From: Leidyana gryllorum EB-2025a
Taxonomy: Eukaryota; Protista; Apicomplexa
Length of the DNA: 64,000 bases
Direction of reading: 5' to 3'
Assembly (NCBI GenBank): GCA_048772705.1
Contig: JBLWGC010000092.1
Coordinates: 1 to 64,000 of the forward strand
Part shown: positions 1-64,000 of the stretch, piece by piece
Position numbering within the stretch: the first letter of the stretch is position 1
How the letters are laid out: the number at the start of each line of letters is the position of its first letter
Made by a program: the position numbers and the translations under genes
Notes under the pieces: model-generated
What the model saw: the letters and a program-made list of their open reading frames with translations, nothing else
What the model was told of the DNA's origin: nothing
Database searches by the model: none

Positions 1-593
1 TGCCCGATCAGAATGTAATCGTCAACGTCTTCTTTGGGTACCTTAGCGCCCTGAAGTGCTTTGCGGATGATAGCCAGGCCCGGCGCGATATATCGACTGA
101 AAATGTTGAATAGCTTAAACGGTTCCACCTCCACTGGAACACCATTGGCTTGACTCAAGTCAACTGGTAAGACGGCTGCAGAGCTTTGACTGCAATTGGC
201 AAGCCCCTGTTTGTAGAGGTGCTGCGGAGTGGATAAGAACACTCCTGCACTGATTCCGGCCCCACACTCGATCACCACCAAGTTCCGCGACCTTCTCATG
301 GGAGCCGGACAACTGGAGTGGTAGAGGAAAGCTGCAGCGTTCATGGCATCTAAGAAGTGGGCCCTTCCGAATCCCGCTTCTCCAGCGATAAAGCTCAAGA
401 GGTTCCGATCACACACATCTGTTCGTGACGGAATGCCTATGACCAAGTTTGGAGGTGCCGTGCCCTCGTGTGTGGACCGAGACGGCATGTCGTCTGGTGG
501 CAGACCTTTCATAATGCCTTTCAAACATCGCGATCCGAAGATAAGAAAGGACTGAAATCCTAAACCCACAACATTCCGGGGCAGAGGGAACAT
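1..593 (-). CDS. Divergent Hsp70-like protein (3' end runs off the window; absent from the ORF track)
   Basis: Manual translation from ATG 593: MFPLPRNVVGLGF...NLVIGIPSRTDVCDRNLLSFIAGEAGFGRAHFLDAMNAAAFLYH...LVVIECGAG...KALQGAKVPKEDVDDYILIG. Matches the Hsp70 pattern VITVPAYF..AG..AAA / ID.VILVG and the two neighbouring paralogs. Confidence 0.7.
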   Translation of the reverse strand, partial: MFPLPRNVVGLGFQSFLIFGSRCLKGIMKGLPPDDMPSRSTHEGTAPPNLVIGIPSRTDVCDRNLLSFIAGEAGFGRAHFLDAMNAAAFLYHSSCPAPMRRSRNLVVIECGAGISAGVFLSTPQHLYKQGLANCSQSSAAVLPVDLSQANGVPVEVEPFKLFNIFSRYIAPGLAIIRKALQGAKVPKEDVDDYILIG

Positions 594-721
594 TGTGTCC
601 TTGCTTCTTTGCAACATCTTTTCTCTCACGCATTCAATCACTCCACTACCCTCCCTTTTCCAGGAGATTAGCACATATGCCAACTGTGTGTTACGGACGT
701 ACGCGATACTAAGGTATCGAA

Positions 722-2155
722 TCACTCAGTACGAGATATGTTTGGTTCATGCGGGCATCCCGGCAGGCCTTTAGTAACTTCAGCGGCACATAACTCCTCA
801 TTCCAGGGTTTCCAGGACTGTAATGAGCTCACGGGGCACACTAGACTTAGAATGAACTTTTCGTCATGTTCTCTAGTCACTTGCACAGTCAGTAGGCCGC
901 TCAGATCGACACTGAACGAGATGTTCAAGCGGGTTTGGTAATGACAATGCGTCACCAATAGCGAGCCCAGGCAAATGTCGCTTCCGGCGGGTCCACTCCC
1001 ATGTTCCATCAGCGTGATGACGTGAGAAGCTCCCCGGAGCGGTGGAGTTTGCGTCGTCACTCGTTCACAAGGAAGAGAAGTTCCGGATTGAACTAAGGTA
1101 ATGGGTGGGCCGTCGTCAATTTGTGCGCATAAAGGATGCGGCAGAGTATCTGCGAGACCGCGACTCTCATAGCTGAGTGAACCACCTGCATCTATTGTCG
1201 TTCCAGCAGAGGCCGCTGCACGGGCCAAACATTCGGGGCCGCAACACAGGTGCTCAATGGGTGGCTTGTCATTGCCGAAGTAGCTCGCAATTAGATTCCT
1301 GATGGTTGGCAGTTTAGCACATTCTCCGACAAGAATAACATCAGCGATCTCCTTTCGATCGACCTTCGCTTCTGCCAGAGCCGCATCGATGGTCTGAATA
1401 CACTCGCAGAAGAAATCTAAGCAATATTCTTCGACCTCCTCCTTTGCAAAGGTCATGCGGACTGCTGGCCCCCACTCGATGGTCACACTGTCCCGTGACT
1501 TGAAAGATTCTTTAACGGTTACAGCCCACTCTTCCAAAGGAGGTGGCCGTGGTGGTCGGGCTAGACCAGTGTCCCGATACTTATCCTGGACCAGCGCTTG
1601 GATTCCGTAATCGATCGGCATAGCGTTACCCCGCGAGTTCACATGGGATAGCTGTTCCAACCAGAGGCTCTTGAACTCACAAACAATAGCAGCACATCCC
1701 GCTGCGTCACACTCAAGAACTACAAAGTGCGCCTTCTCTCGTACGGGGACAATGTCGTACCACAAGAAGGCAGAAGCGGCGAGCGAGGTGAGCAAGTGTA
1801 TATTTGTTAAACCAGCGGCAACTGCCAAGCGGTATATAATACCTCTGATGTTATAGTCCGTAAAAGTAGGGATAGCAATAACGGTTTGAGGCACCGTCAG
1901 AAGGAAAAAAGCCTCAGCCGTCACACGATAGCGCCAGAACATACACAAAATCTTCCCCAGACCGAGTTCATCGGCCTCCAAATCCACATACAGATCACGA
2001 GGAAATAATCTCTTCAAGTCATCCTTGTTCAAGTTGACAGTCGGATCTCCAGCACAGAGGGAAAAGCTTCGACTATCTCGATAGACCACACCACGAACCT
2101 CTCTTCCCACTACACTCAGTCCCAGGACCCCATTTATGGAGTCAAAATCCATCAT
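722..2155 (-). CDS. Divergent Hsp70-like protein (NBD plus partial SBD-beta), intronless
   Basis: VIAIPTFTD..AAGLTNIHLL..AASA, ALAEAKVDRKEIADVILVGE, LVQSGTSLP, ISFSVDLSGLLTV. First ATG at 2155. Confidence 0.8.
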   Translation of the reverse strand: MMDFDSINGVLGLSVVGREVRGVVYRDSRSFSLCAGDPTVNLNKDDLKRLFPRDLYVDLEADELGLGKILCMFWRYRVTAEAFFLLTVPQTVIAIPTFTDYNIRGIIYRLAVAAGLTNIHLLTSLAASAFLWYDIVPVREKAHFVVLECDAAGCAAIVCEFKSLWLEQLSHVNSRGNAMPIDYGIQALVQDKYRDTGLARPPRPPPLEEWAVTVKESFKSRDSVTIEWGPAVRMTFAKEEVEEYCLDFFCECIQTIDAALAEAKVDRKEIADVILVGECAKLPTIRNLIASYFGNDKPPIEHLCCGPECLARAAASAGTTIDAGGSLSYESRGLADTLPHPLCAQIDDGPPITLVQSGTSLPCERVTTQTPPLRGASHVITLMEHGSGPAGSDICLGSLLVTHCHYQTRLNISFSVDLSGLLTVQVTREHDEKFILSLVCPVSSLQSWKPWNEELCAAEVTKGLPGCPHEPNISRTE

Positions 2156-2331
2156 CGCGGCACCTTCTCCCACACGGTCCACTTGCTATTTCGAATACTT
2201 TGTGGAGTTTTCCCGACAATGACAATCCCGAGCGCATATCTATTGGACGTGTGAGCCGACTGTGGGCTGCTTCGTCTACCTCCAATATATTTGGAACGTC
2301 AGTGGTGGAGCAAGGGGCCTTTCCGTAACCT

Positions 2332-3906
2332 CTATGATCTCTCATCAGAGGACGCCATGTCGCAAGAATCATCTCCTGAATGAACAGTGGTAGGAGGCGT
2401 ATTTCTCAAGAAAATTGGTGGCGGTGGGGGCTGTGGGCTCTCTGGGATCTCTGAGGGTGTCATCAAACGTTTCCTCCACTCCTCCGGAGCTCGATTCCTG
2501 GCACTAGTTCGCCATGCTGGGATCGATAGGCATTGACATGTCAAAACTTGCCGAAAGAACGGATCGCGCACTTTAGATACAGTCACCGTTAGTACACCGC
2601 TCTCGCTCGCCCCAATGACAATGTTGAAGAGCTCAGCGGGGTGACATTTCTTAAAGCCAACGACTCCCAGTTCAACATCTGCTCCATTAACACCACTCCC
2701 GTGCTCAAAGAAGATCAATCGGTGTATACCATCTTCGGCAGCAGGGATTGTCCACACCATCTTGCGGACGCAGGGCATTCGCGTCCCCGCGGCAATCAAC
2801 TCGGAGATCTTTCCACACGCAAACCTAACACCAATCGGAAAGGGGAGTAAATCCGTTTGAAGGTGCCAGCGACGCCGGCGCAAGCCCTGTTCCTCGTAAC
2901 CTCGTGCCACAATGGACGCAGCTCTAGCCAAGTAAGTCATACAATCACTGGCCGTCGTGAAGGGTTTTGCTTCGCCAAAGTAAGCCGATATTCGGTCGCG
3001 CACAACCAGCAGCTGGCCGCATCTCCCGATTGTCACAATCTCTTGGATATCGCTCTTCTGCAATCCGGACGACTTCACTGCCGAATCCACCGCCTTCATG
3101 CATCGCGCAAAGTATTTTGAACAGTAATATTCCCACTCTGCCGCGTTCAACGTCATTTCGTCCCTGATTGGTTTGATCTCGTATCTTGCCGTATACGCAG
3201 TACGCAGCTGATACATCATTTCATAAGCAAGCTGGAGGAAGCACGGACGTAGCATCCCCGCGGAAACCGACCTACAAGTGTATTGTGCCTTCTTTTCCCG
3301 CACGGCCTGGGCCTCCGCCAACTTCGCGTCAAACTTCATCTCACAGACTGCCGCTAGAAGCTGGTCAATTGAGACCGACAAGCCGCTCCGAGTATTCGCA
3401 AACGACAACAACTCAAGACCGGCACTGGTGACTCTGTAGACAGCTGCAGCTGATCCCACATAGTCACACTCGAGTATAAGAACTTGTGTCGGGCTCGAAC
3501 AAGACTTCCATCGGAAGTTGGCCTCTGCCGCCATCGTGGTGAGAAAGTGAATGGAGCTGAAACCAGCAGCCGTAAGAGCGTATCGAAGCAAATGACGAGT
3601 GTGGTAGTCGGTAAAGACTGGAATCGTTACAACGGCATTGCAGACGTGTCGCTGAGCTGTCTGCTCTGCTGCGAGTCGCATACGCTGTAGTGATCTGATA
3701 CACAATTTGATTTCCGGAGAATCCATTGCCTCTAGAGTCGTATGACGGTTGATAGCAAAGGTTTGCTTATAGAGCTGCTGGAACACTCCGAAGTCCAACG
3801 ACTCATCGTCTCGATAATCCACCAATGCTCGGTAAATTTCATCCTGATAGAGTGCGACGTACACCTGTTTGCCACAAATACCAACCCCGAACGTAATCTC
3901 CGACAT
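2332..3906 (-). CDS. Divergent Hsp70-like protein, intronless
   Basis: NAVVTIPVFTD..AAGFSSIHFL, AVKSSGLQKSDIQEIVTIG, TDLLPFPIGV, LIAAGTRMP, SESGVLTV. First ATG at 3906. Confidence 0.8.
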   Translation of the reverse strand: MSEITFGVGICGKQVYVALYQDEIYRALVDYRDDESLDFGVFQQLYKQTFAINRHTTLEAMDSPEIKLCIRSLQRMRLAAEQTAQRHVCNAVVTIPVFTDYHTRHLLRYALTAAGFSSIHFLTTMAAEANFRWKSCSSPTQVLILECDYVGSAAAVYRVTSAGLELLSFANTRSGLSVSIDQLLAAVCEMKFDAKLAEAQAVREKKAQYTCRSVSAGMLRPCFLQLAYEMMYQLRTAYTARYEIKPIRDEMTLNAAEWEYYCSKYFARCMKAVDSAVKSSGLQKSDIQEIVTIGRCGQLLVVRDRISAYFGEAKPFTTASDCMTYLARAASIVARGYEEQGLRRRRWHLQTDLLPFPIGVRFACGKISELIAAGTRMPCVRKMVWTIPAAEDGIHRLIFFEHGSGVNGADVELGVVGFKKCHPAELFNIVIGASESGVLTVTVSKVRDPFFRQVLTCQCLSIPAWRTSARNRAPEEWRKRLMTPSEIPESPQPPPPPIFLRNTPPTTVHSGDDSCDMASSDERS

Positions 3907-4232
3907 GTCCAAATGGGAACTTTGACAGGATAGTTGACATCGAGACCACTCGGTTTTCCAGAAATGCAGCCAGCAGTACTGGATAGCATCGTCGTCCTAC
4001 GTAAGGGTGTAGCGGGCACTGAGCCATCGTTAAACTTCAGCTAGTCGACATCAGCGATAACAGACGTGTTGCGGATGCGTTGGCTTGTCATGGCCGTATG
4101 AAGGGTCGGATTGCCCATCTTTGTTGGCTATGGTAGTGAGTGACAAGGGCGTGCCCAAACATGTGCGTAGCATGTAGACAAACGGTGACATCAAGTTTTA
4201 GTAACGAATTTTGGGTGGCAGATCCGAAAAGA

Positions 4233-6325
4233 ATGTCAGCGGCGAGGACGGGGGAACGACAATGTCAGGCCGACAGAATTCATTCTATACAATGGTATAT
4301 ATGGGACCAGGTTCTGCAGTACTTGACGGTATCTGACTTGGTCATGGTTGCGCGGGCCAGCAAAACGTTGGAGGCTTTCTTAACCGAGAAACTGGCCTCA
4401 CGTTATGTGCGAATAAGCGTAGAAGACGTGCTGATGTATCGACCAGATAAGCAGTCGTGGTGGAATGAATGGTTGGCTCGCTCCAGTAAAGTAATGAGAG
4501 TGTTGGTTATTGACGACCGATCGAAGAAATGTCCGGCGCTGAACTGCATATTCAGTCAGTTCTTCAACGACCACGATTTTCCACATTTAAGTGAATGTGT
4601 AGTATGTTTACGTCGTCTGAGCAATGAACTCACTCGTAAGAGTCTGTGCTTCCCTGAATTGGAATGGCTTCAATTAATGGGAGATTACAGTCAATTCCAA
4701 GTTGACATTGAAGCACCGAAATTGAGATCACTAGTAGCTTCATCAGAGTGGTTGGGATCGAATCTCGGGAAGCTATCTATTCCGGATGACGCGACTGTCG
4801 TAGAGCTCGGACTAAATTACCGCAGACCTCACAACAGCGAACGAGTGGACTATATTATCGGACCTCGTTTACTGCAGGACCGTCTGGACTGGATTTACCG
4901 GTTGAGACGGGATCCAAGGTCGTCGTTGTCGTCCAAGTCGTCGGTTCGCCCCGTCCTTTTCCGCTATGAGGTCCGAGACTTGATTTCTGACCTCGATTGG
5001 GAGGATCTGGAGGAGATAAGTGACTGGTGGCCCAACACGGAGAGGTGAGCTGTCCTTTGTGTGTGTGCGTGTGTGCGAGCGAGGGTGGGCTGCCCGTCCC
5101 ATTTCTTTGGTGCGATGTGCTCCACGGCCAGTGTGATTCTGTTTTTAGGTACCGCGAGCTGTTGCAGAGGTTTGTTAGTCGTCTGCGAGACTATATGGCG
5201 AGGAACATTCCTCCGCCAGTGTATCGAGCTCTGGGAAACCGGCGCGAGTTTCGGTATGTTGAGAGCGGCAATCTGAAACGTCGCATAACTGCCCCTGCAT
5301 GGGAACGGCTGTGTCGTACGCGCGATTTTGACGGACTGCCACTGTGGGTCGAGGCTGTCCCTCTATGCGACTTTGCCGACAACCCTCATGGACCTGACGG
5401 TACCAATTTGTCAATGTCGGTTAGTAGTTCAACCAGTGCAGTTGAACTGCGCAAAGTGAAGAAGGAGTGGGTGTTGGTCCCTCGTTTACCACATCCGTGG
5501 GTCAAGCGGAACATAAAGCGTTTGGAGCTCCACGACGGATTCGTCTATGAGTGTTTCCATACTCATGTTTTGGGCGACAGCCCGAGACCCCCTCCATATC
5601 TGCCTGATTCGTGGGTGGTGGTGTGGGAGCGTCAGACCTGTTCGGCGACGGTTGACAATGACTGTTTGGTGGTTGGACACACTTTGATGGACAGCGCCCG
5701 ATATCGCGAGGCATTACAATATCTGCGAGTCAAATATGTCATTGTCACAAAGACGCCCGACACAGCTCTGGCTTTGTTCTGGTCTTATTTGGCGTTGTAT
5801 GCCATATGGAGGTCAGGGGGAGACGTCGTCCGTATGGTTTTCCGGGCCATAGGCTACTTTAATTGGCCGTGGTCTGAGGTTATCTACGAGATGGTCTCGG
5901 GCCGTTTTACAGAATCCCTTTTCACGACTTTGTTGGAGACAGTGGGTCTGGACCACCTTCAGACCGAGTTGCTCGAGTGCGCAATGAGTAATTATCCTTA
6001 TCTACCGCCCTGGCCTTATACGGCCAGGAACGCGGCGCCTCGTAAAGCCGCTGATGAGAGCTCGATGGCCGTCAGCCATCTGAGCGGCGATCAGAAATTC
6101 GCTTTCAATCAATGGTATCAAAGACTGATGGCTGTGTTGCCGATTGAAGCATATCCTGTGCGGCAGTGCAGATACCCTATCCAATTCGGTCGGATGCGTG
6201 ACACCTCTCAGTGGTTCGACACTAAGCTACGAACAGGAGCGTATGATGAGTTACGTGATTGGAATGTGCCGTTCACTCTGCCTGTTGGTACCGTCACACC
6301 TCCCGCTCATCATCTGTGCGAATAA
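4233..6325 (+). CDS. F-box / LRR-like protein, 2 exons (4233-5044, 5149-6325)
   Basis: F-box-like IQWYIWDQVLQYLTVSDLVMVARASKTL; LRR-like FPHLSE, FPELEWL, APKLRSL. The intron GTGAGC(5045)...TTTTTAG(5148) joins ORFs 4140-5048 and 5027-6325 exactly in frame. Confidence 0.65.
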
Positions 6326-6385
6326 AATATTATCAGTAGCTAGCCAACAAGAACAACAGACTTTTTTCCCCCACAAAACAAACCA

Positions 6386-7759
6386 ATGGGCACTTCTGTC
6401 CGTCTCCTGTCTCCTCGGCAACACTCCACGACCACAAGTCACTGGGCGTTGTTCTCGGTTCTTTTCGCCCAACAGCCTGCGTTCCCTTCCGAGAATGCGT
6501 TGGCTCTGTATGGGTCGACTTCCCGCTATCGGGACAAATACCGTCCAGAAACGACTAACATCGGGACGATGCAGGACCAACGGATGGGGGGCACTTTTCA
6601 CTGGAAGTGGTATAAGGTGTCGGGGCAGCTGCGCAAACTCGGGGTCAAACACGTTGGGTGCGAATGGCTGGACCGTGGGGGTAGCATGCCCGCCCATCGG
6701 GTGACCTTTATCGTCTGCGATAAAGGAGTCGATCCGAGAAGGATCCGCGATGAGAATATCGTGGCTGAGGTGCAAAAGGATGTGCTTTCGAGAAAGAATG
6801 CGCAGGATCCAAAAGTCATTGCGGAGCGACGAATTGCGCACGTCGTCAGGGGACTCTCCTCATCGGCTGGCAACCCTCACTTCAGATGGCAGATGGAGCT
6901 GTGGTGTCAATATGGCGGGGTATCTTTGACTGAGGCCGAGCTCAAGACTCTCCGGTATCAGAAACTGATACACAATCTGGCGCGGATTATCCATCGGGAG
7001 TATGACCCGTTTGTGAATGATCCGTGCTGTAAGAGAGCGCAGTCACTTGTGAAGAAGCTCAAGAAGACCTTTTCTAAGATACCATCGCGCGTCGGAAGGC
7101 CCGCCGACTCGGAGAAGGCGTTGGATTCCATCTTGGGTTTCATCTCCGACCACTTCAGGTGCAACAGCGCAGGCAAGCTGAGACTCTTAGTCCCGCCTGG
7201 GGAGAAGACAGAAGTGTCAGTGGGTATGAAAGAGATGATTTGGAAGAATCCCCAGACTTACGGTTATGACATCAACAGCTGGAGCGACGAATTACACAAA
7301 CCGGACTCCCTTGGCGACACTCGCTGGGACATTGTGCGGGAGAAGGTTTTTGGGTCTCAGAAATACGCACCCGCAGTGGACTGGTCTCACCACCCCAATT
7401 GGCCGTGTACACTCCTCGAGCTCACTGAGCGACTATTCTCTGTATTTTGGTCAAAGCTCAGAAAACGAAGGCTGTGGCGAGTGGTGCGACGACACAACTC
7501 TGTCGCCCATCCGTTCTGTTTCCAACCTATACTGGAAGACGACAGTCGGTTGCAGCACTTCTTTGACCAATCGAATGCGACTCAGGTCGCTGACTCCACG
7601 TCCCAACCTTCTTCGTCTTCTTCCACTCAGAGAAGAGTATCGCTTCCATTGCCAGCGGCGGCGCCTAGGAGAGTGCGTGCATATAGTGAGAGCGTCACAT
7701 CTCTGAGTGCCAGAAAAGCGGCTGCCGGATCTCGGCCTGTGTATGTGTCTGAACAGTGA
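6386..7759 (+). CDS. Hypothetical protein, tandem family member 1
   Basis: 457-aa intronless ORF sharing many motifs with the next two ORFs. Confidence 0.85.
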   Translation: MGTSVRLLSPRQHSTTTSHWALFSVLFAQQPAFPSENALALYGSTSRYRDKYRPETTNIGTMQDQRMGGTFHWKWYKVSGQLRKLGVKHVGCEWLDRGGSMPAHRVTFIVCDKGVDPRRIRDENIVAEVQKDVLSRKNAQDPKVIAERRIAHVVRGLSSSAGNPHFRWQMELWCQYGGVSLTEAELKTLRYQKLIHNLARIIHREYDPFVNDPCCKRAQSLVKKLKKTFSKIPSRVGRPADSEKALDSILGFISDHFRCNSAGKLRLLVPPGEKTEVSVGMKEMIWKNPQTYGYDINSWSDELHKPDSLGDTRWDIVREKVFGSQKYAPAVDWSHHPNWPCTLLELTERLFSVFWSKLRKRRLWRVVRRHNSVAHPFCFQPILEDDSRLQHFFDQSNATQVADSTSQPSSSSSTQRRVSLPLPAAAPRRVRAYSESVTSLSARKAAAGSRPVYVSEQ

Positions 7760-7865
7760 GACTCGCGAGAGAGAATGCGACAAGTCGGTGCGGCGGAGGA
7801 GGTGTCCGCGAAAGACATTGTTTATCAATTTTACTCGTCGGTCGAGACACTTTTTTTCCGCCACA

Positions 7866-9146
7866 ATGTGCACAGCTGTCCGTTATCAACCTGAACAGCG
7901 TTCCTCCACAACGAGCCACCACTCAGCTCTGCTGCTTCCGGCTCTCGTCGCTCAGCCCGCCACCGTTGCGCAGCCGTTGGCTCTGTTTGGGTCGAGCGCG
8001 CAGGATCGGGACAAATACCGTCCGCAAACGACCAATTGGGGTGAGAGGGAGTTGCCAAACGGGGGAGGCACTCACTACTGGAGGTGGTTTGAAGTTCCAG
8101 AGGAGTTGGCGGAAATGGGGGTCAAACACGTGGGATCAGAGTGGCTCTATTTCGGAGAGGAACTCGGGTATCAAGTGACCTTCGTCGTTGGTGATAAGGG
8201 GTTCAACCCCAAATCAATACCGACCGAGAAGGTCTCAGAGGTTTTGGAACGACGGATTACCTCAACGGCTGAAGATAAGGACCGTAAGATGAGAAAGGAA
8301 CGAAAAGTGGCCCACGTCATTCGGCCACTGTCCTCTTCTCTCAAGAATCGCTGGTTCAGATGGCAGATGGAGACTTGGTTCAGACATGGCAAAAATCCTT
8401 TCGCTCTCGACTCGGACGATACCCACGCTGTTCGTTACCAAAAGTTGGTACACAATCTCGCGAAAATCGTACACAACGAATTTGACCCCTGGGTGGACAA
8501 CCCATGTTGTGAGGAAGCCCGTCCACTCTTTAAGCGGATCAAACAAGTTTTCTCTGGGATATCGTCACACGTTGGAAGCGCGTCCGATACCAATAGGGCG
8601 TGCCGCGCGATTAAGGAATTCGCGCCCGGCGGGCCAGAGCTGCTCGACAAGAACGGGACACCAATCCCAGGCACTGAAGCCTCGCAACAGGAGACGTCTT
8701 TCATTCAAGTAGATCAACCCGACTTTGGAGTTGACGTTGACCTTCGCAGCAATGAATTGGACAAACCAGAATCGCTCCCCACTTCTCCATGGGAGCTCGT
8801 TCAGGACCACTTGGGCTTCCGGAAAGGCGTTCCAAAAGTCGAGTGGAAACACGACGGTCAGCCCTGTATGCTTATCCCCACCACTCAGCGACTTTTCTCT
8901 GTCTTCCGATCTAAGCTCAGACAGCGTCTCAAGTGGCAGCTGGCAACCCAACCGTCGCGTGTCGCCCATCCCTTCTATCTGCCGCTGCCCGCACCCACAA
9001 CGACAAGCCGGGCCGAATCGACCTCAGTTTCTCAAGGGGGGTCGGGTCACAGTAGTTCGCTTGAGGGACCCACAACAGAATCCCAGCCCACTATCGAAGG
9101 CTCCCGCGTGATCCCCTCTGCCGACGTCCCGTCAACATCACTCTGA
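7866..9146 (+). CDS. Hypothetical protein, tandem family member 2
   Basis: ATG 7866 (MCTAVR..STTSH aligns with MGTSVR..TTTSH of member 1); shared motifs. Confidence 0.85.
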   Translation: MCTAVRYQPEQRSSTTSHHSALLLPALVAQPATVAQPLALFGSSAQDRDKYRPQTTNWGERELPNGGGTHYWRWFEVPEELAEMGVKHVGSEWLYFGEELGYQVTFVVGDKGFNPKSIPTEKVSEVLERRITSTAEDKDRKMRKERKVAHVIRPLSSSLKNRWFRWQMETWFRHGKNPFALDSDDTHAVRYQKLVHNLAKIVHNEFDPWVDNPCCEEARPLFKRIKQVFSGISSHVGSASDTNRACRAIKEFAPGGPELLDKNGTPIPGTEASQQETSFIQVDQPDFGVDVDLRSNELDKPESLPTSPWELVQDHLGFRKGVPKVEWKHDGQPCMLIPTTQRLFSVFRSKLRQRLKWQLATQPSRVAHPFYLPLPAPTTTSRAESTSVSQGGSGHSSSLEGPTTESQPTIEGSRVIPSADVPSTSL

Positions 9147-9196
9147 TGGGGGGGATGATTCAATGATAGTGTCCGCCCGCCCAAAAGTGTCTGTTG

Positions 9197-9222
9197 GGCT
9201 GGCTGGCTGGCTGGCTGGCTGG
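9197..9222. repeat. (GGCT)6 microsatellite
   Basis: Directly visible between family members 2 and 3. Confidence 0.9.
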
Positions 9223-9440
9223 GGTATGTCGGACGGATCGACCGCTGAAGCCACCTTAGTTAGATTTCTTTCAGTTGTGGCTGACGAATGCAAATGTCGG
9301 CATCATCGGCCGGAAAGAGCTCTTTGAAAAGTATCTGTGGCCAAATATCGTTTCATCAATGGTTAATTTTGATGCAATGCCAGGAAGATCGGTCCCGGTC
9401 GCAATTAGTCGGTCAGTCTTTTTTTTTCTCAAATTGAGTG

Positions 9441-10946
9441 ATGCCTAACTCGGTGTGGTTTCGTTCTGATACCCGTCTACAGACTTGCCAAAGGCGGTAC
9501 TGGGAGTTCCTCTCTTTCTTGGTGGCTCAGAATCCGACGAGTCATGCGTTAGCTCTTTACGGGTCGAGTGCGCGGTATAGGAATGTATACTTTCCGCATA
9601 CGGCACAGGATGAGGGGTCAGAGCCAATTAGGGTGCAGAAGGGCGACGGTCACGGGTGGTACTTTCACAACTGGAAGTGGTACGAGGTTCCAGATGAGCT
9701 ATCGAAGTTGGGGGTGGAAAACTTGGGCCGTGAATGGCTCTTACCCAAACGGGAGAGTCGTGTGCCAAAATATCAAATAGTATTTGTCGTCTGCAAGGAT
9801 GGCGTCGACGTGGACAAACTGCCCATCGACCTCATTGAGAGATCCATAAAGGCAGACGTCGTCTCAGATAACGGTGAGTGCGGCGAGTCAACGAACAGAA
9901 GAAGGGTGCCGGCTCGGGGAGTCGTGAAAGCTCAGATCATCAAGTCGCTCTCTTCCTCTAACAAACAACCGTTCTTCCGATGGCAGTTAGAGACGTGGTG
10001 TCAACACCGCGAGAAGCCCTTTCCCTCAGCTCAACGGGGAGTCATCCGATATCAGAAACTGATACACAATCTCGCCCGGATAGTGCATAGAGAGTTCGAC
10101 CCCATGGCCGCCAAGCCGTGCTGTGAAGCGGTGAAACCTCTTTTGAAACAGCTAAAGGAAACCTTCGCTGCGATTCCCGCCCACGTTCCGCGACCCAATG
10201 ACACTAAGAGAGCACTACTCATCATCCTGAATTTTATTCGCCAACGCTTCACCGAGACTGAGGGAGAGTTAAGTCTTCTTCTCCCATCTCCCCAGCCAAA
10301 GAAAGCGAATTGGCTCTCAAAACTGAAGGTCAGAGTGAACGGAGGCGATTCCCCCGACTCAGCAGCGAATCAGCAGAGTGCAGCTGACACCTCTCTGCCG
10401 GAAAAGTCGTCTGTGGAGCCTCCGAGTATATGCTCCCCTTTCCTTTCCAGGCGGATGAAGAGTGCGGAAATTGCCGAGATAGACTTTAAGGACTGGAGCA
10501 ACGAAGCCAACAAACCTCCAGACTCGCCTTCAAACGCGCCGAAGGGGCGCTTCAAGGATATTTTTGGCCCCCAATATGGTCCCCCTTTGGTCGACTGGTC
10601 TCACAGAAAGGGAATGTGCCTGGTGGGGTGCGCCGTAGAGAGACTGTTCTCCCGGTTCTTCTCGAAGCTCAGGAAGCGGAGACAGTGGATACTGCCAGAC
10701 CCCGACCATCCCAACGAGGTGGCGCATCCCTTCTCCCTCGAGCATCCGACACCCCTACGACACACATCAAATCCCGACCCTCGCATAGAAGCCCTCCTCG
10801 AAGACATTCAACAGACGACAACAGCGGCCTCAGGGTCCTTCGCAGGGAGACCAATGTCGACACCGTTAGTTAGAAAGGTTTACTCAATTGGTCATTCCAC
10901 TCCACGAAGCGCCAGAATGTCTTTCCGTTCAATGACACGTGGGTAA
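9441..10946 (+). CDS. Hypothetical protein, tandem family member 3
   Basis: ~500-aa intronless ORF with LALYGSS, WKWYEVP, FRWQLETW, RYQKLIHNLARIVH, VDWSH, VAHPF motifs. Confidence 0.85.
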   Translation: MPNSVWFRSDTRLQTCQRRYWEFLSFLVAQNPTSHALALYGSSARYRNVYFPHTAQDEGSEPIRVQKGDGHGWYFHNWKWYEVPDELSKLGVENLGREWLLPKRESRVPKYQIVFVVCKDGVDVDKLPIDLIERSIKADVVSDNGECGESTNRRRVPARGVVKAQIIKSLSSSNKQPFFRWQLETWCQHREKPFPSAQRGVIRYQKLIHNLARIVHREFDPMAAKPCCEAVKPLLKQLKETFAAIPAHVPRPNDTKRALLIILNFIRQRFTETEGELSLLLPSPQPKKANWLSKLKVRVNGGDSPDSAANQQSAADTSLPEKSSVEPPSICSPFLSRRMKSAEIAEIDFKDWSNEANKPPDSPSNAPKGRFKDIFGPQYGPPLVDWSHRKGMCLVGCAVERLFSRFFSKLRKRRQWILPDPDHPNEVAHPFSLEHPTPLRHTSNPDPRIEALLEDIQQTTTAASGSFAGRPMSTPLVRKVYSIGHSTPRSARMSFRSMTRG

Positions 10947-11085
10947 TGAATGAATGTTTGGTGGGGCCATTGCCACAATCACAGCCGAAATGTGTCGTTT
11001 CTCTCGCCTCACAAATGCCAGCAACCGAATGTAGACTCATCTCATGACACCACTTGGTCGTTCACAGATTAGCCAAACTTTTGGG

Positions 11086-12986
11086 ATGGATTTCCTCAAG
11101 TCGGCCTTGGCACACGGACAGAATGCGCTCGCCACCATTGACCGACACATGGAGGAGTCCAAACGGGCCCAGGATGACCGAGAAGAAGCTGAGGCTCTCG
11201 GAGACGGCAACGCAATAATAGATGAAGACCCGCAATCGGAGCCCCATCAACCCGAGCCCCACTCCCAAGCTGAACCGGAAGACTCGTGCGCCGGTTTGGT
11301 CGGAAATGAGGCGTCGGCGGCAGCAGTGACGGTCGATGAAGAGACAGAGAAGGAACAAATTGTTGTGGAGGAGCCGGAGAGCGCCCCCGTTTCAACCAGT
11401 GAGATGTCGGGGACTCGAAGTTTGTGGGGAGGTTTGTTTGGAGCCGGTGGTGGTGGAAGTTTCGCGAGTCAGCCCGTGGGAGGCGGTGTGGCTCCCGACA
11501 AGTTGCAGGCAGAAGTTGAGAAATTGCGGGTTAGAACGGTGTGACCCCAACTCAAACCTATGTTCAGCGCAGAGTTAAGGATCTCGAAAGAGAGAATGAC
11601 GAGTTGTATCGCGAGGGCATCAAGTTTTCTCAGAACGCCGGGCAGCAGGAGTCTAAGGTGTCGATGCTGAATCACAAGCTGAACGTGAGTTTCTTTGATG
11701 TGCAGTCGTTTCAAATAGATCTCGCAGGAAGCTCAACGAGCGCTGGAGGCTCGCGAAGAGAAAGTCGAGGAGCTCACCGAGACCAATAGAGTACTGAACG
11801 ATATGTTGGGCCAACTGACCGACGCCAACAGCGCCAAGAAAGCCTCGAACAAGAGGGTCACTGATCTGGAGGCCCAACTTTGTACATTGGAGGGCGAGAA
11901 ACAGGTGCTGATCAATGAGAAGGCCTTCCTGGAAGCCGCTTATCAGTGAGTTTTCGGCCGGGTACAGACGATTAAGAATGATTCAATGCAGAGACGCGCA
12001 ACATCAGGCCACAGAGGAAAGGATGGCCTTCGAACAGGAGACGGCCGAGAAACTGGCCGAGAAGCAGAAGGAAATCGATCATTTACGGATGGAAGTTCAG
12101 GTAACCATCGGTGTCGCTATCCGTTTCATTCTGTTTCACACAGAAACTCATTCGCAGTCAGAGTCGATGGCAGGAGAAGATGGTGGCTATGGAGAATGAG
12201 TTGCAGTTGGCCAAACAGGAGGCACAGAATGTCAAGTTGACGGAGCAGTCGAGTGATGGGGACTCCTTCTTCAACAAAATACAGTCTGCCGAGCTCGAAA
12301 GCAGAAATTGGCAATTGCAGAAAGAGGTGGACGGACTAAAGTTGGAGATCGCCCGTTTTCGGGAAGACAGTCGGTCGCAAATGTCGGAGACGGAGCAATT
12401 GCACAAAGAAGAGTGTTCAAAGTTAAGTGAGCAAATCCGACATTTGGAGCATCAGCTGGGCCTGGAGACGGAGAGAGGCCGACGAGAGCTCGAGGAGGAA
12501 CGGCGAGCGAAAGAATCGATCATCTCGAGTTTGACCACACACCTAAAGGAGACCGAACGACGATTGAGATTGCAGCAATTGCAAAGTAATCTACTGACAT
12601 CCGCGAGCAACCCGGCAGCCGGGTCGAATCCCAGCTTTCGAATAACATCACCCTCTGTCGAGCCGGCGTCGGAGACTTCTAACTCTCCAGCTGAAGTGAG
12701 TCGGTCAAAGCTGCCCGCCGCCGAGGAGGCTCGAGCACTCCATCGGCAGACCCCGTCGTCCTTCTCCGCATCACACAACCCGCAAGTGGACCCGTTTGAG
12801 GATTTCCGACCCCTCCCACCAAGGCAACCTCATCTAACGTCCGGTGACGAGAGTAAACATATGATTAGACTGAAAGCGGATTTGGCTGCTGTAAGAGCGG
12901 AGAGGTCCATGTTCGAACAAGAGTGTCTGCGTCTCGCTGCCCGACTGGAGGAGCTAAAGACAACTACTTCAACGAGTGTACAATAG
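11086..12986 (+). CDS. Multi-exon coiled-coil (golgin-like) protein
   Basis: Successive E/K/Q-rich heptad ORFs (11044-11544, 11541-, 11915-, 12111-12986) linked by short GT-AG introns. Confidence 0.6.
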
Positions 12987-13730
12987 AGCCTTGGCAACTT
13001 TGTCAGCTGTCTGAGCGTCAATTAGAGTGGACACTATTGCCAGTCCAAACTCGATCGCAGTGGCGGGACCCGAAGACGTGACTGAAAGAGTGTGGTGGGA
13101 GACAGACAAGGCGGCCGGCTCACTGATCTTATGGGGTCCATCGACGTGAGTGTTGCCGACTTTCTCGCCAGCGTAGCAGTCTCCCAGACCCTCTATCATG
13201 GCAGGATAGCACACAGCCTTGGCTCCGTCATCCAAAAGGCCTTGTTTCTTCAGCACTTCCACAGGCGCGGCACAGATAGCGGCGATCCATCGTCCAGCTT
13301 TCTTTTGCTGAGCCAACAACTCTTTCACCTCAGCGCTCTCTCCCAGAATGCGAGCGCCTGGCATGCCGCCCGGCAACTGATCAGAAGGTGGAGCTGCTTT
13401 TGCTCCTGTGAGACTCGTTGCAACTCACCACAATCACATCCCACTCGGTCTTCAAGGCTTCTGAGACACTCATAGAAGTGGTCTGGGGAGTTTGACAAGT
13501 CGAGAGACGGCCGGAAGTCTGCTTACAATCTCAAGTTTGGCGTAAGCCGATTTGCACGTTGTCGCTCCAACTCCAGCAGTGTGAACTTGAAAACCTCCGC
13601 GAGTCAGAACATCACAAGCAGTGAAAGCTTCGACTTCCTCGAAACCCTCATTGGCCTGAGCGAAGGAATGTGTAAAAGAGTCACTTGTGACAATCGGGTG
13701 ACTCACGATCAAAACGATGGCTTTGAGCAT
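12969..13730 (-). CDS. DJ-1/PfpI (PARK7/ThiJ) family protein, multi-exon
   Basis: GFEEVEAFTACDVLTRGG, LPGGMPGA, catalytic AAICAAP, TSSGPATAIEF. Confidence 0.92.
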
Positions 13731-13892
13731 GTTGAAGTTGACAGAGAGTGTTGACGCTTTTTTTTCTCCCGGGTCAGATACTTTCCAGCGGTCTCAGGGG
13801 TACAATATTGAGATAGAGTTGGATATTAACCCTCAAGCTTTTCGCACAGCACCTCTCACCACCAGAAAAATATTCAAAATAACGACGCACAT

Positions 13893-16800
13893 TCACCCCG
13901 GTAACATGGCTGATCGCTAGATCGACCAGTGTTCGTGGGCTCAGAAACTTCTGCTACTAACTTCTTCCAGTTGAAGGTATAGTTTCTTAACCTCCGGGTC
14001 GTCACAAGATTGACAACGATCCCGCAATAACCGTGATATGGGTAGTGCCTTCATGTGATTGACCAGATTGGCTCGGAAGTGGGTCACAAGGTCCCTGCAG
14101 CACAGACAAATAAATCAGATAGGGGGGGGGCGAAGTACTCACATGACGAGGTGAAGTGTGTTCTTCAGGTTCCGGGTATCAGCCTTAGGTTCAGACAAGA
14201 TTATTGTGGCCAACTCCAACATTGTGTGCACTTCAGCCTCGAGCATTTGCTGTGGGGTATGCTCATTGTGGTTATACTGTTGCGGGATGGCGGTGTTTGG
14301 CGTACTGACGTCACGGATAGAGTAGATCACCGTGACGTACGACGTCAAAGTAGCGTCCCGCAAGTCGCTTATGTACTTCACCCACTCATCGGAATCCTGC
14401 CAGAAACAGACAGTAATGCGCAAGTCGGGCGATATTTAGGCATCAACGCAACAGATCAACAGAGTTCCGTTACTTTGTCGCCCCTTATTCTGTTGCAGAA
14501 TAGGACTTACCGCTGGTCCCTGGTTGAGACGTGCCCCCGCAGCATGGTGGAGAATTTCCATGAAATCTTTGAGGTATGGTAAGAAGGCTTGGGGAGCCAT
14601 GACTGCAATGTCTCCAAGTGCAGTGATGGCTTTGGGCTTGAGGAAGATGGGGGTATTGGGGTCGCGGAGAACTGTGAATAGTTCCGGCGCAAAGTTGCCC
14701 ACGTAGTGTGCGAACTGCTCGCCCATCGAGGTGGCCAGGTTCCCAATAACATCAATCGCGATGGCCACGAACTGCACACAAACACAAAATGAAGTGTTCG
14801 AACGTGTGTGCGGGCAAGGACTTACGTCAGAGTCATCCTTAGTTTGCAGTACGGCGTGGATGAGATGGTAGAAGTTGGACATGTAACGATCGAAACTATG
14901 TTGCATTGCTGCGAGGGCGGGGAAAGTGTGTCCAGAGGACGTCGCGCGATCTGCTGCTGCTTACCGGAGATGAGCTTATTCAGGGCCAGAAGGGCTTCCT
15001 CAGCAGCCGTGTTCCATTGAGTTTCGCCGAGGTTGACCGCACGGGACTGAGACTGCACTGTCCGTTGGAAGATAGAGTACAGTCTGTCAGCGTCAGGCAT
15101 AACGGCTTTATCCAAGCGACCAATAAGCGCGTTGAGACATCCACACATCGGTCCCTGGACCTCAGCTATCTCTTCCGATGGGTTCTGAGCGAGGGTGAGT
15201 TCCATCCAATCCATGAGTTGTGTCATGAGAATGCGCATATTTTGTTCCTGGGCGGCTCCGTCGCCGACTTGCTTGACGAGCATATAGAGTGCGTGGTGAG
15301 CGGCATTTCGGAGTCGGTGTTCGTTGGCATCGGGACGTTTAGCCACACCGACGAGGGCGTCTGCCAATGTGATGAAATAGGGATCAATGCGAGAAGTGCC
15401 CGTCTCTCTGGTGGTTGTACCAGTGTTGATTCCGGCACAAATTTCGTACAAGGCGAAGCAGATGTTGGCCGCGACTCGAGGCTGATCGGGGAGAGAGTTG
15501 ACCAGCAGCGAGATGAGTCCGGGGTTCTGTTCCGGCTCAATGTATGTGCTGATGGCCGAATAGTGGTACCGAGCCAAACGACCAATGGTCCAGGCTGTGG
15601 TGTCTCGAACGGCAGGCGACTCATCGGTCAAGCGCTTGCAGAGGGGCTCGAACGACCGCTTCAGCAGATCGCTGAAACCCGTTGGAGACGGGCCCTCCAG
15701 GATGGAACCATAGACGAGGACAGCAGCTTCGCGTCGACTCCATTCCATTGCACTAAAGTTGGCCTCGATAAAGGTCAAGGCGCTCCCGAGGATTTCATCC
15801 TTCAAAATCTGAGCACAAAGCCCTATGGACGTCCCGGCTGCCATAGCTACAGTCCACTCATCGTCCTGATCCTCGTACTCTTGTTTGGTGGTTGCCTCAT
15901 ACAGAGCGGGCATTAGGGAGTCTTGGAACCGTTTGATGTACTGCATTGAATTTCGATGAGTGTCGCCTTCCAATATGAGTATTTCTTCATCACACAAAGT
16001 GGACCAGAATTCAATCGCAGATAGCGCCGTGGGAGAGGTGTCAGAGCCTGCCGCAATACGAGACAGCGAGATGTCGTGTAATTCTGGCATGGCCGGCGCC
16101 AACTCCGAGTAAAACTCGGAAGCGAGTTGCAGCCAAACTTCCCAAGCTGCGAGCTCCACATCTTCTCGACCCGCATTCAAACACCCTCCCAGAACACCAT
16201 ACAGTGCATTCCGATCCGGCTCATTTGCAACGTATTGTTCAGCGAAAAACACTCCGTAATAGAACGCTTTCAGCGCCGCAAGACGCACGTCCAAGTCGGG
16301 ATCCACCAAACCAACCGATAAACACTTCAGCAAGACATCTTTCATTTGAGGCTCCAGGATTTCCCGACCAATCTCTTCCCGCAGACTCTGGACATCCTCA
16401 CAGAAGTAACCGATGACCTGATATGCTCCAATACGGCGGTGCGCCGGACCGCCTGGCTGACTCAACAGCTCCAATGTCGGCACAAGAGTTGGCCAGTTGC
16501 CACATGGAATCTCTACCCGAGCAATCTTCGAAATCGCCTGACTCGCCGAGTTCCGTGCAGCCAAACATGGACTGTCTAGCGTCGATATCAACGCCATCTT
16601 TATTTCATTCGCCACCTGGGGCGGAACCTCCAGCCACTTCTGCCGCTTTAGGCAGTCAATCTTCATGTCCTGCACCCATCAACAACATTTACCCAAAAAC
16701 CTCCCATTCAGACACACACGATCGAAGAACACTCAGACACACACCATCATAGAACACTCAGACACACACCACCACTTAACACTCATGACACCAGTGACGG

Positions 16801-17088
16801 AACGTTCGTGTACACTTACGACGCCAGAGACCGCATTCTTGACCAGGAGACCAGCGAGTTGACGCACGTGGTCATCGTTCTCGGTAGCTAAGAGGCGCGT
16901 GAGCGCCCTCAGGTACTCCGGAAAATTATCTTTCTCAGCTGCGGAGAGCTGAGCCTCGGCCGCCCGCCTCCTCTCGAGCTCGGGAGCTGAATGTATACGT
17001 CATTTGAAAAGGAATCAACCTTCAAGGACTCACAGTGGGCATCGCGCAGAACGGATACCAAAGCAGTGTTTTCGTTAAAGTCAGCCAT
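13893..17088 (-). CDS. KPNB1: Importin subunit beta-1 (karyopherin beta), multi-exon; 3' end approximate
   Basis: ARVEIPCGNWPTL, ALSAIEFWSTLCDEE, DDEWTVAMAAGT, WSRREAAVLVYGSILEGP, VRDTTAWTIGR, ITALGDIA. Confidence 0.92.
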
Positions 17089-17105
17089 TGGGTGGGCGAA
17101 ACTAA

Positions 17106-18561
17106 ATGAATGAACCAGACGCAGCCTCCCGCCTACGTCTCCAAAACGCCCAGCAGCGACGTCTGCTTAATAAATTTTGTTACTCCATGAGCAACACCTG
17201 GTCACACCCAACCCCCTGGTCCCACTTTGCACCTCCCCAGGGAGGTGGTACAGAGTCTACACCAGCATGGGCTATCCCTGTACATCGAGAAGGTCCGCCG
17301 GCGAGCGCTGAGCAAGCCGAAATGACAAGACCGTCTCCTCAACATGGGCCACGCCGCAGAAGGCCTAGCGCGGAGCACAGAAGAGGGGGGTGGGAACACC
17401 GACCGCCTCCAGTTCCAGCAGCACACGTCGCGCCCCCCGCGGCTGCAGCTGCTCCCCCACGTCCCCAGAACCCCTTCTTTCAATATATAAACGCGACGGC
17501 GCCGGATCAGATACCGGCGCGTATCTTCGAATTATGCAGTAAGCAACACTGGAGTTTGGGCGGCGGTAAAATTGTGCGCTTCGTTCAGAGATTGCTACAG
17601 TGACTACTGAATGCGTAACAGGCGTAGCTGGATGCATTCTGGCTTGGAAGGATCATTGTGATCATATATTAATCGTTCGTGCCATGGCAGACGCCTACTG
17701 TCAGCCGACGGCCACGCCACAGAACAAACTAGCCATCATGTACATCTTCAATGATGTTGTTCAGAAGGAACGCGGAGCCTTTTCACCTCACGGGATGAGA
17801 TTTTTCTTGGAGGTCATAGCTCCCTTGGTCCCTCATATGCCCCCCGATGTCCAGAACGGTCACTGCCGGGTACTCGATGTACTCAAGGACAGACAGATAT
17901 ACACAAAGGAACAAATACTGCCGCTACGCAAGCTCTTCACCACCCTGCCGCAACCGATAGACCTTTCGAACCTTCGGTCAGCCAACCGCGCAGACCACTT
18001 AGCGGTGCTCGACGCGGAGGTGCCACCAGCAGTCAAAGGCAAGGTAAATCAAACTGGCCCGTCCCCCCCCTTTCGCCACTCAACTCTTCCTTTCTACCAG
18101 ATTACGGCCACTATTCGGGCAAGCCGAGCCTTCTGTGCGGACCCGCAAACGGCCGACGCAGCAATGGAATGGGTGGAGTCTTTATTAACGGCAACTGGCG
18201 GCAACAGCGCTGTTGGTGAGGAATTTCTAGCCCAAGGTGAGTCCGCTTTGTGCATCATAACCTTTTCTACTACACATTATTACCCACCGCAGTCGACCCG
18301 GAGGCACGGAAAGCGCTCCATGCTGCAATTGTGCGAGCGCTAACTTTTATCACACTGGAGGTGGAGATGTTGCAGTTCTTCATTCTTGATTGGTGTGTGT
18401 GCATCGAGGAGAATCGTCAGAGACTCCTCAAGTTAGCGGGAGCACTAGCCAAAGAAATCCCACCAGCCCCTTCCGCCAGCAACAAAGACAATACTGATAA
18501 CCAACCGCCGCTTGTCCACACAAGAACAGACGATGTGGCAGCGAACGATCTCTTTACATAA
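17106..18561 (+). CDS. RNA pol II CTD-interacting domain (CID/RPR, RPRD1-like) protein, multi-exon; start at 17106 or 17187
   Basis: KLAIMYIFNDVVQKER resembles the CID consensus KL..LYL.NDV.Q; RVLDVLKDRQIY. Confidence 0.65.
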
Positions 18562-18567
18562 ATGTTT

Positions 18568-21500
18568 TCAACTCATCGCGGCATACAAAACATTATTCAT
18601 TATTTCGGGTTCAATACTCAGCAGCTCGTCCGAGCTTCGGCTCAAACTTACAACGCTCGCCCCAATTTCTTTGGCCGCAGTCGCCGAACTTGTCAAATGT
18701 TGACTGATTGTTACAGCAATTCCGTCGTGCTGCTGATTTAGAGCCCCCAGCGTCATGCACGTACTGGACTCGATACTTTTCAGCGCGAACGCATCCAATT
18801 CTTGTATTTCCTCATCCCATGTCAGAATGAAATCCGTCATGGACGGGATGGCACAGTACTTTAGTTTCCCGGCCGATCTCCTTGGCAGCATCTGCAGCTG
18901 CTGCGGGGTCAGCAGGGGCACTATTTGGCGTGAAACATCACTTTGTGGTCCGTTCCCGATCACGCAATCGGAATCGAAAGTCCATTCTGACCAAATTAGA
19001 AGCCCATCACACACTTCTCCTTCCGCACACCCGACACTCAAACTCCTATCGCGAGTCACGCGTTTCAGCAAACTCGCTTCGTCGGTCTCATCTGCGACCA
19101 AAGGCAATCAATTTCGAACTCACTTCCAGCCGGGCAACTCACTCAGATTGATTTCAAGTAGTTCTAATGGTTTGCCAACCATTTTGGCTAATTGTCCGTC
19201 TCTCAACTGCGTCCAGTCCACTTCGCATCGATGTCCGAAGTGGAATCGCGTGGCGTCCGGGACCGGTGGAGGACCCGAGTGCTGCGGTCTTCGGGGATTG
19301 CGGAGGCTCTGCAGCCACCGAACGTCGACCCCGTCGACCTCAGGCTCGAAGGCGACCAATTGACCCATTATTCGCAGTCTTCCCGGACAAAACTTGGCGT
19401 GTTTGGCCATCAGGACACGGCGGGTGTACAAAATGGTCGGGAGGAGGCCGAGACTCAGTCCGTCGCTCGGATATGTGAGCACATCCCCCAATATGACTGA
19501 TGAGAACGGTCTGTCAGTCACGATGCACCCAACCGTGGAGTCCAAGCCCGGGGTGTCAGGAGGGACTCCATATAACTGACAGAGTGCCATTCGAGTGTCC
19601 GGATCGTAGCGGTTACTGCGCAGCGTCCGTATGGTTCCGCAGTCAATGTCGAGGCGCGGTCGCATATCAGCAGCTCGACTGAACAGCCAATCTCGCATCT
19701 CTGTCGCCTCGGCATCCTCATCGATCTTCTTCTCAATTATCTTCCCGTCGGCACCTCTCCATTGTTCCTGTTTCTGGAGAATGGTAGGCGCATTCTCCCA
19801 ACACACTGTGCGGAACTCTCTCAGCGTCCCCTTATTGGAGAAGGCTCCCTTTAGCGCTCGAACAGAGCCCGCACTGCCGTCCGTGACTAACATTCGGGTC
19901 TCTGTCACAACTCCCGATATCCCTGCGAGCGCAGGGCGATGTCTCAACGTGGCCTTCACAGCTCTGAGAGTGCTATCGACCGAACCGGCGTCGAGAAGCA
20001 GAAAGTACGGTGGGGGCGGCTTTTCCGTTTCCTTTGCCGTCTCCTGCCATCCGAAGGTCTTTCGGGTTGCACTCGTCTTCCACTGCGCTTCCACAGCTTC
20101 CCGATTACGCTCACAGGCCGCCTCCCAGGCTTTGAGAGTGTCTCCACTTCGCAAAGCCAACTCCCATTGGTACCGATCCACACAATTGACCACCACCGGA
20201 TCAGTTCGCAGCAGAACAGCGTCGTCCTTCTTCACCTCTGCTCGGCTCAGCATCGCATCAACAAACTCAAAAGTGACCACCAAATCACTCTCAACTCGAC
20301 TCGACGCCACATCAGCTGTTGGAGTGCTCAGCCACCAAAAAGCGGGAGCAATAGAAGCCTCAGTTTCATTCCGTTTTAGATGCCCACACTGTATCAGCGA
20401 GCCGTCTGTAGTGTAAGCGGCAACTTCGAACAGAAGGGCATTGGGGACGTCCGATAAGTTCGAAAATGTCAGCGCAATTTGTGCCTGAAATGAGAGTGTG
20501 TCTGTCTCTACCGATACCACCGCGTTCGACTGACCTCTGGTTGCTTCAAGCTGGCGTCCAAAGTCCATAAAATCTGACTCTCGCCCAATCGCTTGAATGC
20601 TTTCGAGACACTTTCAGGAGAAATCTGTAATATGAGAGGAATTGACGTCGACGGAGACGCGCTCGAAGCAGTGTCATCTCACCTTTTGGGGAAGGAGCGA
20701 CCACCGGAGTGCTGACCGCATAGATGGCGTATCCCAGACCGCCGGGACCTCTATCCGGCACAGCTGCACGCGAACTTGCAGTCTGCAATAAAGAGATTAT
20801 CACTCGCTCGGTGTAAAAGTGTGAAGCCCACCTATGAGGGAAGAGCGCCTTGAATTCGGGGTACGGGTGCTTGGAGAGTTGTCGCAAGGGGTTCCGGGGC
20901 CCAACGAGATAATTGTCCAAAGCATCGGGATCGAGCACTAACAGATCAACCTCACTGGGTGGCACGACTGCCAATGCTTCGATGGCCGCTGATCCGGCGG
21001 CTTGTAGTTGTGCCTCTTCCGGGTCCGCGCTCGTCTTTGTCTGGGGCTTCGCCGGTTGCTCACTGTGGTGGCCCAACAGATGGAAATGCAAGTTCAACAG
21101 TTCTGTACTCTCGTATTTGGACAGTAATCCCCTCAACAATTCCAGTGCGACACCCGAGACGCTCTGTCGAAATATATGGATTGTAGGTTTGGGTTGTGGT
21201 AGGTGTGTCCATAGATATACGAGCGGAAACAAAGACTCATACCCCAGAAACCCGACACGTGTGGAGCTGGACGCCGGCCAGCAAGCCGCATTGAAGCTCG
21301 ACAATAGCGTACGAGCCCACACCCGCGACACTCCCGTGTCCCACAAACTGAGTATACGAGTCCCGAGCTGCGACTCGTGTCTGACGTGTAAGAGTCGGGC
21401 CATTGCGCGACGATGATCGACTGACACCGCCTCAGCCGCAGCCCCCAAATGGAGAGCCAGACGGCGGGAATTAGCCTCTTTGACCTTTTGCTCAGCCAAA

Positions 21501-22266
21501 GACTCGTCATAATTTCCAGTCAGTTGTGCCATGAGATTGGCTCTTTGCTCTGGAGTGAGATCTTTAGAGAACTCAATCTCAGGCTCGGCGGCGGAAGCTG
21601 CATTTGCGGCATCCTGTGCCTCCTCGGAGACTATTTCGTTAGCCAACCGCTCAAATCGAGAGTAGTCAACCTGATAACGATCTCGAAGTCGTTGCTGATT
21701 ATAGAGATCAGAAAGAATACGGAAACGTAAATGTAATTCCTCCCCTTCCTTGTCACCCGGCTTCACTTGCTCAGCCTCCTCACAACCACGACATCGCATC
21801 GCTTTCCGCAGTACAGCGATCGCATTCTCATATAGTTGCAGCTCTTGCAAGGCGCACGCGGCTCTGTACCAGGCCTGCAAGCACACACGAGCACACACAT
21901 TTCAAGCAGAGTCCCGGTCGAACACCGCAGGCTCACCTTGTCCCATTTGGGGTCAAGTGCTATCGCTTTCTTTGCCTCCTCGAGGGCATCAGCATTGCGA
22001 TTAAGTTTCAGACAACATGCAGCGCGGTTGGCGAATAATCGTGCTTTAGCTTCTGCGTCAGGGGCGAAGGCGATAGCTCCACTAAAGTGCTCAATTGCTT
22101 CTTTGTACTGTCGGTTACGGAAAGCATCTCGGCCGAGATCCGCTGCGCGTCGATACAACTCTTGGACCGCGTGGGGATCGAATTGTTGCAATTTCTTCTC
22201 AAACGCCTCCGAATTACCAGCCAAGAGGTCGGCCATCGCCTCCTTACCAAACGCATCGAAGTCCAT
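18568..22266 (-). CDS. TPR + duplicated PRMT-like protein (PRMT9/PRMT7-like), about 6 exons
   Basis: N-terminal TPRs (LFANRAACCL, AIALDPKWDK|AWYRAA). After splicing, module 1 reads VDLLVLD..LFPHR|LQVRVQLC; module 2 reads IVTD..FCPGRLRIMGQLV..GKPLELLEINL..DGLLIWSEW..IGNGP. Confidence 0.6.
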
Positions 22267-22408
22267 AATGCTAGCGCTACAATGGTCGGTTGGTGCCCGC
22301 TCGCTATCTATCTCTTTGGAGCGTGGGATCGTGCAATAGAGGGTGCTGACAAAAAAATCCGACCTGCGAGGTGCGCGCGCCTGAAGTACCCAAAGGCATA
22401 GCACACTC

Positions 22409-23909
22409 CTACGGAAAGCGAGTGGTGGACGGCTGAGCTGTTATAAGGTTGTAGGCAGCCGCAGCAGCTGCAGCTGAGTAGGGATAGAGAGCATATGAAG
22501 CCAGGGGATCGGCCGGGCCACCACTTCCCTCGGTGCTGCTCGCTCCTGACTGACGACTGACACCCCCCGAGCTGCTGCAGTTTTGCTGCTGTATGAGGTC
22601 CAAGAAGCTATCACTCGCTGGATCTGTCCATGGATCAAAGATGACATTCATGGGCCGCTCAAAGATAGGAAACTGCGATGTGTGCGGGGAGGCAGGCTTG
22701 CTTTTCGCTGGCTGACGGGTACATGACTTGGCTATGGACACGAATATCACTCGGCCGGCAAAGGTCTGCTGCGGTTCGGCAGAGGCCTTCACAGCACCTT
22801 CCTGTGTCGCGAACGTGATGAAGGCAAATCCGCGTGGCCGTCCTCGCGCGTCAGCCACCACCGCACAATCCTCAATTGGCCCGAACTGACTGAAAGCTTC
22901 TCGAAGTTCTTCCACATCACAATTAGAAGGAAGATTCCTGATAAAGATTTTCCTGCGGGTCATACGACCCTGGATTGGGGCACCTGAGGTAAAACACAAT
23001 TCAAATTGGCCAGCGGCAGTGGGGGGATGAAACTGCTGTTCAATGTGCGGGCGACAGGGGCCGGTAAACCGTCATGCGGGACGAGCAGCCGCTCCACTCT
23101 GATTGTCCACCCCAATAGAGTGGATCTTCACCGTGGAGACATGCACCCCGGAAAGGAACACACAGCCGGACACACACCGACCGCCGTGTGACCCACACAC
23201 ACCCGCACACACACACACACACTTCGACACATGGTAGCGACCGTGTGAGTGGTCCCGGGGGCACAACGGGCGCACTTTTGATGCACAAGGGGTTGGGGGT
23301 GCAAGGAAGGTATGACTCACCATCAGAGAGAAACTCGCTGAAAGGATCAGCCGCCACTTTGACGAAGAGTTTGCGGCCGTCAAGATGTAATGTGCTATTT
23401 AAGCATTTGTGCATCGACTCGATGTCTTTGAAGGTAACGAAGCCGAACCCTTTAGACCGTCCACATTTCTCGCGCACGATAGCTGCATCTTCAAGGGGTC
23501 CAAATTGAGCGAAGTGGTTCATGAAGGCGGCATCGGTTGTAGAGTAATGGATGTTGCGGACCATGATGCGTCGGGCAGCAGGAGAGGCCATGGCTGTGCT
23601 GTGAACGAGTTTCTGCACGGCAGGAGAGATTGCAGCGGCGCTGGCGATGAGCTCAATGAGTTGTTCTTTGCTCAGGGGGGCCGCTAGCCGTCTTATCTCC
23701 TGTCGAGAGGGCGAGAGAGTGCAAGAGTCGAGGCTAGTACATGTCTCGAGATGGGCAGAACAAGGATGGGGGAGAGTACTCTCCTCAGATGAGCTCTGAG
23801 TGTTCTGTGCGTCCAGCTGCGAGGGAGGGAAGAGAGGGGCGATTTTCTGCAGCGTTGGGGGGTCCGATCCAAGCATCAGCTCGTGGTGATCGTTCTCTAG
23901 AACGGTCAT
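22409..23909 (-). CDS. RNA-binding protein with two RRMs, 2 exons
   Basis: RNP1 motifs RSKGFGFVTF and RPRGFAFITF; RNP2 KIFIRNL; donor GTGAGT near 23320. Confidence 0.9.
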
Positions 23910-23962
23910 GGCAACAGACCCTGCACTCCTTGTGTGGGTGCAGATTTTTTACTCTGTCCCTA

Positions 23963-25708
23963 ATGGACCTACGCGTCCTCCTTAGACCCTTTCTCCCTTG
24001 TCACGAGTGGATCAAGCTTTGTAATCAGATCAGACTTCCGCCGGATAGCCGGCCAGACTTTCACACGCTGACTGCTATTGGTCCCAGGCGCGCAAACCCC
24101 GACTCAGCCTGTTGGGCCTATCTCGTTGGCCCACGCGAGCTTCACGTCGATGTCCCCCCAGATGGATTCGAAGCCGCACAAATCCTTCGACAAGACTTCC
24201 TCGACCCTACGTCTCGTCGTCTAGACGGCATATATGTACATATTAAGGTCCCTCTCGCGGGCCAACACGAGTTTGTAGCGGTTCTCAACTCTCTCATCGT
24301 CCATAACGCTCCGCATCTCGTCAAACTTAGTGTAACCTTTGAACGCTCCCATAAGAATGGTGATCACGTATCTGAGCCTCCACCGCGTTCTCGCTCCTCC
24401 GCAGAATGCGCTGACAAAATGGTTCTCGATCGCTTATTCTTCCCTCATCTTTCCTTCCTCAACGTCGGCATACCACTGACTGCCGAGGGAATACAAACGC
24501 CCCGAGTCACTCATCTCGTTCTACAGTATCCGTCCCGCTCCGACTTTGAGGGATGGCACACCGACAACTGGTCTGTAGCCCAATGGCTCTCATCCTCACT
24601 CGCTGACGGCTTCCTCTTCATCATCTCCGCCGCGGCCGCGACATTGCGCTCCCTCGAGATACGAGGTGACATGTCCGCTCGTGCTGCCTACCCACTCCTC
24701 TCCCGCATTTGGTCACTCCCGGAACTCGTCAGTCTCGACATTGGCTGGACTAACGAAAATGAACTACTCTCTGTCATCAATGCATTGAAACCGTCCTACA
24801 AAACTGTCCAGGAACTCGTCAATCGAGTGGGGTCAGAGCAGTCTCCATCAGTATCGTCGTGCTTGCTCAAGTCCATGAAAGAGCACGAGGCCTCTGCCGA
24901 GATCAGTCTTGCAGCCTTACCTGGCACGGCACCTGTACCTCTCCCTCCGGCCTTACCCAACCTCCAAAGCCTCCGCTTCTTGGGCATCCAAACTTCGGTT
25001 GGTACCCCAGGGCTACGGAACCACCACCTCGAGATCCACTCCCTACTCCCTGGTGTAAGCGCGCCACGCAATCCTCTCCACTTGCCACCTGCAGGCAGTA
25101 CAGCGCAATGGCTTGCGACTGTCGGAAGGATCATCAAATGTACCTCTGGAGGCTATGCTCAAGTTTCGAGAGGCTCTCAGTACGCTGCCTTTCTTCGTAG
25201 CTTACCGACAGCTTCCTCCTCGAAGCCTATTCCGCCTCTACGTCGCACCCCTCACAGGTGAGCCACTCCACCCCAGGTATCACGTTGGCCTCCTTCAGAC
25301 AATAAGTACGCTTGGGATCGGACGCAAAGCATCGACAAATGGAGGCAGAGACTCAGATACTTCTACGTTCATCCATTACAAGCCTCTCAACGACTGTTCC
25401 AGCGCAGCCGACGCGAGCTGAGTACCGCCTCATCGATTGAACAAACTATTGAAGGTTGGGTGCCACCCGAAATCGGCCCGTCGATGACTGCAAAGGATAT
25501 GTTCCTTCTAGAATGTTGGCATATACCCTTGTTCTGTGACTTCTACCAGAGCGACGATGTCACTGCAGCTGAGGTGTGGGAGCTGAAACTGAATGATGAC
25601 GACCGCCAAGCATGGAGCCGTATCCGTGATGCCTATGTCGACGAGCGACAAAAAGACACCCCGCTGAGTTTCAAGGCCTGCCCACCCTGGTGGCTGGTGT
25701 CTGAATGA
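23963..25708 (+). CDS. F-box-remnant/LRR-like hypothetical protein; 3' exon structure uncertain (main ORF to 25261)
   Basis: LRVLLRPFLPCHEWIKL; LRR-like FPHLSFLNV, LRSLEI, LPELVSLDI, LPNLQSLRF. Confidence 0.45.
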
Positions 25709-25724
25709 TTGATCTAGCAAACAT

Positions 25725-27655
25725 ATGAGTCCTATTGGCGTTAGCAAAACACTGGGTAGCATCATGACTCAGGAAAGTGGTCGGCCTCCGACAGAGGCAG
25801 AAGATGACGCTGCAACGCAAGAAGTCCAGAAGCAACGACAGAATGCTATCTCATGTCTAAAGCGGCATGGTAACGGATCCTTGATGTCCAGCACACGCGT
25901 GTGCCGTCTCCTCCGCCAAGAGAAGCAGCTACAGAACGATGCAGTCACTCATACACAGTCAAGATCTGACCCGACGGAATGGATCCCACTGATGATTGTG
26001 AGCATTTCCGATGGGGTGAGTGGACATCATCAGGTATGCCAATGAGTTGTGAATTCAGAGCACCGCGCAGGGGACCTCCTCAAAAAGAGTGAAATGGTGT
26101 GTTGAGGGCTGGACAAGCCGCAGCATAATTGGGGAATATGCATTGTTACAACGATGCTTTGACACTCACACTCTCCAAGAGAGACTAGCGGTAGCGGCAT
26201 TGAAACCTTGCTGCAAGCTTGGAATGATCAAACACGTTGATACGATGCCTAGCAAGGCGCGCTTGTGTCCCACGCCAGACAAAGTTGCACACACGGCAGC
26301 AGCGGAAGCCATCATGTCCAGAGGGGGTCATAGTGCTGTGATAGATGTTCCTATGACCGTACCACAGCTCGCAACTTGCCCCACAACGCGAAATTACTTA
26401 ACACAGCTGCAGGAGGCCTCCAGCCGACTGCCCAAACTAACCATGCTTCGAGATTGGGAGGTTGAGGAAAGCGGCCAAAGTACCGTTCACCTTTTCTTCG
26501 CAGGCTCACGTGCTTGCTGCCTTGCAAACAGGCCTTTTGGACATCAAGAGCATCGGGAAGGTGAGTGGTGAAGTCAGACGGCAAGATATTTCGGGGTCAG
26601 TTCGGCGGCAATTCCAAGATTTGTTGATCACAGCAGATCAACTGGACGGGGTAATGTTGACGGGAGCATTCGAACCGAACAGTATTCGCATGAGTGATCG
26701 TTCCCTCTCACACAGAGGTCTTCTGCTGCTGCCGCGAGTAGATGAAATGACCTTAATCGAGAATGCTATGCTATTTGGCGATATACATTCATTCAAAAAG
26801 CTTGGCGCAAAAACTCTGATTGACGCCATTGTTGAGGTGAGCGCCTCGCCGTGGCAGGTTTGGGTAACTTCCGTCACACAGGGATTACAAATCGAAGAAG
26901 TTACATACTTATGGAGTCCTGAGAAGATCGCTCTTTGGGAGAGGTTGATCTCATATGGTCGGTCCACAGGCAGTGCCTATGGGATGGTGGAAGCTTTGAG
27001 ACATCGCTGGGATGAGCAGGCGGCAAAGGCGTCTCTTCGTTGGTCTCTGGGGACAGTGATGTTTCACTACCTCAGAGGCTGTCATCCGTTCGAAGAGTTG
27101 GAGAGGGGGAGTGGGTCGAGTGGAATCTTGGCAAATATCAGAGCCCGTCGAAGTCCCCAGTTGGCAGCTCTGAAAGCTGAGCTGCCGGCGCTGGGGAGCA
27201 TGATTTGCTCACTCGTGTCTGTAGTTCCTGAAGGACGGATGAAATGTGGGGAAATGGCTAAGTGGGCACTCTTTGCAGACTGGGATCCGGGTTTGGGGAT
27301 GCGCGCAGTGGTTGCTGGCAGTCGTGAAGGCAAACGCACAGGTGATTTGATCAGGCAACTCAGCTTGAGGTGTGCTCGAGACGGAAAGCTGCGTCCAGAA
27401 TGGCAAAGGGAGCTGGAGTTGTTGCTGATGAGGATGGGGCATGAAGTCACAGTAGAAGAGGTCCAGTTTGATGAGTTAGACACATGCGATACAGATGCTG
27501 CGCTTGACCAACTCAAACCTAAAGTGCACCACAGCCAATCAGACTTGCTGCTTCGATTGATGGTAAGCCGAGCAAACAAGACAACTCCTTCTCTTCTTGC
27601 AATTAATCGATACAACTCTGGTGCGTCGGGCCAAGAAGACTTTTGCTTTTTATAG
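25725..27655 (+). CDS. Divergent protein-kinase-like protein (probable pseudokinase), multi-exon
   Basis: C-lobe motifs YLWSPE, WSLGTVMFHYLRGCHPF, LVSVVPEGRMKC; no HRD/DFG visible. Confidence 0.5.
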
Positions 27656-28942
27656 ATGGAGAAACCCCCTGCTGGACCTCCATCGCGCCCACCTCCTCTT
27701 CTAGGGGACGATGAAGACAGTGAAGATGATGACGATTTGCCCTTCATTGTGAAAGGCAGAAGACGAGTTGCAGCTCAACAAGCGCAAGCTCCGTCTTCAT
27801 CAGCGCCTCCAGCTCCTACTAGTTCTGAACAGCGGCCTGTCCAAAGTGAACAGCCTCCAGCACCTCCTGCTGCCCCCCCAGTCCCGTCAGCCGCCGCTGC
27901 AACTCCCGCTCCACAAGCAGCAAGTCAATCGGCCCCTGCAAGGGCAGCTCGGCCGAAACCCGCTGCTACAAACAATAGACCCAAACCACCCGCCAAGAGC
28001 CCTGCCCCTCCTGCCCCCCCAGACGATGACGACGAGGCATTGTTCGTGCCCTCAGATCGGAGTTCAGCTGACGAAAGTAACAGCCCCAGGCAGTCAAGCC
28101 CTCCCAGCAGTACTGTAGGGCGTGCGGGTCCCGCTGCGTCGCGCAACGCTCGGAAGCGCAGACGAAGAGACACATCAAGTGACGAAGATGATGATGCATC
28201 ATCCGGCGGTGACTCTGCCACTGACCAACAGGTCGTAACTTCAGCCCGTGATCGGTAAGCCGAGAGTGATTTTTGAGTTGTGATCTGTTTGGTGATGTGA
28301 CATTGTTTTAACTGTGCTTTGTCAACCGTTCACTCCCATTGATCGATGTATATGTACTGACTGCGCGTACGCACACACGTGTTTGCCACTCTGACTTGTT
28401 TTACCACCACCACCACGATCAATATGCGTGCAGAGATAAGAAGAGCAAATTGATCGCTCAAGTACTGGCGCGGTGGTGGTATGTTATGGCACCTTGGCCT
28501 CCTGAGGATTTTGATTACTCGGCGGAACTGGCAAAGCGGAAGTTGAAACAAGTCTCATTTGATGCTTGGGAAGATGAAGACGATGTGGATGAGAATGGTG
28601 TTACAAAGGTTTATGAGATCACCCATTTTCCAGGTGAGCGGGCTGGCAGCATGAAATAAATGTGTTACTGTATTGGGCATAGGGATGTACAGAGATCCCA
28701 AAGGTGAGGTGATTGATCTTCGGCCTGACGAAGGAAAGCCGTGCTACGCCAATTTGGCCAGACTGGGGGAGGCTGAGCTGTACGAAATGCTTGTCACCGC
28801 GTTAAAACGCCAAACTGAGCAGTTAAGTACTTCGCCGTATCAAGCCACTGACGAGGCCATCATTGAACGGTTACGGGAGGACTTGTTGCGTGAAATGCGA
28901 CTGGCATCTACGAGTCTTTCACGCCTTCGAGCGAGCGAATGA
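27656..28942 (+). CDS. Hypothetical protein: Pro/Ala/Asp-rich N-terminus and globular C-terminal domain, multi-exon
   Basis: ORFs 27656-28258, 28339-28659, 28673-28942 joined by introns; VLARWWYVMAPWPP, FPG|MYRD..IDLRP. Confidence 0.6.
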
Positions 28943-29078
28943 TGAGGGAGTCAGCTCTCCGAACTGTACTCGAAAGGACCCAGGAATGGGTCGTAAGGTA
29001 GCCAATGCAATCCGTCAGGGGCTATCGGAGGCGCAGGCTTACCCAGCTTGACACTGAGCACTTGCACGCACTCCGCTG

Positions 29079-30360
29079 TCAAGTACAAGAATGGTTCCAT
29101 AGTGGACTGCGTGTAGCACAAATTCGGCAGATGTAGCTTCCGTTGGTCCTTACCTTCTCTCGTTGGAGTATATCGGCATCCTGGAGGCACGTGACAATGT
29201 CAGTGGGTTCAAATGAATACTTGTCGGCTGTTTCTGCAAGGACGAACTCGCGGTTGTTCTTTAGCTCTTCGAGCAGCACTTGGCGCCAGTAGTTCAAGTA
29301 GGAGGCCTTTCCGAGGTCCGAGAGGGGTCGTTCAGGGGTTCCGCGGCGCCCCTCTACCATGGCCAGTGCGTACGAGAAGTTTATAAGGTACTTGCCGTAG
29401 CCCTTCTTCTGGTACTGTGGCAGCGTGAGGATGCAGCTGACGTTGTTTCGGCTGTACTTTTCTTTGGAGAAGTAACCGACGATTCGGTAGCCTGGAACAC
29501 ACGAAAAATGTGGCACAGCGAGTGCTGCAGCAACGATTGCTCACCGTCTTCGGCCATTTCGCAGAGGACATAGAACAGGAAGAGGTTCACAGGATGGCGA
29601 AGTGTCTTATGGTCGAGGAACAGCTTGGAGAGAAAACAGAGATTCTCGCAATACAGCCGAGCCACACCTCCATCTACTTCCCACACCGCGAGCCGACGAG
29701 AAGGATCTCTGAGGGTACACATCACATACACAGTCAGTCAGCCACTTTTACCACCAGAGTCCACATACCGGTATATCTCATTGCCAGGAGGGTATCTGGC
29801 AGTGCAACGTCGATCGTGTCTTTGAGCTTCGCATTGGAATTTGAAGAAACTCAGACAGAAGTTGCATATATACAGTAGCGAGGCGTCCTGGACTTCCAGC
29901 GGGAAGGGGCTAAAGTACCAACAATTCACCAAGTAGTCTCCCATTTGGATCCTATTGATAGTCTTGAACTTGGTGTTCTCAATGTGTTCCTTGAGATAGT
30001 CAGCGTCCATTCCGGCATGTCCGTCATCGCTCTCCTCCTCTTCAGACTCTCGAATTACGTCATTTCCAGTCAGCTCCTCGTCCAGCTTTCTCAGCTGACT
30101 CCATCTCAGCCAACAGTCCAAGCGCCGGTCGGCACCTTTCCAGTGTATATACGCCGCCTTTTCCTCTGTTTCAGCGCTATGACCCCTCAAACCTGGAAGC
30201 TGCGGCTTCTCAGCTACAGACGATGTACTCAAACCACACAAACTGCGCTCTCACTCGCTATAATTAACACTCGACGCCAGCAATTACGGGTTTCATCCCA
30301 TCCCCAAGCTATTTCGCCTCCTTGGAACTTCACCGCCTGGGAGCGCTGCTGACTGGACAT
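29079..30360 (-). CDS. MYST-family histone acetyltransferase (Esa1/TIP60/MOF-like) with N-terminal chromo-barrel, multi-exon
   Basis: [83 protein letters not shown]. Confidence 0.95.
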
Positions 30361-30486
30361 TACTACTATCTTACCGCCAAGGAAGCGAGAGAACCATTTG
30401 TGTTTTGTTCTGATGTTGAGCCCTTTGATGATGACCCCGACTTCCTCAACCGAGTCCCCATTCAAGTCCTTTTTTCTGTTTTCCTA

Positions 30487-32293
30487 TTAAAGCATAGCAT
30501 TAACCCGACGGGCTTTCTGGGCGCTCCAGTGCAACGGCGGTTCCGAATAGAATAATTGGCTTAACACACCCCTCAACTCGCTCTTGGGCATTCCTCTACT
30601 CTCCTCGCTCACTGACTCTGGGCCACTCACGGCATGAATGATATCCATCCAATGCCGCTTCGTCCCTCCCGCAGCACCTCCAGCAGAACACTCTGTACTT
30701 TCACGCAATGATGAAGCAGCCGCCGCCGCTGCGGCTTCCTTATCTCCGACTTCCTTTGCCACAAACACTTTCGAGGCCATACTCCGAATTATGTGCTCCT
30801 CCGCCAGTATCACGCGCTGCAAACACTCTTGTTCAGCAGCTTCACGTTCTTCTCGCTCTTTCCACATTTGCTCCTCCATCAGTCGTTCGCGTAACCGCGC
30901 TGGCGGATCCATCGAAATATCATAGTCGCCGCCCCACACCAACGAGCCCGATCCGCTGTACTCCTCCATCAATCGGATCCAATTCACGTAACTCAATTGA
31001 TTCAAGAAAGTACTCGGCACCGTAGTCACACCAGCCACATGCGATAGGGTCTTCAAATTTGGCAGCTGCAGCGGCTTCCGATGCTGTCCCGTAACTCCTT
31101 CCGCAACTTCACGCACAGTGTCATGGTCACTCAAGACAGCAATGTACGTGATCGGATCACTCGCTAAACAAAGCGTCATCAACTAAGCTATCCATACCAC
31201 TCCACTTACCGTCCAGAACCAGTGTTCGGTAAGTTTGCCGCGTCGCCCTCACCCACACTATAAGCCTGTCGGGACTGGCAGTCACCACATGGGTACCACT
31301 CGGGCTGTATGCACACATGGTAACAGGCTTGTCATGCGCAACCAAACTCGCAAACTGATCTCCGCGTAGTGGCATCCCGCTGAAGAGCGCAACAGCTCGT
31401 GCAATATCTATTTCCTTGACCTCTCCAGACTTCAGACACACCAATATATTGTTGGGTGATACCGGATCGAACCTCAAATGGGTGGTCTCCCATCCAAAAT
31501 CAATGGCTGCTACCACCTCCCCACTCCCAATTCGCCACACATAAACCAATCCGGAACGGCTTCCAGTTGCAACAAGGCCTACGCAATGAATTCCATGTCT
31601 CACCTCCAGTGTCACTACTCAAACGCTTACCGGCATAGTCCTGAGACCATACATCCATCACCGCAATCTCCGATAAATGGCTGGTGAACTGCTGAGCAGC
31701 CTCCACCCAGTCTGTTAGCGCCCCCTCGGAAGAAGCAAGACTGTGACAAAGAAAGATTAGCGCTCTTGGAAAATGAGGTAGGGCACTCACTCCGCGACCA
31801 CGTACACAGACGCATTGGTCCTTTGTGTGACAACAAGGAAGGTCCCATCTTGCGAGAACGCCAAATGGTCAATTCGGGATGAGTCTCGATTGCAGGAGAA
31901 AGACCTGCCATAAAAGACGTCAAACACTGAGCCAGACAGCCCACTTTACCTCAAAAAGGCTCCTGTGGTGAAATCCCAAATATACAGATTACCCGTAGCA
32001 CTCCCAGTTGCGAAGAGTCCCCCATCAGGTGAAGCAGCGGCAGCAGTGGCGGTTTCCGGCAGTGTGAAGCGCTTCAAGGGTACATCAAGCTTGTTCATGC
32101 GATATATTCGCAGTATGGGCTTCGCAGGATCCGCCGCGCCGATGAAACCGCTATGAAGGTGACCATACTCGCCAATCGAGAACGTGATATTCCTCCCAGC
32201 AACGAATCCTTCTGCTAGGGATATATCCCCCCCACTGAGTAGCTCTTGATGCCGGGCACGCCGCTCACTCAATATGAGCAAGCTTTCCTTCAT
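30487..32293 (-). CDS. WD40 protein, WDR18/IPI3-like (pre-rRNA processing), multi-exon
   Basis: KPILRIY..LPE..SPDGGLFATGSATGNLYIWDFTTG; further WD blades; C-terminal coiled coil. Confidence 0.6.
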
Positions 32294-32440
32294 TTCCGGC
32301 CCCAAATTTATGCCACGTAGCTTGACCCACATTTTCAACCATCCTGAACCGCATTGAATGCAGACATAGTATCGTCGGTATTCTCATAAATCCGCTTAGG
32401 CACACACGTGCGCCAGGATTCCAAAAAGAAAAGCTCTCCA

Positions 32441-32961
32441 ATGAGGTCTGCCTCTGCTCAATGCTGTATTCCAAGGGACGAATTGAAGGTTTTGTTTCAG
32501 ATCTTCGACACCGAGCGTCTGGGTACCATAGATGCTTTTGAATTGAAAGGTGCCTTTCGGGCTTTGGGAGTGCCCGCCACGGGGGACCAGATATGCCAGA
32601 TGATGGCTGCCATGGGACGTGGCGCTTCAGAGGGTATCACCTTTGAAGATTTCTGTCACTTGGTTGAGTCTCGACTACCAGCTCAGAACTCCCCTGAGGC
32701 CATACGAAAGACATTTGAACTTCTGGCAGGAGCCTCAGGGTACATAGACATCAGACATCTCAAGAAGGTATCGCCCTAGACAACTCGACTGATGTGAGCA
32801 ATAACGTTTAGGCATGTGAGGAGCTCGGCGAGAAAATCCCAGATGAAGAGTTGGAGATAATGATTGCTGAAGCGGACCGGAACAATGACGGGCGTGTAGA
32901 CCTAGATGATTTCGCTCGAGTGATGATCAAGCGCTACGATCCACTAGCTGACGACGACTAA
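32441..32961 (+). CDS. Centrin/caltractin-like EF-hand protein (intron 32768-32811)
   Basis: FQIFDTERLGTIDAFELKGAFRALG ... LKK|ACEELGEKIPDEELEIMIAEADRNNDGRVDLDDF. Confidence 0.85.
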
Positions 32962-32985
32962 GCTCGTACACATGTGTTGCCAATC

Positions 32986-35914
32986 AACGCATTCTCGTCA
33001 GTGTACAGTGTGTGGTCGATGATGTTCCAGATCCATCCTCTTCCTCCACCAACAGAGACAGCTCCCTTGGCGAAGTCCTCGCTTCCATCTATGATACTCT
33101 GGACGGACTCGGTCGTTTGCTATGGTGGCACTTTGTCAGGAGCGGGGCAAAATCATTGATGTTAGACTCACTCTGTCATCTTGATCAGCTCCTGTTCTGC
33201 CCCTCGCAACTCGAGTGATTGCTCGATGTGCCAATAGGATTTGAACGATATTGCGACGCCACCGCGCTTGATGATAGCTCTGTGCGGATTGACGAGTCAG
33301 GCATTGTATCTGTGATCACCCACCCGTCTTAGTCGAGACACAACATCCCAGAGGATGAGCCAAACCCAGCTTAGCCAGGGAGATACACAGATCACGATGG
33401 CGAGTAGAACAGTTATAGTCTGGGAGTAGATCCATTGATTACATAGAGCGGGTGTTCTGAGGGCGATCCTACCAGAGTGGACATTGGCTGTGCCCATGTG
33501 CACACATTGATGATCTTCTCTAAGCGACGCCTGTATTCCATGATGACCCTCGCAACAGTGGCAACATCCCGTACGACGGAACGAATGCCGCCCTTCTTTC
33601 GTGCTTTGGTCGCGGATAGCTGTGCTGCCAAGGGCAGATCGTCTTCCGATTCTGTATCCCCATTTCCTGGTTCACTGCCGTCGGGTCCAGAAGCTCCGAA
33701 GAGACTGTTTCCTGTGAATATATCACCAACATCTTTGAATCTCCAATAAGGCCTTTTCACGGTTGCTGCCTTCGGAACAGCAGAAGAGGCAGTGTTCGGA
33801 TCTTCGGTCTCTGCCGCCGACGCGGAGTCTGCTTCATCAAACTCGTTATTGTTGGAGTTGTTATTGCACGAGCCAGACAGGTTGGAACCGACTGAAGCTC
33901 CATGTTGGGGCGCTTGATCGCCACCTGCGTGTCTTTTGAGCGAGACTCTGCCGTCAATGACCTCTCGTGCCGCAATTGACAAAACTTCTTCGTGCCATGG
34001 AGACTTGGGGATCTGTTCCAGTTGCCAGCTGAAGTGGCTGAGTACCCAGCGAGCGAAGCTGGCGTGAGGCCGCGGTTTGACAAACTTGTGTTTCTCAATG
34101 TGATCCTTGGGAGCGGTTCTCGATGAAGGCATAGTGAGCAAACTCTCGTCCACTATCCCCCCGTACATTGTCCACAAGGCCAAACTCCGCATTGCTGTGA
34201 AGGCCTGGGCGAGATACGGGAAGCGGAGTCTCGGAGGGTCCAACAGGCCGTGATGCAAATGATACTCCTGTTCGATTGGAACTGAGGTCAGCTGCAGATA
34301 GTACGGAGGGCAGGAGCCCGGGATGCGACAGTGGCTGAATGGTATGAAGGCCAGAATCAACGGCAGGTTGTAAGTGATCTCTCTCGCGTATTGTCTGACC
34401 GGAGGGGCATTGAGTAAGAGAATGCCCAACAGCGGGAGGAGAACCAACATGGTCACCAAGTGGCCTTTACACCATTGTGCGCACATCGCGACGTACAGCA
34501 ACCTAAAGCGCTCGACATTGAGACCGATTGATCATCGAGTTGAGCATCTCACATTGCAAAGGTCGCAGGCGGCTGCTCACAATCACTGATCCACCCGGTG
34601 GAGTCGAGGGCTTCGCGAATTCTGGTGGAATGGCGAGTGGAACGACATTGGGAAACGAATATTATTGTTTCAGTCTTTACCTCGAGAAGACGTTAGTTAA
34701 CTTCTTGGCCTCCATAACCCAATCGGCGTAGTTGTATTCGGAGGGCAAAGGAGGCGGTTCGGGGGTTGGGGCCTCCATGACGTGCCACCAAGGCATGGAG
34801 CATTTGATCTGGAGGATCTTGAGTGCCACCTCGGGGTTGGTACCACGCTGATGATAGCTCTTAATCATTGTGGTATCGCTGACATTGACGTTCCGGACAT
34901 AGAGGCCAATGGTGGAGGCTGGAACTCGTACAGTCCACACGAGTTGGGCAGTGGTCCCCCGCATTCCCATCAAAGCTCCGAAAACGGTGTCTTGACCAGT
35001 GCTAAGCATTCGATAGAATCGGAATCGTATCTCGTCAGTCTGCGTAGTTGAGTGAAAAGGAGGAGTTTGATGATGCACTGACCTGATCCAGACGGCAGAG
35101 TACGGGATGGGTGCAGGCGAACTGGTATGGCTGCAGACTAATCGGCTTGGCTTTCCCTCCTCGTGCAAATGACACTGTGCCCTGGCTGTTTGGATTGTAG
35201 TAGACATTCGTCTCCTCGGTGAGGCTTACCGGAAGATGAAATGGGCTTCGGCACTCTGAAACTCGGTGGCCAATACATAGGCACACTCATCGCGTGGGAT
35301 CTCAACTGTGTATGAGAGGTAAGTGACACGGGTTGTAGCCAGAGGTTTGGTTTGATTTGTTCCCGCTAATTGGATCTCTGATGTCCAGAAGCTCTCGCCG
35401 GTTGCATAGACGACTGGCTAGTGTCAAGTATAGTGACCGTTTTGATTTAAAAGATAGCCCGCCTCACTCTAATGAATGAAGGCAGCTCGCCGCCTCGGAG
35501 TGTTCTCAATTGTTCCTTGGCGGGCAGGAAGGCGATGCTGAGTTCGACGCTCCCGAACTGACTGGCCCGCTCGATCCAGTCAGCCCACCGAAGTGCATCT
35601 CGGCGATGATCAAAGACGAATTCGACCTCTTCTGGGGCCATGAGCTCCCCGCCTTCGGTGAAGAGTAGCTGCCATTGGCCCCGTTGATTGTTGGGAAGTG
35701 GTTGAACTTGGCAGGAGGAGCCCAATACGGACCAAACACATGTAGGCTGGATGTTGGGTTGTTCGCAAGGTGCTTTCTTGTAGGACCTCAACTCAGTTTG
35801 ATATAGCTGAAGAAATCGGCGACCCAAACGGCGCGTGTGGCGAGTGCGCTTGCGCACCCACTGTTGACGTAGGAATACATAAGACTGCGGGTTGATAGTA
35901 GAATCAGCAAGCAT
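32986..35914 (-). CDS. Multi-exon membrane protein: PH/C2-like N-terminus and MCTP/PRT_C-like transmembrane C-terminus; ends approximate
   Basis: PH-like VEFVFDHRRDALRWADWI; hydrophobic segments; RLEKIINVCTWAQP resembles MCTP C-terminal ER..L..W..P. Confidence 0.45.
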
Positions 35915-35953
35915 TTAACCAAGTTATGTTTTGCAGAGGCCTATGACATCCAG

Positions 35954-36494
35954 ATGGTTCCCCTACCCGCTGTTATATGTGTAGCGCTCTGCTACTTACT
36001 GGTCTACGAAGCGATACAGATATGCTTTGCCCTAGGTCTGGGACGGCTCACCAAATTGAGTGACATCCTATTCATGTCCGCCCTTGGCTTCATCATCACA
36101 GCCAGCGTCTTTTCATTGTGTAGCATCAGCAGGGACTCGATGTGCGGGATCGGCCCATTTATAATAGGTCGGTTCTTCAATTCAGTTGAGGTGTAAGCTT
36201 GTAGGCGGCTGGATTTGCATGGTGCTGATGGGTCTTCAAGTGGTCCAGCGATGGATCATCGTGGGCGAGCTATCACTGGGTCAAACTTCTCTGTCTCTAT
36301 ACGCGGCTGTGTTCACTTCAGCCGCATTCGTCTTCTACACTGCTATCCTGTACTGGGTGATTCAAACGGCAAAACTGCATATTGAGGAAAAACGGTGCCC
36401 AGTGACATTCGAGGAGACCTCCAGGTCCTGGGATTCCGACTCCAGCGACTATCACTACACAGCTACCAACGAGCTGATGTGGACACGAAAATAG
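35954..36494 (+). CDS. Small multi-pass membrane protein, 2 exons
   Basis: Hydrophobic ORFs 35954-36196 and 36186-36494 separated by a short intron. Confidence 0.55.
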
Positions 36495-39243
36495 CTACGC
36501 GTATGTGCGATTCAAGGCCTGATCGTATCCTTCCAATCCGTTACTGCTGGCGGACCCCTCAATACCATACTGTGCCATCAGCTGCCGGTACCCCAATGAT
36601 CCAGTGGTCAGAATCATAATGGCCCGCGTTCCTTTCCACTGATGCTCAGCCAAATATCGGCAAGCGCTCATTTCACTTCTGGTGATGCCCCCAGGAACAA
36701 TCAGGATGGTGACAGGGACTTTGTCGCCATCCTGGGGCATCGACATATTGGCGCGAGCTGATCGACCGGAATGTCCTCCAAGCAGGCGACTAACAGGTGC
36801 TACCAGCTGAAGTGCATCATCAATTCGAGCTCAGACCCAATGTCAAACGCAACGCACTCCTCCATTCCACCTCGGCATACCCTCCACACTCACACTCACA
36901 CACTCACTCACACACACCCACCCACTTCCCCTGCCCTTCGTCATGCATCGCCACTTACGGATTCCTCGTTCGCGCGTACCACTGCTTTCCACGTTCTCCC
37001 CTCGTTCTCCATTGTTGCGGATTGAAAGAGCTTGACTGCGACGCCTCTGATTGATAGGAGACTGTGCTACTTGCCGACGCTTACCCAGCAACGGGGCATA
37101 CCCACTATGGACATAACTAATATCTCGGACCACAGGTTCCTCAGATCGCACGATGTCGAAGGTCTTCTTCAAGAACTGCCAATCACTTAGTGTGCCTTTC
37201 TTATATTGTGTGCATCCCAGTATGCCGGCTTTCTCTAAAGCACTCCACCTGTAGCCTTCCCATATCCCATACTCGCGACACAATTGCCGTCTCAAGGCCT
37301 GATGTGCTCCGCGATCGAATTGTTCCGCGTGGACGCGACAATTCAACGCCGCCAACCGGTATATATCCTCCAAAGGATATTGTCGGTCACACAATCCGAT
37401 GAGAACCCGGCAATTCTCCTCGAACGTCGAAGCACCGCCCATTATCTCTAAACGATACTCAGTCTGAGCCTCATTCTGTTACACGAGGCACTCACCGTCT
37501 TCGATACGCAGTAGCGTGTAGAATGCCGGATGCTTTATGATGTTTGTCACCAGAAATGTGCTCACATTTATATGATCGGCCAAATGCCGATGCTCGCCTT
37601 GATGCTGTTTCAATTGCGACATGACTTGCTGCATTTCTGCCATACTCCATTGCCCTGTGCGCCCTCTCTCAAATGCTGACTGAATATTCAAAGCATAGGT
37701 ATGTAGTGTGCTCCCAAGCTCGGTGTGTGGTAAAACGCGCGTCTCTCTGTACACCTTATCTTGATCTGTGAGCTTCATTTTCAATGGCTCGCCATTTAAG
37801 ACCTCCCCCGGGATATCAACATGGGCACTCTGCAACATGAATAGCGTCTCGACAGCGACACCACGTTGTCACCTACATCGATTCCCCATGTCTGCTCCAA
37901 GAGCGCTTCGTACGTGAAGGGGGCCGCAAATGGTGATATCCAATCACAGTTACGATCAATGATTACCACTCTATCCAGCGTATATGCTGGAATAGCCTCG
38001 CGCTTGGATGTTTCAGGTGCGGATGGAAACAGGAAACTGGCCATAGGACCTTCGACTTTCTCATACAGCTCGTCACCCGGACCTTCGGAATCACAATGAC
38101 AGAAGTTTACCTCATCTTCGAGCAAGCGAACAGCAGCCTCTTGATCTTTGGCTCCCATGAGGACTTTGTGCATTCCGGGAGTCAGCTGACTGCAGAACTG
38201 GTCAGGAGGTAACGGCAGTTTAGTCGCAGAGACCGTTTCGCCGTGAAGCAAAGCTTCCACAACGTTTTCAGCCTCTTTGAACTGTTGCTCCAGGGTGTAG
38301 GTGACCACCTCCTGCTGATTGCCCGGAACTGTGGCTACTTCGGCGGCAAATGCTTCTTTGATCTCGCGGGCCATCAATCTCGCAGTCGGTCCGAGTCCAC
38401 AAATGACTGCTTGTTCGGGGATGTGGGCATGTTGCAACAACTTGACTGCGGCTCTGGCGAGATCTTGTATGGGTCCAAAGTCGCCATCCAGTTTCAGATC
38501 CCGATCCGCGGTGGGGCGTTCCAGCGAGTATACCATTTCATCCAGTCCGAAGCAGGGGAATTTGACATCCGCCACTGTGACTGAGAGATATTTGAAAGTG
38601 AGGTGATTGGGAGGGTTGGGTATGACATCCAGGCGCTTGAGTTGATCCAAGATGCGTGTCATGTGGAGTGTGCGGCGTCTTGGGAAGAAGTTGAGTTCAA
38701 TACGAGCCCGTTCTTTGACGCCGTGCGTCTTGAGGCTATCTTGAATGGCATCGAGGAGGCCACTAAATAAGAGAGAGATTGATCGCGTGTCCAGAGGAAG
38801 CGCCGACACACCCACCAGATATGATTTGAGGCACTCAGAGAACTGTTAGCTAGCACGACTATACGAATGGGTTTGGTGTTATCAACTTCCGAACAAGCGA
38901 CCGCAAGGTCATGATATTTGCTTAGTCGCCACCAGTTGTCGAGCTGCAGCTCTTTTAGAAAGGTCACATGGATGTCTGGGTTGATGTGCGGCGTGTGGTA
39001 ACGGATCAGAAGCAGTTGTTGCCTACATACAGATACTCAGTGGGCCAACAAGGGCGTCATCAAAGCAGATAAAGGACTTATAGCGGGGCCCGCCATCCCC
39101 AGCCGTCTAGTTGAAGGATGCCGAGGGACAACGAAAATAGCTCAGCTTACGGGCGGACTACCGAATAAGTTCTTGAGCTCCGAAGTGACTTCCGAGTGAA
39201 GACATCTTGAGAGCGCTGAGAGAGTGTCATAAACTACTGACAT
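36495..39243 (-). CDS. VPS33: Sec1/Munc18 family protein VPS33, multi-exon
   Basis: FDDALVGPLS, IIDRNCDWISPFAAPFTYEALL, LADHIN, DISYVHSGYAPL, GGITRSEMSACRYL, ILTTG. Exon 1 MSVVYDT...SELKNLF starts at ATG 39243. Confidence 0.85.
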
Positions 39244-39248
39244 CCAAA

Positions 39249-40509
39249 TTAATTGTAATACAACTCAATGTTCATCCCATGCTTAATTTCATATGTATCC
39301 AAGTCTATATGATCCTTGAGCACCACATGTTGTTTCTGGAACTTCATTTTCTCTGGGCGAGTACCTGATCAATCGATCGATTATCAGCAGCGAGAGACAC
39401 TACTTACCTAAGATTGCCGCAGCCAGCTTCTTCACATCGAGTACAGTGTCATCTTTAGAGCACTTGATACGAGCTTTTTTACCCAGACGATCGTTCACTG
39501 TTATCTCCATAAGCATTTGCGGCTGTGCGGCCGTCGCGTTGGGTGTCGTCGGCAACTCGTCGCGCACTGAAGTCTGAACCTTTCTCTTCTCCTTGTCAAC
39601 TTCGTCTCGTTTTCGCTTTCGCTCGCGCTCTTTCAAACGGTTCGCGCCGTAGTCGTCGCGGTCACGCCAAACTCGTGGTAACCTGTTCTCTGGAGGACGC
39701 TCATCCACTTCGCCATGATGACGGTACCCGCCTCGATACCTTGAGGACGAGACCGCCGCCGCTCCCGATGTTTCATCTGCGGATCCCTTGCGGCGTTGGT
39801 CTCCTTCGGCACCCACTGTCTCCCACTCGGTCCGGCGACGCATCTTCCGTCGCTGATCGTCCTCAATGTCTTCCGGGCCGCCGCCGTCCCTGGTATCACG
39901 GGTCCCGCCACCAACTGGCTCCCGTCGGCCGTCCCTACCGCGGTCCCGGGTATCGCCGCGATCCCTTTCTCTCTCGCCACGCCTGTCTCGGTCCCACTCC
40001 CGGTCCCGATCGCCTCCTCTACTATCACAAGAACCCCGCCGGTCCCCTGCGTAGCCTCCTCTCCGATTATTCCTTTCGGGAAACCCTCGATCTCTGTGGC
40101 GATAAGCGGACGACCGATCGCGATCATATGGCCGTGAACTTCCTCCCTCCTCATCTCGCCCATATTCGTCCCGATAGGCCCGAGGCTGGTATCGCGTGTG
40201 CCACCCTTCACCGCTCCGATACCGTCGATCTTCTGACGGTCGGTGAGATTGAGCCTGGCGCTGGGGTGACTCATTCGGCGATCTCGCAGCTGAGTGGCGG
40301 TCGGGCCTGCCGCGTGAACGGGAATGCTCCCTATCTGCGGCAGCCTTCGCGGGTCGGGCACCCTCGTGGTCATCCTCTCGTGGCTTTACACGCACTGCCG
40401 CATCCTCTTGCTGCTTTTCATCCGACCTCAGACGCTCCTCTTCTCGCTCCTCGCCTTCCCCTTCCTCACGGGAGTCAATGTGTTGAGGGTCGGAGTCTTC
40501 CTCCTGCAT
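39249..40509 (-). CDS. HUB1: Hub1/UBL5 ubiquitin-like domain preceded by a long in-frame Arg/Asp/Glu-rich region (intron 39365-39407)
   Basis: Spliced C-terminus [35 protein letters not shown]|[37 protein letters not shown] matches the UBL5 consensus, including the terminal YY. Confidence 0.88.
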
Positions 40510-40513
40510 GGGA

Positions 40514-42082
40514 CTATATTTTTTTCGCAACGTCGCTCGCAGCTGCAGGTCGCCTAAAATGCCTATCCCATTCTCCCTGAATATAATGAAACACAATCAG
40601 GGCTCGACGGTCGTCCCCAGACAACGGATTTTTGTCGGGATGCCAATTAAGCTGCAACTGACGTAATCTACGACGTAACTCTTGCTCATTGCTGATAGCG
40701 TTCAGCTCCACAGCAATTTTGTCGATCAACGCTTGCGCACTGCGGGCTTCCATATGACACCAAAGGAAAACGAAACTGGCCACGTACCTAGCATGACCTC
40801 CCCTACGTGACTTGGGCACACGATCACTCGACTTCCTGCTCGCCGATCCTGATGGCATCCGAGCGCCAAAAACATATGGGGGAGCGCTGGCAGCTCCCCA
40901 ATTAGCAGCGTATTCGCTTCGCGAGGGCCGCATGGGACACTTCTGCTCGTGCCGCCGACGAACCTGTATCGCAGTACACACAGGGACGTCCATGTTCCAC
41001 CCATATTCGGCCGCAAATCTCAAACCGCAAAATCTGCAGCTGTTACGAGGATTCATGTCACAGTTGACCACATGTTGATCGAGTAGATAGCTCGCTGGAC
41101 CAACATCGGTTGACCGAAACTCTCGAGAGCAGTGCCGGCACTGGAAAGAAGGGTGTGCACACACACTGACAGCCTTACTTGCGCGTAATTCTTGGGATTC
41201 GCTCGACAATATTTCGAATGTTCGGTCAATCGTGCCTGCAGCCCTTTCAGTCCTTCCTCAGTATTGCCACCGAACGATGTTCTGCAGATGGATGTGGGTG
41301 CGATAAGCCATGGTGCTCACCCGCAATAGTGACAACATGTCTCGGGGTTGCTTTTACATACTTCTTCATGTAGGGCCACTTGTTCCAGAGCGATCACATC
41401 CGGAGCTGACTGGAAATGTAAGCCGCAGAAGACACACCAAGCGTTGGAAGACGGATTTTGAGCACATATCTGAAGCGGTGTAGATGGATTTCTTCCATTA
41501 GATTGTTCGTACCCTTTGATGCAGTATTCGGTGGGCGTATTTGTTGTCCCCGAATGCAAGTCCGCAGTAGACACAGTCTTTGCCCTCATAGATACTTTCC
41601 GGATCGAGAGGCGGTTTGTCCGGGATCTTCTTTCTAGCGGCTTCTTCTTGTTTGGCTCTATGCTCGCGATACTGGGCGAATAGATTCCGAATGCTGGATG
41701 TGTTGAGGGGTGTTTTGATTTGGGGGTCACTAGTCTCCACCGGAGGGGTGTCATCAGGAACTTCGACAGGTGCGGTTGGGCATTCCTCCAGACTTGGGCT
41801 GGGCCTCAATAGCTTGAGTCGGTCGAGAGAGGCCTTGACGGGTTTGGATTGTTCGGGTTTGCTGAGTGACCGAGAATAAGTTGGGGCCGGTGGAGAGAAG
41901 GATGGGAGCGGAATTTCATGTCGTGTGAACATGGAAGCACCAGGTCTACTGGGACATTGTGACTCTTCATGGTCTCTGATAGCTGACCAAGAGAATGATT
42001 TGCCACAATATTGGCAATTGAAGCTCTCTTCGAGAATCTCGGCTATACTCCCATAGGGTCCCAGATCGGCTTGGTGTTCCAT
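40514..42082 (-). CDS. Repeated C2HC-type Zn-finger protein with C-terminal J-domain (HPD), multi-exon
   Basis: CQYCG..HE..C, CVYCG..H..C, CVFCG..HEEVC, CRHC..HVVNC, CRFCG..HEQKC; [13 protein letters not shown]. Confidence 0.75.
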
Positions 42083-42108
42083 ATATAAAAAGGGCCCCGA
42101 AAAAAGTC

Positions 42109-45100
42109 ATGCAGGACTTCGATGCAGAGGAAGACGAGAGGTATTGGAACCGCCTGACTGAACAGCACGAGAGAGCGGATGTGGCAATACCCCAGACAAC
42201 GGGTAATGTATTTGAGGATGTCTTGGAGGCTCTGAGAGGGTAAGCTTGAGTGGGTTTGAAGACTGCTTTTTATCTGTTCACCGCAGGACTGACGCGAGGC
42301 GTCCCCAGAGTCTGGGGCGCCCCCCTCAAATGACGGTACTGCGACGAAGTCGTCGGGGTCGTTTACGCAAGGAGGTCAGAGACATATATCTCCACGAGGA
42401 GTTCCCTTGTGGGGTTGTGGACTGTGGCGTCTGTCAAGAAATGGAAGAGGATAGTGAAGGAGCGAAGCTTTCTGCTCAGTCTATCGTTCTGATAGACTCT
42501 CCGGTGGCGATTCAGGAAGTTGACTTCCTGTGGGACGACCCGTCGGTGAACAACGTGGTGATTCTTCAGTCTGTTTTGGACGAAGTCCGAGAGAAGTCCA
42601 GAAGGCGTAATTATCGACGGCTGTTACGGCTGTGTGGTTTTGAGGCTCCTGACGGCGTAGTTGCAGCCGGGAACACGAGACGTCAACGCCGTAAGGTTCT
42701 GGGAGACCAAGATGAGGTCCCTCCCAACCGTCGCTTCTACCTGTTTCCAAACACCGCGATGGTGGGGACTTTTGCGCCCCGTGAAGATTGGGAAACCGAG
42801 GATGCCTATTCCTGCCGTCTCGTGAAGCGGTCAGCTTTGTGGTACAATAGACACCGCAACTCGGACGGCGATGCCATGGACGAGATGAGCGCCTCTGCTG
42901 ATCCCAAGGTGGTGGTGCTGACCACCACTGAGAAGAGGAAACAAATGCTGATATGCAACGAGGAGGATCGAGTGACAGCAATGACTCTGTCAGAGTGGAT
43001 CAACAAGGCTCGCACTCAACACCCGACCGCAGGCGAAAAGCTCGTTGGCAATTATGCGGATGACGATATGGCGGAGGGGTTGGGAGGTGTGAGGGAGGCG
43101 GACCCTGAAGAGCGGGAGCGATCGATGCGTGCGTTGGATCTTCTTCGAAAGGCTGCTGATGGTATTGACGTGGTGCTGCGAGACGATTTACGTAAAGCTC
43201 AAGCGGTATATCCGCCTCATTTGTCTCCCACCACACTGGCGGCTCGTGTGCGAGCAGGTCGCGCGTTCCAAGGAAGCCTCAAGACCGCCCCCACTACCTG
43301 CTGGAAGGCCACAGTCACTGTGCCCCATGGTGACGAGAGTATTGACATTAAGATCGCGGGCAGTGTGAACATCAATCGCGCTGTGGACGGAGATATAGTC
43401 GTGGTGGAAATGTTGGACGATCAAGATATCATTGCCAGGAAAGCCGCCGCGGCTGAAGAAGCTCGACTGGATGGAGTGGACGAACTCGATTTGGAGGCGA
43501 GGAGACCGGTTACGGATATCCAACCCGATCGTCAACACTATATTGGCCGTGTGATTGGCATTGTCCAGCGTAACTGGCACACTTATTGTGGGAGCCTCTT
43601 GAAGGGAGTGGCCAGTGGGACTCAGCGTGGGGAGGATCGAAAGTTTGTCCCCGCCAGTCCGAAGATCCCTCCGTTCGTCATCCGCACCCACCAAGCCGCA
43701 GCTCTCGAGGGCCGACGATTGGTCGCTTGCATGGATTCGTGGGATCGATACAGTTTGTACGCCAGAGGGCATTGGATTGAAGACTTGGGTGTGGCCGGAG
43801 AGGATGCCACAGAAGCAAAAGTGATTCTGAGAGAGCACAATGTGATAACGCGAGAGTTCCCTCCCTCAGTGATGCGATGTTTGCCACCCCCGTCCTATCA
43901 AGTGTCCAATGAAGACATGAGCACCCGACTGGACATTCGTCTGAAAAAGTGTTTCTGTGACAATTGCCGTCTGCAGCGGAATGGCAAAGAGATTCCCGGG
44001 ACAAAGGACCCCAAACTGGAAGAGTTGGTGGGAACACCGTGTATTTTTTATGCGGACAAGTCGCGTAAGGACCGTCCGTTATTGAATTGGCTCGAGGAGG
44101 ACGTGGAACCGTACAAGGCTGCTGTTAAGCGTCGAAAGAAGAATCCCAAGTACGAAGAGTACGAGGATCCAGAGCTTCTGGGATCAACTGGTACAATCTG
44201 TTGTTCAATTGATCCCCCAACGTGTGTGGATATAGACGACTCTCTTTCAGTAAAGTTCCTGAAGAACGGCAATTATGAGATCGGAGTTCACATTGCTGAT
44301 GTGACTCACTATGTGAAGGCCGATACCGCCATTGATGTCGAAGCGGCTGAGAGATGTACAACAGTATATCTCGTCAACCAACGTACCGATATGTTGCCCA
44401 AGAGGTTAAGTGCTGATATATGTTCCCTGAAATCCGGGGTAGATCGGCTTAGTTTCAGCGTGTTCTGGGAGATGACTCCCAATGCTAAAATCAAGAACAC
44501 CCGCTTCCACAAGACGGTAATGCACGCTGTGGCAGCATTCAATTATCAACAAGCGCAAAACATCATTGATGACGGCCAGGACAATGGGCCGATGGCAGTG
44601 CGTCTGCGTGTGCTCAATGATTTGGCCAAGAAACTGCGTGCTCGCCGAATGGAAGCGGGCGCTGTGGAGCTGTCGGCGACGGAAGTCAAGTTCACAATGG
44701 ACGATAAGGGTCAACCGGTCGAAGTGGAACCGTATCCTGAACTTGAAACACATCACTTGGTTGAAGAGTTTATGCTTCTAGCCAATATGGCCGTTGCTGA
44801 GAAGATTTACCAGACTTTCCCGGACTGCGCTGTGCTCAGACGCCATCCTCCCCCCAAAGCCGACGGGCTCGCACTGTTGGCCAAGATTCTGGCTGAGAAA
44901 GGGTTCAACTTTAAGTACGGCACGAGTGCAGAGTTGGCTGATTCATTGACCAAAGCCACCCGGCCGGATGACCCCGAGTTCAACAGACAGCTGAGGGCCA
45001 TCACGGTTCAGTACATGAATCAAGCAGTGTACTTTTGCACCGGCGAGATCAAAGATCCCGAACAGATGCGTCACTACGCTCTCGCCAGCAACTTTTATAC

Positions 45101-45762
45101 ACACTTCACCTCTCCAATCAGACGGTACGCAGATGTCCTCGTGCATCGACTGCTGGCCGCGGCACTCGGAGTCGCCCCACTGTCGATCAGTATGGCGCAG
45201 ACGGCGAGGATCACCGATCTGTGTCAAAAGATGACGGAAAGACATCGGAACGCGCAATTTTGTGGGAGAGATTCTGCGAGCTTCTATGCCTACAAACTGT
45301 TTAGCAAGAAAGGGAACCTTGAGGTCCGTGGAGTTGTGACCCAAGTTCGAGCCAACGGGTGTTTGGTACACGTGCCTGAATGGGGAGTTGATGGACACGC
45401 CGTTGTAGATAGCTCTCAGTTTAAGTACGACCCCCAAGCGAGGGTATTGGAAAGCATTACTCGCCCCGGCGAGGTGATCAGCATGTTCGATCACGTCGCT
45501 GTCCAAGTGGAGACTTCCGATGAGGACTATAGGTAAGCGTTCCCTTCTTGGCGGGGGCGTCCATATCCACACCCACACTTTCAGGTATCGTGTGTCATAC
45601 GTCCTGATCAAGAAACTACCGCTGGCTGCCAAGCCCTCCCAACAGCATAGAAACGTCCCCACTAGCAGACCTTCATCAGAGAAGATGAGGTCCTCAGTCA
45701 AGAGGGCCTCTTCCAGTCAGTCCCGACAGAGCAACAAGGCGACTAAAAAATCGTCCAAGTAG
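42109..45762 (+). CDS. DIS3: Exosome catalytic subunit DIS3/RRP44, 3 exons
   Basis: CR3 motif CGVVDCGVC, PIN, NRAVDGD, SIDPPTCVDIDD, GVHIADV, VEEFMLLAN, YTHFTSPIRRYAD. Exon 1 from ATG 42109 to the GTAAG donor near 42240. Confidence 0.95.
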
Positions 45763-45885
45763 ACCTGTGTGCGCGTCCCGAAACCATCAAGTGGAAAAAT
45801 TGATCTTACATATCACTCACTCATTCACTCACCCACTCATTCTTTCAGCCCTTAACTCTTCGGTCGCTGATCTAGTTTACACACG

Positions 45886-46641
45886 ATGAAGAAGGGATTC
45901 GGTCATCTTATTCCTGGTCGCAAGGACAGAGGCAACTCTTCCAGTGGCGGCCCCAATATTCATGAAGCTACTTATGACAACAGCACCGATGGCTCTCGTA
46001 TGACCACCTCTCTTGTACCCATGGACAAGGATGAGTGTATGAGCTACAACAACACTCTCTTCTCGGGCCATCAGTCCATTCAAGCCATGCCCTCAGCCTG
46101 GGGCGTCGTTGAATGCCGCATGGACCCTACCAGAGATGCTGGAAATGTTGCGAACTGTCTTCTGACTGGCGCACCTCAGCTCCGAGAGGGAACAAATCTC
46201 ATCAAATTCTATCAATTCCCAGGCTGCCAAGGCGGAGTCTCTTATGGACTCTCACACATCGGTTTGTGGGCTTGCGGTTATGGCCTCCGCGGCGCTCTCA
46301 TCCATCCTCAAGGTAATCTGGCATCAAATTCCTTACTCAAGCAAGGCTACTGCCGACCATTCGGCCCCAACTCCACCGTTGACATGATCATCGAAGTTGC
46401 CCAGAGTATCGCCAATGTCTACTTCTACGTTGACGGTGTCAACTGCGGCCACGCCTACTGCCTCGATTTCCGATACAACCCGGTACTCATGAACTCCCTA
46501 CGCCCGGTTGTGCAGTTCACTGATGGTGCCTGCGGAAGCCGTGTGGTGGTCGCTTGCCACCCAACTTCGGAACTCGGCGTCGGTGGTGCGCCCTGGAGAC
46601 AGACCCGATCTCAACCAGTGCCGGGCAACCCTTGCAATTAG
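45886..46641 (+). CDS. Hypothetical protein with SPRY/B30.2-like C-terminal half
   Basis: YCRPFGPNSTVDM..VYFYVDGVNCGHAY..LRPVVQF resembles the SPRY consensus. Confidence 0.5.
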   Translation: MKKGFGHLIPGRKDRGNSSSGGPNIHEATYDNSTDGSRMTTSLVPMDKDECMSYNNTLFSGHQSIQAMPSAWGVVECRMDPTRDAGNVANCLLTGAPQLREGTNLIKFYQFPGCQGGVSYGLSHIGLWACGYGLRGALIHPQGNLASNSLLKQGYCRPFGPNSTVDMIIEVAQSIANVYFYVDGVNCGHAYCLDFRYNPVLMNSLRPVVQFTDGACGSRVVVACHPTSELGVGGAPWRQTRSQPVPGNPCN

Positions 46642-47147
46642 GCTATGAGATCCAACAAGCTTGTTTTCCTCCATTGTTTTGATTTGTGACGCGATTGTCG
46701 GATTCTACTCCGTCAAGTAATTGCTCTGTCATGAAACCACTAAGTTAGAGAGGCAAACATACTCCCTAGGTGTCAGAGAAGCTACACCCACTTCGGACGT
46801 AAGCACCAAACCCATATGTACAACCGCTCCGAACCACCGAGGCATGCCGATATCAGACAAACTAAACTGAATCAATGTGTGTGCATTGGTTGGGGAGCCT
46901 GTAGGAACGAAAAACACTTAGAGATCTACGCGTAGCATCCCACATGTGTACGGAGACACAAACTTGACGGACACTTTGTCGGGGATGACACACACATGAC
47001 CTGCGCGGGTGTTGTATGAGTGAAAACTTTGGACCCGCGCAATCGCGCTCATCTTTTTCGAAAAGACACAAACTCCCGGCGGGCCGACTCTGAGTGGGAT
47101 TTCGGATCGGCGGTGCTGAGTGGGGTTGTGAGACCGCGCGTTTTCGA

Positions 47148-48818
47148 ATGTTGAACTTCTTCACGTACGTGACATGGTGGGCAGAACGCACGGATCATGT
47201 GAACAAGTTGTTGCGAAAGGCGCGATCTAAGGGTCAGCCTTGCGTGATAAGGGGGTGTTGGGAGAAGATCAAGCGCATTTTGCAGTGTGGGTGTACAAAG
47301 GTTGTTCGCGTGAACTTTGACTGCGTGCGAGACGTTACGACAGAGCCCGAGGACAGTGTGTTATGTCGTGGGGAGGGGGAAGTGTGGGTAGCCGAGCACT
47401 ACTCGAGTGTGGGTGTGCCGTATGGGAAAGACGATCAACGCATCACTGTGGCTGAGGCGGTGCGAGTGTGTTTCCGAGACGACGATTTCACAACCCTGAT
47501 GTGGGTTTTGGGACACCAGCCTCGTGAGATCTGGTTCACGTATCTCTCTCGAACGCCGGGCATAAAGTGTGTGAAATATAACTCTGTGGCCATATTTCGA
47601 GAGTTATGTGGGGAGGGGCTGTGTGACCCGAGGGTGGAGCGCGACAGTATACTGAACGCGTCTCCGATGATGATGGCAGCGATAGGGCGACGCGACACTT
47701 TGCTGAGGTATATGATGAAAGAGTACCCGGGTATGCTATCAGAGGTGGATCGGGGCGGACACTCACTGCTGCACTTCACCGCGATAGGAGGGGACATTAC
47801 AATGTACAAAGAAGTGGAGGCGGAGTTGTTGCGGGGAGGGGCTTTGGAGGCGAGATCGCGCGCTTACTGGGGAAGACTTCCCACAATGGTAGCTGCGTTG
47901 TTTGATCAGTTGAGTGTTCTGGAGTACCTGAGTGAGTCTCAGCCTGATGCATTGGATAAGACCGACAGGGAGGGCTTGAGTGTTGTACAGTACGCATTAG
48001 CGGGATCGGCGACGAAGAGTCTCCATTTTCTGCAGAGAGTGGCGCCTTGGGGGTTTGCGCAGGTTGGCAAGGAGCGGGTGACCTCTTTGATGATTGCAGC
48101 GTACTTTGGGAGTGCAGCAACATGTCAGTTGCTTTTGAGAATCAGGCAGGCACTGGCACCCACGACGTTTCGGTTCCAAGAAGAGCTCGAGGAGGAGGAC
48201 GAGGTGCAACAGACCGCTTTGGATTACGGAGTGAAGGCGGCTCGTTCCTCGTGCGTGCTGTATCTGCTTCGATTGACGGGCGAGACGTCTGCGGGTCAAC
48301 TGAGTCAGTTGGTGTCGGCGTGCCGGAAGCACCACAGTCTGGTGACACTGAGAGAGGTTTGTCAACTTGAGCGTACATTTTGCTCAATGATTCCCGGATC
48401 GAGTGCGGCTTGCGAGCTGATCGCGATTGAGACGCAGGGAGACTACGACGTATTTCTGGCACAGAGGCGGGCCGAATACGACAGAATGGAAGAAGCCCGG
48501 TACGCGTGGCTGGATTTGGACGCGGAACAGACCGCGATGAGGCGGCGGCGTGCGGCGGGTGTGATTAGCGAAGAAGAGTTGAACGCGGAGCAGGCGCGGA
48601 TCGATGCGAGTCGAGAGCGACTGCAGTACATTACGGATCAAGCATATGTGACAGTGTGCAATACCGCTCTGACATCAGTCTGTTTGCACGATTATGCAGT
48701 TCAGACAGTGAGTCGGTGGCTAAATAAGCGTGTTATTCATGTTACAGCTCAGCGGCCACTTCCGGTGAATTTCCGATTGGAAGGCGGTGATGACATTAGT
48801 GAACAAACTCGTGATTGA
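47148..48818 (+). CDS. Ankyrin-repeat protein (cluster member 1)
   Basis: SPMMMAA, DRGGHSLLHFTA, DREGLSVVQYA, TSLMIAA, QTALDYG. Confidence 0.8.
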   Translation: MLNFFTYVTWWAERTDHVNKLLRKARSKGQPCVIRGCWEKIKRILQCGCTKVVRVNFDCVRDVTTEPEDSVLCRGEGEVWVAEHYSSVGVPYGKDDQRITVAEAVRVCFRDDDFTTLMWVLGHQPREIWFTYLSRTPGIKCVKYNSVAIFRELCGEGLCDPRVERDSILNASPMMMAAIGRRDTLLRYMMKEYPGMLSEVDRGGHSLLHFTAIGGDITMYKEVEAELLRGGALEARSRAYWGRLPTMVAALFDQLSVLEYLSESQPDALDKTDREGLSVVQYALAGSATKSLHFLQRVAPWGFAQVGKERVTSLMIAAYFGSAATCQLLLRIRQALAPTTFRFQEELEEEDEVQQTALDYGVKAARSSCVLYLLRLTGETSAGQLSQLVSACRKHHSLVTLREVCQLERTFCSMIPGSSAACELIAIETQGDYDVFLAQRRAEYDRMEEARYAWLDLDAEQTAMRRRRAAGVISEEELNAEQARIDASRERLQYITDQAYVTVCNTALTSVCLHDYAVQTVSRWLNKRVIHVTAQRPLPVNFRLEGGDDISEQTRD

Positions 48819-48952
48819 AAATGGTATTAATGGTAAATAGAGACGGCTAAAAACAACGCTGGCGGCTTTATTTGCTGCTGTTGTCGAGTTCTGGGCGGTC
48901 GCGCCGTAAGGGGTATCTCTATCGTGGAGAGGGTTAGAGCGAAACCTCAAGA

Positions 48953-50377
48953 ATGGATCTTCCACCTTTCTTTGAGCGCCTCTCAACACTGCGAACTCGG
49001 ATACAGTTCCTCAGATCGTTGAAAAAGAGAGTTAAGACACCCAACGATAAGGAAGGATGTATCGTCAAAGTGGTTTGTGACAGCCACTTGTTGAGCAAAC
49101 ATCCACACCCGTCGACACCCCAACAAGAAATGATCACTCGAGAGTATGGGGTGTGGGTGTGGAGTTTGACAGCTGCGCCCAGTTGTTGTGCTGCTGCGGG
49201 CGGATCCAAGGATCAGTCGATCCTTCACCTCGATCAATTGATAGAGTCCGGAGAGACCATTTCTGTGTACACGGCTATGGCTCTCGCTGTCATATCAGAT
49301 GACTCTGGCACTTTAAAGTGGTTGATGGATGCCGTACTGCCGATCGAGTTGGCTGCCAGCATTGAACGGTGCGCAGGGGCGCCGAGTTTGATGCTGGTGT
49401 CTCTGGGTCTGGGTCACCTGCAGTGTGCCCAGGTATTGTATGCCGCTGTCCCAAGGGTGCTTGAGCAGCGGGATCAAGACGAGCTTTCGGCGCTGCACTA
49501 TGCTTCATTTGGAGGCAGAATTGACGTGTATAAGTGGGTTTTGGAGCGATTGCCACCGTCACAATTAAGCCGAGAACATCCGCTCAAGGTTACGCCAGCC
49601 ATGGCAGCTGCGGCATCGGATCGAACAGATCTCCTTAGGTGGTTGGCTGACGAGGACGCACAACATATTACAGCTCTGGATTCCGAGAACTTCAGTATCG
49701 CACACTACGCTGCTGGCGCTGGAGCTTGTCGCGCGCTGGCCGTTCTGAAGGAGCACAATGTGGAATTGATTCTTCCACCGAAAGACACAAAGATATCGAC
49801 CATGATGGTTGCGGCATTCTTCGGAGAGCTGGGACTCCCGAGAGCTTTCAAAACTCTATATCCTCAAGAATTAGCCTTGGCTCTTATGGAGGGGGATATT
49901 AATGGTCGTCTGGCGCTCCACTACGCCGTGTGGGGCAGAATTCCAGAGACCATCGATTTCTTCTGTAAATTAGTATTACCAGATTTCGAGGCCGGCGTTC
50001 ACTTACTCTTGGACGCCTGTGAACAGTTCAACTGCTTAGACGTCTTCAAGGCCGTCATGAAACGCTTCCCTGAATATCAACCTCACTTTGCTACATGGGT
50101 CGTCGAGAATCGGGCTGGAGACCTCCTGAATTTCATGGAGACGACTCGCCGAAGTGGACCGTCCTCAAACATCACTCTTGCTGCTCCTGCCGCCGCGCCC
50201 AATTGGGGATCAATGCCCTGTGACGAGGCCTTCCCCCTTCCCGGAGATGAAGACGCCCTCTTTCTACAGTATTACAGCGACTTTTTACAAGAAGGTATAT
50301 CTAAATGGCTCGCTGCTGCGAAGGAACCTACGCCTCGCTGGCTTGATCTGCCCCGGCAGCACTTCAGGGTGCGCTGA
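48953..50377 (+). CDS. Ankyrin-repeat protein (cluster member 2)
   Basis: DELSALHYAS, TPAMAAA, FSIAHYAA, GRLALHYAV. Confidence 0.82.
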   Translation: MDLPPFFERLSTLRTRIQFLRSLKKRVKTPNDKEGCIVKVVCDSHLLSKHPHPSTPQQEMITREYGVWVWSLTAAPSCCAAAGGSKDQSILHLDQLIESGETISVYTAMALAVISDDSGTLKWLMDAVLPIELAASIERCAGAPSLMLVSLGLGHLQCAQVLYAAVPRVLEQRDQDELSALHYASFGGRIDVYKWVLERLPPSQLSREHPLKVTPAMAAAASDRTDLLRWLADEDAQHITALDSENFSIAHYAAGAGACRALAVLKEHNVELILPPKDTKISTMMVAAFFGELGLPRAFKTLYPQELALALMEGDINGRLALHYAVWGRIPETIDFFCKLVLPDFEAGVHLLLDACEQFNCLDVFKAVMKRFPEYQPHFATWVVENRAGDLLNFMETTRRSGPSSNITLAAPAAAPNWGSMPCDEAFPLPGDEDALFLQYYSDFLQEGISKWLAAAKEPTPRWLDLPRQHFRVR

Positions 50378-51433
50378 CACAGAGAAACACACAGAGACAG
50401 AGACGGACATCAAGAAGTTCATACTGCTGCTACTACGGACCCGTCCGACTCCTTGCATGATGCGACTCATGAATACTCAATGATGATGTTCACAAGAGAA
50501 GAACCAAACCCCGACAGGGGGGAGAAGATCAACAACAACAACAACCACAAAGGTCCCAACAACAGGTAGATCGATCGATCGTGCTCCCCAACACACACTG
50601 TATATACTCAATCTTCTCTGACATCTTGAATTATAACCAATAATTAGATGTTCGCGTGATCGGCTTCAAACATACGCGAGTATTCAATTCTAAACTCAAA
50701 GATCTCCCTAACCTATACCCATTCCCAACATAACAACCTGTGCCGAAGGTCCCAACCCTCAAATAAGCATTTCCGCCCTCCTCAAACAAATCAATAACCC
50801 ACACACTACCCTCTCACATCCCAAACTCTACCCACTCAAACCCCACACAAATCTAAACACCACCCGAACCCTCGATCTTGACCACCATCTCCCAAACTCT
50901 TTTCCTACCAGTCGCTTTTACTGGGCAATGACTGCTCCCCCACAAACCCCCCAGATCAAACACCCAAATCTTCCCGCCCCCGCTCTCCCTCACGCTCCCA
51001 CACATGCCACTTCCCCACCTACGTAAACCTGTCGACCTGCTCCGTACGACCGTTTTCCACTCCATTGACCATTTTTCGAGCAAATCAATCAAATCCCTTC
51101 GCTCACTATATTCGAGCGCTGTAAAAGAACCAATCGGACTGCCCCCGCGGAATTCACCACAACAACCATTCCGGACCACCCTATTCGCACCGACGTAAAG
51201 TCTATTGCTTGTCAATGACAGACATGTCCCAACCATAGGGTCATTTCCTAGCAAAATGACAGTACCTCTGCAAGTAACAGCTGGCTGTAAAAACAGTTGT
51301 GCTGTTGCATTAGGTGTAAGTATGGCCCAGAATTGTTGACAGTATCTTCATTCTATGTTGTCAGCTCAGTCCAAAGTGATTGCGATCGCACAGCAAACAA
51401 TCACACTTCACCACACACAGTGAAGAACCGCCC

Positions 51434-52450
51434 ATGACATATAACCCCAGTACGGTCGCCTTCGCTTTCGGAGGTTTGGCCGAGGTCTGGGAGTGGACGG
51501 AAGAAATCAAATGCATGTTGAGAAGTTCCAAGCCCATGATGGTACCTGATAATGCGTGGAACGGTGGCAGCTCATCTCCGCTGTCGGCAGCCATGGTTAA
51601 AGACGACCTTGATGCCGCTAAACGATTGATGCACCACGGGATCCCATTGCAGCCTGGTTTGGCTATGAAAGCCATCCATTGTGGGGCATCCAGAACTCTC
51701 AAGTTTCTATGTGAAGAGGATTTGGTCAATCCATCAGAAGAGGGCGGACTGTGGTTCCGGAACCACTTGATGATAGCTTTGGCCAGCGGACAGCGTGAGA
51801 GCGCTCGAATTATACATTGGAAGTGTCCGGATATGTGCTTGGAGCGGGATGAGTTGGGATATAGTATCCTCCATTACGCAGCAACCCGGGGGGACTATGA
51901 GGAGTACCAATGGTGCCTAGAAATCCTCAGATCGAATGCAGTGGATTTGCAACGCAGCTCCAGGGGGATCACACCTGCTATGGTGGCGGCATTCCTCGGA
52001 CGCGCTGAGTTTCTAAGTGCGCTGGCCTCCAACCCTGCCGACCGCGTGCAACTGGGTCAGGCAGACCCGTACGGCTTCACAGTGGCGCACTATGTGGCCG
52101 GCTGTGGCGTAGATCACCGGTGTCGCGATTGTTTGACTGCACTCCACGAGGCGGGGGTGGATATATACGGTCCGACTTCGCTTACGGGACTCACAGTGGC
52201 GATGGTAGCTGCTCTGTGTGATCAGAACGCGGCTCTCCGCACACTCGCAGAGTTGCGACCACCAGCTTTCTACGCAGAACTGCTCCGAACAGATGGTCGG
52301 GGACGCTCAGTCTTTAACTATGCGCGGTCGATGGAAACAAAGACCGTTTTGGTTCAGAAGTTGAGTGAACTCAAAAAGGCTACGGACTATATTTTCGAAG
52401 TAGTGGTTAGCTCTCCCACCTCCACCAATAGCACAGCCTTCCCAATGTGA
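51434..52450 (+). CDS. Ankyrin-repeat protein (cluster member 3)
   Basis: GYSILHYAA, GITPAMVAA, GFTVAHYVA, GRSVFNYA. Confidence 0.82.
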   Translation: MTYNPSTVAFAFGGLAEVWEWTEEIKCMLRSSKPMMVPDNAWNGGSSSPLSAAMVKDDLDAAKRLMHHGIPLQPGLAMKAIHCGASRTLKFLCEEDLVNPSEEGGLWFRNHLMIALASGQRESARIIHWKCPDMCLERDELGYSILHYAATRGDYEEYQWCLEILRSNAVDLQRSSRGITPAMVAAFLGRAEFLSALASNPADRVQLGQADPYGFTVAHYVAGCGVDHRCRDCLTALHEAGVDIYGPTSLTGLTVAMVAALCDQNAALRTLAELRPPAFYAELLRTDGRGRSVFNYARSMETKTVLVQKLSELKKATDYIFEVVVSSPTSTNSTAFPM

Positions 52451-53066
52451 ATTGGATGGGGCAAGCGACGATCTCCTCATCCCATACACACAACACATCT
52501 TAGCGCTGCGCTCATTGGCTGGAGATGCAGCACCAGCCTCTCTCTCTCATGCCTCAACCTTCGTCCTGGTCTCGGTCTCTGCGCACTCTCCCATCAATTC
52601 TGTCTTGTCGCACAGTTAGGTTCCTTCACATAGCAGCACATACACAGACTGAGAGATTCGCATATGATTGTCCACGTGTCTGACGTCATGATCCACTGCT
52701 CTTGATGCCACCAACTTTCTATCTCTCTTTCTCTGCTACATTGCTCAGAGCATTTGATATGTTGGGTGAGGGTGTACGGCTGGCTAGCCGGGGGGGGAGG
52801 GGGGCTTTCCGGCTGATAGGCGCTTGGCGTTTGAGGGCCCAGCCGATCGATCTCCACTCCCCTGAGGAGGGTGGCCACAGCTGTTTTGTTGCACGACGAT
52901 CACCACCACGCTTAGCAGCAATGAGAAGAAGTTTACAGAAATAGGGACAGTCCTTCCTTCGATTTAGGTCAATGTTTTATCGGGCTACTCGGTCCGCCCG
53001 CTCCATCGAGCGAATGAATGAATGATTGAACGAACGAACGATTCTCACTGTGGCCTTCTACTAATT

Positions 53067-54513
53067 CTATATGAGGCTATCGGGATCATCATCCAACAGA
53101 TTGACAGTGACCACATCCTGTGGAGGTGGCTTCGTCGAAGTCGCGACTCTCCGAGACCGGAAAGAAAATACCGAGTCTCCGTCTGTGTGAATGTGTAGTG
53201 TAATCACCATACTCACCCTTGGGCCGCACCAGTTTCGCTGCCTGTGTCTTTGAAGAGTGATGCCACGTCGTTCGAGGCAGTGACACGCGTCGACACATCC
53301 GTGGGACCGGCGCTCTCCTTCACCTCGTCTCCTGCCCACCAGTCGCGGCGGCTGATCCGAAGACGCAATCATCCGGGGCACTCCAGGGAGGCTCATATCA
53401 CTTCCCCGGCGATCCGATCGCCGGTGGGTGCCCGCAAACTGTTGAAGGACGTGGATTATTGACGGCGCTCTGACTCGCGCTTACCTCTCTACCGAACCAG
53501 ACCGCTCGATGCTGCCCGCATTGCTTCCGGTGGTGGCCCACATCTTGAGCGAGGGTGCGGGTGCTTGAACGACAGGGGGCGGAACCTCGACGCCCCATTG
53601 TCGCGCAGCATCTTCTGCCGTCTGGAACTTCTGCATCGATGCATACGGATTAGGTGGCAACGGATGGACGTCTTTGGACGAGGTGTCGCCACCGGTGCCC
53701 GCCACCGGATCTCGCCAAGCACCACCCAACTCTCCCCATCCAGGAGGCAGTGAGGCAGCGGGACTATGGTGCTCGAACACCGGCTTATTTTCGATACCCA
53801 CATATTTAGCTCTGCACGTAGTGTCTGTGTGTGAACCGCCGCGGCCTAGTTGGCCGATTGCACTTACGCATCTTCCATAGCTTTAACTCTCGCGGGCTCA
53901 ATGGTATCGGGATGATCCACAAATTCAACAATCGTTAGAGCTTTCTGGCGCACTGGAGTGGCGCGACAGCATTATCAACTCGGAACACGATCCACAAAAG
54001 CTCACCTCCACCGCCTTGCTCTCGGATGCCATCATGATATCGAAAGTTAGTTAGATTCCGTATCCGCATACAGCCATTACGACAGTCATCGAGCACACGG
54101 GATGGGCCCAGCAAAACCAGATACTCCAGTAAACACAGCGACTGATGAAAGCAGTTCCCGCGTGCGTGTGTGTGCGGTGCTGGTCAAGAAACGTACTTTG
54201 TAAAGCCTTCTCCATTGAGACGGAGTGCTGTCCAGACAATCCCATACTGTTTGCATTATTTGATGATAGTTCTGTATATTGTTGCTCGCCGTAGCGATTA
54301 CGCGCAACTTTGAATTCGATACGGAACAATCGTCTTCATCCGCCACCTCCCTCAGAGCTCGTGACAAGGGGGTTACTGTACCGAAACTGACGATGATGAA
54401 CAAGTAGACATTAGAACTTCAAAGTAGCGCACTCACTATTCCTCAGTCTTCTCACGAACGAGTTTAGAGACGCTTCGGAAGATCTTCGATATCTCCGTGT
54501 AGGTGTCATCCAT
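53067..54513 (-). CDS. ENTH-domain (epsin-like) protein, multi-exon
   Basis: IATASNN..IMQTVWDCL..QWRRLYK ENTH pattern; C-terminal clathrin-box-like NLLDDD. Confidence 0.7.
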
Positions 54514-54790
54514 TTTTGGTATATATACCTAACTACTACTTGGTGCAATTTAGGAGTGAATTACAAACACAAACTCTCCTAGGGCTTAGGGCTTAGGACA
54601 GCTGAGGTCTGGTCACACCCAACTACGGTATAGTCAGTGGACTGATGACATTAGCCAATTAGTGGACAACAAGAAAACAAGCGCTATGTATATCAGAGTG
54701 AAGCCACTATTGACACGAGTACAGAGTAGGGCAGTAACTCAATTGGTTTGGTGGTTGCTTTGGTGGATACAGAAGGTGAGAAAAGGGCAT

Positions 54791-55264
54791 TTAGTTGCGG
54801 GGCTTCTCCTTCTTCTCCTTGAAGAGAGCCAGGAGGGAGACACCGGACACCTTAACGATCTTGAACCTGACACCGGGGAAATCACCAACAGCGTGGCCCG
54901 AACGACCGAAACCGGCAACAAGCACCTCGTCGTTCTCATCAATGTAGTTCAGACAACCGTCACGGGGGACGAAAGCAGTGATTTTCTTGCCAGACTTGAT
55001 GAGCTGGACGCGCACGCACTTTCTGGTAGCCGAGTTAGGCTGCTTGGCAGTGATACCGACTTTCTCCACAACGATTCCCTTAGCGTGGGAAGAACCCATG
55101 AAGGGGTTGAACTTCCATCTTGAACCCAAAGCAACCTTCTTGTAAGCCTTATCGGCCCACTTCTGGGTCTTTCTGCGTTGGCGGAGCTTGCGAGCGCAAC
55201 GAATACCACGAGCTATGCCTGCGAAACTTGTTTACAGTGATCAAAACCACTCCTTACCTCCCAT
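54791..55264 (-). CDS. RPS23: 40S ribosomal protein S23 (uS12), 2 exons
   Basis: [54 protein letters not shown]; 7-nt first coding exon ATGGGAG|GTAAG. Confidence 0.97.
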
Positions 55265-55436
55265 GTTGAGTGACTGCCGAGCTCCAGCGTACTGGAAAGC
55301 GCTTCAAAAAAAGACAGCTGGCAAAAGCGCAAAAATAACTTGTTATGTCGTCTGCTCGAATTAAACTCCGCCCCCGCCCCATGCTGACTTCTCCTATTGC
55401 TCTAACTCAGCCTCGCTAACACCCTTTGTACATCGT

Positions 55437-58400
55437 CACTGCAAACACACAATCCGTCTAACACCCACAACGCCACTCCCGCAACGCCTACCTGCTTGCA
55501 TCAAATATGCGTGCTTCGTTTTCCTGGCGGCCTTTTCCATCCGCTCCACGTTGGACTGGTCCAAAGCCAAGGACAATCTCACCGCCAACTCGTTGGCCAA
55601 CGACTAATAATCACAGTCACAATTAATTTAATTACCCCACACGTAGTGTCCACTCACCACCACTCCAAACCGCATAGCGGTCTCAAATAAGTGAATGGAA
55701 GCTGTCAAATTGCGACTTACGTCCAGCAAAGTGCATCTGAGACATCAAGTCATCGTGTCCGCCGCCCGCACACACGCCCCTTACCGATCCGTGTGGACGA
55801 AATCCACCAGACTACGCACCACTTCTGGACTCGCTCCAGACACAGCGATCACTGCGCGAGTCTTCGAGGCCAACATCTCGGCAAATACCCGAGATCGAGC
55901 CACCAAAAGCGCACGGTTCGCCGGGAAGATCTCTTTTTCGCAGACCACAGTACAGTCAGAGATGGGAGTGGGGGTCTTATCGTAATCTGCTGAGCGATAC
56001 AGACGTTCCAAATCCGCACGAAGACTGCTTTGGGCGCAGCAGTTTGCCGAAATCTGGGTGACACTCAGGATCATTTGGCTGGGTCCTTGGCGACGAACGT
56101 CCGCGGGACGAACAGCGAAGCCTTCCCGCTCACACACCATCACGCTGGAGTCACCCGGCAGTGTATTGTAAGTGTCGGTGTACATCAGCGGTTCGTTTCC
56201 TGCAACAAAGGGTTTCAACGGCGTATTTGGGCGACGGCGTATTTGTGCAACACCTTACCTGGGCCTTCTGGCAGTATAATGGTGCTAACATCAAAGTTGG
56301 AGTCCCTCATCCACGCCTGGGACTGACTTGGACCTTCCAGACTGGACCTCAATATCTTGTCGTCGTCCACTCGGAAACGCATATAGAGATCCTGATGCTT
56401 CGGATGGCTCAGCGGGTAGCGAGCCGATTTCCAACGACGCTCCTCTCTGCAGGCGTTCTCAGCGGGACGCAGAATGTCTTCGTCCAGAGTCCTCGGGTCC
56501 ACTCGGCAAAGATACTTATCTGTTCGGACCGACTGTGCATTCGAAAGTCTATTATTCTTCTTAGTGAGTGAATGAGCCGCGCGTCCAGCCCGTCGAGCAG
56601 CCTCCTCTTGCGCCATGTCGCGCTCAGACTCCTGGACAGGCCGTGCGATAGGGAGCGGACGGGGATACAACACATCGGGTTGGAACTCCTCATAAGTATC
56701 CACGGTATCACGTAATTGTAGAACATACGTATCGCCACTATCTGATACCGGGCTGCTGCAACACAAATTGAAACCCCTTTTGTTTCGTGCATCAGCGCGA
56801 GCCGTAGAGCTCTGGTCATCGTCGTCTTCTGCAACTCCCTTAGACTTCTCCCGAATGTCCGAACGATCTTCTTTGTGGTCCAGTGTCTGAGCAGGAGGAG
56901 GAAGATCTTTGTGTCGAGGACGAGTGTCGTGCTCGTAGTCTTTCACTTGATCTGTCCACGTTTTGTCACCAGCCAGATTCTGGATCGTCTGCGGTGCTCC
57001 TCCCCTCTGATTGTCCGGTGGGGCATTTTCACTCGCGTCACTCTTGCGTGGTACATTCCGCTCGTTCTCAATCGCTTCCGACCACGACGAATTAACAGAC
57101 GGCCCGCGCCTGTCCTCGGGCTGAGCTGGCAATGGCCGATGAGCAGCATCGCCAGGCACAATATCACGCGTCCCTCTGGGTGACTCGCTGTCTTGGCTAC
57201 CGGGAGGCGGCATATCGCGGGTGCCAGCGGCAGGGGGAGGGGGCATATCGCGGGTTCCGGGGGGAGGTGGTGGCGGCATATCGCGGGTTCCGGGGGGAGG
57301 TGGTGGCGGCATATCGCGGGTTCCGGGGGGAGGTGGTGGCGGCATATCGCGGGTACCAGCGCCTGGTGGAGGCGGCATATCGCGGGTTCCGGGGGGAGGC
57401 GGGGGAGGCAGATCTCTCGTGAGGGGAGGTGTCACTGTCTCCGTGGGCCTCTGGTGTTCTACCGGAACAAAGTCTCTGGTGTGTTCTCCTCTGTCCGCGG
57501 GGCGACCACTTGCTGAGTGGGAAGCGTCAGTTGGCGGGGGTCTGTGCGGGCCACCCGGCACAGGGCTCGGTGCGTCTGTGAATGGAGGGCTGCTTTGATG
57601 TTGGGGGCCACCAGCTGGCGGTGACGGCCCCTGCGAATAATAGTTTCTGGACGGGCGGTCCTGCTGTAGCGCTTGGTTCCAATCCGAAGTTTTCGACCCG
57701 AGAACAACTTCACTTTCCGGACCCCTTTCCAACGTATCGTACGCGACGTGATCTTTGCTGCTGCGAATGTGCTCAGGATCCCGCCATTGGTTCGAAACAC
57801 CCGAACCGCGAATAACTCCATTCTCGCACACCAATTCGTCGCCTTCATGACCAACTGCAGGCGCCGTATCCCGACACATCGAGAAAAAACCTCCCTGACG
57901 TCTGTCACGTGAAGCTTCTTGCGATTGGAAAGAACCCGACCTCTCTTTTACCCGACCACCGGCTGGAAACGTCACGTCGTCCGATATACCTTGGTACTTT
58001 TTCGCTGGGGAGGACTCTCCAGCGCCCCAACCACATAAATTGCCACTCGTCACTTCTCGTTGAGTGTAAACAGTTGGACCGCCTTGGGGGGGTTCATATT
58101 CCTCTTCTTCGTTTGCCGGCCCTTGGCAACACATGAACCCTGCTGCTCCATCACGCTCTACTGAACGGTTTCTATACTCCACGTACTCCTTAGGTCCGTA
58201 TTGACTGTCCAGAACACTTTGTCCCATGCCCTCTCCACAAAAAGGCTTTGAATTAGGCATAAGAGGTCTTTCATTCTGCATCGGCCGTGCAGGCGGAAGA
58301 TCGGGTACAGGTGTTGCAACATTCAACATGGGTGGAACTGCTTCAATTGGTGGAGGTACTTCCCCTTCCAGTGTAGAGGGGGGTATCGCTCCAACTGGTG

Positions 58401-58710
58401 GAGGTACCTCCCCTTCCAGTGTAGAGGGGGGTATCGCTCCAACTGGTGGAGGTACCTCCCCTTCCATTGTGTAGGGGGGTATCGCCCCCACTGGTCGAAG
58501 AGCGTCAACTTCATGATGGGGTAGCTTTGCTGGCCGTTGTATCGGTTTCACGGGCCTCTCCGTGGGAGGAGGAGGAACATGCGAATTTATGATAGTGCGT
58601 GGAGGGACTCGATCGAGCTCTATCGTGGGTACGTACAGTGACGAAGGGGATTGGGCAGTAATATCATGGCTGTAGGTGCCGATGTCACAACACAAGTTTG
58701 GTTGCATCAT
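55437..58710 (-). CDS. Large proline-rich repeat protein with C-terminal BTB/POZ domain, multi-exon; 3' end approximate
   Basis: The 831-aa ORF splices (CCAG|GTAAG..TTGCAG) in frame to the exon SDCTVVCEKEIFPANRALLVARSRVFAEML..SPEVVRSLVDFVHTD (BTB). Confidence 0.7.
57200..57420 (-). repeat. Coding 33-bp tandem repeat (~6-7 copies, GTRDMPPPPPP)
   Basis: ggcatatcgcgggttccggggggaggtggtggc repeated nearly identically. Confidence 0.92.
58344..58492 (-). repeat. Coding 48-bp tandem repeat (~3 copies, PVGAIPPSTLEGEVPP)
   Basis: Visible in both DNA and protein. Confidence 0.9.
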
Positions 58711-58779
58711 GATCAGATTAGCTTGGTGAAAGAAAAAATTGGTGCGACACTCTCGCCAGCTTATCTTGTATGCAAAAGC

Positions 58780-59767
58780 TTAACTGAAAGGGACGGGAGG
58801 TCCCACCACTGTGCTCCCAGTAGGTACACCAGGCCCAAGCTGGCCAGAGACGCCTAGTTGCGTAACAACATTCCCCCCATAGCCAGTGGGGAAGTTTGCT
58901 TCAGATCCTAGGAGCGGAAAGCCATATCCGAAGAATGGGCGATAGTAGTAAGGGAAGGTAACACCCATTACGCTGCCACACCCGTATCTGCAATACATCT
59001 CTGAAGGATACGCTTTATAGACGCCTTCTATCGGGGGAGGACCAGCTGGGACTGGGTCCACTATGACAGCTTGTTTCTTGCCTAGACTCCGCTGATCTGC
59101 TATTCCTGCCTGCGCTTTTTGGAGACCTTGCTCGTCAATGATGATGTTGCCAAGGAGGTTGTCTTCGGCATCCTTCAACTCAGCGATACTGGGATTGATC
59201 CACAGCTTCGAGCCGTCAGAGTAATTCATAATCATCCGACCCGGCCCGATGGGGGTCATGCTTTCCAGCTCGAACTCGAGGGTGTACTTTAGCTTGTCGG
59301 CGTCTGGCCACAGTGGTGAAGTTTGAATGGACTCAGGGTTCAAACGCAAGTTCATTGTCGGGTTTGGTTGAGCTATGTTTCTGTTGTTTCCGATGTCTTG
59401 GAGATACCTGCGGGGGGCAGTGTGGTGGTCATACGATGCGGGTGGCACGAAAGAAGTGCAGAGCAATTGGACGAAAATGACGAACAAGCAACCCAAAGAA
59501 AAGGCAGCAACCAAATGAACCAGATTGCGACGATACCAGGGCACCTGCCCGGGAGGACTATGATCTAGTGCCTGATAAAGATATGACGAGATGTAGAAAG
59601 TAATTTCTTACTTCTTTGATCCGGCAGAATACGTGCTCAGCCACTTCATCACTTGTGGAACTGCGCACTGCTTCGGACTTGGTTGCAAATTCGTCAACCG
59701 TGTGGCTACGAACCTCCGTGAGCTCCACGTTGAAGTCTGAGGGAATCTGAGTGGGCGTGCGCGTCAT
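58780..59767 (-). CDS. Type II single-pass membrane hypothetical protein, 2 exons
   Basis: Exon 1 MTRTPTQIP...CRIKE|GTAAG joins ...GGGCAG|VPWYRRNLVHLVAAFSLGCLFVIFVQLLC (transmembrane segment). Confidence 0.55.
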
Positions 59768-59798
59768 ATTTCGTGCGTCTCCAGTGTGCGCACACACG

Positions 59799-62055
59799 AT
59801 GACTTCTCCGAGCCCGATATCGCGACGCTCGGTCGGGCGTAATGTATTTGGGGAGGCATGGCGCGAGTGTTTCAGGGATCTACAGACATCGAATCGCGCT
59901 CCTGACGGTTCTTTGTTGGCTGCCAGTTCAAAGCTGCTAGTGACTTGCTGGGAAACGGGTGGAGGGGGGACGGTCGGAGTGCTGGATCACCAGGATGTTG
60001 GAAAGAGGAACCCGCCGGTTACTCTTTTCCGAGGCCATCGAGGCGCAGTGCATGATGTTCAATTCTCTCCCTACTATGATACAATTTTCGCTACGGCCTC
60101 AGAAGGTAGGCACCGTTTGTTCCAGGTCCTGAAATCTATCATCGGCAGATGGGAGCGTCAAGCTATGGGATTGTCCCAGTGTGCAAAGTCGAGACGAAAG
60201 TTGTCGCGACGCTGTAGCCACGCTGCAGGTAATGTGGGTAATTGAGCTGATGATCTACAGCAGTCTGCAATCATCAGGGCCACGACAAGAAAGTATCCCA
60301 TGTAGCATTTCATCATGTTGCGGAGTGGATCATTGCAAGTGCCGGGGTGGACTGTACAGTTCGAACCTGGGACTTCGAGACTCAGAAATGTGTGCGAACC
60401 ACTACAGCACCGCAGGCACCAAATTGCCTGGCATGGAATTACACAGGAGCTCTATTGGGTTTCACGACAAAAGATCACCACGTTCGAATAGTAGATCCAA
60501 GACAAAATGCAGAAGTGGGGTCAATGCGGTGTCACGAGGGTGGCAAGCCGATCAAATGTTGCTGGTTGGGGAGCGATAGAAATCCCACTGAGCATTATCT
60601 ATTAAGTTCCGGATTCAGCAAGTTGGCGGATCGCGAAATAGCTCTGTGGGATATCCGAAATACGGACCAATGGTGGGTGGCCGCTTTAAGGCCGCATTTC
60701 TTACTGAAATTGATGTGTGCAGTGTCCAGAAGGTGGAAGTTGATCGGCAATCGAGCACCATAACTCCAATTTTCGACTCTGGTACCGATCTATTGTTTGT
60801 ATTTGGCCGGGGCGACGGCAATGTACGATTCTTTGAACTCAAAGATGGTCATTTAGAGAAGCTGGGTGTCTTCAACACCACTGAGCCCGCACGCGAGCTG
60901 GCATTCATTCCGAAAAGGTGAGCGTGGTTGAGTGTTCGTGCCTTCGGTCATGTGGGAGTGGGCAGAGGTGTGGATATCTCGCGATGCGAAGTTATGAGAG
61001 GATACAAGCTACAAAGCTCGAGTGTGATTCAACCGATTTCTTTTATCGTTCCGCGGCGGAACAAGGGGGAGTTCCAAGTCGAACTGTACCCCCCCTGTCA
61101 CGCAGGGGAGCCGGCTACATCTGCGCAGGAATGGTTAGGCAACAGCCAAGCCACCCAAATTCTGCGGAGTATGGAACCAGGTAAATACTTAATCTCTCCC
61201 TTCCTCACTCATTTCGCTGGTGTGAGTAGTGAATGGCCAAAGCCCGTTTGAAAGCAATCGTCGGCCCGTTCCCGGCGCGTTAGAATTCGCCCTTCGCTCC
61301 AAGTCGACCAACATGAGTCGCGCTCCGAGTGTGCTGGCTAAGCAACTGACAGTTCAAGAGAGGCAACACGATGACATTATCGCTCGATTGCAAAATCAGA
61401 TCCGCGAGGTGAGTGAGGTCGCTCTATAAGCTTTCGTGGACTTGCGGACGATCAGTTGGAAATAACGTTGGGCGAGAGGGACCGCGAGATCGCAAGTGCC
61501 CAACAGACTATCAGCAAATTGAGAGACGAGCTGCGGACATATCAACAGTACGGAACGCCAGCGACCTATCAAGCTGCGGATGAGCAAATGCTGGCGGACG
61601 CGCTCAAGGAAACGAAGCAAGGAGTGCTCACAGCTTTAGACGAGCTGCATAAGTTGCGAGAGGAGACTCGAAAGAATGGGACCAGCACGCAACAAGAGGT
61701 GGAGGAAATGAAAAAGCTCCTGCAGGCTGGAGCCGCGGGTAAGCCCGCGACCAGAGAGAGCCGGTGGAAATGGAAGTCGAGAGCAACTGACACCACGTCG
61801 CATTCGGGAGAGAACTCCACTGCTGTGGAACATGTGTTGACAAGGTGCAAAGAATTGGAGAAGCGTAATATGGAATTGGAGGCTCTACTGGTCCAGTTGC
61901 GGGTTGCTTCTGGTATGCAGCGGTCCAGAAAGAACAATTCAAAGGGAGAGTCGGATGTCGAAGTCTGGATAGGCAATGACCAAATGTCACAGTCCTCATA
62001 CGGAGGTCGCATTGGATGTGCTCCCGGACTCAGTGTCTGTCGAGGACCTTTCTGA
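59799..62055 (+). CDS. Coronin (WD40 plus C-terminal coiled coil), multi-exon; 3' end uncertain
   Basis: RNVFGE, WETGGGGTVGV, GHRGAVHDVQFSPY, SGFSKLADREIALWD, GRGDGNVRFFE, ISFIVPRR..FQVELYPP, SAQEWLG. Confidence 0.92.
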
Positions 62056-62443
62056 AGGTGGCAGAGTAGCCGGAAGCTCCCCTGACGTCGGGACCCACAA
62101 GACGTATTGCACCTTATTTATTTGATCATCTGCGTCATCGATTGCTGAGGATTCGTTGGTGTTGGTGAGCGGCTGCATTGACAATGGCGGCTGATGAGGG
62201 GGGTGGTACAACAGGACTGGCTCTCTTGGGTTTGGGGGGGAGTTGTCGCTCCAAATCTCGAATGGGCACCTTTGGGCGTCCAAGTACTTTCCAGTACCGC
62301 GAACTAATGATCATTGATACTTTCTCTATAACTATATCTCGCTTACGGTCGTGGTTTTTCGGGGTTCTTTGGTGGGGGTTCACTCATAAGCGCATGCTCG
62401 TGAGAGATTTCAAAAGGTGTGGAAATAACGTGTATGTGCTCGC

Positions 62444-63342
62444 TCACTCGACTTCGCCCAAATAGTCTTTGATTTCTTCCGTAGAGAGTAATCTGAACTT
62501 GGTATCCGGTCCCACAATACCAATCTCGATCGTGGTCTCCGTCAGCGCCCCCTCGAAAGATTCTTTCAGCGTCCGAATTGCCGTGTGAATCGCGTCATCG
62601 AGCTCGGCGTTCTCCTGGAACCTGTGGGAAATCCGCATCCAGAGTCAGAAACTCCTAGTCTGCACTCACCTGCGCTCTAAGAAGGTCTTGGCATTCTGCA
62701 TTTCACGACCTATGGCGGTAGCCTTCCACCCAAAGTAAGCGCCAGAAGGATCCACTTGATATAGTCGGGGGCCTTCATCGTCATATCCTGCGACCAGCAA
62801 GGAACAGCCGAAAGGTCTCACACCTCCAGACTGGGTGAACTCCTGTAATGTATTTGCCAGCACCTTCACGAGTTGTAGTGTCGGAATAGGCTCTCCATAC
62901 ATCTTTTCATACATTAAAGCTTCCTTCCGTGCCATGGACAAGATAACTCGGAAATCAGCTGGCATTCCCGCGTACGAGCACCCAATATGGCCGCAGATCG
63001 ACTCCACTTTCGCCAGAGACTTCTCGTCGATTGTCGTGGACCCTAACTTCTTTTCAGCAGCAATGACAACCCCATCACGGGCCTGAAATAGAAGGTTTAA
63101 AACACCATCAGGATGACAACGAGATGGTTTACACATCGAACGGAAGCTGTCGCTGTGGAGATAACGAGAGGGGGACGATCAGCTCACACCACCGTTGAGA
63201 TGCAGACACACGTGTGTAGTCTTACTTTGATGCCCAGAGCGGGCCGCCCTTGTCGGTTGACGGCATTCAAAGCATATTCGATCTGCACAAGCTTGCCAGT
63301 GGGACTGAAAGTGGTTAGACTAAAGCTGTAATCGTCACCCAT
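62444..63342 (-). CDS. PSMA2: 20S proteasome subunit alpha type-2, 3 exons
   Basis: [58 protein letters not shown]. Confidence 0.95.
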
Positions 63343-63432
63343 GACGGATCAGATACGAAATTTTTACTAAGAGGTGAGACTGGAGTGGCATGTTGGTCCC
63401 ATGCAGGAAGCTACAAAATAACATCTATCACT

Positions 63433-64000
63433 CTAATACACCATCATGGACCCGTCAGTAGACCGTGGTTTGATGACCTTCTGCCAATTCTGCGCCAGGT
63501 TTATATAACTATTGTGTGTGTATATGAGCCCAAACGTACCTTGTGTAGCATATCGTATACAATGGCGTAGTTGTTTCGAGTGTCCATGTTGGTTATCTTC
63601 ATCTGGAACCATTGCTTCTCGTCGAACTCGCGCAGAGCTACACGATAATCTTCCACATTGGGGTACTTGATGACTTTGGTCACCAGCTTGGCCCTGAATT
63701 GTGTTCAAAATCAATTTCAGTAGCTGGATTCTTGCACTCACCGATGCGTAAAGTATTTGGAGATGTTATCGCGCAACGCGAAAGCAGCGTCCTCAACTCT
63801 GCTAAGCTCGGAAATGACGTCCTCCTGGATAGCGACACCAAAGTTGTTGCCATCCTCAATTTTGGGTATGTTCAATTGAATCCACAATTTGACGGACGCG
63901 ACAACCTCAAGCAACTCTGAGGCGTCGTTCTTGACGGACTGAATCTTGTCAGCGACGGCCTTGTTGATCGGCACGTTTGCAGTGTAAATATACTCGCTCA
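63433..64000 (-). CDS. Proteasome activator PA28/REG (PSME3-like), 5' part outside the window, multi-exon
   Basis: WIQLNIPKIEDGNNFGVAIQE activation loop, KYPNVEDYR, NWQKVIKPRS. Confidence 0.92.

Follow-up and report, generated by a model that had tools for sequence, protein, structure and literature searches.

Three neighbouring genes in the window (the whole 64-kb stretch of DNA that was analysed) probably form an orphan, old and constrained tandem triplet that encodes two-module proteins and is restricted to the eugregarine lineage. All three paralogs are intronless and lie on the + strand, where the preliminary description had placed them, and the open reading frames (ORFs) and the alignment agree on products of 457, 426 and 501 aa. 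Paralog A (6386..7759, 457 aa, pI 9.9) was delimited by its ORF, alignment, composition and a structure model, paralog B (7866..9146, 426 aa, pI 7.7) by N-terminal alignment, an upstream T-run and a model, and paralog C (9441..10946, 501 aa, pI 9.7) by its ORF, alignment and BLASTP. A short upstream region of its own, containing a T-run on the + strand, precedes each gene: T6 at 6362..6367, 19 nt upstream of the A ATG; T7 at 7851..7857, 9 nt upstream of the B ATG; and T9 at 9419..9427, 14 nt upstream of the C ATG. The ORF of paralog B as listed reaches back to a GTG at 7707, and both alternative starts (GTG 7707 and ATG 7743) fall within gene A. The start was assigned to ATG 7866 because the N-termini of A, B and C align from Met, and because the T7 run lies upstream of it as in A and C.

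The three proteins are 34–41% identical to one another, with BLASTP E values of 8e-94 (A–B), 1e-76 (A–C) and 1e-66 (B–C). Their MAFFT alignment, in which the other two copies are 39% and 36% identical to A, contains 99 invariant columns and reproduces all of the motif blocks initially read from the sequence. The invariant residues include H196, H203, C214, C215, H335, C341 and H375 (A numbering throughout). Paralog C is the most diverged copy and carries an additional insertion of about 45 aa in its linker, the linker of paralog B being the shortest of the three. The variable Ser-rich tail noted in the preliminary description follows the VAHPF block, comprising 56–80 aa with 14–23% Ser.

No stops or frameshifts were found in A, B or C. 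Among the paralogs, codon-position identity is highest at the second position (0.61), intermediate at the first (0.47–0.55) and lowest at the third (0.34–0.41), and pN is 0.41–0.45 against a saturated pS of 0.71–0.78, giving a dN/dS of about 0.27–0.28 for the pairs in which it is defined. The GC content (0.535–0.552) and GC3 (0.596–0.619) of the triplet resemble those of the neighbouring importin, RNB and ankyrin genes. A, B and C are genuine, intact, intronless protein-coding genes, all three under purifying selection. They constitute an old tandem array, in which C diverged first and A and B split afterwards; copies this old and this strongly constrained are not those of a rapidly expanding or decaying array.

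The 15.5-Mb assembly holds three copies of the gene, all at this locus, even at E ≤ 10, and relaxed searches of the genome and of the window yielded no further ones. The family was described from the outset as unrecognised, and this has held in sequence, profile and fold searches. Scans of the whole A, B and C proteins against Pfam, NCBIfam and PHROGs gave nothing significant (no PHROGs match below E 0.069), nor did a Pfam scan of three sub-domains per paralog, and no PDB sequence matched the family profile at E ≤ 10. A family HMM run with hmmsearch against the complete set of 1.84 billion representatives returned 0 matches, and a word-index search of 5.8 billion clusters found no relative. 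JGI metagenome contigs, searched in two ways, and IMG/VR viral contigs likewise contained no relatives, and a feature search of the ESM Atlas with paralog A was blank. An exact-sequence look-up was also blank, in a protein collection that lacks this genome's own proteins. As a control, the neighbouring importin-beta matches Gregarina sp. transcriptomes at 55–56% and G. niphandrodes at 42%, so the searched database does contain gregarines; the control also identifies the host as a eugregarine. Even this conserved protein is just 42–56% identical to its closest sampled counterparts, those of Gregarina spp., and since gregarine transcriptomes are incomplete and highly diverged, a lack of matches in them counts for little. 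Judged by the public data, the family appears restricted to the present eugregarine lineage. With intact, selected paralogs and no outside homologue detected, the triplet is a taxonomically restricted tandem gene family. Published gregarine genomes have fewer than about 20% of orthogroups in common with one another (PMC9250747).

A single hmmscan match, to PF10544 (E 0.081, 13.9 bits against a curated cut-off of 20 bits) and confined to the helical segment of paralog B, would make the family a GIY-YIG/T5orf172-type nuclease domain, and hence a gene derived from a selfish element or virus. Nine queries would produce about 0.7 matches of this kind by chance, and neither A nor C has one. Scored with an HMM of 15 authentic T5orf172 domains from Bacteroidota genomes, paralog B reaches −0.7 bits, and hhalign against the family alignment gives a probability of 0.5% and a P of 0.11, level with 20 column-shuffled controls (P 0.065–0.71). 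The G-x-V-Y and K-I-G-x-T strands of T5orf172 members have no counterpart in the triplet, and no T5orf172 domain was found in the genome. We regard this identity as scarcely credible and, as far as such tools can decide, rejected it. Nor do the genes look like mobile-element or viral genes more generally: viral relatives were found neither by sequence nor by fold, no flanking terminal repeats were detected (the only repeats being the coding regions of the paralogs), the three copies are local, and GC and GC3 are host-like.

Two independent AF2 runs, on different constructs of paralogs A and B, produced poor models (mean pLDDT 45.3 and 43.6; pTM 0.39 and 0.31) that agree on the succession of strands and helices. 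Because both models are poor, the domain picture and the Cys/His clustering described below are tentative. The proteins are predicted to be soluble and to consist of two modules, a small α/β N-domain followed by an up-down four-helix bundle, to which a variable loop and a disordered Ser-rich tail would be added. In paralog A, the modelled N-domain spans residues ~36–180 and the helix bundle residues 183–256 and 342–360, with the variable linker at 271–325 and the Ser-rich tail at 378–457. The core of the N-domain may be a four-stranded antiparallel meander formed by the W-K-W-Y-x-V, G-V-K-H-V-G-x-E-W and V-T-F-V-V blocks. Three helices of the putative bundle run from the R-Y-Q-K-L-I-H-N-L-A block onwards, and the fourth would be the distant C-terminal basic helix R-L-F-S-V-F-x-S-K-L-R-K-R; VIA alignments cover model residues 178–379, which places this helix within the bundle in the model. 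VIA searches with both models and Foldseek searches of the PDB and of Atlas structures gave generic or insignificant matches, and BFVD viral folds gave none at E ≤ 0.001 with these low-confidence models; as the N-domain was modelled together with other parts of the protein, these searches do not allow the claim that it has no known fold.

The predicted order of elements, a β domain and then a four-helix bundle, is also that of the DOCK DHR-2 module. In a protein-language-model feature search of the ESM Atlas with residues 34–283 of paralog C, the top three matches were DHR-2 lobe B/C clusters (scores 0.83–0.87), which would make the triplet an extremely diverged DOCK-type module (lobe B β sheets plus lobe C four-helix bundle) acting as a GEF or pseudo-GEF. 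However, scores below 0.9 with 151 shared features only are, according to the tool, typical of chance matches. PF20421 (lobe C) and PF20422 (lobe B) match nothing at E ≤ 10 in the six-frame translation of the whole genome, including the locus, and hmmscan of the whole proteins and of the separate domains was empty. DOCK chains are also absent from the best 50 VIA or Foldseek rows obtained with the models of pLDDT ~45. Moreover, Apicomplexa have been reported to lack any Rho GTPases or RhoGEFs (PMC5499878), a total loss that argues against such an identity. A DOCK relationship is thus highly improbable and was rejected: the likeness amounts to the succession of modules and a top language-model score of 0.87, the difference to the missing profile matches and, with these low-confidence models, missing fold matches.

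The preliminary description read the invariant His and Cys residues and the basic helices as signs of a metal-binding enzyme or a nucleic-acid-binding fold, and nothing tested supports this. Of the aligned His positions, 29% are invariant, compared with about 24% over residues of every kind; because this is close to the background rate, the metal-binding idea has no statistical support. The invariant share is highest for Trp (64%), Cys (45%) and Phe (41%), as is usual for a conserved hydrophobic core. A catalytic metal centre could be drawn from H196, H203, E205 and D207 on the long helix together with Cys, but no family of metalloenzymes, zinc fingers or nucleases matched the triplet proteins, and the Dps/ferritin-like, DUF305 and CopM metal-binding bundles gave no above-background fold match with ligand residues in register; a metal-dependent enzyme is decidedly unlikely. 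By predicted topology, H203, C214/C215 and C341 would lie at one end of the helix bundle, where a structural metal site is at most conceivable. Binding of RNA or DNA by the C-terminal helix, rich in Lys and Arg, and by a basic surface, marginally the better prospect of the two, would suit the pI of A and C and the invariant K-L-R-x-R within that predicted helix. Paralog B, however, has a near-neutral pI, the model packs the helix into the bundle as its fourth member instead of leaving it as an exposed arm, and no nucleic-acid-binding family was matched by sequence or fold, all of which make this reading unlikely.

No transmembrane segment is present, in agreement with the first reading, the maximum 19-residue Kyte–Doolittle mean being 0.65–1.46 across A, B and C. 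The accompanying claim that a signal peptide is lacking is not proven: a short hydrophobic stretch occurs in all three copies. This stretch comprises 7–9 residues at about positions 21–30, ahead of the first conserved block, and is preceded in every copy by a polar, net-basic, Ser/Thr-rich N-terminus of ~20 residues. Tandem, fast-evolving, lineage-specific families of apicomplexans are often secretory. The triplet might accordingly encode secreted or organelle-targeted parasite-specific proteins, in which the N-terminal segment would serve as a transit peptide or a recessed signal peptide, and the invariant Cys would pair in disulfides or bind a compartment cofactor. The lineage restriction would fit, and targeting of either kind would alter the functional picture. 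Against it stand the shortness and low hydropathy of the stretch, a Glu that interrupts it in copy C, and the three invariant Cys, whose odd number and the adjacency of two of them do not match simple disulfide pairing. On this evidence we consider the secreted or organellar reading rather unlikely, although the least so of the alternatives weighed here.

Our committed guess, offered tentatively, is that the orphan two-module triplet encodes binding or scaffold proteins that lack catalytic activity and serve parasite-specific biology. In such a protein, the modelled Cys/His cluster at the bundle end (H203, C214, C215, C341 and perhaps H335) would stabilise bundle closure, perhaps by holding a structural zinc ion, while the tail, rich in Ser, would act as a regulatory appendage, probably phosphorylated. 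A bolder version, in which a previously unseen two-domain fold (β meander and a helix bundle that a Cys/His metal site holds together) is confined to eugregarines and serves a parasite-specific function, for example at an organelle or the host interface, through the conserved N-terminal segment, seems a good deal less probable. Gregarines, gut parasites of insects and other invertebrates, are the least-known large branch of the apicomplexans, and the majority of their genes lack counterparts outside the group. An orphan family is to be expected in so poorly sampled a genome, and the triplet therefore alters no current view. It is a clean and well-constrained example, with three ancient intact copies and sharply defined motifs, which makes it a good candidate for structure and localisation work if the organism becomes tractable, and its profile is ready-made for screening new gregarine genomes.

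Among known structures, the best fold matches are generic up-down four-helix bundles, namely the N-terminal bundle of branched-chain ketoacid dehydrogenase kinase (3tz0), Rogdi (5xqi) and Dps (1n1q). Among known gene systems, the triplet compares best with the orphan tandem families of apicomplexan and gregarine genomes. It differs from them in having just three copies, which are old, with saturated dS and dN/dS ≤ ~0.3, and in that secretion or antigen-like variation is not demonstrated for it. Like them, it is a small array of intronless genes with no homologues beyond its lineage, encoding proteins with a conserved core and variable low-complexity regions.

Three neighbouring genes on the + strand of the Leidyana gryllorum window (6386–10946) form a real, old and constrained family, which, on present public data, is restricted to a eugregarine lineage. 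Gene A (6386–7759, +, 457 amino acids), gene B (7866–9146, +, 426 amino acids from its ATG) and gene C (9441–10946, +, 501 amino acids from its ATG, with a GTG one codon ahead of this start) are each an open reading frame (ORF) without internal stops. Pairwise BLASTP identities are 40.8% between A and B (E 8e-94), 33.7% between A and C (E 1e-76) and 34.7% between B and C (E 1e-66), which bears out the three paralogs proposed in a preliminary description; on these values, C is the earliest branch, with A and B splitting later. A MAFFT alignment of the three proteins (identity to A of 39% and 36%; 99 invariant columns) recovers all of the ordered motif blocks listed in that description, with H196, H203, C214, C215, H335, C341 and H375 (A numbering) among the aligned conserved blocks. 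The N-termini align starting at the Met, which sets the start of B at 7866 and not at the GTG or ATG codons further upstream, which lie inside gene A.

Identity between paralog pairs is highest at the second codon position (0.61), followed by the first (0.47–0.55) and the third (0.34–0.41), an order typical of coding sequence. Synonymous differences are saturated (pS 0.71–0.78, versus pN 0.41–0.45), and the GC content (0.535–0.552) and GC3 (0.596–0.619) equal those of neighbouring conserved genes (importin-beta, RNB exoribonuclease and ankyrin proteins). A, B and C are therefore real genes, the duplications are old, and purifying selection has maintained all three copies. A dN/dS of approximately 0.27–0.28 for the two pairs with defined dS, an overestimate owing to saturation, fits purifying selection.

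T runs of at least six bases are rare in the 64-kb window (nine on the + strand and seven on the − strand), and three of the nine on the + strand sit just upstream of the start codons of the family: 6362–6367 (+), 19 nt upstream of the ATG of A; 7851–7857 (+), 9 nt upstream of that of B; and 9419–9427 (+), 14 nt upstream of that of C. Two of the seven − strand runs precede other ORF starts (58710 and 42082) by 18–23 nt, giving 5 of 16 runs, 6–9 bases long, placed 9–23 nt upstream of a start codon. Retention of the run in all three upstream regions, though synonymous sites of the paralogs are saturated, suggests a functional element, perhaps a core-promoter or initiator element or a 5'-UTR signal, and possibly one used genome-wide.

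The B–C spacer, the longest in the array at 294 nt, holds a short (GGCT)n microsatellite (9199–9222). Upstream, a gene at 4140–6325 (+) adjoins A on the same strand and ends 61 nt before it; its two ORFs have no Pfam match at E<=1. In the region 1–3912, two long − strand ORFs (722–2182 and 2332–3912) match Hsp70 in Pfam weakly and in part (E 6e-11 and 2e-13), and a third − strand ORF beside them is cut off by the contig start. Downstream, two + strand ORFs in 11044–12986 without a Pfam match, one acidic (166 amino acids) and the other Glu/Leu/Arg-rich (291 amino acids), may be exons of one gene. A Dis3/RNase II-type exoribonuclease (42246–45536, +; RNB domain E 7e-101) has its best bacterial match, at 37% identity, in a Flavobacteriaceae MAG.

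AlphaFold2 was run on full-length A with the three-sequence alignment and on a trimmed B core with an alignment of that core. Mean pLDDT is low in both models (45.3 and 43.6, respectively); the order of elements nevertheless agrees between them. These low-confidence models place a four-stranded antiparallel meander and a short helix at residues ~59–111 of A, followed by a helix, a variable disordered stretch and, at the A-H-V-I block, a short strand. Helices are predicted at residues 164–176, 183–210, 216–229 and 239–256, and a disordered variable linker then leads to a long C-terminal helix (342–360). Beyond the V-A-H-P-F block, the tails (56–80 amino acids, 14–23% Ser) are unalignable among the three proteins, in keeping with the variable Ser-rich tail described earlier. 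The predicted architecture is a beta meander, a four-helix bundle and a disordered Ser-rich tail. Foldseek searches with a low-pLDDT model returned nothing from PDB or BFVD at E<=0.001, and the Atlas structure search gave a TM by query of at most 0.24.

The suggestion of a metal-binding enzyme or nucleic-acid-binding fold, made from the His/Cys set, is unsupported by the conservation statistics. Among ungapped columns, the share of a residue's positions that are invariant is 64% for Trp, 45% for Cys, 41% for Phe and 29% for His, against approximately 24% overall; His thus does not stand out, and the pattern matches a conserved hydrophobic core. If the helices do run up and down, one end of the bundle would gather H203, E205 and D207 from the close of helix 1, C214 and C215 from the beginning of helix 2, and C341, immediately preceded by H335, from the beginning of helix 4; on this weak model, a structural metal site or clasp there is geometrically plausible. 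Our best guess, a tentative one, is that the products would be non-catalytic binding or scaffold proteins with a structural Cys/His clasp. With respect to localisation, the main rival is secretion or organelle targeting via the conserved N-terminal segment; no 19-residue window of A, B or C shows membrane-span hydrophobicity (maximum Kyte–Doolittle mean 1.46), as the preliminary description had stated for transmembrane segments.

The family is unrecognised across the collections searched, also as first described. Pfam gave no match to the whole proteins at E<=1 or to nine sub-domain pieces at E<=10, bar a sub-threshold PF10544 match on B. The NCBIfam scan was blank, the PHROGs scan gave nothing significant (best E 0.069), and the family profile matched no PDB sequence at E<=10. 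An hmmsearch with the profile of the three copies found 0 matches among 1.84 billion representative proteins at E<=0.001; a word-index protein search, an exact look-up in the protein collection and an ESM Atlas feature search with A were also blank. Neither JGI metagenome contigs (by peptide patterns or, for the R-Y-Q-K-L-[IV]-H-N-L-A block, a degenerate DNA pattern) nor IMG/VR contigs yielded relatives. Within the 15.5-Mb assembly (237 contigs, the window being positions 1–64,000 of contig 92), A, B and C are the sole copies even at E<=10, and no other ORF of the window is related to them.

Three leads were rejected. A language-model search with residues 34–283 of C ranked three DOCK lobe B/C clusters highest (0.83–0.87, 151 shared features), which is in the chance range by the tool's own calibration. 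PF20421 and PF20422 have no match in the whole genome at E<=10, no DOCK chains appeared in fold searches with the low-pLDDT models, and a complete loss of Rho GTPases and RhoGEFs is reported for Apicomplexa (PMC5499878); DOCK DHR-2 is rejected on these grounds. T5orf172/GIY-YIG is rejected because the PF10544 match to one B segment (E 0.081) is at chance level, with ~0.7 such matches expected over nine queries, because B scores −0.7 bits against an HMM of 15 genuine T5orf172 domains drawn from 151 Bacteroidota genomes, and because hhalign against the family alignment (probability 0.5%, P 0.11) lies among the values of 20 column-shuffled controls (P 0.065–0.71). An origin in a mobile element or virus is rejected given the host-like composition and the lack of flanking repeats around the triplet, of dispersed copies and of relatives in the viral collections searched.

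As a sampling control, the importin-beta ORF (14822–16672) was searched against the protein collection. Its best matches are two Gregarina sp. EukProt transcriptomes (55–56% identity), followed by two Logan contigs (48–51%), Gregarina niphandrodes (42%) and Polyplicarium (38%). Gregarine data are therefore present in the collection, and the host is, judging from these matches, a eugregarine, very remote from its closest sampled relatives even in a conserved protein. A published comparison puts the orthogroups that a gregarine genome shares with another gregarine, or with an apicomplexan of another group, at less than about a fifth (PMC9250747), and an orphan family in such a genome is thus expected, not exceptional.

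Follow-up and report, generated by a model that had tools for sequence, protein, structure and literature searches.

Microsporidian transcripts can start in upstream genes or end in downstream genes, and overlapping transcription has been documented for Encephalitozoon cuniculi, Antonospora locustae and nucleomorphs (Williams et al. 2005 and Corradi et al. 2008, both as cited in PMC3629993). In Cryptosporidium parvum, two to four co-oriented protein genes are carried on one RNA with no trans-splicing, internal monocistronic RNAs are present alongside these multi-gene RNAs, and the motifs of open chromatin include a poly-T motif (10.1101/2025.01.17.633476). The genomes of the gregarine Porospora cf. 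gigantea A and B are 84% coding, with the compaction ascribed in part to 28-nt introns; a term search of the article's text gave no occurrence of "intergenic" or "UTR" (PMC9250747).

The window, by which we mean the whole 64-kb stretch of gregarine DNA analyzed here, contains three consecutive intron-containing genes on the minus strand, encoding a zinc-finger J-protein, an RD-Hub1 protein and VPS33, and we confirm that only 4 and 5 bases lie between stop and start at the two junctions. No large branch of Apicomplexa is, to our knowledge, less studied than the gregarines, and we found no paper on the transcription of crowded gregarine genes in the literature searched.

Gene models and their boundaries

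The features of the cluster are as follows, in the order in which the minus strand is read.

42083-42108: head-to-head spacer ATATAAAAAGGGCCCCGAAAAAAGT, 26 nt, between the J-protein ATG at 42082 (minus) and an ATG at 42109 (plus)
40514-42082, minus: zinc-finger J-protein gene, ATG at 42082 and TAG at 40516-40514, 466 or 482 aa
41512-41470, 41320-41282 and 41178-41141, minus: putative J-protein introns, GT-AG candidates giving an in-frame chain
40787-40740, minus: putative optional in-frame intron of the J-protein gene
40519-40525, minus (T7 on the plus strand): A7 tract in the last J-protein codons (AAA AAA A of ATA)
Junction 1, minus: J-protein stop TAG 40516-40514, 4-nt spacer TCCC 40513-40510, RD-Hub1 ATG 40509-40507
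39249-40509, minus: RD-Hub1 gene, 405 aa, with an intron at 39407-39365
39254-39246, minus: AATTAATTT, which covers the Hub1 stop and precedes the VPS33 start
Junction 2, minus: Hub1 stop TAA 39251-39249, 5-nt spacer TTTGG 39248-39244, VPS33 ATG 39243-39241
36495-39243, minus: VPS33 (Sec1 family) gene, 766 aa
39150-39107, 39030-38976, 38815-38763 and 37876-37830, minus: putative VPS33 introns 1-4
37495-37448, 37084-37036 and 36958-36807, minus: putative VPS33 introns 5-7
36492-36497: tail-to-tail junction of 0 nt, where the TAG of a plus-strand gene (36492-36494) abuts the VPS33 stop (CTA, 36495-36497)

Homology searches were run exon by exon, and joined spliced sequences were used only to check reading frames; in this script-based check, the exon chains of all three genes run from start to stop in frame and without internal stops. 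Direct reading gives GCG AAA AAA ATA TAG as the final codons of the J-protein frame and TAT TAC AAT TAA as those of the Hub1 frame. The last J-protein exon shows similarity to J domains that extends over the HPD motif (1iur, E 5.9e-5, query residues 18-60 of 74), and the presence of WHPDKNP together with helix II and helix III identifies the product as a J-domain protein, with a Pfam DnaJ match that is weak (19.5 bits against a curated cut-off of 27.8). This domain is complete 14 residues ahead of the TAG, and a search for a GTRNG donor from 40739 to the J-protein stop found none.

The RD-Hub1 protein consists of a region of about 330 residues rich in R, D, E and G, followed by Hub1/UBL5. Exon 1 of the Hub1 part matches UBL5 residues 2-36 (E 1.4e-9) and exon 2 matches residues 35-72 of 73 (E 1.1e-7), that is, up to the last-but-one residue; the protein ends in ELYYN and has the hallmarks of Hub1/UBL5, namely a ubiquitin fold of about 73 residues and a C-terminus formed by YY and a single further residue, GG being absent. 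The sole match in a search with the Hub1 part was a sequence from a Logan sample (P0001), in which Hub1 carries an RS-rich N-terminal extension, and a word search for close relatives using the Hub1 exon plus linker gave no match.

Pfam Sec1 matches three VPS33 exons (model positions 65-573), and the solved relatives found for this gene are exclusively Vps33 proteins, placing it in the VPS33 subfamily of Sec1/Munc18 proteins. Its best library matches are the gregarine proteins of Gregarina sp. Poly1 and Blabericola migrator in EukProt. Exons 1-3 have no match in Pfam; exons 2-3 align with the N-termini of gregarine VPS33 proteins, and exon 1 (MSVVYDTLSALSRCL) aligns with MNFLNQDTWSQLEKCL of a related gregarine contig (L025), so that the N-terminus is, by alignment, conserved in this relative. 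A word search for close relatives with a VPS33 exon gave no match, and no second copy or haplotype of the locus was found in the assembly.

The earlier note had proposed that the tandem gaps measure 4 and 5 nt, that an A7 tract lies in the last J-protein codons and AATTAATTT lies across the Hub1 stop, and that there is no room between the genes for a 3'UTR, poly(A) site and promoter. On re-reading, the coordinates of both gaps agree and both A/T-rich elements are located at these positions. The lack of room is also borne out: all four gene boundaries hold, because the J-protein stop follows a complete J domain, the RD frame is the one under selection (see below), the Hub1 C-terminus is matched and the VPS33 N-terminus is, on the alignments above, conserved. 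Moreover, spacers are short in all three orientations (4 and 5 nt in tandem, 26 nt head-to-head and 0 nt tail-to-tail). We read the plus-strand ATG at 42109 as that of a putative DIS3 exon 1, and an A6 run is present at 42100-42105 within the head-to-head spacer. The plus-strand gene that abuts VPS33 is a putative membrane-protein gene with a modest coding score and a weak VanZ match.

Spacing and A/T runs beyond the cluster

Spacing was surveyed in 264 kb of the very compact, eugregarine-like genome of 15.5 Mb, using gene models that are ORF-based approximations. Among 35 confident tandem ORF pairs, the median distance from stop to first ATG is 190 nt, with four pairs spaced by 4-12 nt and three overlapping, so that about one pair in five is tight or overlapping; gaps of the kind described in the earlier note thus recur, and the 4-5-nt spacing sits at the short end of what the genome shows and is not typical of it. 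Seven of the 38 convergent ORF pairs in this sample are at most 6 nt apart or overlap. Spacers that exclude UTRs, as expected for overlapping transcription units, are therefore seen in all three orientations at the locus and recur across the 264 kb. In the related contig L025, a 14-nt spacer composed entirely of A and T (AAAAATATTTTTAA) separates the VPS33 ATG from the stop of an upstream LDH/MDH gene. Since VPS33 is tightly spaced there but lies behind LDH/MDH, the spacing is shared and the gene chain is not. The term "operon-like", if taken to mean a conserved or functional unit, is accordingly not supported: the three products are functionally unrelated, and VPS33 of the relative does not follow Hub1. 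The cluster looks like a case of extreme gene crowding, with control signals in neighboring genes, rather than a functional operon.

Only 16 A/T runs of at least 6 nt are present in the 64-kb window, six of which have a putative start at most 30 nt downstream (binomial p 6e-7). A/T homopolymers of at least 5 nt are found at -30 to -1 of 8 of 68 putative starts compared to 7 of 394 internal ATGs (Fisher p 4e-4), runs of at least 6 nt leading to a first ATG number 9 against 2.3 expected, and the upstream 6-mers that are most enriched are A-run words. The A7 tract, located 10-16 nt upstream of the RD-Hub1 ATG, is therefore a candidate start-proximal promoter or initiator element, in which case the C-terminal Lys-Lys-Ile codons of the J-protein double as a candidate A7-TAT element ahead of RD-Hub1. 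An A/T run precedes only about 12% of putative starts, however, and cannot be a general promoter for this reason; other tight junctions in the sample lack one. The suggestion that promoters are embedded in the upstream coding sequence hence gains indirect support from the enrichment of A/T runs before starts and from the all-A/T spacer of the relative, whereas the upstream genes yielded neither a defined promoter motif nor a poly(A) motif. Putative starts show no purine preference at -3 (Kozak context), and start context could not be used to rank ATGs as a result.

How the crowded genes may be expressed

On balance, we favor the explanation that these are three separate, unrelated genes whose spacers have shrunk until the signals for expression sit within neighboring coding sequence. 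The J-protein, RD-Hub1 and VPS33 would most likely each be translated from an mRNA of their own, with a 5' end that falls either in the 4-5-nt spacer or among the final codons of the gene before it and, in consequence, a leader that is very short. Help may come from a short A/T-rich element beside the start codon (A7-TAT before RD-Hub1, AATTAATTT before VPS33), and the 3' end of the upstream mRNA would be formed within the downstream gene, giving overlapping transcripts; the positions of these transcript starts and ends are ones that we infer. Longer read-through RNAs spanning two or three genes, possibly like those of Cryptosporidium, may coexist with the single-gene mRNAs and would mainly serve their first ORF. 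The tail-to-tail junction of 0 nt is something that polycistrons cannot explain, and transcripts or signals must overlap the neighboring gene at that point.

The foremost alternative, which we consider unlikely, is that a single capped RNA starting in the J/DIS3 spacer carries all three ORFs, with reinitiation 4-5 nt past the stops. Such distances are physically compatible with termination-reinitiation, and the 26-nt spacer is the only non-coding DNA on the 5' side of the chain, but the upstream ORFs are long (466 and 405 codons) and reinitiation after long ORFs is inefficient. The sequence TGGGA does occur before the RD-Hub1 ATG (61 nt upstream) and before the VPS33 ATG (36 nt upstream); it is, however, present at the level of chance before starts (7/68 versus 10% expected) and missing at other tight junctions, and UCCCA, with which UGGGA might pair, is absent from the helix-26 region of the 18S rRNA in this genome. 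The non-conservation of the gene chain in the relative also argues against such an RNA, and even in C. parvum the production of protein from the long RNA is not established in the published account. Leaky scanning, which the earlier note had offered as another route to translating a polycistron, is excluded because 28 ATGs lie between the J-protein and RD-Hub1 starts and 21 between the RD-Hub1 and VPS33 starts, neither count being below its shuffle expectation (22.8 and 18.3, respectively). The stronger claim that a tricistronic capped mRNA supports efficient termination-reinitiation across both spacers, following ORFs that exceed 400 codons, seems to us distinctly improbable, and we know of no demonstration of such efficiency after ORFs of this kind in long cellular genes; if true, serial termination-reinitiation might operate genome-wide in gregarines. 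TURBS of the calicivirus or influenza B type were also considered and rejected, the spacing being appropriate but TGGGA occurring at chance and TCCCA being missing from 18S helix 26.

It is very doubtful that faulty gene models produced junction 1, either because the A7 tract is one base too long or slipped, so that the J-protein and RD-Hub1 are in truth fused, or because the RD region does not belong to Hub1, which would leave gaps of normal size. Deleting one A of the homopolymer would indeed fuse the two frames, and the RD frame is open for 29 codons upstream of the ATG at 40509, where it overlaps the J-protein frame. Against a fusion, the J domain is complete ahead of its stop, an ATG directly after a stop is expected of a separate gene and would be a coincidence of about 5% under fusion, and the other 6-7-nt A/T runs in long ORFs of the window keep frame, giving no sign of systematic homopolymer errors. 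As for the RD region itself, there is a second open frame, the rival, from the ATG at 40373 to a stop at 39633 (246 aa), and in the core of the region the codon-score profile cannot tell the two apart. A codon-shuffle test, however, can: the rival frame is open in 20% of shuffles of the RD codons and is thus an expected by-product of these codons, while none of 1000 shuffles of the codons of the rival leaves the RD frame open over 329 codons. Moreover, the codon score prefers the RD frame at both ends, just after the ATG at 40509 and before Hub1. The RD frame is the selected frame, and an artefact at junction 1 would in any case leave junction 2 unaffected.

A polycistronic precursor resolved by spliced-leader trans-splicing or other processing, in the manner of kinetoplastids, nematodes or dinoflagellates, can hardly be correct: the J-protein TAG does supply an AG 4 nt ahead of the ATG, and the related dinoflagellates and perkinsids use a spliced leader, but the sequence ahead of this TAG is A-rich and not pyrimidine-rich, and the 5 nt before the VPS33 ATG contain no AG and have no pyrimidine tract. 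The dinoflagellate/perkinsid leader has no match with up to 3 mismatches in the whole 15.5-Mb assembly, and no Rfam family was found at 34-46 kb, so that neither a leader RNA gene of the DinoSL type nor an acceptor with a pyrimidine tract is seen. Spliced-leader searches in C. parvum are likewise described as not fitting trans-splicing in 10.1101/2025.01.17.633476.

Comparison with known compact genomes

The three crowded, separately expressed genes that we favor resemble those of microsporidia and nucleomorphs in that UTRs and promoters have no room in the spacers and neighboring genes are unrelated; very short 5' UTRs are a further feature of those genomes. Unlike them, this is an apicomplexan genome whose spliceosomal introns are numerous and short (38-55 nt, with a single one of 152 nt) and in which two successive 4-5-nt junctions lie between long genes. 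Like Porospora cf. gigantea and Gregarina niphandrodes, the genome has dense genes, a GC content near 54% and short introns, although at 38-55 nt the introns are longer than the 28 nt of Porospora. Green-algal polycistrons translated by leaky scanning and dicistronic genes of some fungi, as outlined in 10.1101/2025.01.17.633476, share with the cluster co-oriented ORFs, short gaps and the lack of a spliced leader; the algal mechanism, as described there, requires few or weak upstream AUGs, in contrast to the 28 and 21 ATGs of this locus. Cryptosporidium is similar in being the sister lineage of gregarines and in having a compact genome. The RNAs of C. parvum, however, were seen by long reads and RT-PCR and have an internal UTR between ORFs, whereas the cluster is read from genomic sequence and its ORFs are 4-5 nt apart.

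For annotators, the cluster is a caution that a second layer of signals may lie within the coding sequence of such a genome. With two successive 4-5-nt junctions between long spliced genes, and with flanks of 26 and 0 nt, the locus is a compact test bed for whether gregarines rely on minimal promoters embedded in neighboring genes, like microsporidia and Giardia, or on multi-gene RNAs, like Cryptosporidium.

Spacing of the chain and its neighbours

The stop, spacer and start coordinates of three minus-strand genes, encoding a J-protein, RD-Hub1 and VPS33, match at both tandem junctions those recorded in the earlier note, and the A7 tract at the end of J and AATTAATTT across the Hub1 stop are both present.

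Features at the two tandem junctions
Junction 1, minus strand: J frame GCG AAA AAA ATA TAG with TAG at 40516-40514, then TCCC, then ATG at 40509 (direct reading)
40525-40519, minus strand: A7 run at the end of the J frame
Junction 2, minus strand: Hub1 TAT TAC AAT TAA with TAA at 39251-39249, then TTTGG, then ATG at 39243 (direct reading)
39254-39246, minus strand: AATTAATTT, at junction 2

Read from start to stop, the exon chains stay in frame and contain no internal stop, giving proteins of 466 or 482 aa (J), 405 aa (RD-Hub1) and 766 aa (VPS33); joined exon models served for this check only, and every homology search was run on single exons. Crowding also affects both flanks of the cluster. 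The ATG of J, at 42082, lies head-to-head with a + strand ATG at 42109, read as opening exon 1 of a putative DIS3 gene, and the 26-nt spacer between them (42083-42108, ATATAAAAAGGGCCCCGAAAAAAGT), in which A5 and A6 runs stand either side of a GGGCCCC core, resembles a minimal bidirectional promoter. At the opposite end, the VPS33 stop (36495-36497, minus strand) directly adjoins that of a small, putative membrane-protein gene on the + strand (35954-36494; stop 36492-36494), giving TAGCTA with 0 nt between the genes; one 3' UTR or both must then run antisense into the neighbouring gene.

The assembly that holds this contig comprises 15.5 Mb in 237 contigs, with a GC content of ~52-54% and short GT-AG introns of 38-55 nt. 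Spacing was sampled over 264 kb, consisting of the window and 200 kb of a second contig, C43. The distribution of tandem stop-to-start distances, a check proposed by the earlier note, has a median of 190 nt from stop to first ATG among 35 confident ORF pairs; four pairs are spaced by 4-12 nt and three overlap, while 7 of 38 convergent pairs are no more than 6 nt apart or overlapping, part of the apparent overlaps being introns missed by the ORF filter. From these tandem and convergent pairs it follows that the J > RD-Hub1 > VPS33 chain lies at the tight end of a continuum of gene packing across the genome. Accepted ORFs cover 47% of the C43 sample vs 88% of the window; few long, coding-like ORFs are seen across the first ~70 kb of C43 (1-70000), which could be subtelomeric or rich in repeats. 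C43 also carries a tandem array of near-identical genes of about 311 and 359 codons (107000-122000), with repeated spacers of 12 nt from stop to ATG (TGAaccaacttagctATG) and 370 nt.

Since no polycistron can serve convergent genes that have no spacer between them, it is most economical to suppose that transcript ends and signals would routinely fall inside neighbouring genes. We consider it unlikely that the chain is instead expressed as a tricistronic RNA with the downstream ORFs translated by reinitiation. RNAs covering several genes may also be made, as happens in Cryptosporidium parvum.

Start signals and routes to translation

TGGGA (UGGGA) occurs at 40570-40566 and 39279-39275 on the minus strand, which places it 61 and 36 nt ahead of the respective restart ATGs, and is like motif 1 of the calicivirus TURBS. 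A reinitiation signal of calicivirus type was rejected, however, since TGGGA precedes starts generally at chance frequency, is absent from other tight junctions, and has no complementary UCCCA in the helix-26 region of this genome's 18S. Leaky scanning, which the earlier note had offered as a route to the downstream ORFs, is ruled out by the 28 and 21 ATGs before the downstream starts, no fewer than in shuffled sequences. The search for a spliced leader that it had suggested found none of dinoflagellate/perkinsid type in the assembly, and no Rfam families were found in 34-46 kb.

The sole recurrent signal detected is a start-proximal A/T run. Runs of at least 5 lie at -30 to -1 of 8/68 putative starts vs 7/394 internal ATGs (p 4e-4), A-run words rank top among enriched upstream 6-mers, and the first ATG follows runs of at least 6 nine times vs 2.3 expected; only 16 such runs occur in the window, six of them no more than 30 nt ahead of a start. 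The pattern fits the A7-TAT in the last J codons and an all-A/T spacer in L025, a Logan contig of a related gregarine. Embedded signals are favoured, and the alternative of promoters within the upstream coding sequence gains indirect support from this enrichment, but the element precedes only ~12% of starts and cannot be the whole story. Elsewhere on the + strand, a TAG adjoins an ATG at 27655/27656 after ttgctttttaTAG, which combines a pyrimidine tract with AG. Introns of 84 or 93 nt could be placed in frame here, so the abutment resembles an intron acceptor more than a boundary between genes.

Evidence for the gene ends

The earlier note allowed that later true starts or earlier spliced upstream stops might restore normal gaps. 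All four boundaries stand on domain, frame and alignment evidence, upholding its claim that too little space is left for conventional signals. The last J exon encodes a recognisable J domain with an HPD motif; the Pfam DnaJ match is weak, and the match to the 1iur J domain spans residues 18-60 of the 74-residue query (E 5.9e-5), which leaves 14 residues between the end of the complete domain and the stop. The stretch from 40739 to this stop has no GTRNG donor that could splice over it. One base fewer in the A7 run would join the J and RD frames, but that junction 1 alone is an artefact of a true A6 is highly improbable, given that the J domain is already complete, that an ATG follows immediately 3' of the stop, and that frames are kept at other homopolymers within long ORFs of the window.

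For RD-Hub1, a 398-codon open frame with 40509 as its first ATG continues uninterrupted into the Hub1 exon. Two further frames in the RD region are also long and open, and the primary frame was therefore tested by codon shuffling: with RD-frame codons shuffled, a rival same-strand frame stays open for at least 250 codons in 20% of trials, whereas in the reverse test, with rival-frame codons shuffled, 0/1000 trials kept the RD frame open over 329 codons. Codon scores prefer the RD frame directly 3' of ATG 40509 and again before Hub1. Of the 73 residues of UBL5, the two Hub1 exons match 2-36 and 35-72 respectively, making ELYYN-stop a normal family end. A 295-aa protein from Logan samples (P0001/P0015; loci L004, L027 and L028) joins a long RS/K/E-rich N-terminal region to Hub1, and N-terminally extended Hub1 is thus not unique to this genome.

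Our data agree with a gregarine source; in a library of 1.8 billion proteins, the closest VPS33 relatives come from Gregarina sp. Poly1 and Blabericola migrator (EukProt). VPS33 exon 4 is Vps33-like, and exons 2 and 3 align to N-terminal parts of gregarine VPS33 proteins (alignment A1). Because the translations of exons 2 and 3 in A1 contain no Met, the start must be in exon 1, where the sole ATG of the open stretch 39264-39145 is, on direct reading, 39243. The VPS33 orthologue in L025 has an intron equal in position and phase to intron 2 of the window, and its N-terminus, MNFLNQDTWSQLEKCL, aligns with that of the window gene, MSVVYDTLSALSRCL (alignment A2). The last VPS33 intron (36807-36958, minus strand) is unusually long for the locus at 152 nt and has a GT/GAGT-rich microsatellite-like stretch.

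Gene order and comparison with known systems

As a conserved unit, the operon suggested by the earlier note is not supported by gene content or order. The products have unrelated roles, J being a chaperone cofactor with zinc fingers, Hub1 a splicing-related ubiquitin-like protein and VPS33 a vesicle-fusion factor, and the gene upstream of VPS33 in L025 is LDH/MDH, not Hub1. There the LDH/MDH stop (TAA, 1924-1926) is followed by the 14-nt all-A/T spacer AAAAATATTTTTAA and the VPS33 ATG at 1941. Comparison of the two loci indicates that tight spacing is common to both organisms and the gene chain is not.

Crowded genes with overlapping or multi-gene transcripts form a known kind, to which this locus would belong; no account of them in gregarines was found in the library searched. 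Multi-gene RNAs of Cryptosporidium parvum coexist with internal monocistronic RNAs, the translated template being unknown there (10.1101/2025.01.17.633476). The arrangement proposed for the window, in which transcript ends and signals would fall inside neighbouring genes, has been described for microsporidia (PMC3629993).

What the first reader, a model, noticed from the sequence alone, without database searches (positions are those of the whole stretch)
39249..40509. Hub1/UBL5 fused to a ~330-aa RD/RE-rich (SR-like) low-complexity region
Seen: one open frame runs from ATG 40509 through a long Arg/Asp/Glu/Gly-rich tract ([20 protein letters not shown]...) directly into a UBL5 domain ending IELYYN. 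Established: Hub1/UBL5 is normally a free ~73-aa protein that binds Snu66/SART1 (via Asp22) and Prp5 (via His63) non-covalently and promotes use of non-consensus 5' splice sites. Here Asp22 is kept, but the His63 position reads K (YEIKHG versus YEVHD). Inference: a covalent SR-like/Hub1 chimera could be a lineage-specific splicing factor for this genome's tiny introns and varied donors (GTCAGT, GTTAGT, GTGGGC, GTATCG).
Basis: partly seen in the sequence, partly recalled or inferred. Interest (0 to 1): 0.85.

Follow-up and report, generated by a model that had tools for sequence, protein, structure and literature searches.

The report
Hub1/UBL5 with long RD-rich tail
This genome's only copy of the small splicing helper Hub1/UBL5 carries a real 331-residue charged, floppy tail; similar tails occur unstudied in ciliates and fungi, and here the tail may stand in for the usual Hub1 docking motif, which the two normal partner proteins appear to lack.

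Summary
Real, with one correction: the UBL5 domain is split by a 43-nt GT-AG intron (39407-39365), so it is not one open frame. The spliced gene encodes 405 aa: a 331-aa Arg/Asp/Glu/Gly-rich tail, then UBL5. It is the genome's only UBL5. RNA-type contigs of a close relative splice the intron and run at least 100 nt into the tail. There, 21 of 29 listed tail substitutions are synonymous (24% expected) and indels keep the frame, so the tail is coding. No contig spans the whole gene; residues ~115-243 are uncovered. 'Lineage-specific' fails: RS/RD-tailed UBL5 occurs in Mucorales, ciliates and protist metagenomes, and H63K is common even in free UBL5. New here: this genome's SART1 and Prp38A lack their RS tails and any detectable HIND, while MFAP1 is kept. 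Natural Prp38-UBL5 fusions also exist in marine metagenomes. Best model: an ordinary B-complex Hub1 whose own tail replaces HIND-mediated escort (mechanism inferred, untested). No paper describing such tails was found. The scan's notes on this genome showed it only on this same DNA.

The parts
39517..40509 (-). 331-codon RD/RE/G-rich, disorder-like N-terminal tail (exon 1, from ATG 40509)
   Evidence: Stop-free; 21/29 listed substitutions in the relative's contigs synonymous, indels in frame; no Pfam or PDB match; 11% order-promoting residues
39408..39516 (-). UBL5 domain, first half (M332 onward; equivalents of N7, K13, D21, D22 kept)
   Evidence: PDB UBL5/Hub1 match E 3e-9
39365..39407 (-). 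43-nt GT-AG intron (GTAAGT donor, CAG acceptor), phase 1
   Evidence: joint 'skips 43' in contigs of runs X2 and X3
39249..39364 (-). Exon 2: second half of UBL5, H63K and D64H, C-terminal YYN, stop TAA 39251-39249
   Evidence: PDB match E 1e-6
40514..41209 (-). Upstream neighbour: last open frame of a Zn-finger/J-domain gene; its stop ends 4 nt before the tail ATG
   Evidence: contig X1-2 covers 40518-40741 unspliced
37796..39243 (-). Downstream neighbour: Sec1-family (VPS33-like) gene, presumed ATG at 39243, 5 nt after the Hub1 stop; 55-nt intron at about 39030-38976
   Evidence: Sec1 Pfam E 1e-8; spliced joint in X3

Best explanation
The gene encodes this organism's only Hub1/UBL5, as a 405-aa protein (frame shown to be coding; full-length mRNA inferred). 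The UBL5 domain most likely does the normal B-complex job: it docks on the MFAP1 C-terminal region through Asp22 and clamps the 5' exon end through N7/K13, helping U5/U6 hold weaker 5' splice sites (inferred from conserved residues and PMC10943123, PMC12830679). The disordered mixed-charge tail most likely supplies nuclear import, concentration in splicing compartments and weak multivalent contacts with RNA and RS-type proteins. It would thereby replace the HIND-based escort by Snu66/SART1 or Prp38, since neither has a detectable HIND or RS tail in this genome (inferred).
For: Single UBL5 locus by exon and profile search. Spliced RNA-type contigs run from UBL5 to 39616/39624 without a break; further contigs cover 39611-39749 and 40167-40488. 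Synonymous excess p about 6e-6 and 3e-3 in the two covered parts. SART1 is a 461-aa frame starting 82 nt after the upstream gene, with no RS or HIND region. Prp38A is 216 aa against 312 in human. Pfam HIND gives 0 candidates genome-wide. MFAP1 is present with Lys at the R358 position. In yeast, tethering a HIND-blind hub1-D22A to Snu66, Prp38 or Prp8 restores function, so the means of recruitment is interchangeable (PMC12830679). Human SART1 has an RS domain next to its HIND (PMC4141198).
Against: No transcript spans the whole gene; 39750-40166 has no RNA cover, and the runs are only guessed to be RNA and come from a relative. A 25-residue HIND can escape a filtered genome search, and there was no positive control for that search. 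Whether ciliates and Mucorales with tailed Hub1 also lack HIND was not tested, so the link rests on one genome plus one related SART1 (P0207). Human Hub1-D22A reaches speckles without HIND or tail, so a tail may not be needed. No functional data.
Confidence: 0.5

Rival explanations
1. The fusion is real, but the tail is a generic add-on (nuclear localisation, phase partitioning, solubility or a phosphorylation switch) gained repeatedly and unrelated to HIND loss; Hub1 binds MFAP1 directly.
For: Tails arise in unrelated lineages and show no alignable similarity to this one; tail length varies from about 30 to 331 aa; HIND binding is not essential in human cells.
Against: Both HIND carriers in this genome have lost exactly their RS/HIND ends, and other lineages fuse UBL5 where Prp38's HIND would sit.
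Confidence: 0.33
2. One gene gives two products: the long form plus a free ~74-aa Hub1 from M332/M334 by a downstream start or processing, with the short form doing the splicing job.
For: Met is retained at the domain start; most tailed homologues also keep Met there.
Against: No RNA end is seen near 39516 (contigs cannot show starts); several tailed homologues have Leu, Ile or Pro there (P0034, P0001, P0002). UBL5 at the C-terminus offers no di-glycine cleavage site (own knowledge).
Confidence: 0.1
3. The tail is not translated (long 5' UTR or gene-model artefact), or the true protein is still longer because a 28-nt intron (40531-40504) joins the upstream J-protein in frame.
For: No RNA cover over 39750-40166 or across 40489-40517; ATG context unremarkable; the 28-nt intron would be in phase (read by hand).
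Against: Synonymous bias and frame-keeping indels in both covered parts of the tail; 0 of 20,000 shuffles stop-free; contig X1-2 reads 40518-40531 unspliced and the donor GTTGCG is weak.
Confidence: 0.07

Closest known systems
Hub1/UBL5 (human UBL5, yeast Hub1; PDB 4pyu, 3plu, 6ahd)
   Same: Orthologous domain, single copy, N7, K13, D21, D22 and the C-terminal YYx end kept
   Different: 331-aa N-terminal tail; H63K and D64H; no HIND partner detected in the genome
RS/RD-tailed Hub1 in databases: Rhizopus delemar EIE75403.1, Mucor circinelloides EPB91788.1, Tetrahymena malaccensis KAL4454729.1, Paramecium tetraurelia XP_001424697.1, metagenome protein P0041
   Same: Same architecture: charged low-complexity tail, then UBL5 at the C-terminus; Paramecium also has K63-H64
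   Different: Their tails are mostly 100-160 aa (297 in P0041), usually RS-rich and basic; this one is the longest seen, RD/RE/G-rich, near neutral, and not alignable to them
Natural Prp38-UBL5 fusions (P0001, P0002, P0042, P0044, P0048, P0051, P0053, P0054) and engineered yeast Prp38/Snu66-Hub1 fusions
   Same: UBL5 as a covalently attached C-terminal domain
   Different: No PRP38 domain here; Prp38A is a separate gene on another contig
SR and SR-related proteins; RS region of SART1/Snu66 and PRPF38A
   Same: Arg-rich dipeptide low-complexity region in a splicing factor
   Different: No RRM; few RS dipeptides; no detectable sequence homology

Membership tests
Hub1/UBL5 | Sequence match to UBL5/Hub1 over the domain | tested here: met
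   Both exons match PDB UBL5/Hub1; profile A1 hits only this locus
Hub1/UBL5 | No C-terminal di-glycine; ends YYx | tested here: met
   Ends LYYN-stop
Hub1/UBL5 | Asp22 surface (HIND/MFAP1) and N7/K13 exon-binding residues | tested here: met
   Alignment
Hub1/UBL5 | His63 (Prp5-binding surface in yeast) | tested here: not met
   Lys; the position is not invariant in the family
Hub1/UBL5 | Free protein of about 73 aa | tested here: not met
   In-frame coding tail of 331 aa; many database members are also extended
Hub1/UBL5 | HIND-bearing partner (Snu66/SART1 or Prp38) in the genome | tested here: inconclusive
   None detected, but short motifs can be missed and no positive control was available
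Hub1/UBL5 | Association with the spliceosome and effect on 5' splice-site choice | not testable with these tools
   Needs pulldown or genetics
SR proteins | One or two RRMs | tested here: not met
   No Pfam hit in exon 1
SR proteins | RS domain dominated by RS/SR dipeptides | tested here: not met
   5 RS and 6 SR in 331 aa; RD/DR/RE/ER dominate
Prp38-UBL5 fusion | PRP38 domain in the same chain | tested here: not met
   PF03371 hits lie on contigs C213 and C211

The most novel reading that the evidence does not exclude
Hub1 recruitment has been rewired several times in eukaryotes: where the HIND escort on Snu66 and Prp38 is lost, Hub1 becomes self-targeting through its own RS/RD tail (this genome, perhaps ciliates and fungi) or is welded to Prp38 (marine protists). 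The tail here could be the RS end of SART1 or Prp38A moved onto Hub1.
Probability: 0.3. Interest if true: 0.7.

Novelty: new variant of a known kind. Interest (0 to 1): 0.48.

Why it matters
The papers read here treat Hub1/UBL5 as a small free protein delivered by a HIND motif, and mention no natural tailed or fused form. If tails or Prp38 fusions replace HIND, nature has run the yeast tethering experiment repeatedly. That gives a direct test of what HIND is for (delivery only, with the working contact on MFAP1 and the 5' exon). Tailed forms exist in tractable species (Tetrahymena, Paramecium, Mucor), so the test does not need this organism.

Tried and rejected
Second free UBL5 in the genome: none. 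Homologues of the tail: none in Pfam, PDB, pairwise BLAST or JGI metagenomes; no tandem DNA repeat behind it. HIND in the tail or in SART1/Prp38: none by Pfam and a relaxed motif recalled from memory; the single DNA-pattern hit lies out of frame in a hexokinase-like gene, at control level. H63K as a lineage marker: rejected. Idea that ciliate or other linkers hold a degenerate cis-acting HIND: not supported by Pfam or motif; the single-sequence model of P0206 was too poor to judge (pLDDT 53). Bacterial promoter scan is irrelevant here. rRNA search to name the organism failed twice, so the lineage is not established by a tool. Mishra 2011 was not held. Literature searches found no description of tailed Hub1; subscription journals are not covered.

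Full report
Observation. On the - strand, ATG 40509 opens 367 stop-free codons; UBL5 begins in frame at M332 (nt 39516). The genomic frame then stops at LGK*. A 43-nt intron (39407-39365, GTAAGT donor, CAG acceptor) restores the frame and gives a 405-aa product ending LYYN. The two UBL5 halves match human UBL5 and yeast Hub1 in the PDB; N7, K13, D21 and D22 are kept, H63 is Lys and D64 is His. The tail is 21.5% Arg, 24% Asp+Glu and 10% Gly, has net charge +3 and 11% order-promoting residues, and has no Pfam or PDB match.

Is the tail translated? Exon searches and a 13-sequence profile find one UBL5 locus in the 15.5-Mb assembly. Three runs guessed to be RNA, from a close relative (about 91-98% alike), gave contigs that skip the 43-nt intron and continue without a break 100-108 nt upstream of the UBL5 ATG; other contigs cover 39611-39749 and 40167-40488. 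Of 29 tail substitutions listed, 21 are synonymous in the RD frame against 24% expected (p about 6e-6 proximal, 3e-3 distal), and none makes a stop (17 further differences were not shown by the tool). The one insertion is 3 nt. A loose contig end at 39749 reads, by hand, as an in-frame 15-nt deletion. None of 20,000 shuffles of the tail is stop-free. Limits: contigs show no starts, nothing covers 39750-40166, and no single molecule spans the gene. I put a translated tail-UBL5 fusion at about 90%.

How unusual is it? A search with a related fusion returned UBL5 with RS/RD-rich tails of about 100-300 aa from Mucorales (Rhizopus, Mucor, Rhizomucor, Apophysomyces), ciliates (Tetrahymena, Paramecium, Pseudocohnilembus) and metagenomes (P0041, P0055). 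The Paramecium form is 189 aa in all seven cluster members, from five species. The ESM Atlas has 182-277-aa 'HUB1' clusters in Ascomycota and Basidiomycota (scores under 0.9, sequences not seen, so a lead only). Among 58 distinct intronless UBL5 loci from metagenomes most are free, and about eight have charged or RS/RD extensions. The tails do not align with this one, so either repeated gain or fast drift. His63 is replaced in 20 of 185 fetched proteins and in 15 of 41 short or free metagenomic ones; Paramecium has the same K63-H64. Whether Prp5 binding (H63 surface, PMC8790634) is lost cannot be told from this.

Context in the genome. HIND normally lies at the SART1/Snu66 N-terminus (after an RS domain in human) or the Prp38 C-terminus, and in both in Plasmodium (PMC8431670, PMC4141198). 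Here SART1 is a 461-aa frame beginning 82 nt after the upstream gene with no RS or HIND segment, and no HIND-like motif occurs in any frame of 3.8 kb upstream. A related SART1 from another run (P0207) is clipped in the same way. Prp38A is 216 aa, lacking the ~100-aa tail of the human protein. Pfam HIND gives no candidate in the genome; this search had no positive control. MFAP1 is present, with Lys at the position of R358 that binds UBL5 D22 in the human B complex (PMC10943123). Retention of D22 therefore needs no HIND. Separately, eight marine metagenome protein clusters carry UBL5 fused to the C-terminus of Prp38, the place where HIND sits in plants. This mirrors engineered yeast fusions that rescue a HIND-blind Hub1 (PMC12830679).

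Mechanism. Shown: single-copy, spliced, coding fusion with the exon- and MFAP1-contact residues intact, and no detectable HIND partner. Inferred: the domain works in the B complex as usual, and the tail provides nuclear import and weak multivalent contact with RNA and RS-type proteins in place of the HIND escort (0.5). The main rival is a generic tail unrelated to HIND loss (0.33). A dual long/short product (0.1) or an untranslated or longer fused model (0.07) are less likely.

Novelty. The architecture is already in databases for several lineages, but I found no paper describing it in the searchable library. It is a UBL5 orthologue by sequence, not an SR protein and not a Prp38 fusion. Verdict: new variant of a known kind, interest 0.48.

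Noticed in passing
P0001 (L003:2943-3881), P0054 (L009:5001-5933), P0002, P0042, P0044, P0048, P0051, P0053: Natural Prp38-UBL5 fusion proteins of 303-318 aa in marine eukaryote contigs (single open frame in those checked; P0054 on 27 contigs). UBL5 sits where Prp38's HIND lies in plants; D22 is Asn in P0054. Not found described; may deserve its own follow-up.
   Followed up: partly
L006:1486-2871 (G000:C230) and L016:2372-3751: SART1/Snu66 lacking the N-terminal RS and HIND region in this genome and in a related Logan contig. The G000 frame also holds a ~25-codon insertion near its C-terminus, absent from P0207, probably an in-frame intron.
   Followed up: partly
L004:1471-2121 (G000:C213): Prp38A of 216 aa: PRP38 domain only, no RS tail or HIND.
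   Followed up: yes
window 40514-40509 and 39249-39243: Neighbouring genes on the same strand are 4 nt and 5 nt apart; RNA-type contigs run from Hub1 exon 2 up to 126 nt into the Sec1/VPS33-like gene. Overlapping UTRs or polycistronic RNA cannot be told apart.
   Followed up: partly
window 40531-40504: A weak-donor 28-nt candidate intron would join the J-protein in frame to the RD tail; the one contig there is unspliced.
   Followed up: partly
P0045, P0046, P0017: The three ciliate Hub1 tails have a Glu/Lys-rich helix-like stretch ending K-[YV]-G some 25-40 residues before UBL5, loosely HIND-like by eye; no Pfam HIND hit.
   Followed up: partly
P0007, P0008, P0014, P0015: Oomycete models with a WW domain upstream of UBL5 (Phytophthora kernoviae, Pythium insidiosum); real fusion or merged gene model not checked.
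   Followed up: no
L007:3507-6500: A frame of at least 997 aa with a long Ser/Thr/Glu-rich region followed by what look like fasciclin-type domains, two genes upstream of SART1; not searched.
   Followed up: no
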